Below the pieces are notes generated by a model. That model was not told the origin of the DNA. It saw nothing but the letters and a program-made list of their open reading frames with translations, and searched no databases. The position numbers and the translations under genes were made by a program. From the NCBI GenBank assembly GCA_030264375.1, contig JASCQW010000139.1, positions 17,488,686 to 17,552,685 of the forward strand: a stretch of 64,000 bases of DNA, given 5' to 3'. Below, piece by piece: positions 1-64,000 of this stretch. The DNA is from Carcharhinus longimanus. Lineage: Eukaryota. The stretch's first letter is position 1; each line of letters begins with the position of its first letter.

Positions 1-19
1 GTTGGCATTGACTCGGAGA

Positions 20-1578
20 CGTGGAAACTGGCTCAGTTATGTCCTGTTCCCAAAAATGTTCAAATCCAATTGGTCGATTACCTTTACTCGCAATCATCAA
101 TAGTGATGGAAGGGGTCATTGACAATGCTATCAAGCTGCATCCTATCAGCAATAACTTGCTCACTGATACTCAGTGGCTCTGGTAGAGCCCAAACTAACT
201 GGAGGAGCTCATTACAGCCTTGGTCCAAATGTGGACAAAGGAGGGCAGGTGAGAGTGACTGCCCTTGACATCTAGGCAGCTTGACATCAGGCTCCTTGAT
301 GGCTGTGTGGCATCTAGGAGCCCGAGTGAAACTGAAGTCAATGGGAATCAAAGGGAAAATCTCCGCTGGTTGGAGACATACTTAGTACAAATGCTGGTGA
401 TTGTTGGAGGTCAATCATCACGCCTAGGAATCATTGCAGGAATTCTTCAGGGTTGTGTTCTAGGCCCAACCATCTTCAGCTGTTTCATCAATAAGGTCAG
501 AAGTGCAGATGTTTGCTGACAATTGCACAATGTTCAGCACCATTTGCAGTGACTCAGATACTGAAGAAGTCCATGCTCATACGCAACAAGATCTGGACAC
601 CATTCAGGCTTGGGTTAAATAGCAAGTACATTCACAACCCATAAGTGCCAGGCATTGACCATCTCCAGTAACAGAGAATCTAACCATCTCCTATTAACAT
701 TAAATTATATTACTTATGCTGACCCACCACCCCCCCCCCGCCCCGCCCCCCTCTCTATCAACATCCTGGTGGGGAGCAGGAGGGTTTATCATTTACCAGA
801 AACTGAACTAGACCAGACCACATGTTTGCATGGGATTCCTCCAACAGTCCAAAGATATGTGGGTTAACTTGATTGGACATGCTGAATTGTCCCTTAGTGT
901 CTCAAGATGTGTAGATAGGGAAATAAACAGGGTAAATATGTGCAGTTATGTCAGAGAGTCGGTGAAACTCAATGGGCTAGATAGCGTCCTTGTGCACTGT
1001 AGGGATTCTATATAAATATTGTGGCTACAAGAGCAAGTCAGAAATTGGGAACTCTGCAGTGAATAACTCACCGCTAGATTCCCCAAAATCTGTCCATCAT
1101 CTACAAGGAGTATGATGGAATACTGTACTTGCCTGAGTACGGCTCCAATAGCACTCAAAAAGCTTGACATCATCCATGACAGTGCAGCCCACTCGATCAG
1201 CATCTCATTCACTATCTCAGTCACGCCACTACCAGCATAGTGGCAGCCTAATCTACAAGCAGTACTACAGCAACTTGCCAAGGCTCTTGTGACAATCCCT
1301 TCCAAGCCTGCGGTTTCTGTCACCTTGATCAATAAATGCAGCATGTGCCTGGAATGTCGCCACCTGCAAGTTGTTCTCCAAGTCACACAACATCCTGATT
1401 TGGAACCATGTCAACATTTCTTCACTCAGGTCAGTATCCCAACTCCCTCTTTAATAGCATGAGTGAACCATAGACTGCAGGAATTCAAGGCAACTCACCA
1501 CCATCTTCGAGGACAGTTAGGGATAGGTAATAAAGGCTCGCATTGGCATTGACTCCCACACCCTAAGAATGAATAATT
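20..1578 (+). mobile_element. Decayed CR1-group LINE (family A), RT region to 3' tail
   Basis: Frameshifted RT motifs (WKLAQLCPV, QGCVLGPTIFSCFIN in ORF 265..519) and a 3' tail ...gttagggataggtaataaa...aatgaataa. Interrupted by a SINE fragment at ~818-1011. Confidence 0.85.
818..1011 (+). mobile_element. 5'-truncated HE1-type SINE inserted in the LINE
   Basis: cagtccaaagat...ccttagtgt...gcactgtagggattcta, matching the 3' half of the other copies in the window. Confidence 0.8.
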
Positions 1579-1705
1579 GAAAACATAGCAAAGCCAAATC
1601 ATGACAGCCTAAAATGTATTACAGTACAATGTATTTTTAAACATAATTCTGAAGAATTTCTATAGGAGAAACTTGCTACAATCCAGCTTCTGCAATCAAA
1701 CCGGT

Positions 1706-2482
1706 GTCAGCCTTACCTGAGTGGTAGCTCCTTTGCTCAAGTCAGAAGGTGCAGTTTCAATGGCCATTCTGGTACTGAAGTGCATATGTTTGACTGACAC
1801 TTCAATAGTCCTGCATTGTGGAAATTAATATTTTTCAAATTAGTTAAACAAATGTCCCAAATGGCACTAGTGGCACAGTGGTTAGCACTGCTGCCCCTGG
1901 GCCAGGGACCCAGGTTCAATTCCCAGTTTGAGTCACTGTGTAGAGTTTGCACATTGTCTCTGTGAACAAAGAACACCACAGCACGGGAAACAGGCCCTTC
2001 GGCCCAACGAGCCCGCGCCGCCAGTTTCCTCCTCCACCCTTGACCCACGTCTATGTGTTTGTGGGTTTCCTCTGGGTGCTCCAGTTTCCTTTCACAGTCC
2101 AAAGATGTGCATGTTAGGTTGATTTGCAGTGTCAGATTGTCCCTTAGCATTAGGGTAAATACATGGGGTTGTGGGGGATAGAGCTCGGTGGGATTGTTTA
2201 TATGGTGCAGGCTCGATGGATTGAATGGCCTCCTTCCGCATTGTAGGGATTCTGTTTATTGCATGATGAGTAGGAGGTTATCCTGATGTCTTGGCTAATC
2301 TTTATCCCTCAAACATCATAAACAAGTTAGGTTTATTTTCTCATTGCTGCTTCTGACACCTTGTACAGATCTAGGTTGTTGCTTTTGTCTGTAATGACTA
2401 CACTTCAAAAGTGCTTGATTAACTATGCAAGGTTTTGAGAAGTTAGGAAGGTATTTTATAGATGTAAAACTTTCCTTTCTTC
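1706..2482 (+). mobile_element. Old DeuSINE/SacSINE1-like element split by younger insertions
   Basis: 5' part (gagtggtagc...gtcagaagg) at ~1706-1860 and 3' part (tttatccctcaa...gactacacttcaaaagt) at ~2255-2482 resemble the recalled SacSINE1 consensus. Heavily diverged. Confidence 0.55.
1863..2254 (+). mobile_element. HE1-type tRNA-derived V-SINE with an internal insertion
   Basis: A box tggcacagtgg, B box ggttcaattcc, central gggtttcctctgggtgctccagtttcc, tail gtagggattct. Confidence 0.88.
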
Positions 2483-3840
2483 TAGGATGACTACATTGAA
2501 ATTGCATGGGGTTTGACCCAAGTGACTGAGGCAGATATTACTGTCAAAATAATATTAACATCATGCATCACTATTTGGTTAAATAATGGCAAATTGAAGT
2601 GAGGAGCAGATACATGGCGTAAATATCAATGGCCAAAGCTGATGCGCCACTTCATTGTTAGCTTTGTAAAAATGATATTATGCCGTCTGCATCACCACTG
2701 AAACACACAATGTTATGCAGTTGCTCTATTTGCATAATGAATAGAAAGCAAACTAATCACAATTATAACTTATTGTTTCAAGGGTAAAGATCTGATGACC
2801 CAACTGATCTCTCCAGCTGTGTAAACTATTATAAGTGCAGTGTCGCATTGCTGGAGTTTTTAAAGCACCAAATTATTTTTAAAATATTGCTCTTGCTAAC
2901 TCCCCACATGCACTGCCAGCAACATTATGGGCACAAATATTTTGAGCTGAAGGGTGCAGGGGTAAGTCTAATGAACAGTAGATGTAGTTCATTGACCTGT
3001 TACAGCAAAATCTGGCTAATTGTATTACAAGGAAATGCAATAACAACATGTATTCATAACTCGAGTTAGTAAAGCAGATACAATCCATTCCACTGGAACA
3101 AGAAGAACTGAAGATCTTTGTACCTGCGGAAGAGTGAATTCCAGTGGGTGAAAATGTCTTTTCCTTGTATTAGTGTCAGATCTTTTTCAATGCAATTACA
3201 TTTTGAAAATAATGTATCCAATTTAATGAAAACTTGCACCATTTTACTGCTTTTAAGTTTGTGATGCACAGTATAATGAAAAGTTTTCCTTACTTTTTGA
3301 CATTAACCAGACCATACTCTTACATTCATGCATGCAGGATTGAAATGGCTGTACTACATTTATTTAAAAGTGGACTTGAAAATTCACTTTCATCTTGGAA
3401 ATAAATTCCAATGTTCTGATCAATGCACTGTATCAAATCCTGGGATCAAACTTTATACATCTTAATTTTATTTCAAATGTCAGCTCAACATCTAACACAA
3501 CCATTTAACCAGCTTGCCGTCTGCTAAAGTGGAGTGTTACGTATATTTACCGAAGTATTAGAGCAGTATGATCGACAATCAAATCCTCAAGTAACTCTTT
3601 ACAATCCAGAAACTTTTGTTCGAGACATTTCACCACCTTAAATGTTATGTTATTTACACCAACCTTCAATATTTCTTTTCTGAACACAATTTGATGAATC
3701 CAAGATGTATGTAATAATTAATAAGCATTGTTTAGTATTTTCCCACATTATAATTAAATTCACTTGTTTGAACATTGTTTAACCTACCTTATCGAATTAA
3801 GAGGTCAGTATACAACAAGCATTGTGCACAACTGAATGTA

Positions 3841-3846
3841 TTTATT
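3841..3846 (-). terminator. Candidate distal polyadenylation signal AATAAA
   Basis: Minus strand reads ...TTGTACATTTGTATTGAAATAAATACATTCAGTTGTGCACAATGCTTGTTGT: two TGTA motifs upstream and GT-rich sequence downstream. Further AATAAA at 3467-3472 and 3359-3364. Confidence 0.55.
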
Positions 3847-5797
3847 TCAATACAAATGTACAATAGATGAGTTTACAAGGAAGCCCACCACCACATTTCC
3901 ACTACCAGCTACAATAGAGTGCATTTCTAAATGGAATTAGTTACAGTTAGCATTCATTGCACAACATAAACATTAAGTAGGTCAGTGACTGTCCTTGTTA
4001 AATATAACTTTTAGCACTCAATTGTTCAAAAGTGCATGCTTAATACCAATTGTTTGAGAGATCAGACATTTGGATTTAAAAAAAAAACATTTTGTACCAC
4101 ACATTGGGTCTTAGTCATGGAATATAGAAAATAAGAATGAGTTACAAAGCTGGACCCCAGAGGGATCTCTGCATTTAGAAGGCATTCTAAAACTGTGAGA
4201 GCAATACAGTTTATAAACAACATCTGAACCCAGAGGATTAGATTGTAACTGAACTCACTCCAATGTGCTGATTTCTTTCATAATATATACAACTTGTTTT
4301 GGTAAATGTAAAATTAATATTTTTATAGGTGGAGTTCCAGTGCCTCAGAAACATGTGCTGCAACGTTACAAGTAGGAACTAATCTCCTCTTACGTTCTTC
4401 CTACACTCGAGTGTAACTTCCAGAGATTGTATGGAAATTTGATATGTTGGTATACAAGTGTTTTTTTATACCATTGTCAAGGTGAATACTGATTATACTT
4501 GTAACACATGGATGGATGGTTGACATTAACGCGCACATTACCTTCAGATGTATTCTGATTTGACAATCACTGGCCTCATTTGAGTATCTTTTACAGCAAG
4601 TCAGCTATCACTGCATTGAGAAAATGTGTTAATTCTTCCAGGATTCAGACATTTCATTTAAAAAAATTATTTTAGTGTGTATAACTTATTTGATACATTC
4701 TTCATTTCCAGAGTACAGATATAAAATTTAATCTACTCTCGCTCCCTTCCACCCCACCCAAAGAAAATGTCACTTGTGGAATGGTAGAAGGGAAGTCCAA
4801 GGCAATTATACAGTGAAGGAGCTCCACTAATGTGGAGCAGAAACCTTGTATGGTATGTATAATTATCAGCTACTATCTGCATCCTCAAATCATGTTACTG
4901 CATTTAGCCTCCTTGTTTTACTCTCTATAGATCTACTTAGTTAACAGCTGCATGTCCCTGGTGACATACTAATATTTAGATCTGCCTCAACTCCTTCCAA
5001 AACGTCAGCGAGTGTATAAAATCACAACCTTCCTCAGTGAGATAAGGGTAATGTTACATGATTTTAAATGTTACCTAAATGCTGTACAGTTAAACATGTG
5101 AACGAGAGAACAATTTTGTTTATCCCTGTAGGCAAACGTGTGCATGACATAATTGTATAATATATTTAACCCATCTTCTGAGCCGCTTTGACTTCATTAG
5201 GTTTTTTTTAAAAAAAAGAGACTACAAATGCATCTCCTTCGGTGCCAGTCTGACTCACTTGTACTGCATTATCATCTTTGTCTGGTTGTCAAACCTTTGC
5301 TCTGCAAATATGCATGCAATACTGACAAAGTTACTGCTTGCTTAGTGTCCCTGTTCAACACAGAACAAGGGTCATATAAATCTACGCTATTCAGAATGCA
5401 TCTAATTTAGTCTCATCTTTTGAAGTTATGACAGTGAAGATTTTTGGACTTCAGTTCTGAAATGCATTCGTGGCTGAGGAAGGTGTAATTTTTTCAACAG
5501 TGGATGCACTAAACAGTGTACGATGACAAATTACATAGGAAATTAGTTTCTTCCACTGCTATTAACCACCCATTTGATAACTTGATAGTTATTTTATATC
5601 CAAGTATATTAAAAAAACTATAAAGTGAGTTAAGGCATTCCAAATATTCTAGGAGAAAATTAAAAGTTTAAATGAAATGTTCATTCAAAATTTCACCATT
5701 TCTGTTGTAAACAAGACTTGATACTGAAAGAACCAAAACATGGCAATGCTGTACACAATGTGCCAGCTGTCCACTGAGTATTAGCATTGCAAACTAA

Positions 5798-6088
5798 AAT
5801 CATAGAATCCTGACAGTGCAGAGGGAGGCCATTTGGCCCGCACTGACAACAATTCCACCCAATACCAATCCTCGTAACCCCATGTATTTACCCTGCTAAT
5901 CCCCCTGACACTAAGGGTCAATTTAGCATGGCAGATCAACCTAACCTACACAGCTTCGGAGTGTGGGAGGAAACCCAGGCAGACAAAGGGAGAACGTGCA
6001 AACTCCACACAGACAATCACCCAAGGCTGGAAATGAACCCGGGTGCCTGGTGCTCTGAGGCAGTAGTGCTAACCACTGCGTCACCGTG
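5798..6088 (-). mobile_element. HE1-type SINE within the putative GIT1 3' UTR
   Basis: Reverse complement shows the tRNA head (cacggtgacgcagtggttagcactactgcc) and a gattctatgat tail. Confidence 0.88.
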
Positions 6089-8529
6089 AAGCCCAAGAGT
6101 CGGAACTGGGCAATGAATAGCAAATCACAAGCAATCACATTTCATCTTTTCTCTGGCTATCTGCACATTTCCCAACAGCAGCTTTCATATCAAAGCGACA
6201 AAAGATTGTTGCACAAAGTTAAACCTTGCCATTTATTACGTCAGTTAATGTCTTCCTTAAACATTGAGCCATCCTTTATAAATGCCCCGAGCCAATCTAA
6301 ATATGAACGTATCGTGTGAAGTTAACAAGTCATTTGAGAGTATCGAGAAATAAAGTGTAATTCCTTCTGACTTCACAGTACACCTGACGGCATTGCCCCC
6401 TGCAACAGCTTCTTCAGAATTTTATATTTCTTTCATTCAGCCAATGTTATTGTAGTGTTCTTTAGTGTTTCACTGAATTATTGCAAAAACAATCAACACA
6501 TTTTACAAGGTCAGTACGTCTTTCGATACTTTGATGAGTACTTTACCAAATGAAGAACAAGTAAAAAGATTCACAAAGGTTCATTTGACAAATTACTTTG
6601 CCTCTTACACTCAGCACAAACAAAATTCAGCAACTGAATCTGCCCAGTGCCAATGTAGTGGTTTTGGTTACTCCAGTTACATCATTAACTAGCAAGATTA
6701 GAGTGATAAAAAGTCCTTTTGTTTAACAATATTAAACTATGCACATTTACTTTTTTTTTTATATATACAAAACAGCACCCCAATACTGTATACCCGGGAC
6801 TTCAATTAAGGCTGGAAAATAATAAAAAAAGCTGTGCAAGTGTGCATACCTCATACTACAGAAGAATCTCATTCATCCAAGTTTCTTCCAATCTGTGGAG
6901 AGCGAAGTCCTCCCTATTTATCATTCCCTTCTCATCAAATAAGCTTTCCAGCATTTGAAAAAAAGCTGCATCCAAATCTGATTTCTGTTTCCCTATAACT
7001 GCATAGAGCCATTATTATCAACACTTTCTCTTCAAATAGGATATTTGTTCAGCTCACAAAATAAACATCACAACTTTAACTACATTGTACTCAGAACGTT
7101 CTTACTGATAATTTTTCCACTACCTATCACGTCTGTGGCCCACAAGTACATGGCAAGCGAGTAGTTAACATCAGGGTGCTGAAATCATTAGATTATATCA
7201 GTTCACCAGCCTGCAATGCCCCAAAACTTTCAGCACAAGACAAATGCTGGAGATGCTGCTTTTTCCACGTACAATGTTTCTGGAAGCAAATATACGGCCA
7301 ATTAATTTTCGTAGATAAAACGAAACAGTGGATCATTATTCTTATTCCAAGAATGAGAACAAGTGTCATGTAAATCAAGTCATGTATAGTAAAGGCCAAT
7401 CTTCTCTATTCACGACAATCATCTTCAGCAGGCTGAAACAATAAGAATGTGGCAAACTGAAAATGCCCCCACATTCTACGCCTAAAGTAATACGAAACCA
7501 TGTGTTGAAGGGGAATTTGCTGCACCCATCAGTTACTGTAGTATGGCCCAAGATAATATTGATATCCACTGGGTGTTGGAGGAGTGTTCAAACTTTGAAA
7601 CCATGGAACATCCAATACAGGGTAAAACAGCATTTTGAACCATTGCACAGTAATTTCTGTACTTTAATAAACCATCAATGAACTCACACTTTGATTTGTG
7701 ATCCTTGGGCTGGTCAATGTGAAAAATAGTGCCACTACTAAAGCAAAGCGTGAAGACTATATTATTATGGGATACAACTGTTTAACAAGATTCAACTGTT
7801 ATAAGGCACACAATGCACATAGATGCAATGGTACTGATGGTTGCCAGTTACAGTCACAGGTTCACAGTATTCTATACAAAAAAGGCACCCCACTACTTGT
7901 ATTTTTTCTAATGGTTTTTAGAACATCTATTGTCCTTCAGCCTCAGGTGATGGCAAAATGGATTGGTGAGTAACCCATTGATAATCCATATTAAAACTTA
8001 GGTGGTCTCGTACAAGTACTCTCAGCAACTTTCATGGTGTGGCTTTGCTTGCAGTCCGTTTTCATTTAACAGTTACTGGGTACATGAAGCTTTTGTTGCA
8101 CTGAACTTTTACATCATAGTGTTCATCAATAATGGTACGTTCGTAAAACAACTTATTTGTAGAAGAGTCAAGAATTCCAGTGTAACATAAACCGATGGTC
8201 GAGAAAGTAAATATTCACATCTTGCCAAAACGTTAAAAGTCGAAGATCATTTGCTATCACCGCATTGCGACTGTGTGTTTTGGCCATGTCATTATGTAGT
8301 GGTAGCAATTCTGATTAACTATAACTGGTGAGTCCTACCACAAAATTGGAAGTTTAAACTTTCCAGGAGCTTTCATCTATTGTGAAAGCTAATACAATCT
8401 ATTGCAGAAAAAAAATCCACAGTACTGAATCAGAATATGTACAGGGATTTCAGTTTGTTTTCAAAGAAAGATGCATGTTTTTAATCTCCCAAGCGTACTC
8501 CAAAAGAGGAATGTGAATGAAGTGCTTTA

Positions 8530-8742
8530 TCATTGTTTTTTCTCACGCGTTGTTATGGTAACCAGTTGCTTCGCTGCCTTGGCAATGTCATAGGCACATT
8601 GGATGACTTGCTGTGTGAGCAATTGAATGTCAACAGGTGCACCTGGCTCAGGTGGAATCGTTTTCCTGCACTCACATTGCAGTCGGAAGGCACTCGCGTT
8701 TAGCAATCTCAGTGAGCACCGAACTGTGTCCAGGGCAGGCTT
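8530..8742 (-). CDS. GIT1: GIT1 last coding exon, KPALDTVRCSLRLLNASAFRLQCECRK...AYDIAKAAKQLVTITTREKKQ*
   Basis: Acceptor gattag|; 70 codons plus TGA, followed immediately by TAA. GIT1-type C-terminus. Confidence 0.97.
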   Translation of the reverse strand, partial: KPALDTVRCSLRLLNASAFRLQCECRKTIPPEPGAPVDIQLLTQQVIQCAYDIAKAAKQLVTITTREKKQ

Positions 8743-11700
8743 CTAATCATTTTAAAAAAACATACACAAGTTAGAAACCTCTTTAAAAAAAAACGTGCAA
8801 AACTAACAGTTGCTTCATTGCTACAGGTTTACAAACCTAAATATTCTTCATTGAGCAAGAACAAATTACTTTCCTTTTACACTTGATGCTGGCTGAATTC
8901 AGCTACTGAATTTGCCAGCACTTGCATAGCAATTTTGTTAATTAGTTAAATTTGAAAATTACAGATGATAAAAAGTCATTGCATTTAACATTGTTAAATT
9001 ACATTGACTAGTTTTTAGAATACATCTGCTGCACTCAGCTCCACATTCAATAAGTTACCTACCTTCACTGTTGGCAGGCAATCCAGAGGCTTAGAGTCCT
9101 CAAGTGCAGCTAGCAACTGTGCTGGCTGCCTCAGTTCAAACCAATCTTGGACAGGGGGATTCAAACCAGCATTTAGCCTCTTTATTTGTATACACTACAT
9201 AAGAAAGACACTAATATATGCACGACTGACAAAAAACAACTCTTAGTTATCTTCACTTAATTTGATGGACAATAGTTCTGTTCAGAAATGTGCGCATGCT
9301 TCCTCCCTGCCACATTGGCACTTTAATCGTGATCTTCATACCACTCCCTCACCCTTCTGGCAATCTCCTATTTATTCTGTATCCACCCCTGGCTGTCCTT
9401 CTTACTGAACAGTGAGCCTGTCAATTTGACTGGCTGTTGGGTGAGGAGCTGATTGAGAAAATTAAGTCATCCTGCAGTTAATTCTAGAATTGCCCAGGAT
9501 ATCCATTCTTTCGGATTTCTAGAAACCCACCACCCCCGCTCTTTTTGCTGCCCCATCTCTTCACCGCTGAGTAAACAATAGCTAATATCCCTAATTAAAG
9601 CCAAAATCTGATCTATTCTGCTTACCAAGAGGACAGAATCACACCTACGAATTGGTTAACTCTTTCTAAATCAGATATATTCTGATGAAACCTTACCTTT
9701 GGAAAGAGAGAAGCCATTTCGGTGACTGCAGAGTGTATCTTTTCAGAACATGGCACAAAACTGTAAAAATGAAATAGACAGGTTAGGATTCATTCATTGA
9801 TGTACAATTAGATTAGTAACATAGCATATATCTTAAATTCTTTTACAATTCTACCATTGCAACAGGACAAAGTGATTAGAATCAGGAAAACAAAACATTA
9901 TATACAGAGGAGAACAAAAAGGAAAATTTGGAGGGGGTACGGGGCTGAGGAAAACAAAAGCAATATTTAAGACAAAAAATTTGAGATAGTTTTTAAAAAC
10001 AGACATAAAAACAGCAAGGCAGAAGGAACCACAAAGGCAGTTTCAGCTGCAATAGCCCAGTGATTAAATAAGTATTAACCAACTGAAGGGAGGGAGTGGG
10101 TGTCAAGAAAACAATCCGTGCTTGGAAAGCAAGGCAGATGGAGAGCAACCAAGGTAGAATGGGGCAAGTTTAGGTTGTGGAGGGATATTAAGAATTTGAA
10201 CTTGCTAGAGTAAGGAAAACTGCTGGGCTTTGAAGAGGATTGGGGAGTGATGGGAATTTTGCAGAGTTTTAATGGAGATGAACCTTATTGAAGATAGGGC
10301 TGGAAGGCCAGGTAGGAAGAGATGAGAAAAGTCAAACATCAAGGTGATGACGGACGTAGAGATGGACAATGTTGAAGTGGAAGAAAACCATCAACACAGC
10401 GGGTCTGGAAGGGCAAGGAAGCTTGGGATTGAATAGCATATCGAAGTCCCCTGATCCAACCTTAAGTGCAGCCAAGGAGGTTATAGAGATCAAGGTCAAA
10501 GACATAAAGGTGTTGATGGCAGCCAAAAAGGATTGCTTGAGGTACGGCAATACTGAACTAGAATAAAGTTTGACTCATCCACTCTTGATAATGGACAGAT
10601 AGTCAAAGAGTTTAGCGAATATCTTTGAATTAGTGAAGGAGGTACAGAGCTGTGGAGCTGGATATTTCCATGACATATGGAAGCTAAATCCACTATTCCT
10701 GGTGCTTTTACTACTAAATTAGAATGTAGACTTTGAATGAGGATGCGATCAATAATGAACAGGAGGTTCATCAGAGTTTACACTGCAAGCTGAGAAAGAG
10801 GAAGTTGCCTTGTATTGCATAAGAGCACAAGCAGATAAGAATAGTGTCATTGAGGCAGTTACAGGAAGATACTGGAAGAGAACAGGATAAAAAATAAGGC
10901 AGCAGGGAATTTGCAAGGATTTTAGAGAGACAGAAAGCTATAGATATTTGAGCTTGACCAATATGGTCAGTGCTACAATTGTTGCAGAATCCAGATTTCA
11001 GAGTCTTGACTTAGAATTTGTGAGGCATCGTTAGTTGCAGTTTGATAGTTGGTTCACTGTTGTATAGTTACAATTAACAAGGAGAGAGAGGTTTAAAGCC
11101 ACTGAAACGCTACTAATATGCTTTAACATGCCATGTAAATAATTAATAAATAGCTGCCTGCCATGTAAATAATTAATAAATAGCTGCCCTAGAAACTCTT
11201 ATAAAATGTCTAGTAGCCAGTAAAACCAATAAGAACCTTTTGGAATATAATCTTTATTAATTTGAAACTCACTGGGGTTACTCAACCTATAGCATGCACC
11301 ACGTGATGCTAACTTTAGTGATTTCCATACTAACCTTTCATGCTTACACTCCTGTGCAGCACGCAGAAGCTCCTGGATATTTTTAGTAACCTGTTCCGTT
11401 TTAAGGATTACATCTTCTGTACTGGGAAGACTTGGATCCAGCTCACCCTCATGCTCATCGTACTCCAGGTGGAAGTCATCATCCCTTCCCATCCTCCCAT
11501 CAGCGATACTATTAAAGGGAAAACAAGAGTGAACATAAACATAATATAGCAGAATAGCAACCAAAATGATGCCTACAGTGAGAGTTTTCAGCACATTATC
11601 ACGTGCACATAGAAATCAGATGCCTGAGAGTGTGTTACAAAGGCTGTAACCAGATTGATGGTTCAGATCATACCATAAATGGTAATGAGTCACCTGAACC

Positions 11701-14700
11701 CCAAAAGCCCTAGGCTGTAGCATTTAATAGGTGGTGGCTGCAAGCTGTTGGGTGAGCGAGTACATACATGAGCAAGTGTCAATGACCAGAGACTTCTGGA
11801 TACCTCAGATTAAATTTCAGAAGGCTGCAAAGGTGTGAAGTAATTCATCTTGCACTGGCAAATTTATACTTGCCTTCATCAGTCAGGAACTGGTCGATGC
11901 TAGAATTTCCAGAAAATAATCAATTACTTTTCATTCTTATAATTATTTCTACCAAGAAGTCTTGTAGTTCAACACAAAAGCAGCATCGTCACTGCATAAT
12001 GCAGTTTATGACTCTTTGGGTTTGTATGACTAGCTTGGTGGCAATTATGGCTACCTGTTCAAAAACAAACATTTCAATAATATGAAGACTGTCAAAAGAT
12101 CCCAGATTGTATCAAGGCCCAACTGGGTACAGTCTGAGTTGTCCGAATCCAACTCTGTAAATAAAACATCACTGTGTTGTACCCATGTTGGATGTGCAGA
12201 CTGGATCATTTCAACAGTCTGCAGAGGATTTTGGTAACAATATTATAAAAATCAGGATTCCCCAGTAGGAAATAAATGCATCAAGTGACATTTCAATGAA
12301 CTATAAAAATCAGGTTCAAACACGTTTTGGTTGCTGTAGCTAACAGCCATGGGAATGCTACAACTGTCCTTGGTGTCTCTGTTCTTTGAGGAAAGTAATG
12401 GAGAGAACAGCCTAGATGAAAAAAAATTTAGCCAGTTCCTGGTTGCTGTCAAATGACTTGCTAGACCGTGCTCCTAGATATCTAGACTATGATGCCTTCC
12501 ATAGTCAACCTGGCAGGGCTCACATATGAAAAAATGGCTCTTTTGAAGGAGGTACATTTTATGTTAATTTGTTCATAGAACACGGTGTCTCAGGCAAGGA
12601 AAACTTTTATTGCCCATCACTATTCACCCTCAAGGTGGTGATGGTGAGTTGCCTTCTTAAAACGTTGCATCATGTGGTGCGAGCACGCCCACAGTGCTGT
12701 CATGGGTTCCGTCCTCTGGCAATAATGGAACAATACAACTGCACAAATTATCATCTTCAGTAGTGAGGAAAATTGGACAGACTGTTTCACAAAAATAAAA
12801 AAAGAAAAATTCAGAACTTTAGGTACGTAACAGTTTTGATAACTTCAGAGAAACCAAAAATGCTATTGCTATTTTCACAATAACACAAGGCAGAACTGCA
12901 AAATTGGTTTCCACTCAATTGCTTCAGTGATGTTCTGTTTTGCAGAATTAAACATATATTTTCCTCGATATTTTAAAAGCAGTTGTTAAGAACATACAGG
13001 CAAAAACAGATAACTGTTAAAACAGAAACAACTAGAACATCTCCATTAACCATTCAAGGATATAGCATGAGGTCTATTCTATGGAAGGAAGAACGGGAAA
13101 CAATTTCCAAAATCCAATTTAGAAAATAGTTCTGGAATGTACATTCTGCAGAAATTCTGCCCACGCTGAGTTCTATTAAACACAATCAACAAAACATTAT
13201 AATCTCCAATCAGGTTCAACTCACCCCAGTGGCAGCTCGTTGGTCTGGGTATTGTCATAATCACTGTCTGTTCCACTGCCACGTTTGTCCAGTTTGGACA
13301 CCTGTAAATGGAAATAAAGCATGAGTTGGCAGTATAGTGTACTGATGCATAGGTTTTATTGTTAGATCAACTGTTCACTAGTAATTATTTCAAGAAAATT
13401 TACAGGCAGTTAAGTAGGACAGGTTACCCCAATTTCCGATGATAAACATGAAAGCAACTCTGAGAATAACTATGCCAGATCAAATCTGTCAGTGATCAGA
13501 TTTCATACCCAGGTTTCATAATTCTGCACTTTGGTTATGAATTAGTTGAGGACCAAATAGTTTTAGTTTGCTCAAGATAAAAAGCTGTTAATGTTAATAT
13601 TTCCATGAAGGACAGGATGATTGGATTCAATAGTCCTGATTTCCTTCCACATAAACAGTACTCTCTCCTCCCTCCTCTCCCTTGGAATTGGCATCTCCAT
13701 TGGGACAACAGACACCCTAACACTGTTTCAGGCCTTACTCTTGAGTGTAGAAATTATAGAATTTGATGAGGTGCAAACTCTAAATTGAATATTGTTCATT
13801 TTATTCCTCGGAATAGGGAGCCTTCCATTCCTTTCATGCCAATCCCGATCATGCAACTTCCTTTCTGGGCCTCCATTTTAGCCACTATCATAAATGGTCA
13901 CTCCAGTGCATCAAGCATGGTTCTTCTGCCTTTCAATAGTCACTATTCCCTCAACAGTGGTTGAGGCTGCTGTCTCAGTGCCAGGGACCCAGGTTCAATT
14001 CTGGCCTCGGGTACCATCTGTGCGGAGTCTGCACATTTTCCCCATGTCTATGTGGACTTCCTCCCACAGTCCAAAGATGCGTGGGTTAGGTTGATTAGCC
14101 CTGCTAAATTAAACCTAGTTTCAGGGGTGTCGGTAGGCTAAATATGAGGGGTTACGGGAATGGGGTCTGGGTGGGATTGTGTTCAGTGCAGACTCAATGG
14201 GCTGAATGGCCTGCTTTTGCACTGTAGGGATTCTATTCTGTGATTCTAAATAACCAATGATGCCTTTATCCTTACTACTTATTGCCCTATCTCCAACCTC
14301 CCTTTCCTTAGATCTCAATTAAAATCAGATGGTTGAAGAACACAAGCTAATTACAGAACTGTGTTAACTCAATACATGTTGGTATACTTAGATGGAGTTG
14401 CATTGTAAATAGCCAGAATAAAAATGACAAACCAATTATTCATCATGCCCCTGGCCCAGTAGATCTGAATCCTTTCAAATATTGTTTAAAGACTCTCTAC
14501 ACATTAAAAATACTTAGATCATTTTATACTTAAATGAATTCAATTTTTTCACATGGAATAAAGAATAGGATCAGCAGGATTCCTATACTTCTCTTGGAAG
14601 AACATTTCCGAATGCCAATTGGAGAATTCCTTAAATTACATTCTCAAAGTTAATTTCATCTTAATGAAACCAAGAACTGTACAATAAAGGAAAGGTAAAA

Positions 14701-17700
14701 CATAAGGTTTTGCTGAATTGGATACCAGGTTCACATTTAATAGCAAAATTTGTAAAATCTAATGGAAAATTTTCCAGAAAATTAGCAGGAAAGCCATAAT
14801 CTGCAGATTCAAACAGATTGACATACGAAGTCAAAGGAATGTAACTCCAAGACAAACCTCAAGATTTCTACTGCAACACCAGTTTGAATCAATGAGACCA
14901 CTACTTAAAGTGGTGAGCACACGGTACAAGGCATTCGGCTAGAACACAAGCTGGTAGGTGCACAGGTTGGATGGGGGTGGAGAGGGGGCGTGAGGCCCGA
15001 GGGTTTGAAAATTCTTCCCCGCCCGCCCCTGTCAATATTATACTTTCAAAATGGAAAGGCAAGTTCCAATTACTTCTTCTTTTAAACAAGGAATTAAAGT
15101 GCTGTGAAAGTGCAGGTCTGCCAGCTGTATTACTAACATGTCCTGGATCCTTTAAAGGATGGTGTACATCTGACCAACCAGAGGGTTTACAAATTTTGTT
15201 TTGCAAACCTGGACTATATATGATTTCAGAACATCCAACTCAATTGCTTTTTTGGATGGTAGTTTCAATTCGCTACAACTCCGACACCATAAAAATATAC
15301 TGATTAACAAAATAACAAAGACGCCTCTAAAAGCCCAAGACTCACTGAATCTTTTGAATGTTCTGAATCACAAGTTTTACAATTAGATCTTAACTGGCAT
15401 ACATGTCGAAATACAGTTTAAATATTTTAAACTTTTTGACATTCCCTTGTCCCCGTACCCAAAGAGTCAGCTGTTATGGGTTAACAGAAAAGGAAAAGTA
15501 ATAAAAGTGCATGCATTCTTGGGAAGAGATTAACCTTTTTCTGTTAATACCTACATTACGGCAGATGGTTCCAATATATCTCTGTTTTCCTGTTTCAACA
15601 GCATCTTTCTAATGCTGCAGAACTAGCTGATTGCAGGTTTGAACATTTTTCTTTTTTCCTCATTCCTGAATTTCCCATACAACAGGATTTTAAGCAAAAC
15701 ATTTTCACGTGTGAGAGAGAACTGGACATACTAATAAAGTATTGAATTTTAAATGGAGATCAAGTCCTCTCTTCACCACTGTAGTTTCATAATGCAAAAC
15801 CAGACTGGTCCCAAGTAACAACTTTCAAGTCCTTCATGTGCTATAACTGTGCTAGTTGCCTGCATAGCTAAGATGGAAAGAGCCATACACAATAATGTTA
15901 GGGGGCGTGGGACTTTGGAGGAAGAGGAAGGGACAAAGTTCCACATTCTTAAGCTAATCTGTTTTCAAGCAATGCATTTGAAATGGACATGTCTACAATT
16001 AAATGAGCAGTTTTTACATAGAAACCTATAAACTTCACCAAACCTTAAAAGATTTGTTGAAATTTGACTTTTGATGGCATCAATGGAAGGCACAATATGT
16101 AGCTGCTCTCTCTGTAACACTGGTTTTGTACTTTCCTTCCAAAAGTTAGGAAAGTGGGAGAATCAAGGGCACATGATATATCCATAGAACTTAGCTCATT
16201 AATGCAGCTTCACACAAAAAGGAGATTATGAATTAGAATAATTTCTTAAATATTTCTGTCAGATGCCTTTTAAGAACACTATGAAATTATTTTTTCCTAT
16301 AGCCATTCAAAAATAACTTAAATGTAATTTTGCCAGCTTCCTGCAAGAGCAAGTTTGCTCCCATAACTGTATCACTCAGTACATGACTGTTATTTTATGC
16401 AAATTGTAAGACTTCATTAAAATAATTAGAGATTTGTGAATACATCGATTGATTATGCAAACTATGTGTACACAAAGTTAATACTTGCACTTCTTTGGAA
16501 GGAATACAGTTGTCTAAGAATGCCATGAATTTAAGTACAAACTTGAAAATAAAAACAAGATCTGAACTGGGCTCTATCCAGATTTCAAATCAAATGCTGG
16601 AAACACTCAGCAGGTCTGGTAGCATCTGTGAAGGGGAAAATAATTCAAGTTTCAGGTTGACGCCCATTCCAGAGTTCTAAAAAAGGTCATCGACCTGAAA
16701 AATTTAACTTCATTTTTCTCGCCACAGATGCTACCAGTCCCATTGCGCAGTTGCAGCATTTTTTGTTTTTCATTCAGATTTCCAGCATCTGCAGTATTTT
16801 GCTCTCCTGTTCAGATTTCCTTTGTTACCCTCACTTATAGCCTAAAAGAATAAAGGACAAGGAATTTCTAACACCAAACCGTAACTAAATCTCGATTCAA
16901 GGAAACTTTGCAAGGGTTTACTATGATCAACATGAATGGTGAGATCTCAGAATCATCTGCCATTATGCATGATGCCTTCTTCATGCAGTTTACTAAAAAT
17001 TATAAAAATATTCTTTTATTTTACATGAACAATATCAGAGTCTTTGATTGTAATATTCTCATTCAAAAAAGCAATATTGAATAAATGCTAAGAATTTAAC
17101 CCTTTGAGAACTACAGTAGCAGTCGACTGTTGCATTTCAAAGTTGCAATTCTTTCTCTATTCATTTCTGAGATGTGGGTGATGCTGGCAGGACCAGACTA
17201 ATCACCTCCAAGAAGGTGTTGCAAAATGGAAAGTCTTCCCCTCTTCCATGCTGCGTATTTTGATGCCTTGTTCCATAATTTTTAGTGGGAATTTACAATA
17301 AATCCCACTAACAAAAACAACAGGTTCTGACCATTTGAGCAGGCACCGAGTCTCAGAGGATTAACATCCTTGAGGATTAGGAGAACAGTTCTACGTTTCC
17401 TTTGAGAAAAATCTACTGGAATTTTGATTCAGTATTTGTCAATCTGAAATGGATGAAATTAATTGTGGGAAAGACAGCTACCTGCAATAATTGCAATGAA
17501 CTCAGTTTTAAAATAGATAATTAAAAAACTTATAGACAACAAAAGAAAGCCTTTCACAGGGAAAGAAAAACATTTTCAATGAACAGAAAGTTACCCCTAG
17601 TTTCTGCGTGCAAGAGTAAAAGCTTGTGAATATTTTCCTTCAATAGTTTGACCCTCTGCTGATTTTGTTCAGCCACGTCACCACTGATCTCCTACACCCC

Positions 17701-20700
17701 CAAAGGCTTTTTATAAATTAGACTATAAAAAACAGATGTTTTAGCTTTATAATGCTTCGGTTAATGGTTTCCATACCTGCTATTAAAACATCATTCATCA
17801 GCTGCTTTTATTTAAATTTACAAAACCTGTGCCTCAATTCGACTGAAAAAGAGAGGAAAGCAGTGCTCAAAGGGTTAATACATGGAGAAATTGGAACAGT
17901 CANNNNNNNNNNNNNNNNNNNNNNNNCTTCTTGAATGGCAAATGGCCTTGCTTGACAAATATGTGATCACTGAAGGTCAATATGCTATTCAAGAGAGGAA
18001 AAGGTGTTAAGAGATTGTTAAAAGGGAAGCATTATTTAACTGCAGTGTTCACATTAACAGCTGAGCAAGAGGGGCTTATCTTTTGGAATGCACACTGCAC
18101 AACCATTTCAATTCATCTTATTCACCCCACGTTTTGTTATGCAGCTTCTTAGTTATGTTGTAAATAATCCTTGTTTTCAGACCACTCTACATTAATGCTG
18201 TGGAAAAACTTCACTTGAGGGCACATAGCAAAATTAACAAAAAGATAAGTCTGAAATTTCACACGAGACTCAAAAAATGGTTGGAGCAATGCTGTATTTC
18301 ATTTTTTCAAGTTTTGCAAAATATTAATGTAAATCTGTGTCTAACTGTAACTTTGCCACCTCTTCAGTATATGGGGACCCATAAAATAATAGGCCACTTA
18401 GCCCCTCAAGTCTGTTTCAGTCTTCTACGGCACATCGGAATCTCAATTCTATTTGGCCACCTTTGCTCCTCGTCTTCTGACACTCTTACCCATAAAAATC
18501 TTCCTTCAAAACGTCAGTTGATCCCCATATCCTTTTTCCAGGGAGTTGGAGGCAAAAATCCAAAACTTCCCTACCCTCGATTTAAAAATGTTGTTCCTAA
18601 TTTCTCTCCTAAAAGGCCTACTTTTCTTAAGATGATGCCCCTTAATCCTGTACTCAGCCACCATACTAGTTTAAAAGTTGATTTGATTAACATTAAGTAA
18701 GTTGGAAGATATTGGGGAGGAGAAAAAAATTGCTTCATTTAATTAGTCAAGTTATTAGGGAAATAAATGGACTGGTAAAATTGGTATGAAATGGCAGGAA
18801 GATCTTTCAGAAACAAGGCTAGATGTGTCTAATGATTTTTTTCAATGCATATCATCACAGATGATGATTTAGGACAGTATTACTTTGGGCCAACTTCAGA
18901 GATGTATTGTAAGTATAAAGTTTCTTGAGTTCTTTTTCAAGTGACCAAGTTTCTTTTTTTTAAAACTGTACCATAAACTAAGTTGACTTAATGCAAGATT
19001 GCTAATGTAATACACCATATGGTGTTCAGGCTAATTGACAACATTATGTGGTTCTGCAACAACTTACTGACTTGCATAAATTCTATTAGAACACACTGGA
19101 AGACTGCAAATGGTGGAATTCCACAGATCCCTCCATGACCGAACTAGCACCACATTACAAGTCAAATAACTCCTGTGCCAACACTTCAATGGTAAATTAA
19201 CAACTGCAGTATCATGAGAAAAAATCATGGTTACATTCATTAATCTATGTATATTTCATTGAAACTCATTTACAAAGTGCAGTTTCACTTTGTTGTGTTA
19301 TGTACTTCATTCCAAAACTGAAAAATATTGTTTGAAAGTTATTTTTGACATATTCAATTAGGCATTCCAAAAAAGAACCTCCCATCATTACAGGGAAAAG
19401 AGAAGCAAAGATTATAGAGGAAGAAAATCCATGCAAAAGGCATGGACACTCCTAGAACACTTGCTGGAATCCTTTCTGCCCCTTCTTACTTGAGCCCAAC
19501 TGAGATGGTACTTAACCACGGATCTGCCGCAATCCTGTGAACAGGAGTGCAGCGGAGAGAAGGGAAAAGGCACAGAGGTCACGGAGACACCCCTGCGAAT
19601 CTGTAACATGGAAGGGACAGTGTAAACAATGACATGCACATTTACATTAATGAACTTTTTTAAAAAAACATGCATGTAACTTGTTATTGCCAACTTGCAT
19701 TATGTAGACAAATACTGGTTAAACAGTCTCATGCTGAAGAAGTCAAACAAAAGCAGTTATCTTATGTCAATCAACTAGTGGATTGTGAATTTTGTTAATG
19801 CAACGTGCATATGCTATTAATGAAACAAAATAGCACAAATGAAGCAACATTTACTTAAAACTGAATTGAATCAGTGATTTCCCTTATTTAACTATTCTCA
19901 AAATAATGTTCACTGAACAATTATACTGTAGATTAATTCATTTTTGTAGATGTGCTGATCATTAGCAATAATGAGATGAAAATGCCTTTTCAAAAATTGT
20001 TTGATCTACTTGAAATTGTTGGAATATATAAAAAAGTGTGCAAATCTGAAATGTAGTTTCATTTAATACCAGCACAATCCGACAATTCCACATTCATACC
20101 TACATCTATACATTAAATTATTTATGCGCCCACAATAACCTATTCTGTCTCCTCATCTCACTGAGTGCATCAATCCTATGACTCTTATATCTGTTCATTA
20201 TCAGTACATTGATGATAGACGCCACCAGATTTTGTTCATCATTAGATTTAGAGCCACAATGCAGAATTCCAAATATGTTAAGATAGTTAGCAAAGCCCAA
20301 TTGGATTTGGACTTGGTTTATTTTCCGAAATTTGAACATTTATTTTTCCCTTATCTGTTGGAGGTGAGGGAGGGCCAATTCAAGGATTTGGGAAAGAACG
20401 TTTCATGATAATTATACCTGTCTCCAACTCTTTTGTTCAAAACAGTATTAAGGATCAGAAGCATTAATAATTTGAAAGAGTAATCAAGGTGAATTCAACT
20501 GAAAAATAACTTAATTACACCAGTTGCATGGAATGTGGGATCACAAAAATGAGGAAGTATTCAAATACTGCAAATTGCGAACAAAGACAAGGACCAGAAA
20601 CACATGCAGCAAATGTGTGTGTGTTTTATGATTGCTCAGTGCCATATGTCCTTGCAAATCTCTAACCTTTTGTGATGGCCACTTTATCACACAAATGGGA

Positions 20701-23700
20701 ATTTTATACAAAACTGAATGCTGAGCACGAATTGTCTAATAGTACATCTGAACACAACAGCAGCTCACTTGCAAATTAATACCAGAACTTTGCACTGCAG
20801 CTAGGGTTAGAAGATGTAACACCTCATTAATGAATGCTGGAAAATATTTCTTCCCCCAGAATTTTAAGCCTGGGAAATGAGAGACTGTCCTACGATTCCT
20901 AAACTAAACAGTTATTATTGTTTTGTTAATAATGATTAAGCAACAAGCTGTATTGAAGGTCAATGCACTTGGTTTGAAATAAAGTCCACATTGTAAAGCA
21001 TTAACTCACATTACAATCCAAAGGCTGAAGTCTTGTGGCAATGTCATCAGTAGTTTGTCCAAAGGATTTCTGTCCTGATCTGGTTTCATACATGGACACA
21101 GCTTGTCGGTCACGTCTACTTGCGCTTGGGTGGGGGGCAAGGTCTTGGCGGTCACTAGTAGTTGGTGACGGATGTAGACTCGGAGCTTGCTGTTTCATTT
21201 GTGCGTTCTCTGTCTGCAATTTGTTAATCTGAAATTTTATCAAAAAGGGATCCACAACATCTTGAAATAACTTGATATTAAAGGAGCCCTCTTCATTGCA
21301 AAATTTAAACATTTGTTTTATCAAAGATTACACACAGCAATATATAAAATAGGAGGGTGTAGATGGGTAGGATTACACTCTTCAGATGTGACTAAATTAT
21401 TTTATATTTCATATCTAGGTTTCCATCATTAAAAATCGATTACTAAATATCCATGCGGTTTCGTATAAAAATTTTGAATTTGTCTAGTGCAACATGCCAA
21501 ATAGGATAGAATACCTGGAACTATCTGAAGAAAGCGAGGGCAGCATTAAGTTTTGCAAAGTGAAAGCATTAAAGGTATCAGTGCAAAGTGCTACAGCATG
21601 TTGGACACAAGTCTGCATCCTCAGTTTTCTTACATGAAAAATTGGCAACTTTGGGCATGTCATCAGAACAGGTAGTAGTTACACGCAAGAAAATAAACAA
21701 CATTGGCTGTCCGGGAAATCATTTTATTTTAAACACAGAAGGGCATTTAGTTATCACTCTTAAATAGATAGTTGTAAAATTTGTCTCAAACTACCAGCCT
21801 CCCCCCACCATATCATTTTTCAGGTTACTTTTTCAAATATTTGTCCTAGTTTCTGGTGCAAAATAACTAAAAAAAAATTTGGAATGCCTATTATAGAGGA
21901 TGTGCAGTAGAGCAGCCATAAAATAATTACATTTTAGACCCAAAATCTGATCACTAATTTATTAGATCTATTTATATAAAAGGCAAACCACAGGAATATT
22001 CACGCCTCAGTTAGATGTTCATGGTGTCTGATTATTTGCATGTTACACATTCTTTGCTGGTGCTTGAGACTATTAAAATAATGCAAGATGCTAAATAAGT
22101 GTATAGTGACATAAATTCAAATGCTGTACCAGAATGAGTTGAAAAGCAACAAACAATTTGGTGCAAAACTGGAGCAAATTCAATTACAAATTACTAACAT
22201 AAGCACCATTAGTGTCCTTGCCTGAAAATTCCTTGCTGTTAAACTGGCTTCCTGGATAACAATAATACTTTAATGTGACATAGCTCCCTGACTCAAATTT
22301 TTATTTTACACTAAAGCTTAGATTATGCAATCAAGTCTCCAAAGTGAACATTAACTTTGAGAAATTATTGAAAGTGTCTGGACCACAGTCATACATTGAC
22401 TAACAGTTTTAAGTTTATTTATCATAGCATTATTACCCTTCAACAAAAATACCACAACACTGAAGTTAGTCTGCAGTGCTAGCCAGATATTGTGCAAATA
22501 CAACAACTAACACTTAAAATGACCAATACCATTGACAGAAATAGAATCACAGAATGACTACAGCACCAAAGTAGTCCATTTAGCCAATTGTGCCCATGAC
22601 AGCTCTCTGCAAGAGTCACTCTGCGAGTTCCATTTCCTGCATTTTCCCTGGAATTATTTTCTCTTCAGATATTGTCCCATTCTCCTTTGAAAACTATTGA
22701 ATCTGCCTCCACCATTAAGTGGTTAGGCAATCCTAACCACTTGCTGCAAGAGGATTTTCATCATGTCACTTCTGCTTACAAACACAGAATCCCTACAGTG
22801 CAGAGGCCGGCCATTTGGCCCTTTGAGTCTGCAACAACTCTCCGAAAGAGCATCTCATCCAGGCCTAGCCCTCCCGCTCCAGCCTTGGAACCCCACACAT
22901 TTTACCATGGTTAATCCACCTAACCATACACATCCATGGATACTAAGGGATAACTTAGTAGGTCTATTCACCGAACCTAACAGCCCACATCTTTGGACTG
23001 TGGAGGGGGGGGAAACTGGAGCACCCAGAGGAAATCCACACACACATGGAGAGAAGGTGCAAACTCCACACAGACTGTCAGCTAAGGCTGTGATCAAACC
23101 CAGGTCCCTGCCACCGAGTCAGCAGTGCTAACCACTGTGCCACCAATTTCTTTTGCCAATTACCTTAAATCAGTATGCATTGGTTCTTGACCCTTTCAAC
23201 CATGGCAAAAGTTTCCCCNNNNNNNNNNNNNNNNNNNNNNNNNNNNNNNNNNNNNNNNNNNNNNNNNNNNNNNNNNNNNNNNNNNNNNNNNNNNNNNNNN
23301 NNNNNNNNNNNNNNNNNNCCATCTACTTTGTCCAGATACTTGACGATTTTGAAGGTATTTTGGAGGTATTTTGAATACCTCCATCAAATCTCCTCTCAAC
23401 TCTAAGGAGGAGAAACTCAACTTTGCCAATCTATCCACATAACTGAAAATTTTCATCCCTGGAACCATTCTGAAGTTGCTCCTGCACTCCACCATTGCCT
23501 CCACAGCCTTTCTGAATTGTTGGAATTGGACACAATACTCCAACTGAGGCTGATCCAATGTTTTATAAAAAGGTTCACCAAAGCATCCTTACTGTACTCT
23601 ATCTTTCACCATATTTGTAAATGTAGTCGTGTGAAAATACATAAGGTGCACTGTTACAAGTTGTATTGCAGACTGCAATAACAACTGCTGTATTAAATAA

Positions 23701-26700
23701 ATAGATGTGGTATGTTGTCTGGTGTCTAAAATGCTGGGGTGTAGTACATTTTTGCTTCACAAACTCAGCTTGCTTAAAAAACACTCGCCACAATGTAGTC
23801 AAAATATTCCTTTAAAGGGTAATGTCATTATGGTAAAAGCTACAATATGACATTTCTGTTCATGTGCATTCTGCTTGAAGGCAGGTCCTTGTCTCATTGT
23901 CTGTTGTCACTTCATCCTGAGCTATTGCTTTTGACTGTTTTGTTTTATTACTGGTGATCTGTCATTGCCTTCTACTCAGAGGCAGGGCGAGGAGGCAGCC
24001 TACTCAGCTGGAACGAGAGTCAAACTTGCGCTGCAAGTGTTAGGCCCCCCCTAAATAATCTCAAAGATCCAGCTCAAGAGGCAGCTCAGGGATCAACAGT
24101 GTACTGTGTGTCTAATCCATTAGCTGGGTGCATTTAACCTCTCAAAAATATACAGCCAAATATTATTCATTCGTAAATGCCAGAAAAAAAGATTTAATTC
24201 ACGAGACCAGGTTTGCTTTCCTGTTTGTTTTATTTTACTTCAATGTGCTGTGCCTTTTTGTACAACTTTTAGCTTATGTGCAGTGACGTTTGGATGTTAC
24301 AGTAAACAGGAGACCGTAGTGTGTTTTGCAGGGCTAATCTTATTGGTATGGATGGAGGGAGCAAATTGTTTAACAGATTTCATTCATAACAAACAAGTAT
24401 AACAAAATCTATTCAATACAGAAGTAACTAATCTATAATGGATTTCTTCCAATTAACCATAGGAGACCCAGAGACAGGATGCAATAGCTTATTCAAATAC
24501 AAGCATGGAGGGAACTACCCCAGAGAAACCTCTGGAGTAGCACCTTCCTCTGATGCATCACAGGGACAGCATTCTAATACAACTCTCTGCTCCAAGTTAC
24601 ATACAGACTGTTAGTCATTATGCAAAACATTGTTTAAATTTCAGTCTCATCTACTTAGGTTTACTATTAAACCTTCACCCAGAAATTCATTGGCAATCTC
24701 TTTATAAGTTTATTTTAGTGTCGCAAGTAGGCTTACATTAATACTACCATGAAGTTAGTGAAAATCTCCTAGTTGCCACACTCTGGTGCTTGCTCCAGTA
24801 CACTGACGGAGAATTTAGCTGACCAATGCACCTAACCAGCGCATCTTTCAGACAATGGGAGGAAACCGGAGCACCTGGAGGAAGCAGACACAGGGAGAAC
24901 ATGCAGACCCCACACAGACAGTGATTCAAGGCGGGAATTGAACCCGGGTCCCTGGAGCTGAGGCGCAGCAGTGCTAACCATTGTGCCACCGATACTTCTT
25001 TTGAAAAAGACAGTTAACAACCTTTATGGCAAGTTCTGTTGAGGTAGAGCATTTGACTAGGTGTGATTTTACGCTAATGCGGGCTGTTGGATTCACTCCG
25101 CTTTTACTAAATCTATTAATTCACTCTTACAAATGCATATACAAAATAGCCTTCCATAAATGGTAAAAGGTCTCATCAAAAATAATGGTGTATTGGACTT
25201 CTTTATATAAAAAGCAAATTTGGCTCCATTTCCACACCAACAGACCAATGCATTGCAAAATGAAAGCCTGAAGAAAGTTCATCAGCACCATCTTTGCCCA
25301 ACTAATGGAAATGAGGAAAAAATTCAAACTCCTTCACACCAAATAAAACAAGTGCAGCTCTGTAAATTAACGGAAGGTATTAGTTTCTGTGGGACAAATT
25401 TCCATAATTTTGCTACTACTACTACCACTCAGTTACAAGTCTCAGTTAGATTTTAGTTACAGCCTAAAAGTCCAGCCATCAACGGACTAAGAATGACATG
25501 CTGCATATGGGTTGGAAAGTTTACTGCAGCACAGAACAAACCAAGAACTACAGCAGTACGAAAGGCACTATTCTCATGATAAGTAGGCTACAGCAACTTT
25601 TTAAAGATTGCTTCACCCTTAAATATTACTAGTGGTGAAACTCCATCTTAAGTGACTGAAGCGCATAGGTCTATTTTAGGAAGATCCTTGCTCATAGAAA
25701 GGATTGCTTGGAAAAGGGCAACCGAGATTCCCCAACTGATATTCTAATATAACCCAGGAAAGCAAGTTATCAATCTATTAATTTTCCTACTTCATGATGA
25801 AAGTCAATAAGTAGGTGGACATTTTTTCTTAAATTGTATTTTGTAAACTGGTCTGACAGTACTAAACTCTAATTGTTTATCATTTTCAATGTTCATAACT
25901 TAATGTTAGGAGGGCTGCTACAGCTGGAAAAAGCTCAACTTTGTTGGCCAAGTAAGACCTACTTCAGTTTCACATCAAGCACTTCCTGCCAACATCAAAC
26001 ACTGTGAAAGTTATAGAAGTAAAATGGAGCAAATGATGTCAACAGGAAGACATCCAAAGGGCTAGCAGCATGCATTGGCTTTAAATTTAACAAGATTGCA
26101 TGCAAGTAGCTGATATGTCCAGATGGCAACAAAATCAATGCACCTGGTGTTAATAGTACATAGTAAAAGACCAGGACAGAGAGACAGAGAGACTCAGAGA
26201 GACAGACAGAGTCAATCAAGTGAGGCAACTGAGGGGGACAAGGGGAACTTAAAAGAGTGAGAACAGGAGAAGCAATGGCCTAGTGGTATTATTGGTAGAC
26301 TATTAATTTAGAAACTCAGCTAATGTTCCGAGGATCCAGATTCAAATCCCACCACGGCAGATGATGGAATTTAAATTCAATAAAAAAATCTGGAATTAAG
26401 AATCTACTGTTGGCCATTAAACCACTGTTGATTGTTGGGAAAACTCATCTGGTTCACTAATCTCCTTTTGGGAAGGAAATCTGCTGTCCTTACCCGGTCT
26501 GGCCTAGATGTGACTCCAAAGCCACAGCAATGTGGTTGACTCAACTGCCCTCAGGCAACAAGGGATTTTATGGGCAATAAATGCTGGGCAGCCAGCAACA
26601 CCCATGTCCCTCAAATGAATAAAAAATAAAATCTGCAAGTGCCAGCAATAGATTGGCATTTTTTTTAAGGTTAAAGGGCCTGAAAGCAGATTTGTTTTTG

Positions 26701-29700
26701 ATGACTCTGAAATATGGCAGAAACCGTGATTGGTGCTTTGATTTCCAGCACAAAGTGCACCAAGTCAATTTCACCACACACCAGGCTTAGGCTGAATGAT
26801 AAACCAAGCAAGTCCAGTACTACCCACGTTGGGCTTCAGAAATGGAATGCTTTTGGGACGGGTTATCAGAATCGTGGACTTATTTGAGGAAGCACCTCAC
26901 AGAGCAAATTAGGCAAAATACAAAAAAAAACCCAACACGCAAAAACTCTGAATGATGTTGAAATAACTAAAGATGACTTGAAAAGAGCTGTTTAAAAATA
27001 TTCATTTATGGTATGTGGGCTTTGCTGGCTAGTCCAGCATTTATTGCCCATCCCAATTGCCCTTGAAGTAATGAGCTGCCTTCTTGAACTGCTGCAGGCA
27101 ACGTGGTGTACACCTTCCTTCTATACTTATTAGCAGTTCTGATACAACTGAGTGGCTTGATAGGTCTTTTTAAGAGTCAACCACATTGCTGTGCATCAAG
27201 GATGGCACATTTCCTTCCTTAAAGGAGGATGGTGAACTAGATGGGTTTTTAAATGACAATCGACTATCGTTTCATCGTCACGAACAGACTTTTAATTCCA
27301 CATTTCACTCTGGGGACCTGGATTCAAATCCCACCAAAGCACTACCCTGAATCTCTGATTACTATTCCAATGACGTGTGTGCCCCACACACCCCCATCCC
27401 TGTCAACTCCAAGTTTCAGTAGATGTATATCTAAATGATGGAAAACAGCAAATAACATAGAAAATAGAATTTTCAACTGATCTGCCGAATCAATTAAATG
27501 GTAGTTAGGGGAGGTTGAGATCAAACCACTGGTCAGGCCACACCGAGTTCTTTGCCTTGTTCTGGTCACCAAGATACGTTATGTTGCAGCCAATAATCCT
27601 TTTCAAATGGAAGCACCGGTGAAACTAATGACAGGTCTAAAGGCAACTTTTGCAGAATTATTGGTACTTTAAAGGTACTTTCAAAATGAATTTGACGGTG
27701 ATGTCGGGATAGGGCCTGGGCGGGATTGTTATTGGTGCAGGCTCAAACGGCTGAATGGACTCTTCCTGTTCTGTAGGGATTCTATGATTATGATACCAGT
27801 TTTTATGTAACCAAGAAAGGCAAAAATGTACCAGCTGAAATTCTACAATCTCGTACACCCTGTCACCAGAGAGACTGGAGAATTTGGCACACAGCCAAAC
27901 CTCCTCCACTACAGCAGGACTGGAGAATTCCAGCCCCAGGCGAGTATGGAGAATTCCTGTCACCATCTTTTGCATATAATCACATGAAGACTTAAAATGT
28001 TAACTTATCAGTTCTTGATGCAATATCTGTCATATATTTGAATCCTCCTTTTTTATTTAGTTTTCCATTTACTTTTATTGCAAATGTTTATTGGCACTGT
28101 CCAAACATAGCTGGCTCATCAAAATCACTAAATCCAAAAACAAAAGTGCAGAATCAAACATTGACTCTTGGTGCAAATAAAAAAGTAAAAACACCTTTTA
28201 ATCTTCTGCAGCATTTACTCAGAAACAAATGCTCATTTAGCTATCAGAACCCTCATTCAGATTCACTCACCTGCATTTGAAGTCTGCGTAGTTCCTCACT
28301 TAGATTGTTATTGACTTTCATTAACTGCTGAACCTTAGCCTCTGAAGCAGCCAAAGCTTTTTTCACCTCCAGGTACTCCTGCAGTGTTATGGGGCCGTCT
28401 GATAAGTCGGATGAATCCATGCTCTTAACGTCAAAAAGAAATATGGAAAAAAATGAATAGCCAATATACTCAAGCAATGTGGGGCTGTTAACATGGCTGT
28501 AAAAGTACTCAGGCCATTTCTGAAGCAGGCATATACATACATAAGAACATAAGAAATAGGAGCAGGAGTAGACCATCTAGCCCTTCGAGCCTGCCCCGCC
28601 ATTCAATAAGATCNNNNNNNNNNNNNNNNNNNNNNNNNNNNNNNNNNNNNNNNNNNNNNNNNNNNNNNNNNNNNNNNNNNNNNNNNNNNNNNNNNNNNNN
28701 NNNNNNNNNNNNNAAATGAAAAACTGCCATCTCAATTCACAGCACTTTTTAATTAGTCTCTTGCCCTGGTTCCCTGCCTTTTTAAATCCCTTACTGTCCC
28801 CCTCTTAGTTTACGGAGACATTTATACCCATCCACTTTCTGTAAACACCACTCTATGCTTGATCAGTCACTGAATGGTGCATACAACTCATTCTATAGTG
28901 CTGCTTTATTGAGAGAAATCCAACGTAGCTGTATGATATGGGTGTACTTTCCTGACCCAACACCAATATGTTTTTTAATGGCTGACATGGGGTCCAGATT
29001 TAATAGTTTACAATCTAGATGTTGATTATGCCCCTTGCATTTGAGCTGTCATCCATCTGTAGAGGTACGGCATTAAGTGGAGGTAAGCAGTGGTATTTTC
29101 CACAGGCAGTACAATACAGGCAATCTCAATAATATGGCGTATGGCAGTAAGATTGTTGTAAAAAGTCTGACAACACCAGGTTTTAGTCCAACCCATTTAT
29201 TTTATATTAAACTCACAANNNNNNNNNNNNNNNNNNNNNNNNNNNNNNNNNNNNNNNNNNNNNNNNNNNNNNNNNNNNNNNNNNNNNNNNNNNNNNNNNN
29301 NNNNNNNNNNNNNNNNNNNNNNNNNNNNNNNNNNNNNNNNNNNNNNNNNNNNNNNNNNNNNNNNNNNNNNNNNNNNNNNNNNNNNNNNNNNNNNNNNNNN
29401 NNNNNNNNNNNNNNNNNNNNNNNNNNNNNNNNNNNNNNNNNNNNNNNNNNNNNNNNNNNNNNNNNNNNNNNNNNNNNNNNNNNNNNNNNNNNNNNNNNNN
29501 NNNNNNNNNNNNNNNNNNNNNNNNNNNNNNNNNNNNNNNNNNNNNNNNNNNNNNNNNNNNNNNNNNNNNNNNNNNNNNNNNNNNNNNNNNNNNNNNNNNN
29601 NNNNNNNNNNNNNNNNNNNNNNNNNNNNNNNNNNNNNNNNNNNNNNNNNNNNNNNNNNNNNNNNNNNNNNNNNNNNNNNNNNNNNNNNNNNNNNNNNNNN

Positions 29701-32700
29701 NNNNNNNNNNNNNNNNNNNNNNNNNGAATGATCAATAAATGTTGGCTTTGCCAGTGATTTGTAAAAAGATTGATGCCCATCAGTGGCAAAGCCAACATTT
29801 ATTGATCATTCCTAACTGCCCATGAGAAGGTGGTGATGAGCTGTCTCGAATAATTGTAGCCCCTACATATAGATATTCCATCGGTACTGTTAGGGAAGGA
29901 ATTCCAAGATTTTGACCCACCAACAGGGAAAATTACTTGCCACTTGTTAGATCAAGCCTGGATATTATCCAGGTCTTGCCATATTTGGGCATGGACTGCT
30001 TCAGTATCTGTGGAGTCACAAATGGTGTTGAATATTGCGCAATAATCAGCCAATAATCTAGGAACATCCCCATTTCTGACCTTATGATGAAAGGAAGGTC
30101 ATTAATGAAGCAGCTGAAGATGGTTGGGCCTAGGACACTCCCTTGAGGAAATCTGGCAGTGATATTCTGGAGCTGAGATGCTGACTTTCAACCACAACCA
30201 ACTTCCTTTGTGCGACGTACGACTCCAACCAGTTCCACCCTCCTGGCTCCGTTTTGCTAGGGCTCCTTGAAGGCACACTCAATCAAATGTGGCCTTGATA
30301 TCAAGAGCAGTCACTTTCACCTCACCTCAACTTCAGCTCCTTTGTCCATTTGTGAACCAAGGCTACAATGAGGCCAGGGGCTGAATGAACCTGGCAAAAG
30401 CCAAACTGAACATTAGTGGATAGGTTATTGCTAAGCAAATGCCTCTTGACCGCACTGTTGATGCCCCCTTCCCTCACTTTACTGATGATTGACAGTAGGC
30501 TGATGGGGTGGTAATTGACCAGGTTGGATTTCTCTTGCTTTGTGCACACAGGACACATTTGGGCAATTTTCCACATTGCTGGGCAGATGCCTCTGTTGTA
30601 GCTATACGGAAACATCTTAACCAGTGGCAAAGCTAGCTCTGGAGTACTATTGCTGGAATATTGTCAGCGCTCATAGCCTCTGTAGTATCCAGTACCTTCA
30701 ACTGTTTCATTTTTTGATATCTCATGGGGTTATTGAATTGGCTGAAGACTGACACCTGTATTGCTGGGACCTCTGAAGGAGGTCAAGTTGGATCATTCAT
30801 TCGACACTTCTGGCTGAAAATTGTTGTGAATGCTTCAGTCATATCATATGATGGTTGGGCTCCCCCATCGTTGAGGATGAGGATGTTTATGGAGCCTCCT
30901 CCTTCTGAGAGTTATTTAGTTGTCTAATGCCATTCACTTCTGGGTGTGGCAGGAGTCCAGATCTTAGATCTGGTTCATTGGTTGTAGGATTGCTTAGCTG
31001 TCTATCACTTGCTGCTTATGCTGTTTGGCATGCAAGGAGTCCACTGTTGTAGCTTCACCAGGTTGACACTTCATTTTTAGGTCTGCCTGGTGCTGTCCTG
31101 ACATGCCCTTCTGCAGTTCACTGAAGCAGGGTTGATCTCCTGGCTTGGTGATAGTGGTAGAGTGCGGGATATGCCAGACCATGAGGTTATGGATTGTTAT
31201 AGGATACAATTCTGTTGCTGTTGGCCCACAGTGAATCATGGTTGCCTAGTCTCAAATTACTAGATCTGTCTGAAGTCTATTCCAGTTAACAATGGTAACA
31301 CCATATGACACAGTGGAGGGTATTCTGACTTCACCTCCACAAGGATCCTGCGGTGGTCAATCAATACCATCAAGGAGAGATGCATCTGCAGCAGGTAGGT
31401 TGGTGACGATGAGGTCAAGTATATTTTTCTCTCTTGTAGGTTTCCTCACCACCTGCCACAGATCCAGTCTAACAGCAATGTCCTTTAGGACTTGGCCAGC
31501 TTGGTTACCAGTGTTACCAGATCACTTTTGAAGTCCCCAACCCAGAATATATTCTGCACACTTGTCACTTTCAGTGCTTCCTCCAAATTGTGAGTACTGA
31601 GTCATCAACTGAGGGGGGAACGTATGTGATAATTAGCAGGAGGTTTCCTCGCCCATGTTTGACCTGATGCTAAGCGTCCTCTCAGAGTCAATATTTAGTA
31701 CTTCAAGGACAAGTCTCTCCCGACCGTATACCACTGTACCACCCACTAGATCTGCCCTGCCTGTGGGACAGGACATACCCAGTGAAGGTGACAGTGCACC
31801 CGTGACATTAACTGTAAGGTATAATTCCAATGTCAGGCAGTTGCTTGACTAGTCATTGAGGCAGCACTCCCAATTTTGGCACGTCCCCAGATGTTAATGA
31901 GGGTTGTAGGGTCGATGGGGCTGGGTTTGCTGTTGTTGTTCCCAGTGCCTAGGTCAATGTTTGGTGGTCTTCTGGCTTTATTTCTTTTTGTAGACTTCAT
32001 AGCAGTTTGACACAAATTGGCCTGCTAGACAGACCATTTCAGAGGATACTTAAGAATCAACCACATTGCTGTGGGTCAGGAGTCACATGCAAGTTATACC
32101 TGGTAAGGACAGTAGATTTCCTTTCCTAAAGAGCATTAGTGAACGAGATTTTTTTTAATACAATTGACAATGGCTTCATGGTCATCTTTAGACTACTTAA
32201 TCCCATATTTTGTATTGAATTCAAATTCCACCACCTACCATGGAAGCGTTCGAATGCAGGTCCCCAGAGCATTACACCGAGTCTCTGAATTATTAGTTCA
32301 GTGACAGTATCGCTATGTCAGTCCCTCCCCTCCACATGTGTACATGTTGTACAATGCTTGAGCATTAAAAGGGTTAAATTATTAAATCTGTGTGCTGGTA
32401 GGGGTACACGGGAAGCTGGTAGTTCTGGAAGGAAATATGCAATGAATTTTTAGAGCCACAGTTTCAGAGTAATAAAAGGAAATGGACAAAACATGGTGTA
32501 ATCAGTTATGATTGAAACAGAATTAGCTGCAAGTCATTACATATTCAATACATCCCACACATTATGGGTCATCACTTGAAAGCCTCCTCCTATGTGCTTG
32601 TTGCTGAACATGCACCAAAAATACTTAACTGAATGGCTGGACAGTATAGCACATAAGATTCTGGGAAATGGATTAAATCAGCTTGCCTATTACGGTAGCA

Positions 32701-35700
32701 CAGTGGTTAGCATTGCTGCTTCACAGCTCCATGAGGACTCATAGCATCAGGTCAAACATAGAACATAGAACACTACAGCACAAACAGGTTTCGTGGCCTA
32801 ATTCTGCTCCTATTTCTTATGGTCTTACGGAGAGGAGTGGTACAAATTTGTGCATGTTATGACTAAAATATAATGATAGCACCTAGGTATCCTGACAAGA
32901 GACTTGAGGCAAATGAGATTTAACACCTGGCAACTAGAATATGCAATGCACCAAAACAATTAAATGGAGTATGTACAAAACCCTTGTAACCATGCTCAAT
33001 ATAGGAGCAATGAAAGGCATTACTGCTTTGCATCAGTTTCTTAATCTGCAATTTAGACCTTGGCTGCATACCAGACTACGAAAATGACACTTTTATATAT
33101 AAAAAAAAACAAGTGTGGTTAAGACCCTAAACTACAGTCTTGTGTTGGCAAGCTTAATGGAATTTCCTGTCGTTTTGCAAGATTTTTGACTCTCAGCAGA
33201 AATATGTTGCAATATACAGGCGCTATTGATTTTGGGATCAATTCAAAAACTGAGTTTCCATCAACAGAAGAGTTAAATTTCTGGTTTATTGTCTGAACTC
33301 CGCAGCACAATCGATCTATACTTTGGTGGGGAGCACAGTGTCAAAGGGCATTAGCATTAAGAATAGAAATGGGCAGAGCTGACCACTGTCCACATTAATC
33401 ATTAAGTTTTTAACACTAAAGTTAATTCAAAGCATCGGTTAATCTAGAAAAGTGACCAAAAGTTGAAACCTTCTGCTTTGTTCAGGACTAGTCAATCGGA
33501 GATGAAGTTAGATGGGCAATAACTTGCTTACTTGCCTCCACCTACAATATAAAGTGCAGCAATTCCATAGGGAAACCGGCCACTGCATCTTAGCTGCTGT
33601 TACAGAATTTCAGTTAGAAAAGATTATTTGATGGAAAGCATCATTTCTGAAGATTTGCAATAGATAATCAGTGATAGAAATGGCATTATTTACTAGGAAT
33701 GAAGGAATTTATTGCAGATTTCTTTAGATACTCAGCATCAGCAGGTTTGAGACAATATGTATTTGAAAGCATGTTGTTACGTATCACCATTCACCATACC
33801 AGTCTTGTTTCTTTTCATAAACTTAGTTTAAAGTTTTAGTGTCGCAAGTAGGCTTACATTAACACTGCAATGAAGTTACTGTGAAAATCTCCTAGTCGCC
33901 ACACACTAGCGCTGTTCAGGTACATTGAAGGAGAATTTAGCATGGTCAATGCACCTAAACAGAACGTTTTTCGGACTGTGGGAGGGAACTGGAGCACCCA
34001 GAGAAAACCCACGCAGGCACAGAGAGAATGTGCAGACAGTAACCAAGATAGGAATCGAACCCACTGTGTTAATAGTTCCAGCAGATCTGTTGATATACAA
34101 TGCATTTAATTAATGTGAATTTAGGACGTGCATCAACTACATTCGTGGGAAAATTGTCCTAAGTCCTGCAACCTGAAAATTAAATTAATAAATTGTGCAA
34201 AGTAATGTTCTAAATCTAACAGGCAATCTTTCAGTTCATGCATCAAAAGAATTTAACCGAGGTTTGAAAATGAAGGCATGCATGACCCAAACTTTACTTT
34301 AAATCTCTATCAATATAAAATCAGAGTTGCATTAGTTTGCCAACATTTAGTTCCAACATTAACAGAATGAGGGATCTGTGCCAACACTTTTAAGTTGTAC
34401 TGTATCAGAAACTAAACATTAAACCTAGTTATGTAACAAAGTAAGACATTTATTGAGTCCGAATGAAGCTTCTTGCTCAAAAACAATAAAAATTTGTGAT
34501 GAGAAAAATTTGTTTGTGAATGGATCGATCGCTAACTAATGAGACAGCCATATTCATTTTACTACACAGTCACCTTCCTCGGTTTTCCCCAGCCATCCAG
34601 CTTGATGCACGTGTTACAAAGGTAGAAAAGTAAGAGTTTCAATGAGCTAATTTCAGCTGGAAGGTCATGAAATTGCAGATTCTTGAAACATTATTTTGTC
34701 TCAGTTGTGCCATGAAAAGTCAAGAGTACGCACATTGAAAGACTTCTCACTGCAATAAGCACCTGCCATAGCAAGGATATCATAGCTCGTTTCCAGTTTA
34801 TTCTTCTAAAAAGTAATCAGCATGGAGATGTGGCATCAAGTTGGATGTTTGGGGGAAACCGAGAGAGATGATTGAGTAGTAAAATGAATATAGTTGTTTT
34901 GTCAGTTAGTGCACAATCCATTTGCAAGCAATTTTTGTAACAAATTCTTGTTTTTTTGAGCAAGATGCTTCATATGGATTCGATAAGTATGTTGCTGCTG
35001 TTGTTCACAATCAAGAAACAAACTAGATGTACAAAAGGCAATTTCAAATCCTCCATCAACTTATCCAACTTAAAATCACGCAAGCGGTCAAGATCACACT
35101 TCTCACCTTTGCTCGGTTGTTTCTGGCTGATGATGCGTTTCGGTGTAACTCAGCGTCTGTGTCCTCATCGGAAGCTACACTATCATAATCATGCTGATCA
35201 TCACCAAAGTCACTATCAGGGCGATCATTCTGGTTTCGCAGAAGATAGTCAATATTTTCTGGGTAAAAACAAGGCAGCTTAGGCTTGCATTTGCAGCATT
35301 GTTTATTTTGCTAGTGTTTAAAGGGCTAAGTTAATCATCTCACACAGATGCATAGAATACAAATAAAAAAATTAGCATTGTACCACTGTGTGGTACTGAA
35401 TAGATATATTCTGCAAGCAGAATGGGAAAGTTTGCCAGTCAATCCACTTCAGTCAATGTTTCTCCAAGCAACCCATTACACACAGATCCAGCAACATGTC
35501 AGCAATTCTCAAACCTGGGGAATGATTTTAGAGAACATGCAGAGGGTTTGAGGTACAGGCAGCTGTTAATAGCCTTCTGAAAGAATCCAGGAAAGAAACA
35601 GAGAAACAAACTACCCAAGTCTAATGAGAAACACTAAGTTTTCTTTTAACAACTTGTGTAAAAGTTAGAAAGAGACTGTCAGAAAAGAAGAAAGCACATC

Positions 35701-38700
35701 AAAAATCTCTTAATGGATAAATGTATTAAATCTTGACCACTTTTTGATCAAAAGCGCTAGTGTGATTGATTGGTTGGTTTTGATTCACTGTAATTGCACA
35801 CTAAGTTTTTTGGGGTGGCATGAGGAAGAGCTACTTTAAATACAAAGTCCTTTCCCTCATCACTTCAGATATCTTCAAAAGTGAATTTCTCCATTTTCTT
35901 TAAAATTTGTCCTCAGTATGTGGTCAATGGCATATTTATTGTCCACTTGTCATTGCCTTGACATGGTGGTGACTAGGTCACTTTCCTGAATCGCTGCAGT
36001 CCTTGCGGTGATGGTACTCCCACAATGCTCCTTGGAAGAGAATTAGATTTCAATGCAGGAACAATGATATTTGTCCCAGTCAGAATGTTGAGAAACTTGC
36101 AGAGGAAAAACATTCCCTGATCTTGCTGCTCTTCTCAGTGGCTGAGGTTTGTGGGCTAGGAGGTCAGTGTGGAGAGAGAGACAAGTGCTGCAGTGGATCA
36201 TTTGATAGCTCATGCTCAAACGGGTTAAGTGGTGGAGAGTTGAATATCAAGCTTAACAGCAGGGGTGTCAATCAAGCACACTGGGCTATATCCTGAATGG
36301 TGTTGTTGCTGCATTATTTGGGCAAGTGGAGAGTACCCAACCAAGAGTTTTAATTTCTGACCTGTGGATAGTTTTTTAAGGATGCAGGAGATAAGCCACT
36401 GAGTACTTAGTCTCTGTCTCATCATGGTATTGCTATTCAGGTCTAGTAAAGATTCTAATTAATGGTATTGCTGAATATATTGGATGATACAGCTGTGGCA
36501 GTTCAGTTGTTCATTTTGCGAAAGACATACTTTTCATAGATATTGTCAGCCAGGGTACAAAATGGCTTCAATATTCTTGGTTTTTGTTACAGTTGATCAA
36601 AGGGACAGGGAGGAAGGGGATGGGAAGCAGTGTCTTGAAACAAGTTATTGCTCCCGTTTTGATCATTATCTAGAATGGCAGTGCTGGATGAAGGTGCAAG
36701 GATATCTAGAAAGATCAAGACCTAGTGACAGCCATGTATTATGTAAACAAAATACCACACAATGATTCTACTGATGTGTGATCCTGTGGAATAAAAATTG
36801 CTCATGCAGCATTTACAACTTTTCAAATTGCAGCTTTTCATTTGCATGAAAATTTGGTGATTGACTTCTTGAACAGCTGCCTCTGATTACCAACTTTTGG
36901 CCTCGTACTCAAAAGGTTCTCACATTTGCAATGCATTGCATGCCACTGAACTCGGAACATCAGATGAATCAGTGTGGAAAGGTACTATGTGGGGAAGGCA
37001 GGGAACCGAGTCATCCTCGGAGTATTCATACACGCCTCCAGACAGCTTTCTTAAGAAAGGATTTTCAGTGGTGCTGCAGAACATGGTCTGTCCACTGTAT
37101 CTCTCTTTTATGAACCAGAGACTAATAATGTAAGAAATGAGGGAATTAAATACCTTTAAAAAGAGAGTTTTAACATAGCATTAATATGGAAAAAAAAAGT
37201 CAGTGAATTATGCTCCTTTCTGTCCAATATGTCTAAATATTTTCGAACCGCCACACTGATATTTAAAGCTTACGTTAGTTCTCTGACGGGAATATGAGGA
37301 GAGTGCCACAATGTGAGCACTAGGGGGCTCAAAGGCTGCTCATCTCCTAATTTGGCAATGTTCCCTCCCACCCAATCACAATACCCCTCAAAGACATTCC
37401 AGCAAAGTGTGCCACATAAAAAGGGTAGTGAAAATAAACATCTCACTGCACTACAATGTATGCAAAATGATTTTAAACTAAATTTTGAAACAAATAACTT
37501 GAATAAACATTGCAAGATACTGGAAAAGCAGCAGAAATACCAAATAAGCTACATCATCATTCCTTCGCTCCTCATTAAATATACCAGGTCTAGACTGGTT
37601 AATACAAGTATCTTCACAAAACTTTTCTATTTTGTCCGACCATTAACAAGGTTTAACATACCTACTGCTGTAGTTAATTTCATGTTGTCAATAATTATGC
37701 AAAGTTAATGATTAAGTCATTGTATAGATATATAAACTTTAACAGTTTAAAAAGTTAAGTACATTAGCTTAAAGTTTTTAAATGGTTACTTACCAATTGG
37801 ACTACCTAGTGTCTTTCCATGCTGCCTTCTCTTTGCATCACTAAGAATATCAATAATCAGGGTCGCAAACTCCCGGGCATTAAACCTGGCAAGTTTTTGC
37901 CGTCCCTGAAAAGAATAATGTCAAAGATTGTGAATAATTAATTGACAAGAGGTCTTGTTATAAGTTCTTCAGCTCGAATTGAAGAGAGAGGCTGTCTTCT
38001 CTGTTAATTTTTTTTCCTCTTGTTTCTCGTCTGGCCGCAGTCTGCTGACCCACTTTCAAATAGTTTTTAAACCACACAGTCAAAGTAACCAATGATCATT
38101 GGGATCACTTGAACCCAGCTGGGGAAATATGCAAGGCGTGCCAGCAGCTAAGCCAATCAGAAGACACCGAAAATATTTCAAAGCAGGGGGAAAAAAATAC
38201 CAAAAATTCGACACAGACCACAGGGCCGGAGCATGCCAAGGAATAAACTGTTCATTGTTAAAAATAGATCAGAATTTTTTCCTCATTTATAGTGCACAAG
38301 CATACAGCGGAATGTGGACAGAAAAGAGAATGCAAAGTCACTATAATTTTTCGCTGATTTTGCTGACCTGCTGCTATTCATTGTCAATCCAACTCCAAAC
38401 AGAACAGTAACAGTACCCATTTCCCCTTGTATCAAAATTTTTTTTTGAAGAAAATGACCTCAGTTTTAAAACATCTTTGTAGACACTGATTGAAAACCAT
38501 TCTCCGCATTCTACTGCAGCAGCATTTCATTTTGTACAGATGAGCTGCGTAGAAACATGTGAAAAGTAATACACAGCATCTGGTATGAACGTGGTTTTAA
38601 ACAAAATGCACACAAAAAGTGAGACCATCAAAAGACAAGTGGCAGAATATTGTTACCTTAATTAACTTAAACTGGCAGCTGCCATAAGTGCAGGATCCTC

Positions 38701-41700
38701 AGAAACTTTGAAACCAACTTCAACCTGGTACACTCAAAATGTTTATGAGGCAATATAATAGCTGGAGTTAACTGACAGAATAGGGATAATATTCTAGTGT
38801 TGCAGTTTTACTGCAACCACCAGGCTCAGACACACATGCAAAGTAGGCTTCAAGCTGACAGATCCAGGTTCTACTGACAGTTCACCTCACGTTAATTTCA
38901 ACAATGAACAGTTCTATGCTTGTGCTTGAACACGTGCTGAGCTCTGCACTCCAGCAGGTAATGTTTACTGTTGAGAATTTGGGCTGAGTATCCATTTTCC
39001 CCCAGTATTAAAGTAATGAAAAGTAACTGTACGAGGTGTCCAGGACCATCGGGGAGCTTTGAGTTATATCTCTTTAGTACAAAATCAAAATGGCAACCAT
39101 CTTTTCACTGTCAAATAACAATTGTCATTACTGCACACAGTGGCCACCTGAATTCAAAGCAACACAACCATTTTTGGATGATGGGAACTTGGAAAAACAC
39201 TGCTTCAAAAAAAAATTACATTTATATGGTATTTTCGACAAAAGCCCCAATGGTAATTAAAAAATAATGGACACCAAGCCAGGCTGGAAATAGTTTTAAA
39301 AGTTTATTTATTAGTGTCACAAGTAGGCTTACATTAACACTGCAGTGAGGTTACTGTGAAGATCTTCTGGTTGCCACATTCCACTGCCTGTTCAGGTACA
39401 CTGAAGGAGAATTTAACATGGCTAATGCACCTAATCAGCATGTCTTTCGGACTGCGGGAGGAAACCCACATGGACAGTGACCCAAGCTGGGAATCGAACC
39501 TGGGTCTCTGGCGCTGGGGCAGCAATGCTAACTACTGTGCTAACCACTAGGAGGGATAACCAAAAGGGTGATTGAGAAGGTGAATTCTAAGGAAGGTGTT
39601 AAAGGAGAGAGGGAGGTAGAAAGGCAGAGGGGTTTAAGAAAGGAAACTTAAGAGTATGAGGCCTATCCGGTTGTTGGTGTGGAGTTTGCACAGGTGGTTG
39701 GGAGGGGTGTGGGGTGGCAGTGATGAAGCCATCAATAGATTGAAACAGGAGAAATGCGTGATTTATATGGTGGTGGTGGGGATCAGGAGCCAAGGTAAGT
39801 CGGTGAGAACAGGAATGGGTGATGAGTGAATGGCAGTTGGTGTGGGATACAATACAGGCAGCAGAATGAGAATATTTGGTATTTAAAAAGGGAGGAGCAG
39901 CTAAGAGCACAGTGGTATTGCCACAACTGAGGGCGACAAAAGAATGGAAGAGGTTTGCAGCAGCAGATAAATTGCGATAGAGGCAGCAACTTGTGACATT
40001 AGAGATTGAAGACAGTCTTTAAATAGGATAGAATATGGGGTCACAAATGTAATACAGATTCAAATAGGATGGTAAGATTGCAAGCGGACTGGGTCAGCCT
40101 GAGGCAATAGCTGGGGATAAGGCAGGCATTAGTGATAAAATACAAGATTTGCAGCAGGAAGCTTCAGACTTTCCAATGTTTAAACAGAGAAAATTGTGGA
40201 TCATTAGTGATGAGACGTCTGATCAGCAGTCTGACAAAATAGAGTGGAGTCACAATGGTGAAGTTAAGCTGGATGCCAATAGCATATGTGGATAATGATG
40301 AGGAGGGGGAAGAACAGCCATTGCTGGAGATGCTTGGCTGTGAACCAAACAAGGCAGTAATCCTGAGATATAGACATTGCAGGAGGGGATGGTGTGACTG
40401 ACCTCAGGCTATCGAGTAGTTGAGGAGAGTGGAGGTAAGAAAATGCACCATGGACAAAATAATTTATAATTTCGGCTTATGTTAATTTGGTGTGGTGACA
40501 GGGTGGGGAACTGATCAGAGAAATTCAAACATGGATGCATATTTGGGAACTGGTGACACTTTCAAGGATTTGAGGGGAAGAATAGTCTGTAAAGATAGAG
40601 ATTGAAGAGTTTTTTGAGGAGGAAATGATGATAGCCATCTTGGAAGGAAGCATGAGGAAAATAGTACTTGTGGGGGTGGGGGGGAGGGGGGGGGGGGTGC
40701 CTTTACAATGTCTGTTAGCATGGGGCCTAGGGAAGGGAGGTTATAGACCAGCAGTCTCATTAGAATCAGAGGTGAGCCTCAGAGACAAAACAGGCTCAGA
40801 ATAAAAACTCAGGTTTGGGACAAGAGCTTTGATCTGGTCCGTTGGTTGCGAGATTACTTAGCTATATCCACTTTGCTGCTTCCACTTTACAATACACAAC
40901 TGTATTATCTTGCATAACTGGTCAGGGCATGTAGCCCTGTTTTGCAATTTGACCAAGTTGGAATCGTGTTTTTAGGTATGCCTAGTGCTGTTGTTGGCCT
41001 TTCTCCTACATTCCTCGATGAACCTGGGTTAGTCCCCAGGTTTGTTAACAGCAGAATGAGGGGTATGCCAGGCCTTGAGGTTATGGATTATGGTAAAATT
41101 GCTGAAGCCCCAACAAACAATAGTGTGTCTATAGCTGTCCTTTATGTAGAAATATGCCCTAAAACATTTCAGAGTTGTAATCTCAGAAAGACAAGGAAAA
41201 CCAGATAGCTCATACCTTCAGGCAGTCTTCAATAAGGATCACTATAAGAGATTACCATAGAAACCATGTAGGAATTTAAGGTAAGACTTGANNNNNNNNN
41301 NNNNNNNNNNNNNNNNNNNNNNNNNNNNNNNNNNNNNNNNNNNNNNNNNNNNNNNNNNNNNNNNNNNNNNNNNNNNNNNNNNNNNNNNNNNNNNNNNNNN
41401 NNNNNNNNNNNNNNNNNNNNNNNNNNNNNNNNNNNNNNNNNNNNNNNNNNNNNNNNNNNNNNNNNNNNNNNNNNNNNNNNNNNNNNNNNNNNNNNNNNNN
41501 NNNNNNNNNNNNNNNNNNNNNNNNNNNNNNNNNNNNNNNNNNNNNNNNNNNNNNNNNNNNNNNNNNNNNNNNNNNNNNNNNNNNNNNNNNNNNNNNNNNN
41601 NNNNNNNNNNNNNNNNNNNNNNNNNNNNNNNNNNNNNNNNNNNNNNNNNNNNNNNNNNNNNNNNNNNNNNNNNNNNNNNNNNNNNNNNNNNNNNNNNNNN

Positions 41701-44700
41701 NNNNNNNNNNNNNNNNNNNNNNNNNNNNNNNNNNNNNNNNNNNNNNNNNNNNNNNNNNNNNNNNNNNNNNNNNNNNNNNNNNNNCAACATAAGGAGTTAA
41801 TATCTTGGTGCAAAGAATTCAGTTCAGAGGAAAGATTAGAAAAAGTTGGACAAACTGCTTGAACAAAAACTGCTGATTGTTGATCTTATAGAAATATGAA
41901 TATTACACTTGGCAAAGCTAGAGCATTACAACAAGCTGAGATAAGACATAAATTGGACACCCTAAAGATAATTTAGGATAAACATCAGCAAGAACTTCAA
42001 GCAGAAAATAATCAACATTGCAGCAGTCATTTGGATCACGTTGTGTAGACAAAACTATGGATTCATTCTCGGTCCAGTTGGAGGATGTGATGTGGAAAGG
42101 CCAAATTAAAATATCTGAATAGATGAACTGAATGTTCTCCCTCAATTGTATTATCTTGCAGAACTGGACATGAAAAGACTGCATTCTTCCTGTGAAATAT
42201 CAACTTACCTACATATGCAATTGTACAGCATTTGTAACCACACTGCAATACAGAACATTCTGAAACTATGATGAACATAACAAATGAACACAAAGGACTC
42301 CAACTGACTCCCTGATTAAAGTAGACAGGCTGAGGAGATTCATGATGGAAAAGCAAGGGGCAAAAGGGAGGGAGGAATTTAAAATAATCACAATCACTAG
42401 AGAAAAATTACTAGGGAAGCTAATGGAATAACAGCTGATGTTTGATGGCCTGCATCAGAGGGTCTTGGAAGGAAGTGATTGCAGAGATAGCAGATGCATC
42501 TTCCAAAACTCCCTAGATTCTGGGAAAGTCCCAACAAGTCAGAAAACGGCAAAAGTAGTCCTTCTATTCAAGGAGGGTGGGAGACTAAAAGCAGGAAACT
42601 GTAGGCCAGTTAGCCAAACATCTGTCCTTGGGAAAATGATAAAATCCATTATTAAGGTGGTAGGAGCAGGACATTTAGAAAATCATAATACAATCGAGCA
42701 GAGTCAACATGATTGTGTGAAAGGGAAATGGTGTTTGACAAATTAGAGTCGAGGACGTAACAAGCAGGGTGAGTGAAGGGGACCTGGTAGATGTGGTGCA
42801 TTTGAATTCATAAAGCTAGTCAATAAGGTGCCACCTAGAAAGGTGCTGCATAAGGTAACAACAGCTCATGGTGTTGGGATGATAGATGTGGGCAAACATT
42901 TGGCAAATGGAGTATAATGTGGCCAAGTGCGAGGTTCTCCATCCTGGCAGGAAGAATAGAAAAGCAGAATATTATTTAAATAGAGAGAGACACTGCAGAA
43001 TGCTATGAAAAAATAGGATCTGGCCGTCCTTTTACATGGAATCACAAAACGTTAGCATGCAGTTACATAAGTAATTATGAAGGTTAATAGAACATTGGCT
43101 CTTATTGCAAGGGGGATGGAGTATAAAATTAGGGAAGTCTTACTGAAATTAATTATTGTTGAGATTACAGCAAGGGTACTGTGCAGAATTTTGGACTCTT
43201 TACATTTGGAAGCAGTTCAGAGAAGTTTCACTAGATTGAGTCCTGGAAAGAAGTTCTGAGACGAAAGGAGGTGATCTTGCTGAAAAAACCCAAAAGATTC
43301 TGAGAAACTTTGACAGGTGCATTCAGAGAGGATGTTTCCCCTTGTGGGGAAATCTAGAGTTAGGGGACACAGTATAAAAATAAGGGGCACCCCATTCAAG
43401 ATGCAAATGAGGAGTTTATTCTCGGAGAATTTTAGCCTTTGGAATTCTTTTCCACAGAGAGTAGTGGAGGTTGGGTTATTGATATGTGCAAGGCAGAGTT
43501 TGCCAGATTTTTGATCAAGAAGAGAGTTAAAGGGGGCAGGCAGAAAGTGGGCACAACCCAATTGACCATCTTATGAATGGCAAAGTAGGTTTAATGGGCT
43601 GAATGGCTACTCCTGCACCTATTTGTGATCTTATGAAAGCTGAATGCTCAAAATTTTTATCTAGCTTCAATGATATTTGTATCTCTGCTAGTTCAAAACA
43701 ATTGTCATCAATAACATGTTCTAAAGACAATCAGCTGACTTCTTTTAAGAATACAAAAACCTCACTTGTAGCTAGTTTTCAGAGGAGCTCATTTATTATT
43801 TTTAGCACAGCATTTCATTATTAAAATATGCTACTTTGGGGAAATCATTTTTGTAGTCATAAGATTCTAGAAAAAGCTATGTGCATTTTAAAAGCTATCA
43901 AGGTCACTGAGTACTCTATGGGCTGAGGAAAAACTTGAAATCAAATCTAAATATATTGAAAACAGAAACCATAAAGCTTAAAGAATATTAAACATTCATA
44001 AAAACAACTTGTTTTTCTAAAGCACTGTGATTTAGGACTTTCATTTTGAAAAGAGTTATAAACAGGATATACAAAAGCTGTAGTATTTGTTGCATGTCAT
44101 TTCACTGTTTATCCCTATAATACACTGTGGCTTCAAATGTTTTAGAAACTGTTCACTGGGAATCGCCCACAAATGTTTAACCTTCATCGCAACGTATTAT
44201 TTAGAAAGATAGATTTTTGGAAGCAACTTCCCAACCACTGAAATGATGAACTGAAACAAACGATAGTGTGTTGTCAGTAACAATATATTAAGGTATAGTA
44301 ACAGGACAGCTACAGCATATCCTCCTCATGCCACTTTCACATCAGTGCCTACTCCAATAGTTGGTTATAACTGTGCTCCCTTCCTTTCTCCAGTTGGTTA
44401 TTATTTTCAACCCCCCATCCCTTAAAGCTGTCACTTAACATCCCAAAGCCACTATCGCACCTACCACCTATAAGTGCTGTGAAGTTCTTGGCAGTAGAGA
44501 CGATATACTCCCAATAGGTGGATAAAATGGTTGTTTGGGAAACAAAAACATCTTCCCCAACTTTTTACCTGCACTCACATCTCATGTTGGTCTATTGCTG
44601 AATAGATCGCAGTGGACCTTTCAGGAGCCAGTTATTCTTCATGAATAAGTATTTAACAGTCCACTTCAATTGGAAGCTATGTGCTAAACTGGATTGTCAA

Positions 44701-47423
44701 CACACAGTAAAAAGTCTGACAACACCAGATTTTAGTCCAACCTATTTATTTGATAATATACTCTCAAGCTTTNNNNNNNNNNNNNNNNNNNNNNNNNNNN
44801 NNNNNNNNNNNNNNNNNNNNNNNNNNNNNNNNNNNNNNNNNNNNNNNNNNNNNNNNNNNNNNNNNNNNNNNNTAAAACCTGGTGTTGTCAGACTTTTTAC
44901 TGTGTTTACGCCAGTCCAACGCCGGCATACCCACATCATGACTTGTCAACACACAACATAAACACACTCCAAAAAGAGGGGAAACACTAGCCTGCACCCC
45001 AGTCTCCATCCTCTGCTTTGCTGAAGTCAGTTGTAGTTCCACAACATCTTCAGCTGAGATGTAGGATAAGAGTACAATGGGAAATGGCTACAAAAAAAAC
45101 ACAAGTCACCAAGCATGTGGGCAGCAGTCAGACTTGGGGGCTAGGGAAGGGTAGTATGTCTGCTGCTCCCAGCAGAGTAAGGTCTCATATAAGTTTTGCT
45201 ACAAGGGATTCTAATGAGGTCCTCAATGGGATGGCATTTGGAAGAATGTGTGCAACAATTGCACACCAAAATGTTTGGTACAATGTCAAACCTGTCAGAC
45301 AGTTTTCTGTCTCTGTCAAAGAGCATGGAGCAGCCCAGCTCCCATTACTGCCACTCAGTGTCCTTGCCGTTGCACCTCAGCCAGCAATCCCAGGCTTCTG
45401 CTGCTAAGTATCCAAAGCTTGATGAATAATGGCTCAGAATACAAGAACAAGGAAGTTATGCTGTATAAGACACTAGTTAAAGCTTAGCTAGAATATTGTG
45501 TACAGTTCTGGATGCCACACTTAGGAAGAATGTGAATGCATTGCAGAGTGCAGAAGAGGTTTGGTTCCAGAGAAACTTCAGTTATGAAGACAGATTGGAG
45601 AAGTTACGACTGTTCTCTTTGGAGTGGAGAAGGCTAAGAAGAGAGCAGATAGTGTTCAAAATCATGAGGGTCTGGACAGAGTTGATAGGAAGAAACTTTT
45701 CCGACTCGTAAAAAGATCTAGAATATGAGGGCACAGATTTAAAGCGATTTGCACAAAAAGCTTTTTCAGATACTTCAAGAAAATGATACAAACAGAAGTC
45801 TTTCTTTTGTGTCCTTTCCTCAGCCATGCACCACCCGATTAATGCAAAGTGGTCATCAAGATGGAGACACTTCATGCAAGATTTTAAATTGAGATGACGA
45901 CCTCCACACAGATTTTACACCCTATCTACCCAACTTTCCCATAAACCATGAATTTAGGAAATAAACTCTGGTGTTACAGTGAAGTTTCCTCACTCACCCT
46001 CCCTCACCAAATCCCCTCATTTTCTTTTGCCAGATGTGTGTTAAATGGGGTAGTCATACCATATACTTCTAGCATTGAGAACCATTTTGCATCAGGGGAT
46101 GACAAAATGCTAACCATTAACCGTCTAGTTTCTATTGGAATTTAACTGGACTGAAATAGAATGCAATAATGCCAGTGCACACTTGTTGAATTTATCCTTC
46201 TCTTGAGGATTAGGCCACTCATATTTTACTGTTTTAAGCATTTTTGAGCCATGTCTATTTTAGAAAGTTCAAATGTCAGCATATTTTTGCAGTTACATGG
46301 GAAATGAAGTGACAAGACCCCAGTGGCTTGACTTTTTGCGGGGAAGACTATGTAATGGAATCTAACAATCAAAGGAAATTGTTTCTTTTGCTGCAGTACG
46401 TCTGAAAAAGCACAAAGTTCAAATGTGCAACATATTAATTTCTCATGGTCAGCTTCCTGTTAAGAATTTAGTAGCAATACACTTCTATAGAATTGTTGTC
46501 AAGTACTTTGCAAATATGGTATAACTTGCAAAATAAGTTTAGATCTAAAAAGCTAAACAGTTGGGTATCAAATCTGGGGAACAGTTAAAAATGACAAAAA
46601 TGATAGCACAAAATATTTCACAGTCAAGTAGATAAATGAAGTGGCAAAACAAAATTAAGATCGAGAGACATGTGTGTGCATGCTATTGAAACTACTCTAA
46701 TATTCAACTGAAAGAGTAACAGTTTTTTTGGGTTATAAACAAGTAACTTGATGGTTTTAATCATTGATTACCAATTAATACAGCAGGCCAGTCTAGTCAC
46801 CATAATGAGAAAACTTTCAGTACAGTGCCATCTCACTTCCATCAAAGACAAATATAAGCAAAGGGGCTCAATCAAGTTTGAAAACATTAAGACAAAATAG
46901 TGTCTGAAAAGACCTCATTAAGATGAGCAAGTGGCCCAGCTTGCTATAACGTGTAGCTTTGTATCTGTGATTTTAAACTCAGGAACATCCCAAATTTCAA
47001 CTGCACTGTCAGGTGGGCTAGGCAGACATCATCAAAATCACAAAGACTCACTCACACACCTTCCTAATGGCCAGTTTCACTGTAACAGGATGGGCAAAAC
47101 TTAAAGAAACAACTGCAGCGTGAATTTGAAAACTTGAAACTGGCTGATGTCTCTTCTCTTTTACTCAACATTCATTCTTTCCTGTTATAATGTATAACAT
47201 AATAGACACAAATATACATACAATACTTTAAGAAATATATGAGCTTTACATACATGCATTACCTTAGACATGATAAACACAAGCAAAAATATATATTCAA
47301 CTGATACTCTTGTATTTTAACATACCTGGTTCCTAGTTGCAGAATATTCAGGATTGACCGGAAGGAAAGGCACAGCACTGCGCTCAGTCACTAATGTGCT
47401 ATGATTCTGAGTGGCCAGCCACA
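8530..47423 (-). CDS. GIT1: ARF GTPase-activating protein GIT1, 5'-partial spliced CDS: join(47423-47326, 37905-37794, 35258-35107, 28423-28271, 21228-21010, 19600-19517, 13301-13225, 11508-11335, 9760-9697, 8742-8530)
   Basis: Manual splicing gives one open frame of 1346 nt (2 nt + 448 codons including stop) with consistent phases. Peptides match recalled vertebrate GIT1 (TERSAVPFLPVNPEYSATRNQ; C-terminus VTITTREKKQ*) rather than GIT2. Confidence 0.96.
9697..9760 (-). CDS. GIT1: GIT1 exon, 64 nt, FVPCSEKIHSAVTEMASLFPK
   Basis: Acceptor ttttacag|, donor AAG|gtaagg, phase 2 to 0. Confidence 0.97.
9960..11090 (-). mobile_element. Highly decayed L2-like LINE remnant
   Basis: Strong purine skew on the + strand and faint RT-like words (plus-strand gtcaaacatcaaggtgatga). 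Similar in character to 39550-40800. No intact ORF. Confidence 0.4.
11129..11188. repeat. Perfect 2 x 30 bp tandem duplication (tgccatgtaaataattaataaatagctgcc)
   Basis: Identical units at 11129-11158 and 11159-11188. Confidence 0.95.
11335..11508 (-). CDS. GIT1: GIT1 exon, 174 nt, IADGRMGRDDDFHLE...LDPSLPSTEDVILKTEQVTKNIQELLRAAQECKHE(S), start of paxillin-binding domain
   Basis: Lies within ORF 11199..11594(-). Acceptor ctttaatag|, donor AAG|gttagt, phase 2-2. Confidence 0.95.
13225..13301 (-). CDS. GIT1: GIT1 exon, 77 nt, VSKLDKRGSGTDSDYDNTQTNELPL(G)
   Basis: Acceptor catttacag|, donor GGG|gtgagt. Conserved GSGxDSDY[D/E]NTQ motif; phase 0 to 2. Confidence 0.95.
13955..14248 (+). mobile_element. 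HE1-type SINE
   Basis: cagtggtt...ccagggacccaggttcaattc...gcactgtagggattctattctgtgattcta. Confidence 0.88.
16591..16805. mobile_element. Palindromic Penelope-derived (MITE-like) element
   Basis: Perfect 15 bp inverted arms at 16616-16630 and 16723-16737 within longer imperfect arms. Central aggtc-atc-gacct-gaaa resembles a hammerhead stem II remnant. Confidence 0.7.
19517..19600 (-). CDS. GIT1: GIT1 exon, 84 nt, IRRGVSVTSVPFPFSPLHSCSQDCGRSV
   Basis: Aligns to recalled human IRKGVSASAVPFTPSSPLLSCSQEGSRHT. Acceptor ccatgttacag|. The donor GTG|gttaagt is atypical, so the 3' border is less certain. Confidence 0.88.
21010..21228 (-). CDS. GIT1: GIT1 exon, 219 nt, INKLQTENAQMKQ...RRDRQAVSMYE...RLQPLDCN
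   Basis: Lies within ORF 21001..21324(-). Acceptor aatttcag|, donor AAT|gtgagt. GIT1-type RRDRQAxSMYE and TRLQP motifs. Confidence 0.95.
22541..23600 (-). mobile_element. CR1 LINE 3' fragment, interrupted by a SINE and a gap
   Basis: ORF 23196..23558(-) has QLEYCVQF...SYVDRLAKL...LRGDLMEVFKI, typical of the CR1 ORF2 C-terminus. attct-type tail near 22541. Confidence 0.8.
22785..23144 (-). mobile_element. HE1-type SINE nested in CR1
   Basis: Head tggtggcacagtggttagcactgctg, central domain and ctgtagggattctg tail on the minus strand. Confidence 0.88.
24703..24991 (-). mobile_element. V-SINE with HE1-like head but an alternative 3' tail
   Basis: Same tRNA head and centre as the HE1 copies; tail is ...aacttcatggtagtattaatgtaagcctacttgcgacactaaaataaactt. 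Confidence 0.82.
26266..26631 (+). mobile_element. Second tRNA-derived SINE family (head and tail shared with LINE family A)
   Basis: A box tggcctagtgg at 26276-26286, B box gattcaaatcc at 26339-26349, tail gggcaataaatgctgg...aatgaataaaaaataaa. Confidence 0.82.
26998..27400 (-). mobile_element. Second copy of the family-A-linked SINE, opposite orientation
   Basis: Plus-strand ccagcatttattgcccatcc and agtcaaccacattgctgtg are reverse complements of the tail and body of 26266-26631. Confidence 0.8.
27706..27793 (+). mobile_element. HE1-type SINE 3' tail fragment
   Basis: gggatagggcctgggcgggattgtt...ctgtagggattctatgattatga. Confidence 0.75.
28271..28423 (-). CDS. GIT1: GIT1 exon, 153 nt, SMDSSDLSDGPITLQEYLEVKKALAASEAKVQQLMKVNNNLSEELRRLQMQ, coiled coil
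   Basis: Lies within ORF 28253..28576(-). Acceptor gacgttaag|, donor CAG|gtgagt, phase 0-0. Confidence 0.96.
28539..28613 (-). mobile_element. CR1 3' tail running into a gap
   Basis: acataagaacataagaaataggagcaggagtagacc is the reverse complement of a (ttcttatg)n CR1-type tail. Confidence 0.75.
29158..29218. mobile_element. Penelope-like terminal repeat running into a gap
   Basis: gtaaaaagtctgacaacaccaggttttagtccaacc is near-identical to 44707-44742. Confidence 0.7.
29770..32330 (-). mobile_element. CR1-group LINE (family A) with both ends present and internal deletions: tRNA-like head, APE endonuclease, RT, 3' tail
   Basis: ORF fragments 31833..32015 and 31633..31830 (LINIWG..., ELYLTVNV..., GGTVVY: endonuclease-like) and 30322..30630 (WKIAQMCPV...NYHPISLLSIISK...QFGF: RT). 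A GVPQGSVLGPT-like motif lies near 30130-30150. Many frameshifts. Confidence 0.88.
33825..34062 (-). mobile_element. V-SINE with alternative tail, 5'-truncated
   Basis: Shares tagtgtcgcaagtaggcttacattaa...gaaaatctcctag with 24703-24991. Confidence 0.82.
34430..35013. repeat. Long imperfect inverted repeat (foldback/MITE-like)
   Basis: 34445-34610 is clearly reverse-complementary to 34826-34995 (tcttgctcaaaaa / tttttgagcaaga; atattcattttactac / gtagtaaaatgaatat). Confidence 0.88.
35107..35258 (-). CDS. GIT1: GIT1 exon, 152 nt, (E)NIDYLLRNQNDRPDSDFGDDQHDYDSVASDEDTDAELHRNASSARNNRAK
   Basis: Acceptor tttttacccag|, donor AAG|gtgaga. Contains the conserved DDQHDYDSVASDEDTD motif; phase 1 to 0. 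Confidence 0.96.
35905..36470 (-). mobile_element. Decayed 3' end of LINE family A
   Basis: atttattgtccac...ggtggtgact...ttcctgaatcgctgcagtcc resembles the reverse-complemented family A tail (compare 59650-60066). Confidence 0.6.
37794..37905 (-). CDS. GIT1: GIT1 exon, 112 nt, GRQKLARFNAREFATLIIDILSDAKRRQHGKTLGSPI, second Spa2-homology repeat
   Basis: Acceptor cttttcag|, donor TTG|gtaagt, phase 0 to 1. Confidence 0.97.
39292..39548 (-). mobile_element. V-SINE with alternative tail
   Basis: aaagtttatttattagtgtcacaagtaggcttacattaacactgca... through a tRNA head containing ggaatcgaacc. Confidence 0.82.
39550..40800 (-). mobile_element. Decayed L2-like LINE remnant
   Basis: Purine-rich plus strand beginning ttaaaggagagagggaggtagaaaggcagaggggttta, as expected for a reverse-oriented L2 3' region. 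No intact ORF. Confidence 0.5.
42370..43635 (+). mobile_element. CR1 LINE fragment (RT to 3' tail)
   Basis: ORF 42438..42746 (IFQNSLDSGKVP...AGNCRPVSQTSVLGK...SQH..VKGK.CLTN) and ORF 43317..43514 (SRVRGHSIKI...WNSFP). Tail ctcctgcacctatttgtgatcttatga. Confidence 0.88.
44702..44940. mobile_element. Penelope-like element with inverted termini spanning a gap
   Basis: 33 bp inverted repeat at 44702-44734 / 44873-44905 (1 mismatch), followed by ccagtccaacgccggcatacccacatc. Confidence 0.78.
45430..45770 (+). mobile_element. CR1 LINE fragment
   Basis: EYKNKEVMLYKTLV and SYEDRLEKLRLFSLEWRRLR motifs in ORFs 45248..45487 and 45496..45711. Confidence 0.8.
47326..47423 (-). CDS. GIT1: GIT1 exon, 98 nt, (V)WLATQNHSTLVTERSAVPFLPVNPEYSATRNQ, Spa2-homology region
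   Basis: Acceptor tttgtag|, donor CAG|gtatgt. Peptide matches recalled human GIT1. Confidence 0.97.
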
Positions 47424-47579
47424 CTACAAATACAGCAAGACAATAATATTAGTGAGCATGAAACTGTCCATTGAAAATAGTATTTTACAAGCACCAGTGA
47501 ACAATGTGTGCTTTATAAACAAATAAGCTTGCCAGAGAAGTGCTCAGCTGGACAATTTATGCTTCTACTCTCCTACAAC

Positions 47580-47619
47580 ATTGCTTCTCGGCCTTTTGGC
47601 TAAAATCAAGTATAGTATC
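47580..47619 (+). pseudogene. U2 snRNA 5' fragment (nt 1-40)
   Basis: attgcttctcggccttttggctaaaatcaagtatagtatc matches recalled U2 ATCGCTTCTCGGCCTTTTGGCTAAGATCAAGTGTAGTATC at 37/40 positions. Similarity stops at nt 40. Confidence 0.93.
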
Positions 47620-47690
47620 AACATGCTGCGCTTGGTTGAAGCCATTAGGTTACATTTCAGCTTCATTTGAAGCAATTTTTTAAAGCGGCA

Positions 47691-47726
47691 TCTCGGCCTT
47701 TTGGCTAAGTTGCAAATTAGATCAAG
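47691..47726 (+). pseudogene. Second, interrupted U2 snRNA fragment
   Basis: tctcggccttttggctaag (U2 nt 7-25, exact) at 47691-47709, then agatcaag (U2 nt 24-31) at 47719-47726. Confidence 0.85.
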
Positions 47727-48501
47727 CCTTGGAGGAGCTGCTACACCTACTCCAATCAGCTTGGATCATGTAGATCAAGCCCAAGACAGGAGGTGAGAGC
47801 CCTGTCTTGTCAGCTTNNNNNNNNNNNNNNNNNNNNNNNNNNNNNNNNNNNNNNNNNNNNNNNNNNNNNNNNNNNNNNNNNNNNNNNNNNNNNNNNNNNN
47901 NNNNNNNNNNNNNNNNCCTATTTCTTATGTTCTTATGTCTTAAATCAATAGGTTGATTAATGCAATTAGCTGAAAGAGGTTTAGAATACAGATAGGGTTA
48001 AATTTACACTTGTTCACATTTATGTTAGTAGGCCATTCATGAACACACTTAAGTGATTCTGTGGAAGGTATAAAGATTTATTGGTATACTGGTTTGAGAC
48101 TTCATGGTCAAACATTAAGATCCTCCAGGATTTTCAGCATCCTCTAGTGGTAAAAACATACAATGCATTTAGTTCACTTTACTCCACATTTACTCCAATT
48201 GAGACCTTCACAAAATATAATTTAGAAGACAGTGGACCATGAAATTATCAGCCTGGTGGTTTGTCTTCCCTGAAGCAATGGGGGAGATTTATAGCAGGCC
48301 ATGCTGAAACTCCACTTTGCAGCAGATCAAAAGGTGGCAATAACTTTTAATTTCCAGTGTATGTTCATAATTCTCAATGTTATGCAGCAATACAAGAAAC
48401 ATCAAGACGTCTTTCAATTTTATTTTTTGACTAAAAGGCTCAAGCTTAATGATTTCCCCCCCCCCATCAAAGACCCTGACCCAAATTTTGCAGTGAGTGG
48501 C

Positions 48502-48777
48502 TGAAATAAGTCAGCAAGGCCCATGTCCCTTCACCAGATTCCCTTTTATTTACAAGCACTATTACAGTTCATACAGTGCTACAGGCTCTCTGTCAGCATC
48601 CAGAGTAAGAAGTCTCACAACACTAGGATAAAAAGCATCCAGAGTGCCAGGAGACCCGACACTCCCAAATTATATACACAAAAAAGACTCCCTGATTGGG
48701 CAGGCAATAATGAGCTCAATTAGAGAGTTCGTATTCCAAGAGTTCATATTCTCAATGGCCTCACTGAAGTCATTACA
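48502..48777 (-). mobile_element. Solo LTR with 5-bp target site duplication
   Basis: TG...CA termini. GTGGC at both 48497-48501 and 48778-48782. Minus-strand order is CCAAT (48695-48699), TATATAA (48670-48676), AATAAA (48545-48550). Confidence 0.8.
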
Positions 48778-48909
48778 GTGGCAAAGTGAGGAGCTCACCA
48801 ATGACCTTGCAGAAAGCTTCCCATGTCTATCTAGCAATCTCTGGAGTGCATTCCACATTTCTCAACATCAGTTTGAATCTGGCGGCAAGTCACAGTGATT
48901 GTCAGCCAA

Positions 48910-49253
48910 TTACATTTGGCAAGGGAAGCATTGGTTGTTCATCCTTAATTGCCCTTGATCTCTGTGACTTTACGGCATCATTTCAGAGGATACTTAATGG
49001 ATCAAACCAGGTCAGGATGGCAGATGTCCTTCACTAAACGACATTAGTGAACCAAATGGGCTTTCACAACAATTGATGATAGTTTCATGGCTACATTTCC
49101 AGTACTAGCTTTCAGTTCCAGCTTTTGTTTTTAATCGATTGAATTTTTAATTCCACCAGCTGCTGTGGTGGGATGTGAACCCAAGAACGTTGGCCTGAGC
49201 CTCTGGATTACTGGTTGAGTGACAGTCAGTACCACTATGTCACTGTTTCCCCC
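48910..49253 (-). mobile_element. Diverged copy of the family-A-linked tRNA SINE
   Basis: gacattagtgaaccaaatggg...aattccaccagctgctgtggtgggatgtgaaccc...ctctggattact is the reverse complement of the body and head of 26266-26631. Confidence 0.72.
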
Positions 49254-49442
49254 TTAATTAAAACTTTAAAGAGAACAAAATAAATTGAGACATACAAACA
49301 TAAGGGTAAGAGTAGGGGGTGATTGGAGTCAGACCCAGAGCTCATCTGGATAATTGCTGGGTAAACTATTACGTGGGAGTTTCCTAGAGGGATTCCCCAG
49401 TGCATCATTGGAGTACCAGCCCGAAACGTGACTTAGGCAACC

Positions 49443-49715
49443 ACAGAATAGAATCCCTATAATGCAGAAAGAGGCACGTCAAATTTGTATTGAATCTCCA
49501 AAACAGCATCCTCCTCTCTGCCCTTACCCTCTAACCCTGCACATTCACCATGGCTAATTCACCTAGCTTGCACATTTTTGGACTTTGAGATGAAATCAGA
49601 GCACCCAGAGGAAATCCATGTACAGATGGGGAAAATGTGAAAACTCTACACAGAATCAAACCTGGGTCCCTTGTGCTGGAGCAGCAGTGCTAATCACTCT
49701 GCCAGCGTGCTGCCC
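49443..49715 (-). mobile_element. HE1-type SINE
   Basis: Tail atagaatccctata; head gcagcagtgctaatcactctgccagcgtgctgccc (plus-strand view). Confidence 0.82.
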
Positions 49716-49745
49716 TTAAATACCATCTGCTGCCCTGGTGGGATT

Positions 49746-49920
49746 TAGAATCATAGAATCTCTACAGTGCATAAGAGGCCAATCAGCCCATCGAGCCTGC
49801 ATCGACAACAATCCCACCCAGGCCCCATCTCCGTAACCTCGTGTATTTATCCTGCTAATTCCCCTGACACTAAGATTCAATTTAGCATGGCCAATCCACC
49901 TAACCCGCACATCTTTGAAC
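49746..49920 (-). mobile_element. HE1-type SINE, 3' half
   Basis: tagaatcatagaatctctacagtgca...ccaatccacctaacccgcacatctttg. Confidence 0.82.
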
Positions 49921-51414
49921 ATTTGAACACGTTTCAATGTGATTAACCAATGTGAATGCCAGTGACATTACCACTGTGCTGCCATCTCCCCCAGGATGCT
50001 TGTAGGCCTGAACATTACAAAACAGATGATGTAATTTGCTAGCTCTGAGCTTTCCAGTTAGATCTTTAAAAATATGTATTTTCCCAAATATTTGTCCATT
50101 TCCCTTAAGTGTTAATTAAGTCACTTCTACTACTGTATCTGATACGACATGGAATGTCCTAACAATATATAAAAATGCATCTCCTAATCACTCCCTTTTT
50201 TTTAGTGATGAGTTTGAATTTATAGGCTTGAATGACTAAAAGTACAGCTACATATTGCAATTGCACTATGATTTTTGAAAAAAACCTCTTGAATAGGTGA
50301 ACTCATATTTAAATAGAAATGGTTTTATGCTAACATATGTTATTATATGATAGCTAAATTAAGTGTGAAAGAGTACTTTGAAAACCTAAAAATCAAATTA
50401 GAGAATAAGAATCCTTGTCTTTTCCACATCATTTTAGTAGGCTGTTCATTCAATCTTTAATCAAACACATCAGAAACAATCACAAACTAGAAAGCTTTAA
50501 TATATTTCACTCATACGAATCAGCTGCCATCTCACCAGTTGAGTACTGTCATTGGATTTATTTAACACGATGCTAACACTACCAGATAGGTGAGATAACC
50601 TGCAAGCCAATTTGCTTCAATGCTTCTGCGCAATATGGTCCTGTTATTATGGATTTGTCTCATGAACAGGAATTCATCCTGGTGTTCTGCAGCTGAAAAT
50701 ACTCAAAAGGCTTGGATTTGGAAAACAAGCCTATATGCATTGTTCATTTTCTCAACTGTAAATACAAGTCTCACAAAATACATCACCAGCCCATGATTAC
50801 ACTACATTGAAGACCTAGGAGTTTCAATAATTGGAAATACACAAGTGGATTTTTAAACTATATTTATTCCTTTGTTAAAAAGGACAAAAAGTGTCACAAA
50901 TTAAGCTCATAAATAATAAATTAAATGCATAAAATTGCAAACATTTAAGGTAACCATTTTATTCCTCACTAAATTGTTGAGTTTATAACCACATTTCACC
51001 GTCACCTCTGCATAAAGCTAAAATGACAAATCTATTTGAACAGGGAGTAATGAGGACATGTGGGGAATGGTCTAATTTAGGGCAAATATAGTACCCAATA
51101 ATCAGATCATACAGAGCGACACAAAGAATCAAAAGCAATTCAGCTGGTGATAGAATCTTTGGGTGTTAATTAAATTCTCACACATCAGCAGGTTCAGTTC
51201 TCTCCCCAAAACAGCCTTCTTGAGATGACATCATTTATATTTACGTGAAAAATATTGACAAAAGGAGAAGGCAGGTACTTCTTTTTAAAATAAACAATCT
51301 GAACAACTGGTTATGGATCCTTTTCACACTACTGAATGAATACTGGGTATTGAATTTCACAGTTTGCTTTCTGCTATATTGCCAGACCGATGCTTTTTAT
51401 TTTTCAATAAAATC

Positions 51415-51905
51415 AGTAAAGACAAAAATATGCGATTACGAACTCTCTTCCCCTCCTGTTCATGTGTCTAAAAAGATACACCTTACTAACATGCCTGCTT
51501 TCACTGGCAGTGTATTCCAGGCACCCACCACCCTTGAAAAGCTTTACGGACATGTCTCCCCTAAACGTACCACCTCTCACCCTAATCCTGTACCCTCTTG
51601 TAGCTGACCCTTTCACCCTGGGAAAAAGCCTCTGACTATCCACGCCTCTCAATTTTGTAGACTTTTATCAGATTGCCCCTCAGCCTCCATCTTTCCAGTG
51701 GAAACAATCTGAGTTTATCCAACCTCTCTTCATACCTAAAACACTCCAGACCAGGCAACATCCTGGTAAACCTACTTTTCACCCTCACCAAAGCATCCAG
51801 GTCCATCTGGTATTTGGCAATCAAAACTGCACGCAATCTTCCAAATGCAGCTTAACTAAAGTTATACAGCTGTAACATAACTTGCCAACCTTTATACTCG
51901 AAGCC
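51415..51905 (-). mobile_element. CR1 LINE 3' fragment
   Basis: ORF 51636..51836(-): RFTRMLPGL...YEERLDKLRLFPLERWRLRGNLIKVYKI. Confidence 0.85.
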
Positions 51906-52099
51906 CCAGCAATACAGTCCCCATTCAGACACATTACTGGAAAGGCACCTTTATTCTGTCAAAGTTCAAAAAGATTCTGTGGAGTACATTAAGCTTAATA
52001 ATTGAATGCATTAAAGCATTTGTAGAAGTGTCTTCTGAATATTCAATAGCTCACAAATGAGAACAAGGAACAGATAGTGGCTGTACTTGATACTAATCT

Positions 52100-52388
52100 T
52101 AGAATCATAGAATCCCTATAGGGCAGGAGACGGCCATTTGGACCATCGAGTCTGCACCAACAACAATCGCACGCAGGTCCTATTCCCGCAACCTCATATT
52201 TATCCTAATCTCCTGATACTTGGGTCAATTTAGCACGGCCAATCAATTTAGCCTGCACATCTTTGGAGTGTGGGAAGGAACTGGAGCACCTGGAGGAAAC
52301 CCACATAGACAGTGAAAATTCCAAGCTAGAATTAACCCAGATCTCTGATGCTGCGAGGCAGCTGTGCGAACCACTGCCACTGTGCTGC
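52100..52388 (-). mobile_element. HE1-type SINE
   Basis: agaatcatagaatccctatag tail and ggaactggagcacctggaggaaaccc central domain. Confidence 0.82.
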
Positions 52389-53049
52389 TACCAACCTACA
52401 AATGCTATACAACATACTAAAATTAACATTTTAACCACACACTAAAGTAAAAACATTCAAAAAATATTCAATCACAGGATGATTAAGTATGCAATTACAC
52501 ATTTTCATCTGCTAAGATTATAGAATGAAATACTCCTTTTTTAAAGTAGGGAATTACTTTACAAGTTATGTGAAACAATCAAAGCTTATATATTTTCTTT
52601 AAGTTCATTAATATTTTTTGCCCAATAAAGGAACAGGAGCGCTGGAAATTAGAAAAACCTTTTGTTCTCAATCAGCATCAATCACTCCAAAGTGAGCAAT
52701 AATACAGCTCCTATTGTCTCCCACTCAAATCTGCTCCAAAACCAATTTTTCAAACCACTCCCTCTTTTGCATCATTTGTGATGATTTCCATTTCCTCCAG
52801 CAATCAATCTCCAGGCCTGAGTGAGTCTGCCAGTCTAATCAAAATGTGAGGATTTAACACCACATATCTATACCCAATAAGACTGCAGTTTGATAGCATT
52901 TAACAAAACTTACAGACAGCTCAGGCAACGATTCCATTAGCATTGGCAGGATTTGAACCCAGATAGGCAAGTATGCAAAACTACAAAGCTTAATTTAAAA
53001 GATGTATTTTAATTTATGACAACACGTATTCGGTTCATCATTCACTTCA

Positions 53050-54750
53050 AGGTAAATGAGTATGCTCGCCAACGACAACTTCAATAATTATGAACAACTT
53101 TAATCTACACGTAGATGGGAGAATCAAATTGGCAAAGGTAGCCAAAAAGAGTTTTTTCCAGACGATTTCATACAGCAATATGTTCCAGAACCAATCAGGG
53201 AGCAGGCAATTCTATATCTGGAAGTATGCAATGAAACCAGACTAATCAAGGAACATCTAAGTGAGGGTGATCACAAGATATTATTGCACGTTCAGTTTGA
53301 AAGCAAGTCAGAGTCCACGACTAGGGTACGGAGGCAGAGTTGGCTAAGCTGAATTGGTAAACTAGTTAAAAGATGGGATAGTAGATTTGCAGTGGCAGAC
53401 TTAAGGTGCTATTTAATAACTCTCAGCAAAGATTTATCCCAGTGAAGGAGGAAGACTCTGAGAAGGATGCATCATCCATGGCTGAATAAGGAAGTCAAGG
53501 ACACAGTGTAAAATTGAAAGAAACATTGTACAAATCTGCAAAGGCTAGTGGCACACGTAGAGGATTGGACTTTTAAGGATTAGCAAAGAATGACGAAAAC
53601 GGATATTAAAGAGGCAAAAAACAGAGTATGAAAGAAAGCTAGCTACTAATATAAAGTCAGATAGTAAGAGTTTTTACAAGCAGTTGAAGATGAAAAGAGA
53701 ACTAAAGCTAGATAGACTATGAGGAACTGATGTTGTGTCCGTCTTCACAGAAGACGACTTAGAAAACTTCCCAAAGATAACTGAAAATTATGAGCTGATC
53801 ATCAGGGAAAAGGTGCAAGGAAAACTTAGTCCCAAAGTCGACAAGTCCCCAAGACTAGATGGCCTTCCTGAATCCTAGGACCTTTATTAAAAAAAGCAGT
53901 ATTTATTTCTTAATTAGTGTCACAAGTTGGCTTACATTAACACTGCAATGAAGTTACTGTGAAAATCCCCTAGTCGCCACAGTCCGGCACCTGTTTGGGC
54001 ACATGAAGTAGCGGCACAGATAATTGATGCATTGGTTATACTCTAAAATTCCTCAGATTTGGAATTGGAAAATAGCTAATGCAACACCCTTTATCCAAGG
54101 GCAGAGGCAGAAAGCAGGAATTTATAGGCTAGTTAGACTAACATCTGTCATATGGGAAGTGCTAGAATCCACTGTTGAGGAGATTAGAGCCGGATACTTA
54201 GAAATCCATGATAAGATCAGGCTGAGCCAACATGGTTTTCTGAAAGACAAAGCAACATTTAAAGTGGACAAAGGAGAAATCGCTGGATGTGGTGCAATTG
54301 GATTTCCGAATGGTATTTGATAAGGTGCCACATCAAAGATTACTACACAACAGCACATGGTGCAGGGGTTAACTATTAGCATGAATAAATGATTGGTTAG
54401 TTCATTGGAAGTAAAGAGTAGAGATAAATGGGCAACTTTCAGTTTGGCAAGCTGTAACTAGCAGAGTGCCACAGGAGTGGGTCCTCAACTATTTACTATT
54501 TATATCAATGACTTATTGCAAGAGAAATGGAATATAAAAATAGGAAAGTTTTATTGTAGCTGTACAGGGCCTTGGTGAGACCATATTTGTGGTGTGTTCA
54601 GTTTTGGTCTCCTTATTTGAATGAAAATCTAATTGCTTAAGCAGTTCTAAGATGATTCATCTGACTTATTCCTGGCTTATCTTATGAAAAAAGGTTGAAC
54701 AGGTTAGGCCTACATCCCTTGGAAGTGATCTTATTAAAACATGGAGGACT
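53050..54750 (+). mobile_element. Decayed CR1 LINE with a nested alternative-tail SINE fragment (~53898-54003, minus)
   Basis: ORF 54024..54320 (WKIANATP...YRLVRLTSVI...SQHGFLK), plus gtgccacagg and tatatcaatgactt RT motifs. Confidence 0.8.
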
Positions 54751-56341
54751 NNNNNNNNNNNNNNNNNNNNNNNNNNNNNNNNNNNNNNNNNNNNNNNNNN
54801 NNNNNNNNNNNNNNNNNNNNNNNNNNNNNNNNNNNNNNNNNNNNNNNNNNNNNNNNNNNNNNNNNNNNNNNNNNNNNNNNNNNNNNNNNNNNNNNNNNNN
54901 NNNNNNNNNNNNNNNNNNNNNNNNNNNNNNNNNNNNNNNNNNNNNNNNNNNNNNNNNNNNNNNNNNNNNNNNNNNNNNNNNNNNNNNNNNNNNNNNNNNN
55001 NNNNNNNNNNNNNNNNNNNNNNNNNNNNNNNNNNNNNNNNNNNNNNNNNNNNNNNNNNNNNNNNNNNNNAGAACATTGTCTTAGCATAGGACTTAGTGTT
55101 ACGTTCTTATGAATACCCTCAAAACTGAAACTGTATTTCCATAATGCATCTTCATTGCACTAATTTATAATGTGCAGTTCAAATGTTACAGATATTGACA
55201 ATTAGACTGTTATTAGGGTAGAGGTGAAAGCAAAAGAGGGGCTCATTTGTTAATCTGAAATATATAGCAGTAATGTAATACAACCATTTGTACTTGACGT
55301 AATTTAAGATAGCAAATCCAGTAAACATCTCGTCATTTTCTTTTTAGCTGAAAGCCAGCAAAAATGGTGCTAACAATAATGTTGTTGTAGAATTAGGTCA
55401 AACACAATCCTTTCATATCTACATTCTGATCTGAATCCAAGTCTAGTAGACAAGAAGGGGACTGAAGCAGTTTCTTCCCCCACAACTATTAAAACATCTT
55501 CCATGTATTACAAATTTAATCAGCCTTGATCCAATTACGAACACACGTGTCCACATCACTGAAGCACTTTGAGGGGATATTCTAAAAAATGAAACAGCTC
55601 TTTGAAGATTTGTTCTCATTTAGACTTGCGGGCACTTGACAAATGCAGCTGTCAGCTATAAAGCTAAATTTGGGTGAAACGTATCAAGGCTCTTTCTTAA
55701 TCCTATTGACATATAATTGCCCATTTGCTGTACTTATTTGTACAACCTGCATGAAAAAGGGAAACACACATCTTTGCTATTCAAATACTGATCATTACTT
55801 AAGACATTGCCCTTTAGCCTCTGGTATAAATTAATCTACAACTTGTCAATATTTCAGACAATTTGCGACTGGATGCCACAGACTCCAATAAAATCATATA
55901 CAATATACTCAAATTTCAGAAGTTAAGCTATTGTGTTTTAGACTCTTTTGGTAGTGCCGATACTTGCTCTGATTAATATATAGGCCAAATTACACCAGGT
56001 TTTGTAGACTATCTCACCTGTTATACATGATTGCGTGAAGAAATAATTAGCTGAAAATAATTTGAAGACAAACAGCATTTAGGAAAACAAGACTAATGCC
56101 TGCAACCCCTCCCCGAAGTCAAAGAAAGCCTTTACAATACAACAAAATACACAAATTATCTTTGGCTAAATTTTCAGATAAAGCATTTTCCACCCAGTTT
56201 CCAGAGAACACTGAAAATTCAGCAAGACAATTTAGAAAGACCATATTTGACGAACCTGATAAAAGTTCTTTGAGATGACAACAAATATGGATGAAGTACA
56301 GTCCACAGTCTTTCACAGAATCCATCGTGCAAATGAGTTAA

Positions 56342-56619
56342 TTTGGCAATCGAGTCTGCACCGAACCCAGTTCCACCCAGGCCTGCTCCCTGTAATGCCA
56401 TGTATTTAGCCCTGCCATTCTCCCTGACACTAAGGGGCAATTTAGCCAATCAACCTAAACTGTACATCTTTCGAGTATGGGAGAAAACCAGCGCACCCGG
56501 AGGAAACCCTCGCAAACACCAGGAGAATGTGCAAACTCCACACAGTCACCCAAGGCTAGAACTGAACCAGGGTCCCTGGCACTGTGAGCCAACAGTGCTA
56601 ACCACTGTGCCACCATGCC
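56342..56619 (-). mobile_element. HE1-type SINE
   Basis: cagtgctaaccactgtgccaccatgcc head and gcacccggaggaaaccc centre (plus-strand view). Confidence 0.85.
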
Positions 56620-58368
56620 ATCCTATCTGCAAGCATATCTCACAGGAGACTGGTAAAGAACATTTTAGGGCATAGAATATGTTTACTTAAAAACTGTTTA
56701 GAATGGAGGAAACATGTTCGGAGTTGAAAGCAACTTCTCAATGTAGTTGGATATGGTAGAGGTATCCCATAGGGTTCTGTTAATTGTGTACATTATTGAT
56801 TTGATATGGGGTTACAGAGTGGCCCAATTTACAAGTACTAAGGTAAAAGGTATATTAAACTATTCAAAGGAAGTTGCGTGGGAAAAGTGATAAAATTAGG
56901 AAATTTGGGAAAACAACAACAAACGTCAATAATGTCAGTAAATGCAAGATGGCATACAATTCAAAAAAATTTACTTGGCATGGGGAAAATCTAGGTGTGA
57001 GAACACAGAGGAATTTGAAGAGCAAGTGGTCACATGAAGTAGGTTTGAAAAGGTATGGAATACTCAAGTCAGGCTGCAATATTTCACAGAAATTCAACTG
57101 CAGTAAACTTTGTATGCAGCTTGTGCACCATGCAATGGGATAGATGTAGAAGCAATAGAGAGGAAGTACTGTAGATTGGAATGAGCATGTAGAACGATCA
57201 TTACAAATACAAAGAAAAACGCAAAAGATTGCTTTTGTGATAACAAAGACTTTGAGGTTATTTGGTAGAGCTGTTTAAACAAGGGATGAGACAGAATTCA
57301 TAGAAACAGACCTGTTCGAGAGGTTTGGGGCTTGGAACAAAGGAACATCTATGCTAGATATGGGGTGGCGAGGAGGGGGGAGGGGCGTAAAATAACCAAA
57401 ACAGTTTGGAGGCTTAGGAACTTACTACTGGAGTTGGTGATTGAAGCACAGACCATTTGAGAATAGGTTAGGTCAGTAGTTGAAATTAAGAAAATAAAGG
57501 AATTCTTAAAATGTTATCTTTGTACAGTTACTGCAGAGAAGCAATAATTAGGTTTTAATTGAAAGCCAACAGTCACAGTTTGGACAGATTTTTAATCAAA
57601 ACTTAGGACTTCTGCTTTAATAGCAGATAAACACCACCATGGGTTGTGTGGGCTGAAAGGTCCATTTTCATATTTAAGGCAGCAATAGATATGATTTGTA
57701 ATTAGTAAATGTTAATATTCCATTTGCCTCTCATTACTTGCTATACCTGCATGTTAACTTTTTGTTTCATACACTAGGATAACCAAATCCCTCTATACCA
57801 TGGAGTTCCACAATCTCTCCATTTAAATAACATACTGCTCTTTTGTTCTTCTTGCCAAAATGGACAAGTTCACATTTTCCCACAATATACTCTGTCTGCT
57901 GACATTTACTAGTCACCTCACTTAGCTGAATCTGTTTGACGTAGCTTTATATCCTCTTAAGGACTTACATACTTTACTTGGTGTTATTAGTCAACACTAA
58001 GATCCAAAAAATAGGTAGGTTTTAAAAATAAAGGAAAAATGGCAATGGCAACTCTTTGGGATGTCCTAATGGAGTTACAAATCTTTAAAATTATTTGTTT
58101 CTGCTTAGCTTCTTCCAGCTACATTCAATTTTAACTCACTGTTCCTTTCTTCAATCTACATACACCATCTTTGGAGCACGATGCCCTCCAAGACCAGTTC
58201 AACAAATGAGTCATGAAACATTTGCTGGACTTTATGGGTATCTCAGCTTCTTTTAAATTCTTATGTTGAAAATTGCATGTTTATTGACACTCAGACTCCT
58301 AGATAAATCTGGGTTAATACAATTCTATGCATTGAACACTTTGACGTACATTCTTACAACTCATTTCA

Positions 58369-58481
58369 AGCACTGCTGCTTCATAGCTTTAGGGGCCTGG
58401 GTTTGATTCCTGGCTTGGGTCACTGTCTGTGTGGAGTTTGCACATTCTCCTCGTGTCTGTGTGGGTTTCCTCCGGGTGCTC
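58369..58481 (+). mobile_element. HE1-type SINE 5' part running into a gap
   Basis: agcactgctgcttcatagc...gggtcactgtctgtgtggagtttgcacattctcc...gggtttcctccgggtgctc. Confidence 0.82.
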
Positions 58482-58599
58482 NNNNNNNNNNNNNNNNNNN
58501 NNNNNNNNNNNNNNNNNNNNNNNNNNNNNNNNNNNNNNNNNNNNNNNNNNNNNNNNNNNNNNNNNNNNNNNNNNNNNNNNNCCCCCCCCCCCCCACCCT

Positions 58600-58985
58600 C
58601 ACCCTCATTGCACAAAGTGAGTCAGAGAGAGCATGCCCTCCACCCCAGAAGACTTGGATGAACCTGTGTCCGAGGTCACCCTTGCAGACATCAGAGCAGT
58701 CTTCTCGAAGGTCAACGCATGGAAAATGACTGGCCCTGATGGGGTATCTGGACAAGCACTCAGATCCTGCATGGATCAACTGATGAGTGAATTAGCAGAC
58801 ATCTTCAACCTATCTTTACACCAATCTGAGGTCCCTATCTGCTTCAGGAAGACAGCCATGATTCCAGTACTAAAGAAAAGCCAAGCAGCGTGTCTTAATG
58901 ACTATTGTCCAGTGGCTCTGACATCCATCATTATGAAGTGCTTTGAAAGATTAGCCATGGCATGATTCAATTCTGGCCTCCCAGC
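58600..58985 (+). mobile_element. Rex1/Babar-like LINE RT fragment
   Basis: ORF 58633..58965: KMTGPDGVSGQALRSC.DQL...DIFNLSL...IPVLKK...CLNDYCPVALTSIIMKCFERL, the pre-RT signature of Rex1-type elements. Confidence 0.85.
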
Positions 58986-58987
58986 GA

Positions 58988-59303
58988 GGCACAGTGGTTA
59001 GCACTACAGCTTCACAGCTCCAGGGACCTGGGTTCAATTCCTGGCCTGGGTCACTGTCTGTGTGGAGTTTGCATATTCTCCTCGTGTTTATGTGGGTCTC
59101 CTCCCACAGTCCAAAGATGTTCAGGTTAGGTTGACGAGCCGTGCTAAAAGAAATTGTCCCTTAGAGTCCTGAGGTGCATAGGTTAGAGGGATTAGCAAGT
59201 AAATATGTAGGGATATGGGGGTAGGGCCTGGGTGGGATTGTGTCAGGTGCAGACACAATAGGCCAAATGGCCTCCTTCTGCACTGTTGGGTATCTATGAT
59301 TTC
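58988..59303 (+). mobile_element. HE1-type SINE
   Basis: ggcacagtggttagcac head, ggttcaattcc B box, ggcctccttctgcactgttgggtatctatgat tail. Confidence 0.88.
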
Positions 59304-59649
59304 TCTGGGAACAAAGGGATATGGAGTAGGCAGGAAAGTAGAATCGAGGCAAATAATAAGTCATGATTTTTTGAATGGCAAAGAAGGTTCAAAAGGCCAC
59401 ATGCTGCACCTGTGCTCCAAAGTCTTGTTCTTATATTGTAGCTCTATGTAAAATATTAATTTCATAAGATTCCACAGGACCAAGTCAGAACAATACATGG
59501 TAAGCTTCAACTTTCCCTTCTGAACTGAATTTGTCATCAGCATTTCACTGAATTTAGAATCGCAAGATCTCGGCAACCTCAGGATGCTACAAAGATTTTA
59601 CTGCAGGAAGGTTTGACACCCAGTCTGAGACGAGTTGGCCAAGATTTAA

Positions 59650-60066
59650 AACTCATTTATGGGATGTGGACATCACTGGCTAGGCCAGTATTTATTGCCC
59701 ATCCCAATTGACCTCAAGGTGGTGGTGGTGAGCAGCTTCCTAGAATTGCTGCAGTCTAAGTGGAGGAGGTACACCCACAATGCTGTTAGGAGAGATTATC
59801 ACAATTCTGACCCAGCAGAGATATATTTCCAAGTCAGGACAGTGAGTTCTTTGGAAGGGAACTTCCAGATGGTGGTGTGCCCATGTATCTGTTGCTCTTG
59901 CCCTCCTAGATGATAGCAGTCATGGGTTTGGAATGTGTTGTCTGAGGAGCCTTAGTGAGCTCCGGCAGTGCATCTTGTAGATGGTATACACTGTTGCCAC
60001 TGTTCATTGGTGATGGAGATTGAATGTTAGTGGAAAAGTGCCAATCAAATGGGCTGCTTTGTCCTG
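59650..60066 (-). mobile_element. 3' end of LINE family A
   Basis: ctcatttatgggatgtggacatcactggctaggccagtatttattgcccatcccaatt is the reverse complement of the family A tail. Confidence 0.78.
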
Positions 60067-60214
60067 AACTAATATTCACTGCATTGGGCTAGGAAGAATG
60101 AAAAAAAGCCAGCATCTTTATTTCTAATAATTATATAGTGACCGCTGTAGGAAATAATGCACATCAGGAAAAGAAAGATTAGGCCCAGCTGCAATGTTGC
60201 CTACCAAGTTTATA

Positions 60215-61041
60215 AACATTTTATAAATGACCTAGATGAGGGTGCAAGAGGATGGGTTAGTAAATTTGCAGACGACACTAAAGTCGGAGGAGTTGCAGAC
60301 AGTGAGGATGGATGTTAGTTTGCAGAGGGACATAGATAAGCTGCAGAGCTGGGCTGAGGGGTGGCAAATGGAGTTTAATGCGGAAAAGTGTGAGGTGATT
60401 CACTTCGGAAAGAGTAACAGGATTAGAGAATATAGGGCGAATGGAAGGACTCTTGGTAGTGCGGATGAGCAGAGAGATCTGTGTATACGTGCATAGGTCC
60501 CTGAAAGTTGGCACCCAGGTTGATAAGGTTGTTAAGAAGGCGTGTTACCTTTTGAAGATGTGTTACCTTTTATTGGTAGAGGGATTGAATTTCAGAGCTG
60601 TGAGATCATGTTGCAACTGTACAAAACTCTGGTGTGGCCGCACTTGGAGTATTGCATACAATTCTGGTCGCTGCATTATAAGAAAGATGTGGAGGCATTG
60701 GAAAGGGTGCAGAGGGGGTTTACCAGGATGTTGCCTGGTATGGTGGGAAGGTCTTATGAGGAAAGGCTGAGGGACTTGAGGTTATTTTCATTGNNNNNNN
60801 NNNNNNNNNNNNNNNNNNNNNNNNNNNNNNNNNNNNNNNNNNNNNNNNNNNNNNNNNNNNNNNNNNNNNNNNNNNNNNNNNNNNNNNNNNNNNAGGGCGT
60901 TCAAATGGTCAGTGGATAGGCATATGGATAACACTGGAATAGTTTAGGTTAGAGGGTCATTAGATTCGTTCCACTGGTCGGCACAACATAGAGGGCCGAA
61001 GGGCCTGTACCGCGCTGTAATGTTCTATGTCTATGTTCTAA
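60215..61041 (+). mobile_element. Relatively young CR1 LINE 3' portion (contains a gap)
   Basis: KFADDTK-encoding aaatttgcagacgacactaaa; WQMEFNAEKCEVIHFG; LYKTLVWPHLEYCIQFWS; tail tgttctatgtctatgttcta. Confidence 0.9.
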
Positions 61042-61555
61042 GTCTATATTCAGAGGTACAAATTATCATTTAGGCAAAGGGCCACAAGATGGCTGAAAAC
61101 TGCACTATTGTAAGAGCATTATGAAGTGGGGAAGGGGAGAAATTCTGAAAATAAAACATTTAACAATGCAATTATTTTATACAATAGGCAACTTTTTCAT
61201 TTAGTTTGCTGATCCATTCATTCTGATCTAACCAGTCTTCACAAGGCACCTTTTCACCTCACTTTTTAACGTTCAGTTAACAATAAAAGACCAGGCACCC
61301 AGTAATCAACAATGTTTAGGAGGCATCCACTTTCAAAACAAAGAACTCAAATCCAAATTTCACAGGCTTGGTGGGCTGAAGGGCCTGCTCCTGTGCTGTA
61401 TTTTTCTTTGTTTTCTTAAAATGGGTCAGGTTCTGAGCACTTAATTTTACCAAACAATTAGCATTCTGGAAAAGGGTGTTTAACAACCACCACAAAGTGA
61501 AACAATCAGCTTCGTGGAAAAGTAAAACAGCTTTTGTCTCCAACACGGTGCAGTA

Positions 61556-62335
61556 AACAAAGAAAATTACAGCACAGGAACAGGCCCTTCAGCCCTCCAA
61601 GCCTGCACTGACCATGCTCCCCTACTCTTCCAGGGACCATATCTCTCTATTCCCTTCCTATTCATGTATTTGTCAAGACGCCCCTTAAAAGTCACTACGT
61701 ATCCCCTTCCATTACCTCCCTTGGCAACGTGTTCCAGGCACCCACTACTATGTAAAAAATCTGCCTTGTACATCTCCTTTAAACTTGCCCTTTGAGCCTT
61801 AAATCTGTGCCTCCTAGTAACTGATTCTTCCACCCTGGGAAAAAACTTCTGACTCTCCACTCTGTCTGTGCCTCTCAATCTTGTAGACTTCTATCAGGTT
61901 GCCCCTCAACCTCTGTCGTTCCAGTGAGAAAAAACCAAGATTCTCCAACATCTCCTCATAGATAATGTCCTCCACACCTGGTAAGATCCTGGTAAACCTT
62001 TTCTGTACCCTCTCCAAAGCCTCCACTGGTAGTGTGGCGACCAGAATTGAACACTATATTCCAAATGCGGCCTAAGGTTCTATAAAGTTGCAACATGACT
62101 TGCCAATTTTTAAACTCAATGCCGCGGCCAATGAAGGCAAGCATGTCGTATGCCTTCTTGAGTATCTTCTCCACCTGCGCTGCCACTTTTAGTGACCTGT
62201 GCACCTGTACACCCAGATCCCTTTGCCTATCAATACTCTTAAGGGTTCTGCCATTTACTGCATATTTCCTATCTGTATAAGACCTTCCAAAATGCATTAC
62301 TTCACATTTGTCCAGATTAAACACCATCTGCCAGT
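61556..62335 (-). mobile_element. CR1 LINE 3' portion
   Basis: ORF 61956..62363 (WQMVFNLDKCEVMHFGR...RDLGVQVHRSLK) and ORF 61814..62026 (ALERVQKRFTR...LRGNLIEVYKI). Tail gaagggcctgttcctgtgctgtaattttctttgtt. Confidence 0.9.
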
Positions 62336-64000
62336 GCATCTTCATAGCTATAAAGTGGTTCAACTAGCTGAAAATATACCACGCGAAGCTGGCACAAGTA
62401 GCCACAATAAAAAAAATTTAAACAATTCTTACCTTGTTTGACATTAAATATTCCTCTATACAACAGTGAGGGTAACAAGCTAAAGCACTTGTATGTTGTT
62501 TGTGCCTCCTGCTCTCAAGCATGAAGCTGCAGTATGCTTTGATATAAAAGCTCTCTTCCTGTCTTGATAACTAGAAACTACGTTTGGGAAATGTATCAAA
62601 AGACCCAATAGGATGATGAATAACAAATGGATTGAACCTGATCCATATTCAGCAGAAATGAACTGTCTGACTGCCAAACAGCACATTTTCCACACCCTGC
62701 AGTGTACACACACAGTTAAAATACCCACATGTTCTTTAACCTCATCAGATAATGGGAAAATGCTACAAGCAAAAACTTTTCCAAAAATGGATAGGTTTTT
62801 TAGTCACTGAATGTCTCTTGGCTGCAATAACACGCACTCCTCACAGTAAGCACATTCCAATCAACTTTCCTGACTAAATTTGTTTTTGTTGATTATCACG
62901 CAGCTGGTTCTAATGTTACATTATATTATAGAAGAGATTAATTGGAGACAAAAGTCATTTTAACCAATTACTTCTTTTTGACATTCTTCAAACAAAAAGA
63001 TTGTTAACTTTTCAGCAAATTAATCCAAAATAATTTGGTAATTTACTGAAAACTAATTTTCAATGATGTGTTGTATTAAACCACCTGACAGGAGTTCCAG
63101 TGGCTCTTTTAGTGAATGGACTGGCTAGTGCGGAACTGAACGGCAGCAACTTTAAGATCCCAAGGTCATTCACTGGCCTGTGCGATGTTAGGGGGGAGGC
63201 AGAGAGGTGACCTCAGAACCTGTGGGCTAGCAAATGGAAAAGGCAGCTGTCAGCAGTTCTGCTCCCTGCAAGTTGCTAGATAACCAAATAGCTGCTGGCA
63301 TTTTTGTGCATACAGACCCTCTGAGGCCAAATTCAAGCTGGACTAGGTTGCATCTTTCCCACAAGTAGCTTGAAATATTCACACAGTAGTTTTACAGGGT
63401 AGAAGGGAGGAAGAAAGAAAAAGAGAGGACAAAGATAGGGAGGAGGAAAAATGTCTTCCATGATGAAGCTGTCATTCTCTAATACTCATTTTAAATATTT
63501 GATGGCTGAATAGGTTAAATCTAGATATTGACTCCATATGTTCTGTATAAGCAAGAACTGGTTATTAACCAGATTAAAGAGCAAAAGAAAAAGGGGTAGA
63601 TAATACTTGATTTAAAAAGATCTTTATTTTCACTTGCTTCAGACGTTAAGATGTGCCTTCTATTGAAACCAATATGCTCTTGTATTGTTTTCTTGCATCT
63701 TTATGGCAAAGCAAAATTCAAAGTAGCTCCCATGGTTTCTCAAGATTTTTAAATGCATGTCTCATAGCCAAGAACACAATTCGGACGGAGAAGCCAATTT
63801 TACTGCAAGACTGAAAACTGTAACATACATACTCCTATGATTTTTTTTATTTTGACATGTTTCATTTAAGGCCTGAAGAGCAAATTATCACTTGCAGACT
63901 ATCAAAACTAAAACATGATTCTTGCATGCTCATTTTACAGATAGTTAAAACGTTCAGCTTATGTTGCTCGTTTCTTTGATGACCTGCAAATTTTATTTTT

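Follow-up and report, generated by a model that had tools for sequence, protein, structure and literature searches.

Here, we describe a SINE headed by U2 snRNA from the shark Carcharhinus longimanus, recognized in a window of 64,000 nucleotides (contig JASCQW010000139.1, positions 17,488,686 to 17,552,685; the coordinates below are those of the window, and family positions are those of the aligned SINE). It is near certain that this element is a real, dispersed, poly(A)-tailed retroposon family and not a single oddity. From sequence comparisons, the SINE is probably copied by a Keno-like LINE of the Tx1 type, and probably transcribed from candidate masters that would lie inside U2 genes. An earlier note on the window had proposed a U2-headed retroposon family of sharks, and this proposal is borne out by thousands of copies that share head and tail and by a host gene, GIT1, with exons nearest to shark proteins.

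The window copy (47580..47816, forward strand) comprises the 5' 237 nt of the SINE, as delimited by family matches and an alignment of 26 copies, and is 96% identical to the family majority. The last ~70-75 nt and the A tail are missing from it, lost within or ahead of an assembly gap of nominally 100 N (47817..47916). From 5' to 3', the SINE is laid out as a head of U2 nt 1-40, an antisense arm, a second U2 piece (nt 4-27), two similar hairpin units, a last hairpin and the tail. In the window, the head (47580..47619, +) is identical at 37 of 40 positions to U2 gene L031, a reference taken from an Rfam search of the genome, and the family-majority head matches that gene at 40/40 bases. Rfam reports U2 for the window copy with an E value of 5e-6, at a score under the gathering score and with the U2 model covering 190 nt; a full SINE copy gave no Rfam family other than U2. 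The head is followed by the fold-back arm (47622..47651, +) and by the second U2 piece (47688..47711, +), which in the family has one mismatch over nt 4-27 and in the window is exact over nt 7-25 (47691-47709). Hairpin units A (47718..47767, +) and B (47771..47816, +; truncated by the gap) both open with U2 nt 24-31, within an 11-mer that occurs at 47718 and again at 47771, and unit B contains a perfect 9-bp inner stem (47782-47809). The head, second U2 piece, repeated 11-mer and 9-bp hairpin had all been described in the earlier note, and its coordinates hold on re-check. In most copies, an octamer motif of the snRNA enhancer type forms where the second U2 piece ends (family nt 131-138; 47710-47717, mutated here), and it may have arisen by chance.

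The SINE is inserted antisense in GIT1, in the intron preceding the exon at 47326..47427 (- strand; 97% to shark GIT1 by tblastn) and ~150 nt away from it. Ten GIT1 exon matches lie on the - strand between 8533 and 47427, with the earlier exons past the window end. When compared to 14 GIT1 proteins, these exons match sharks best (94-96% for five sharks over 444 aligned residues), versus 80% for Danio and 73% for gar on fewer aligned residues, and a crocodilian origin, as for the snRNA-headed SINEU-1/-2/-3, was rejected on this basis. Through the insertion, the GIT1 pre-mRNA gains 40 nt complementary to the U2 5' end, ~150-190 nt ahead of the 3' splice site.

The ~70 nt behind the head had been regarded as unrelated to U2, a description that does not stand, as U2 nt 11-39 recur in them in antisense orientation. 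In the family majority, this arm is identical to the exact antisense at 18/29 positions and forms 25 predicted pairs; of the 11 departures, seven are A-to-G or C-to-T changes that give G-U pairs and the other four are confined to two small loops. When the arm alone was shuffled against a fixed head, 0/1000 sequences folded equally well. The window copy as a whole has a fold z of -4.05 (0/200 shuffles) and a full copy a z of -4.06. The arm is predicted to pair across the branch-point-pairing bases of the U2 head. No two-sided changes were seen in the arm among the copies. In the last hairpin, one such change, which separates subfamilies, keeps the pairing (C-G in 22 copies, T-A in 20). A U2 origin was also considered for the 3' body, where family nt ~222-285 appear collinear by eye with U2 nt 39-105, with matching hairpin arms; the best comparison was reached by 20/1500 shuffles and the others by 99-710/1500, which is not significant given the number of comparisons, and this origin is suggestive only.

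Beyond the gap, positions 47917..47937 (+) carry two TTCTTATG units (47922-47937), presumably a CR1-type tail, from which the earlier note had derived a CR1-mobilised SINE with a (TTCTTATG)n tail. The units are present, and in the same orientation as the SINE, but they are not its own tail: none of 73 family ends has TTCTTATG within 90 nt of the SINE 3' end, and the 21 bases after the gap stand behind a different, unrelated repeat in 13/13 other readable places. Such CR1-type-tailed repeats are also inserted into SINE copies (L100, L161). Mobilization by CR1 is therefore hardly credible. No contig bridges 47817-47916 among those listed from four public runs (at most two samples), and public contigs that end loose at 47816 continue like family copies elsewhere.

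A search of the genome with the 237-nt query yielded 3,025 candidates, and 40/40 of those scored match, 39 other places with 93-95% identity across 226-237 nt. Exact genome hits number 1,373 for an internal 18-mer and 1,065 for the head/body junction, with 0 for either reversed control. The non-U2 parts are not single-copy, whereas single-copy non-U2 parts would have refuted the proposal according to the earlier note. The copy number is roughly ~6,900-7,000, a crude estimate from the overlap of the 18-mer and junction sets on one contig (77 x 55 / 11), scaled, in which copies broken by gaps are a source of error. Aligned copies define a unit of ~308-315 nt that ends in AATAAA (family nt 302) and an A-rich tail. 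The 5' limit of the family is U2 nt 1: 30 unselected head-bearing copies start between U2 nt 1 and 26, 18 of them at nt 9 or less. Target site duplications (TSDs) of 10 nt or more flank 7/44 complete copies, compared to 9/300 mismatched control pairs, and are thus visible in a minority. A shared 5' end, a shared 3' tail and, in some copies, TSDs, which the earlier note had put forward as a check on a family, are therefore all found. Identity to the majority is 79-98% among 63 aligned copies, with a median of 95% that is skewed by the choice of best hits for alignment, and at least three subfamily patterns can be told apart by eye among them. All told, the SINE is short (<500 nt) and non-coding, with a 3' A-rich tail and one common structure, and is not a set of independent chimeras. 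When the flanks of 30 copies were compared all against all, no single common target emerged, and dispersed sites have only a weak T bias (26/49 versus 19 expected) and otherwise no target preference. Head-to-tail tandems of the SINE occur in L005 and L106, and an apparent U3 piece, recognized by eye, precedes the head in L006. Of the public sequencing runs listed as containing SINE sequence (19 runs from 8 studies and 7 organisms), none is recorded as RNA.

The partner of the SINE is likely a 5.2-kb LINE, which we take to be Tx1-type on its domain architecture. It was found by a zf-RVT search (145 matches, 30 fetched, mostly one LINE family) and then walked upstream; the long 'open frames' met in that search are assembly gaps. 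The LINE encodes an ORF1 with ZCCHC3-type RNA-binding domains, a reverse transcriptase (RT) and zf-RVT. Most of its close relatives are ORF2 proteins with endonuclease, RT and zf-RVT that carry PF03372, none of them named Keno, and a Pfam search with fragments of its endonuclease gave no hit. A complete copy (L152) has a 14-15 bp TSD around a head of U2 nt 10-35, and U2 pieces are present at 21/30 LINE 5' ends. Copies of one LINE subfamily (L194, L195, L196, L202, L208) begin with U1 and U3 pieces, behind which stand U2 nt 38-52; the U3 and U1 pieces were confirmed by Rfam in L194, L195 and L202. No common tail of SINE and LINE was found by BLAST, and the U2 head is the only sequence that they have in common.

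SINE and LINE are also found next to one another. The SINE lies within 30 nt behind 7/34 distinct LINE 3' ends (from 44 rows, after merging 8 duplicates and dropping one SINE-selected and one flankless row) and directly ahead of 3/30 LINE 5' ends, where chance would give approximately one adjacency per ten thousand ends (for some thousands of copies in 2.7 Gb). In L150, one 20-bp duplication flanks the LINE, with a SINE right after that is not followed by the duplication. In L155, a single duplication stands on both sides of a SINE that has a LINE tail ahead of it. A single RT complex that primes serially at one site would account for such tandems. The insertion sites of L155 and L183 are unrelated and have ~15 nt of flank in common, perhaps from a common target repeat.

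Both elements meet again at one position of the U2 gene. A search for an A-run followed by U2 nt 38-51 gave nine hits, with the SINE ahead by BLAST in three (L161, L164, L166), the LINE tail by BLAST in three (L160, L163, L167), a short tail remnant by eye in two (L162, L165) and a U2 nt 1-37 piece in L159. A control that allowed joins from ~nt 28 to 42 gave 42 matches at 12 loci, 10 of which join at nt 38/39 and none at 28-37. Joins at nt 38/39 added by this control are SINE L172 and LINE L177, which brings the LINE 3' ends so joined to L160, L163, L167 and L177; L257 was added from the unselected sample. Base 38 of U2 is an A and merges with the element tail, and U2 downstream of Utopia is reported to start at nt 39, with an identical site for Keno (PMC4640811, in the portion used here). 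By these matches, SINE and LINE are joined to U2 at the published Keno/Utopia site. Canonical-type and variant-type U2 both lie downstream of joins, which argues for more than one event. Short internal U2 pieces, from nt 38 to 48-57, also stand between elements (L159, L164, L187, L194-196, L257); they have the length of a TSD, which would favour DNA cutting over template switching. At unselected sites, U2 nt 39-44 follow the tail in 0/49 SINE and 0/20 LINE copies, by a pattern that missed L257. In L161, a 5S rRNA copy (1969-2087) abuts the head of the SINE joined to variant U2 at nt 38, and this SINE is interrupted at its nt 40 by another repeat. The earlier note had offered a relic of a U2-targeting element as its second option: the tie to such elements remains, but what is found is no relic, rather a non-autonomous family with some copies at the Keno/Utopia site.

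Upstream sequence of U2 genes provides a further link. In L159 and L177, a LINE tail runs into variant U2 from nt 38 to its end, a ~220-nt spacer and the 5' part of the next U2. Of seven matches to the spacer, three continue without a break into one of the elements: L216 and L218 enter a full SINE at U2 nt 1, behind 125-165 nt of spacer, and L203 enters the 5' end of a LINE. These three are dispersed copies that appear to point to a source locus in the U2 array and are not that locus itself. The spacer in L216 and L218 is from transcripts begun upstream of U2 +1, which counts against the master model. A whole master, with upstream spacer, SINE and U2 nt 38 to its end, was not seen at any one locus, and neither SINE nor LINE follows the upstream sequence of two further U2 genes (4 and 2 matches). 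The assembly contains several divergent types of U2, and U5 and U2 genes alternate in L032 and L034. U2 retrocopies (L035-L044, L049) reach ~40 nt beyond the mature end and terminate at nearly the same position, as would be expected of copies of a 3'-extended precursor.

These observations are probably best accommodated by the following sequence of events. The LINE endonuclease would still cut U2 genes at the Keno site, with most of its cuts elsewhere. A SINE placed inside a U2 gene would be transcribed by Pol II under the U2 promoter, and the first bases of the gene would renew its head; AATAAA would then supply the tail of the RNA. LINE RT would copy this RNA to new sites, where the promoterless copies would decay. 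By folding over the head, the antisense arm would block pairing of the RNA with branch sites or U6, and such masking would make high SINE expression tolerable. In its fullest form, with Keno-site insertion, the U2 promoter and first bases as head, and an arm evolved to spare the spliceosome, the SINE would be a homing parasite of snRNA genes, to which we give slightly less than even chances.

The same family and partner could also have obtained the U2 head by RT template switching onto U2 RNA, with transcription from the host promoters that happen to flank a few masters and the U2-site copies as side products. Since U1, U3 and 5S pieces also stand ahead of LINE or SINE copies, template switching or small-RNA capture can add heads without a U2 promoter; U1 and U3 pieces head a LINE subfamily, and the 5S gene abuts the head in L161. 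An extra U2 piece at 4/69 SINE 5' ends, the fusion of a SINE 5' part to a truncated LINE in L138, and L172, which stops where U2 retrocopies stop and could be an RNA-level chimera, are in keeping with such switching. Against it, 10 of 12 joins cluster at nt 38/39, a known DNA cut site, the TSD-length internal U2 pieces (L159, L164, L187, L194-196, L257) would need two switches each, and the spacer-led L216, L218 and L203 need a source locus in the U2 array. We consider this origin of the head unlikely.

Transcription by Pol III, with the second U2 piece and repeated 11-mer serving as an A-box-like/B-box-like internal promoter, appears very improbable. Both 11-mers (family nt 141 and 194) fit a B-box consensus, an 8-nt A-box-like match occurs at family nt 18 and 123, and a few copies start near nt 97-120. 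A fuller A-box pattern matches nothing, however, and T-runs of 4-6 (at family nt 15, 97 and 120) occur within the unit. Among unselected copies whose 5' end can be read, most have the head upstream of the box-like motifs, and the B-box-like motif arises incidentally from U2 nt 24-31. A tRNA-derived Pol III SINE was likewise rejected, with no tRNA head, internal T-runs and only B-box-like matches; no tRNA was detected in the window. Less probable again is that the copies are a sum of independent chimeric U2 retrocopies, or a functional family of variant snRNA genes. The 190-nt span of the Rfam U2 model and a U-rich run at the Sm-site position of that model speak for this reading, and are opposed by thousands of copies with one internal structure that form subfamilies, by the lack of an Sm-site consensus match, and by the decay of the copies (79-98% to the majority, 63 aligned). 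The preferred reading remains a SINE copied by the LINE and probably transcribed from U2 genes.

The shark SINE fits the description of the SINEU class, and its likeness to SINEU-1/-2/-3 of crocodilians is one of build. In the portions of Kojima 2015 used here (PMC4494074), SINEUs likewise have an snRNA head, a length under 500 nt, poly(A) and internal T-runs, have gained U2 pieces repeatedly and occur as tandems around a TSD; their Tx1 partners (Tx1-Mar) have U1 or U2 heads, and SINEU-1 shares no tail with its LINE. Those portions state that SINEU was not found outside crocodilians, propose RT template switching onto snRNA as the source of the head, and treat transcription as an open question, with snRNA promoters lying upstream of the RNA and flanking promoters suggested (PMC4494074). 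The families differ in target, a Mariner element (Mariner-N4_AMi) for SINEU (PMC4494074) and U2 nt 38/39 as one site of the shark SINE, and the shark SINE has the antisense arm on its head and, in some copies, the U2 upstream spacer.

Circumstantial evidence that a Tx1-clade LINE would mobilise the shark SINE is strong, and consists of the U2 site in common, the 7/34 tandems and the U2 heads. R2 has rDNA-resident non-autonomous elements. It also resembles the shark SINE as a promoterless element transcribed with its target gene, by co-transcription for R2 (PMC4494074, in part) and as proposed here for the SINE; unlike R2, the SINE has a Pol II snRNA gene as target, and most of its copies are dispersed. 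The partner LINE has domains of the same type as Keno, of the Tx1 clade, and is joined to the same U2 position, including inside U2 tandem units, yet Keno is described as U2-specific in the portions of the sources used (PMC4494074, PMC4640811), whereas the partner LINE is abundant and mostly dispersed, with 0/20 unselected tails at the U2 site. Utopia uses the same U2 site, with 20-bp TSDs in reptile families, but encodes a restriction-like endonuclease (PMC4640811, in part), whereas domain order and relatives indicate an APE-RT-zf-RVT type for the partner LINE. No snRNA-headed SINE of sharks was found in the open literature searched, and the family may already be catalogued in Repbase or Dfam; the portions of PMC5381603, PMC7245038 and PMC10886601 used here added no shark case.

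In that literature, snRNA-headed SINEs were previously reported only from crocodilians. Automatic annotation may label copies of the shark SINE as U2 genes, as two copies pass the Rfam U2 cut-off. The partner LINE would represent a Tx1 lineage with site specificity that has dispersed throughout the genome and yet continues to insert into U2. For the puzzle of SINEU transcription, the shark family offers a concrete route, in which a partner LINE with a retained Keno site would place masters in U2 genes, and the U2 gene itself is likely the promoter donor. If the SINE is indeed a homing parasite of snRNA genes, sharks would have evolved, independently, a class of SINEs driven by snRNA promoters and Pol II, and the SINEU of crocodilians may be explained in the same way.
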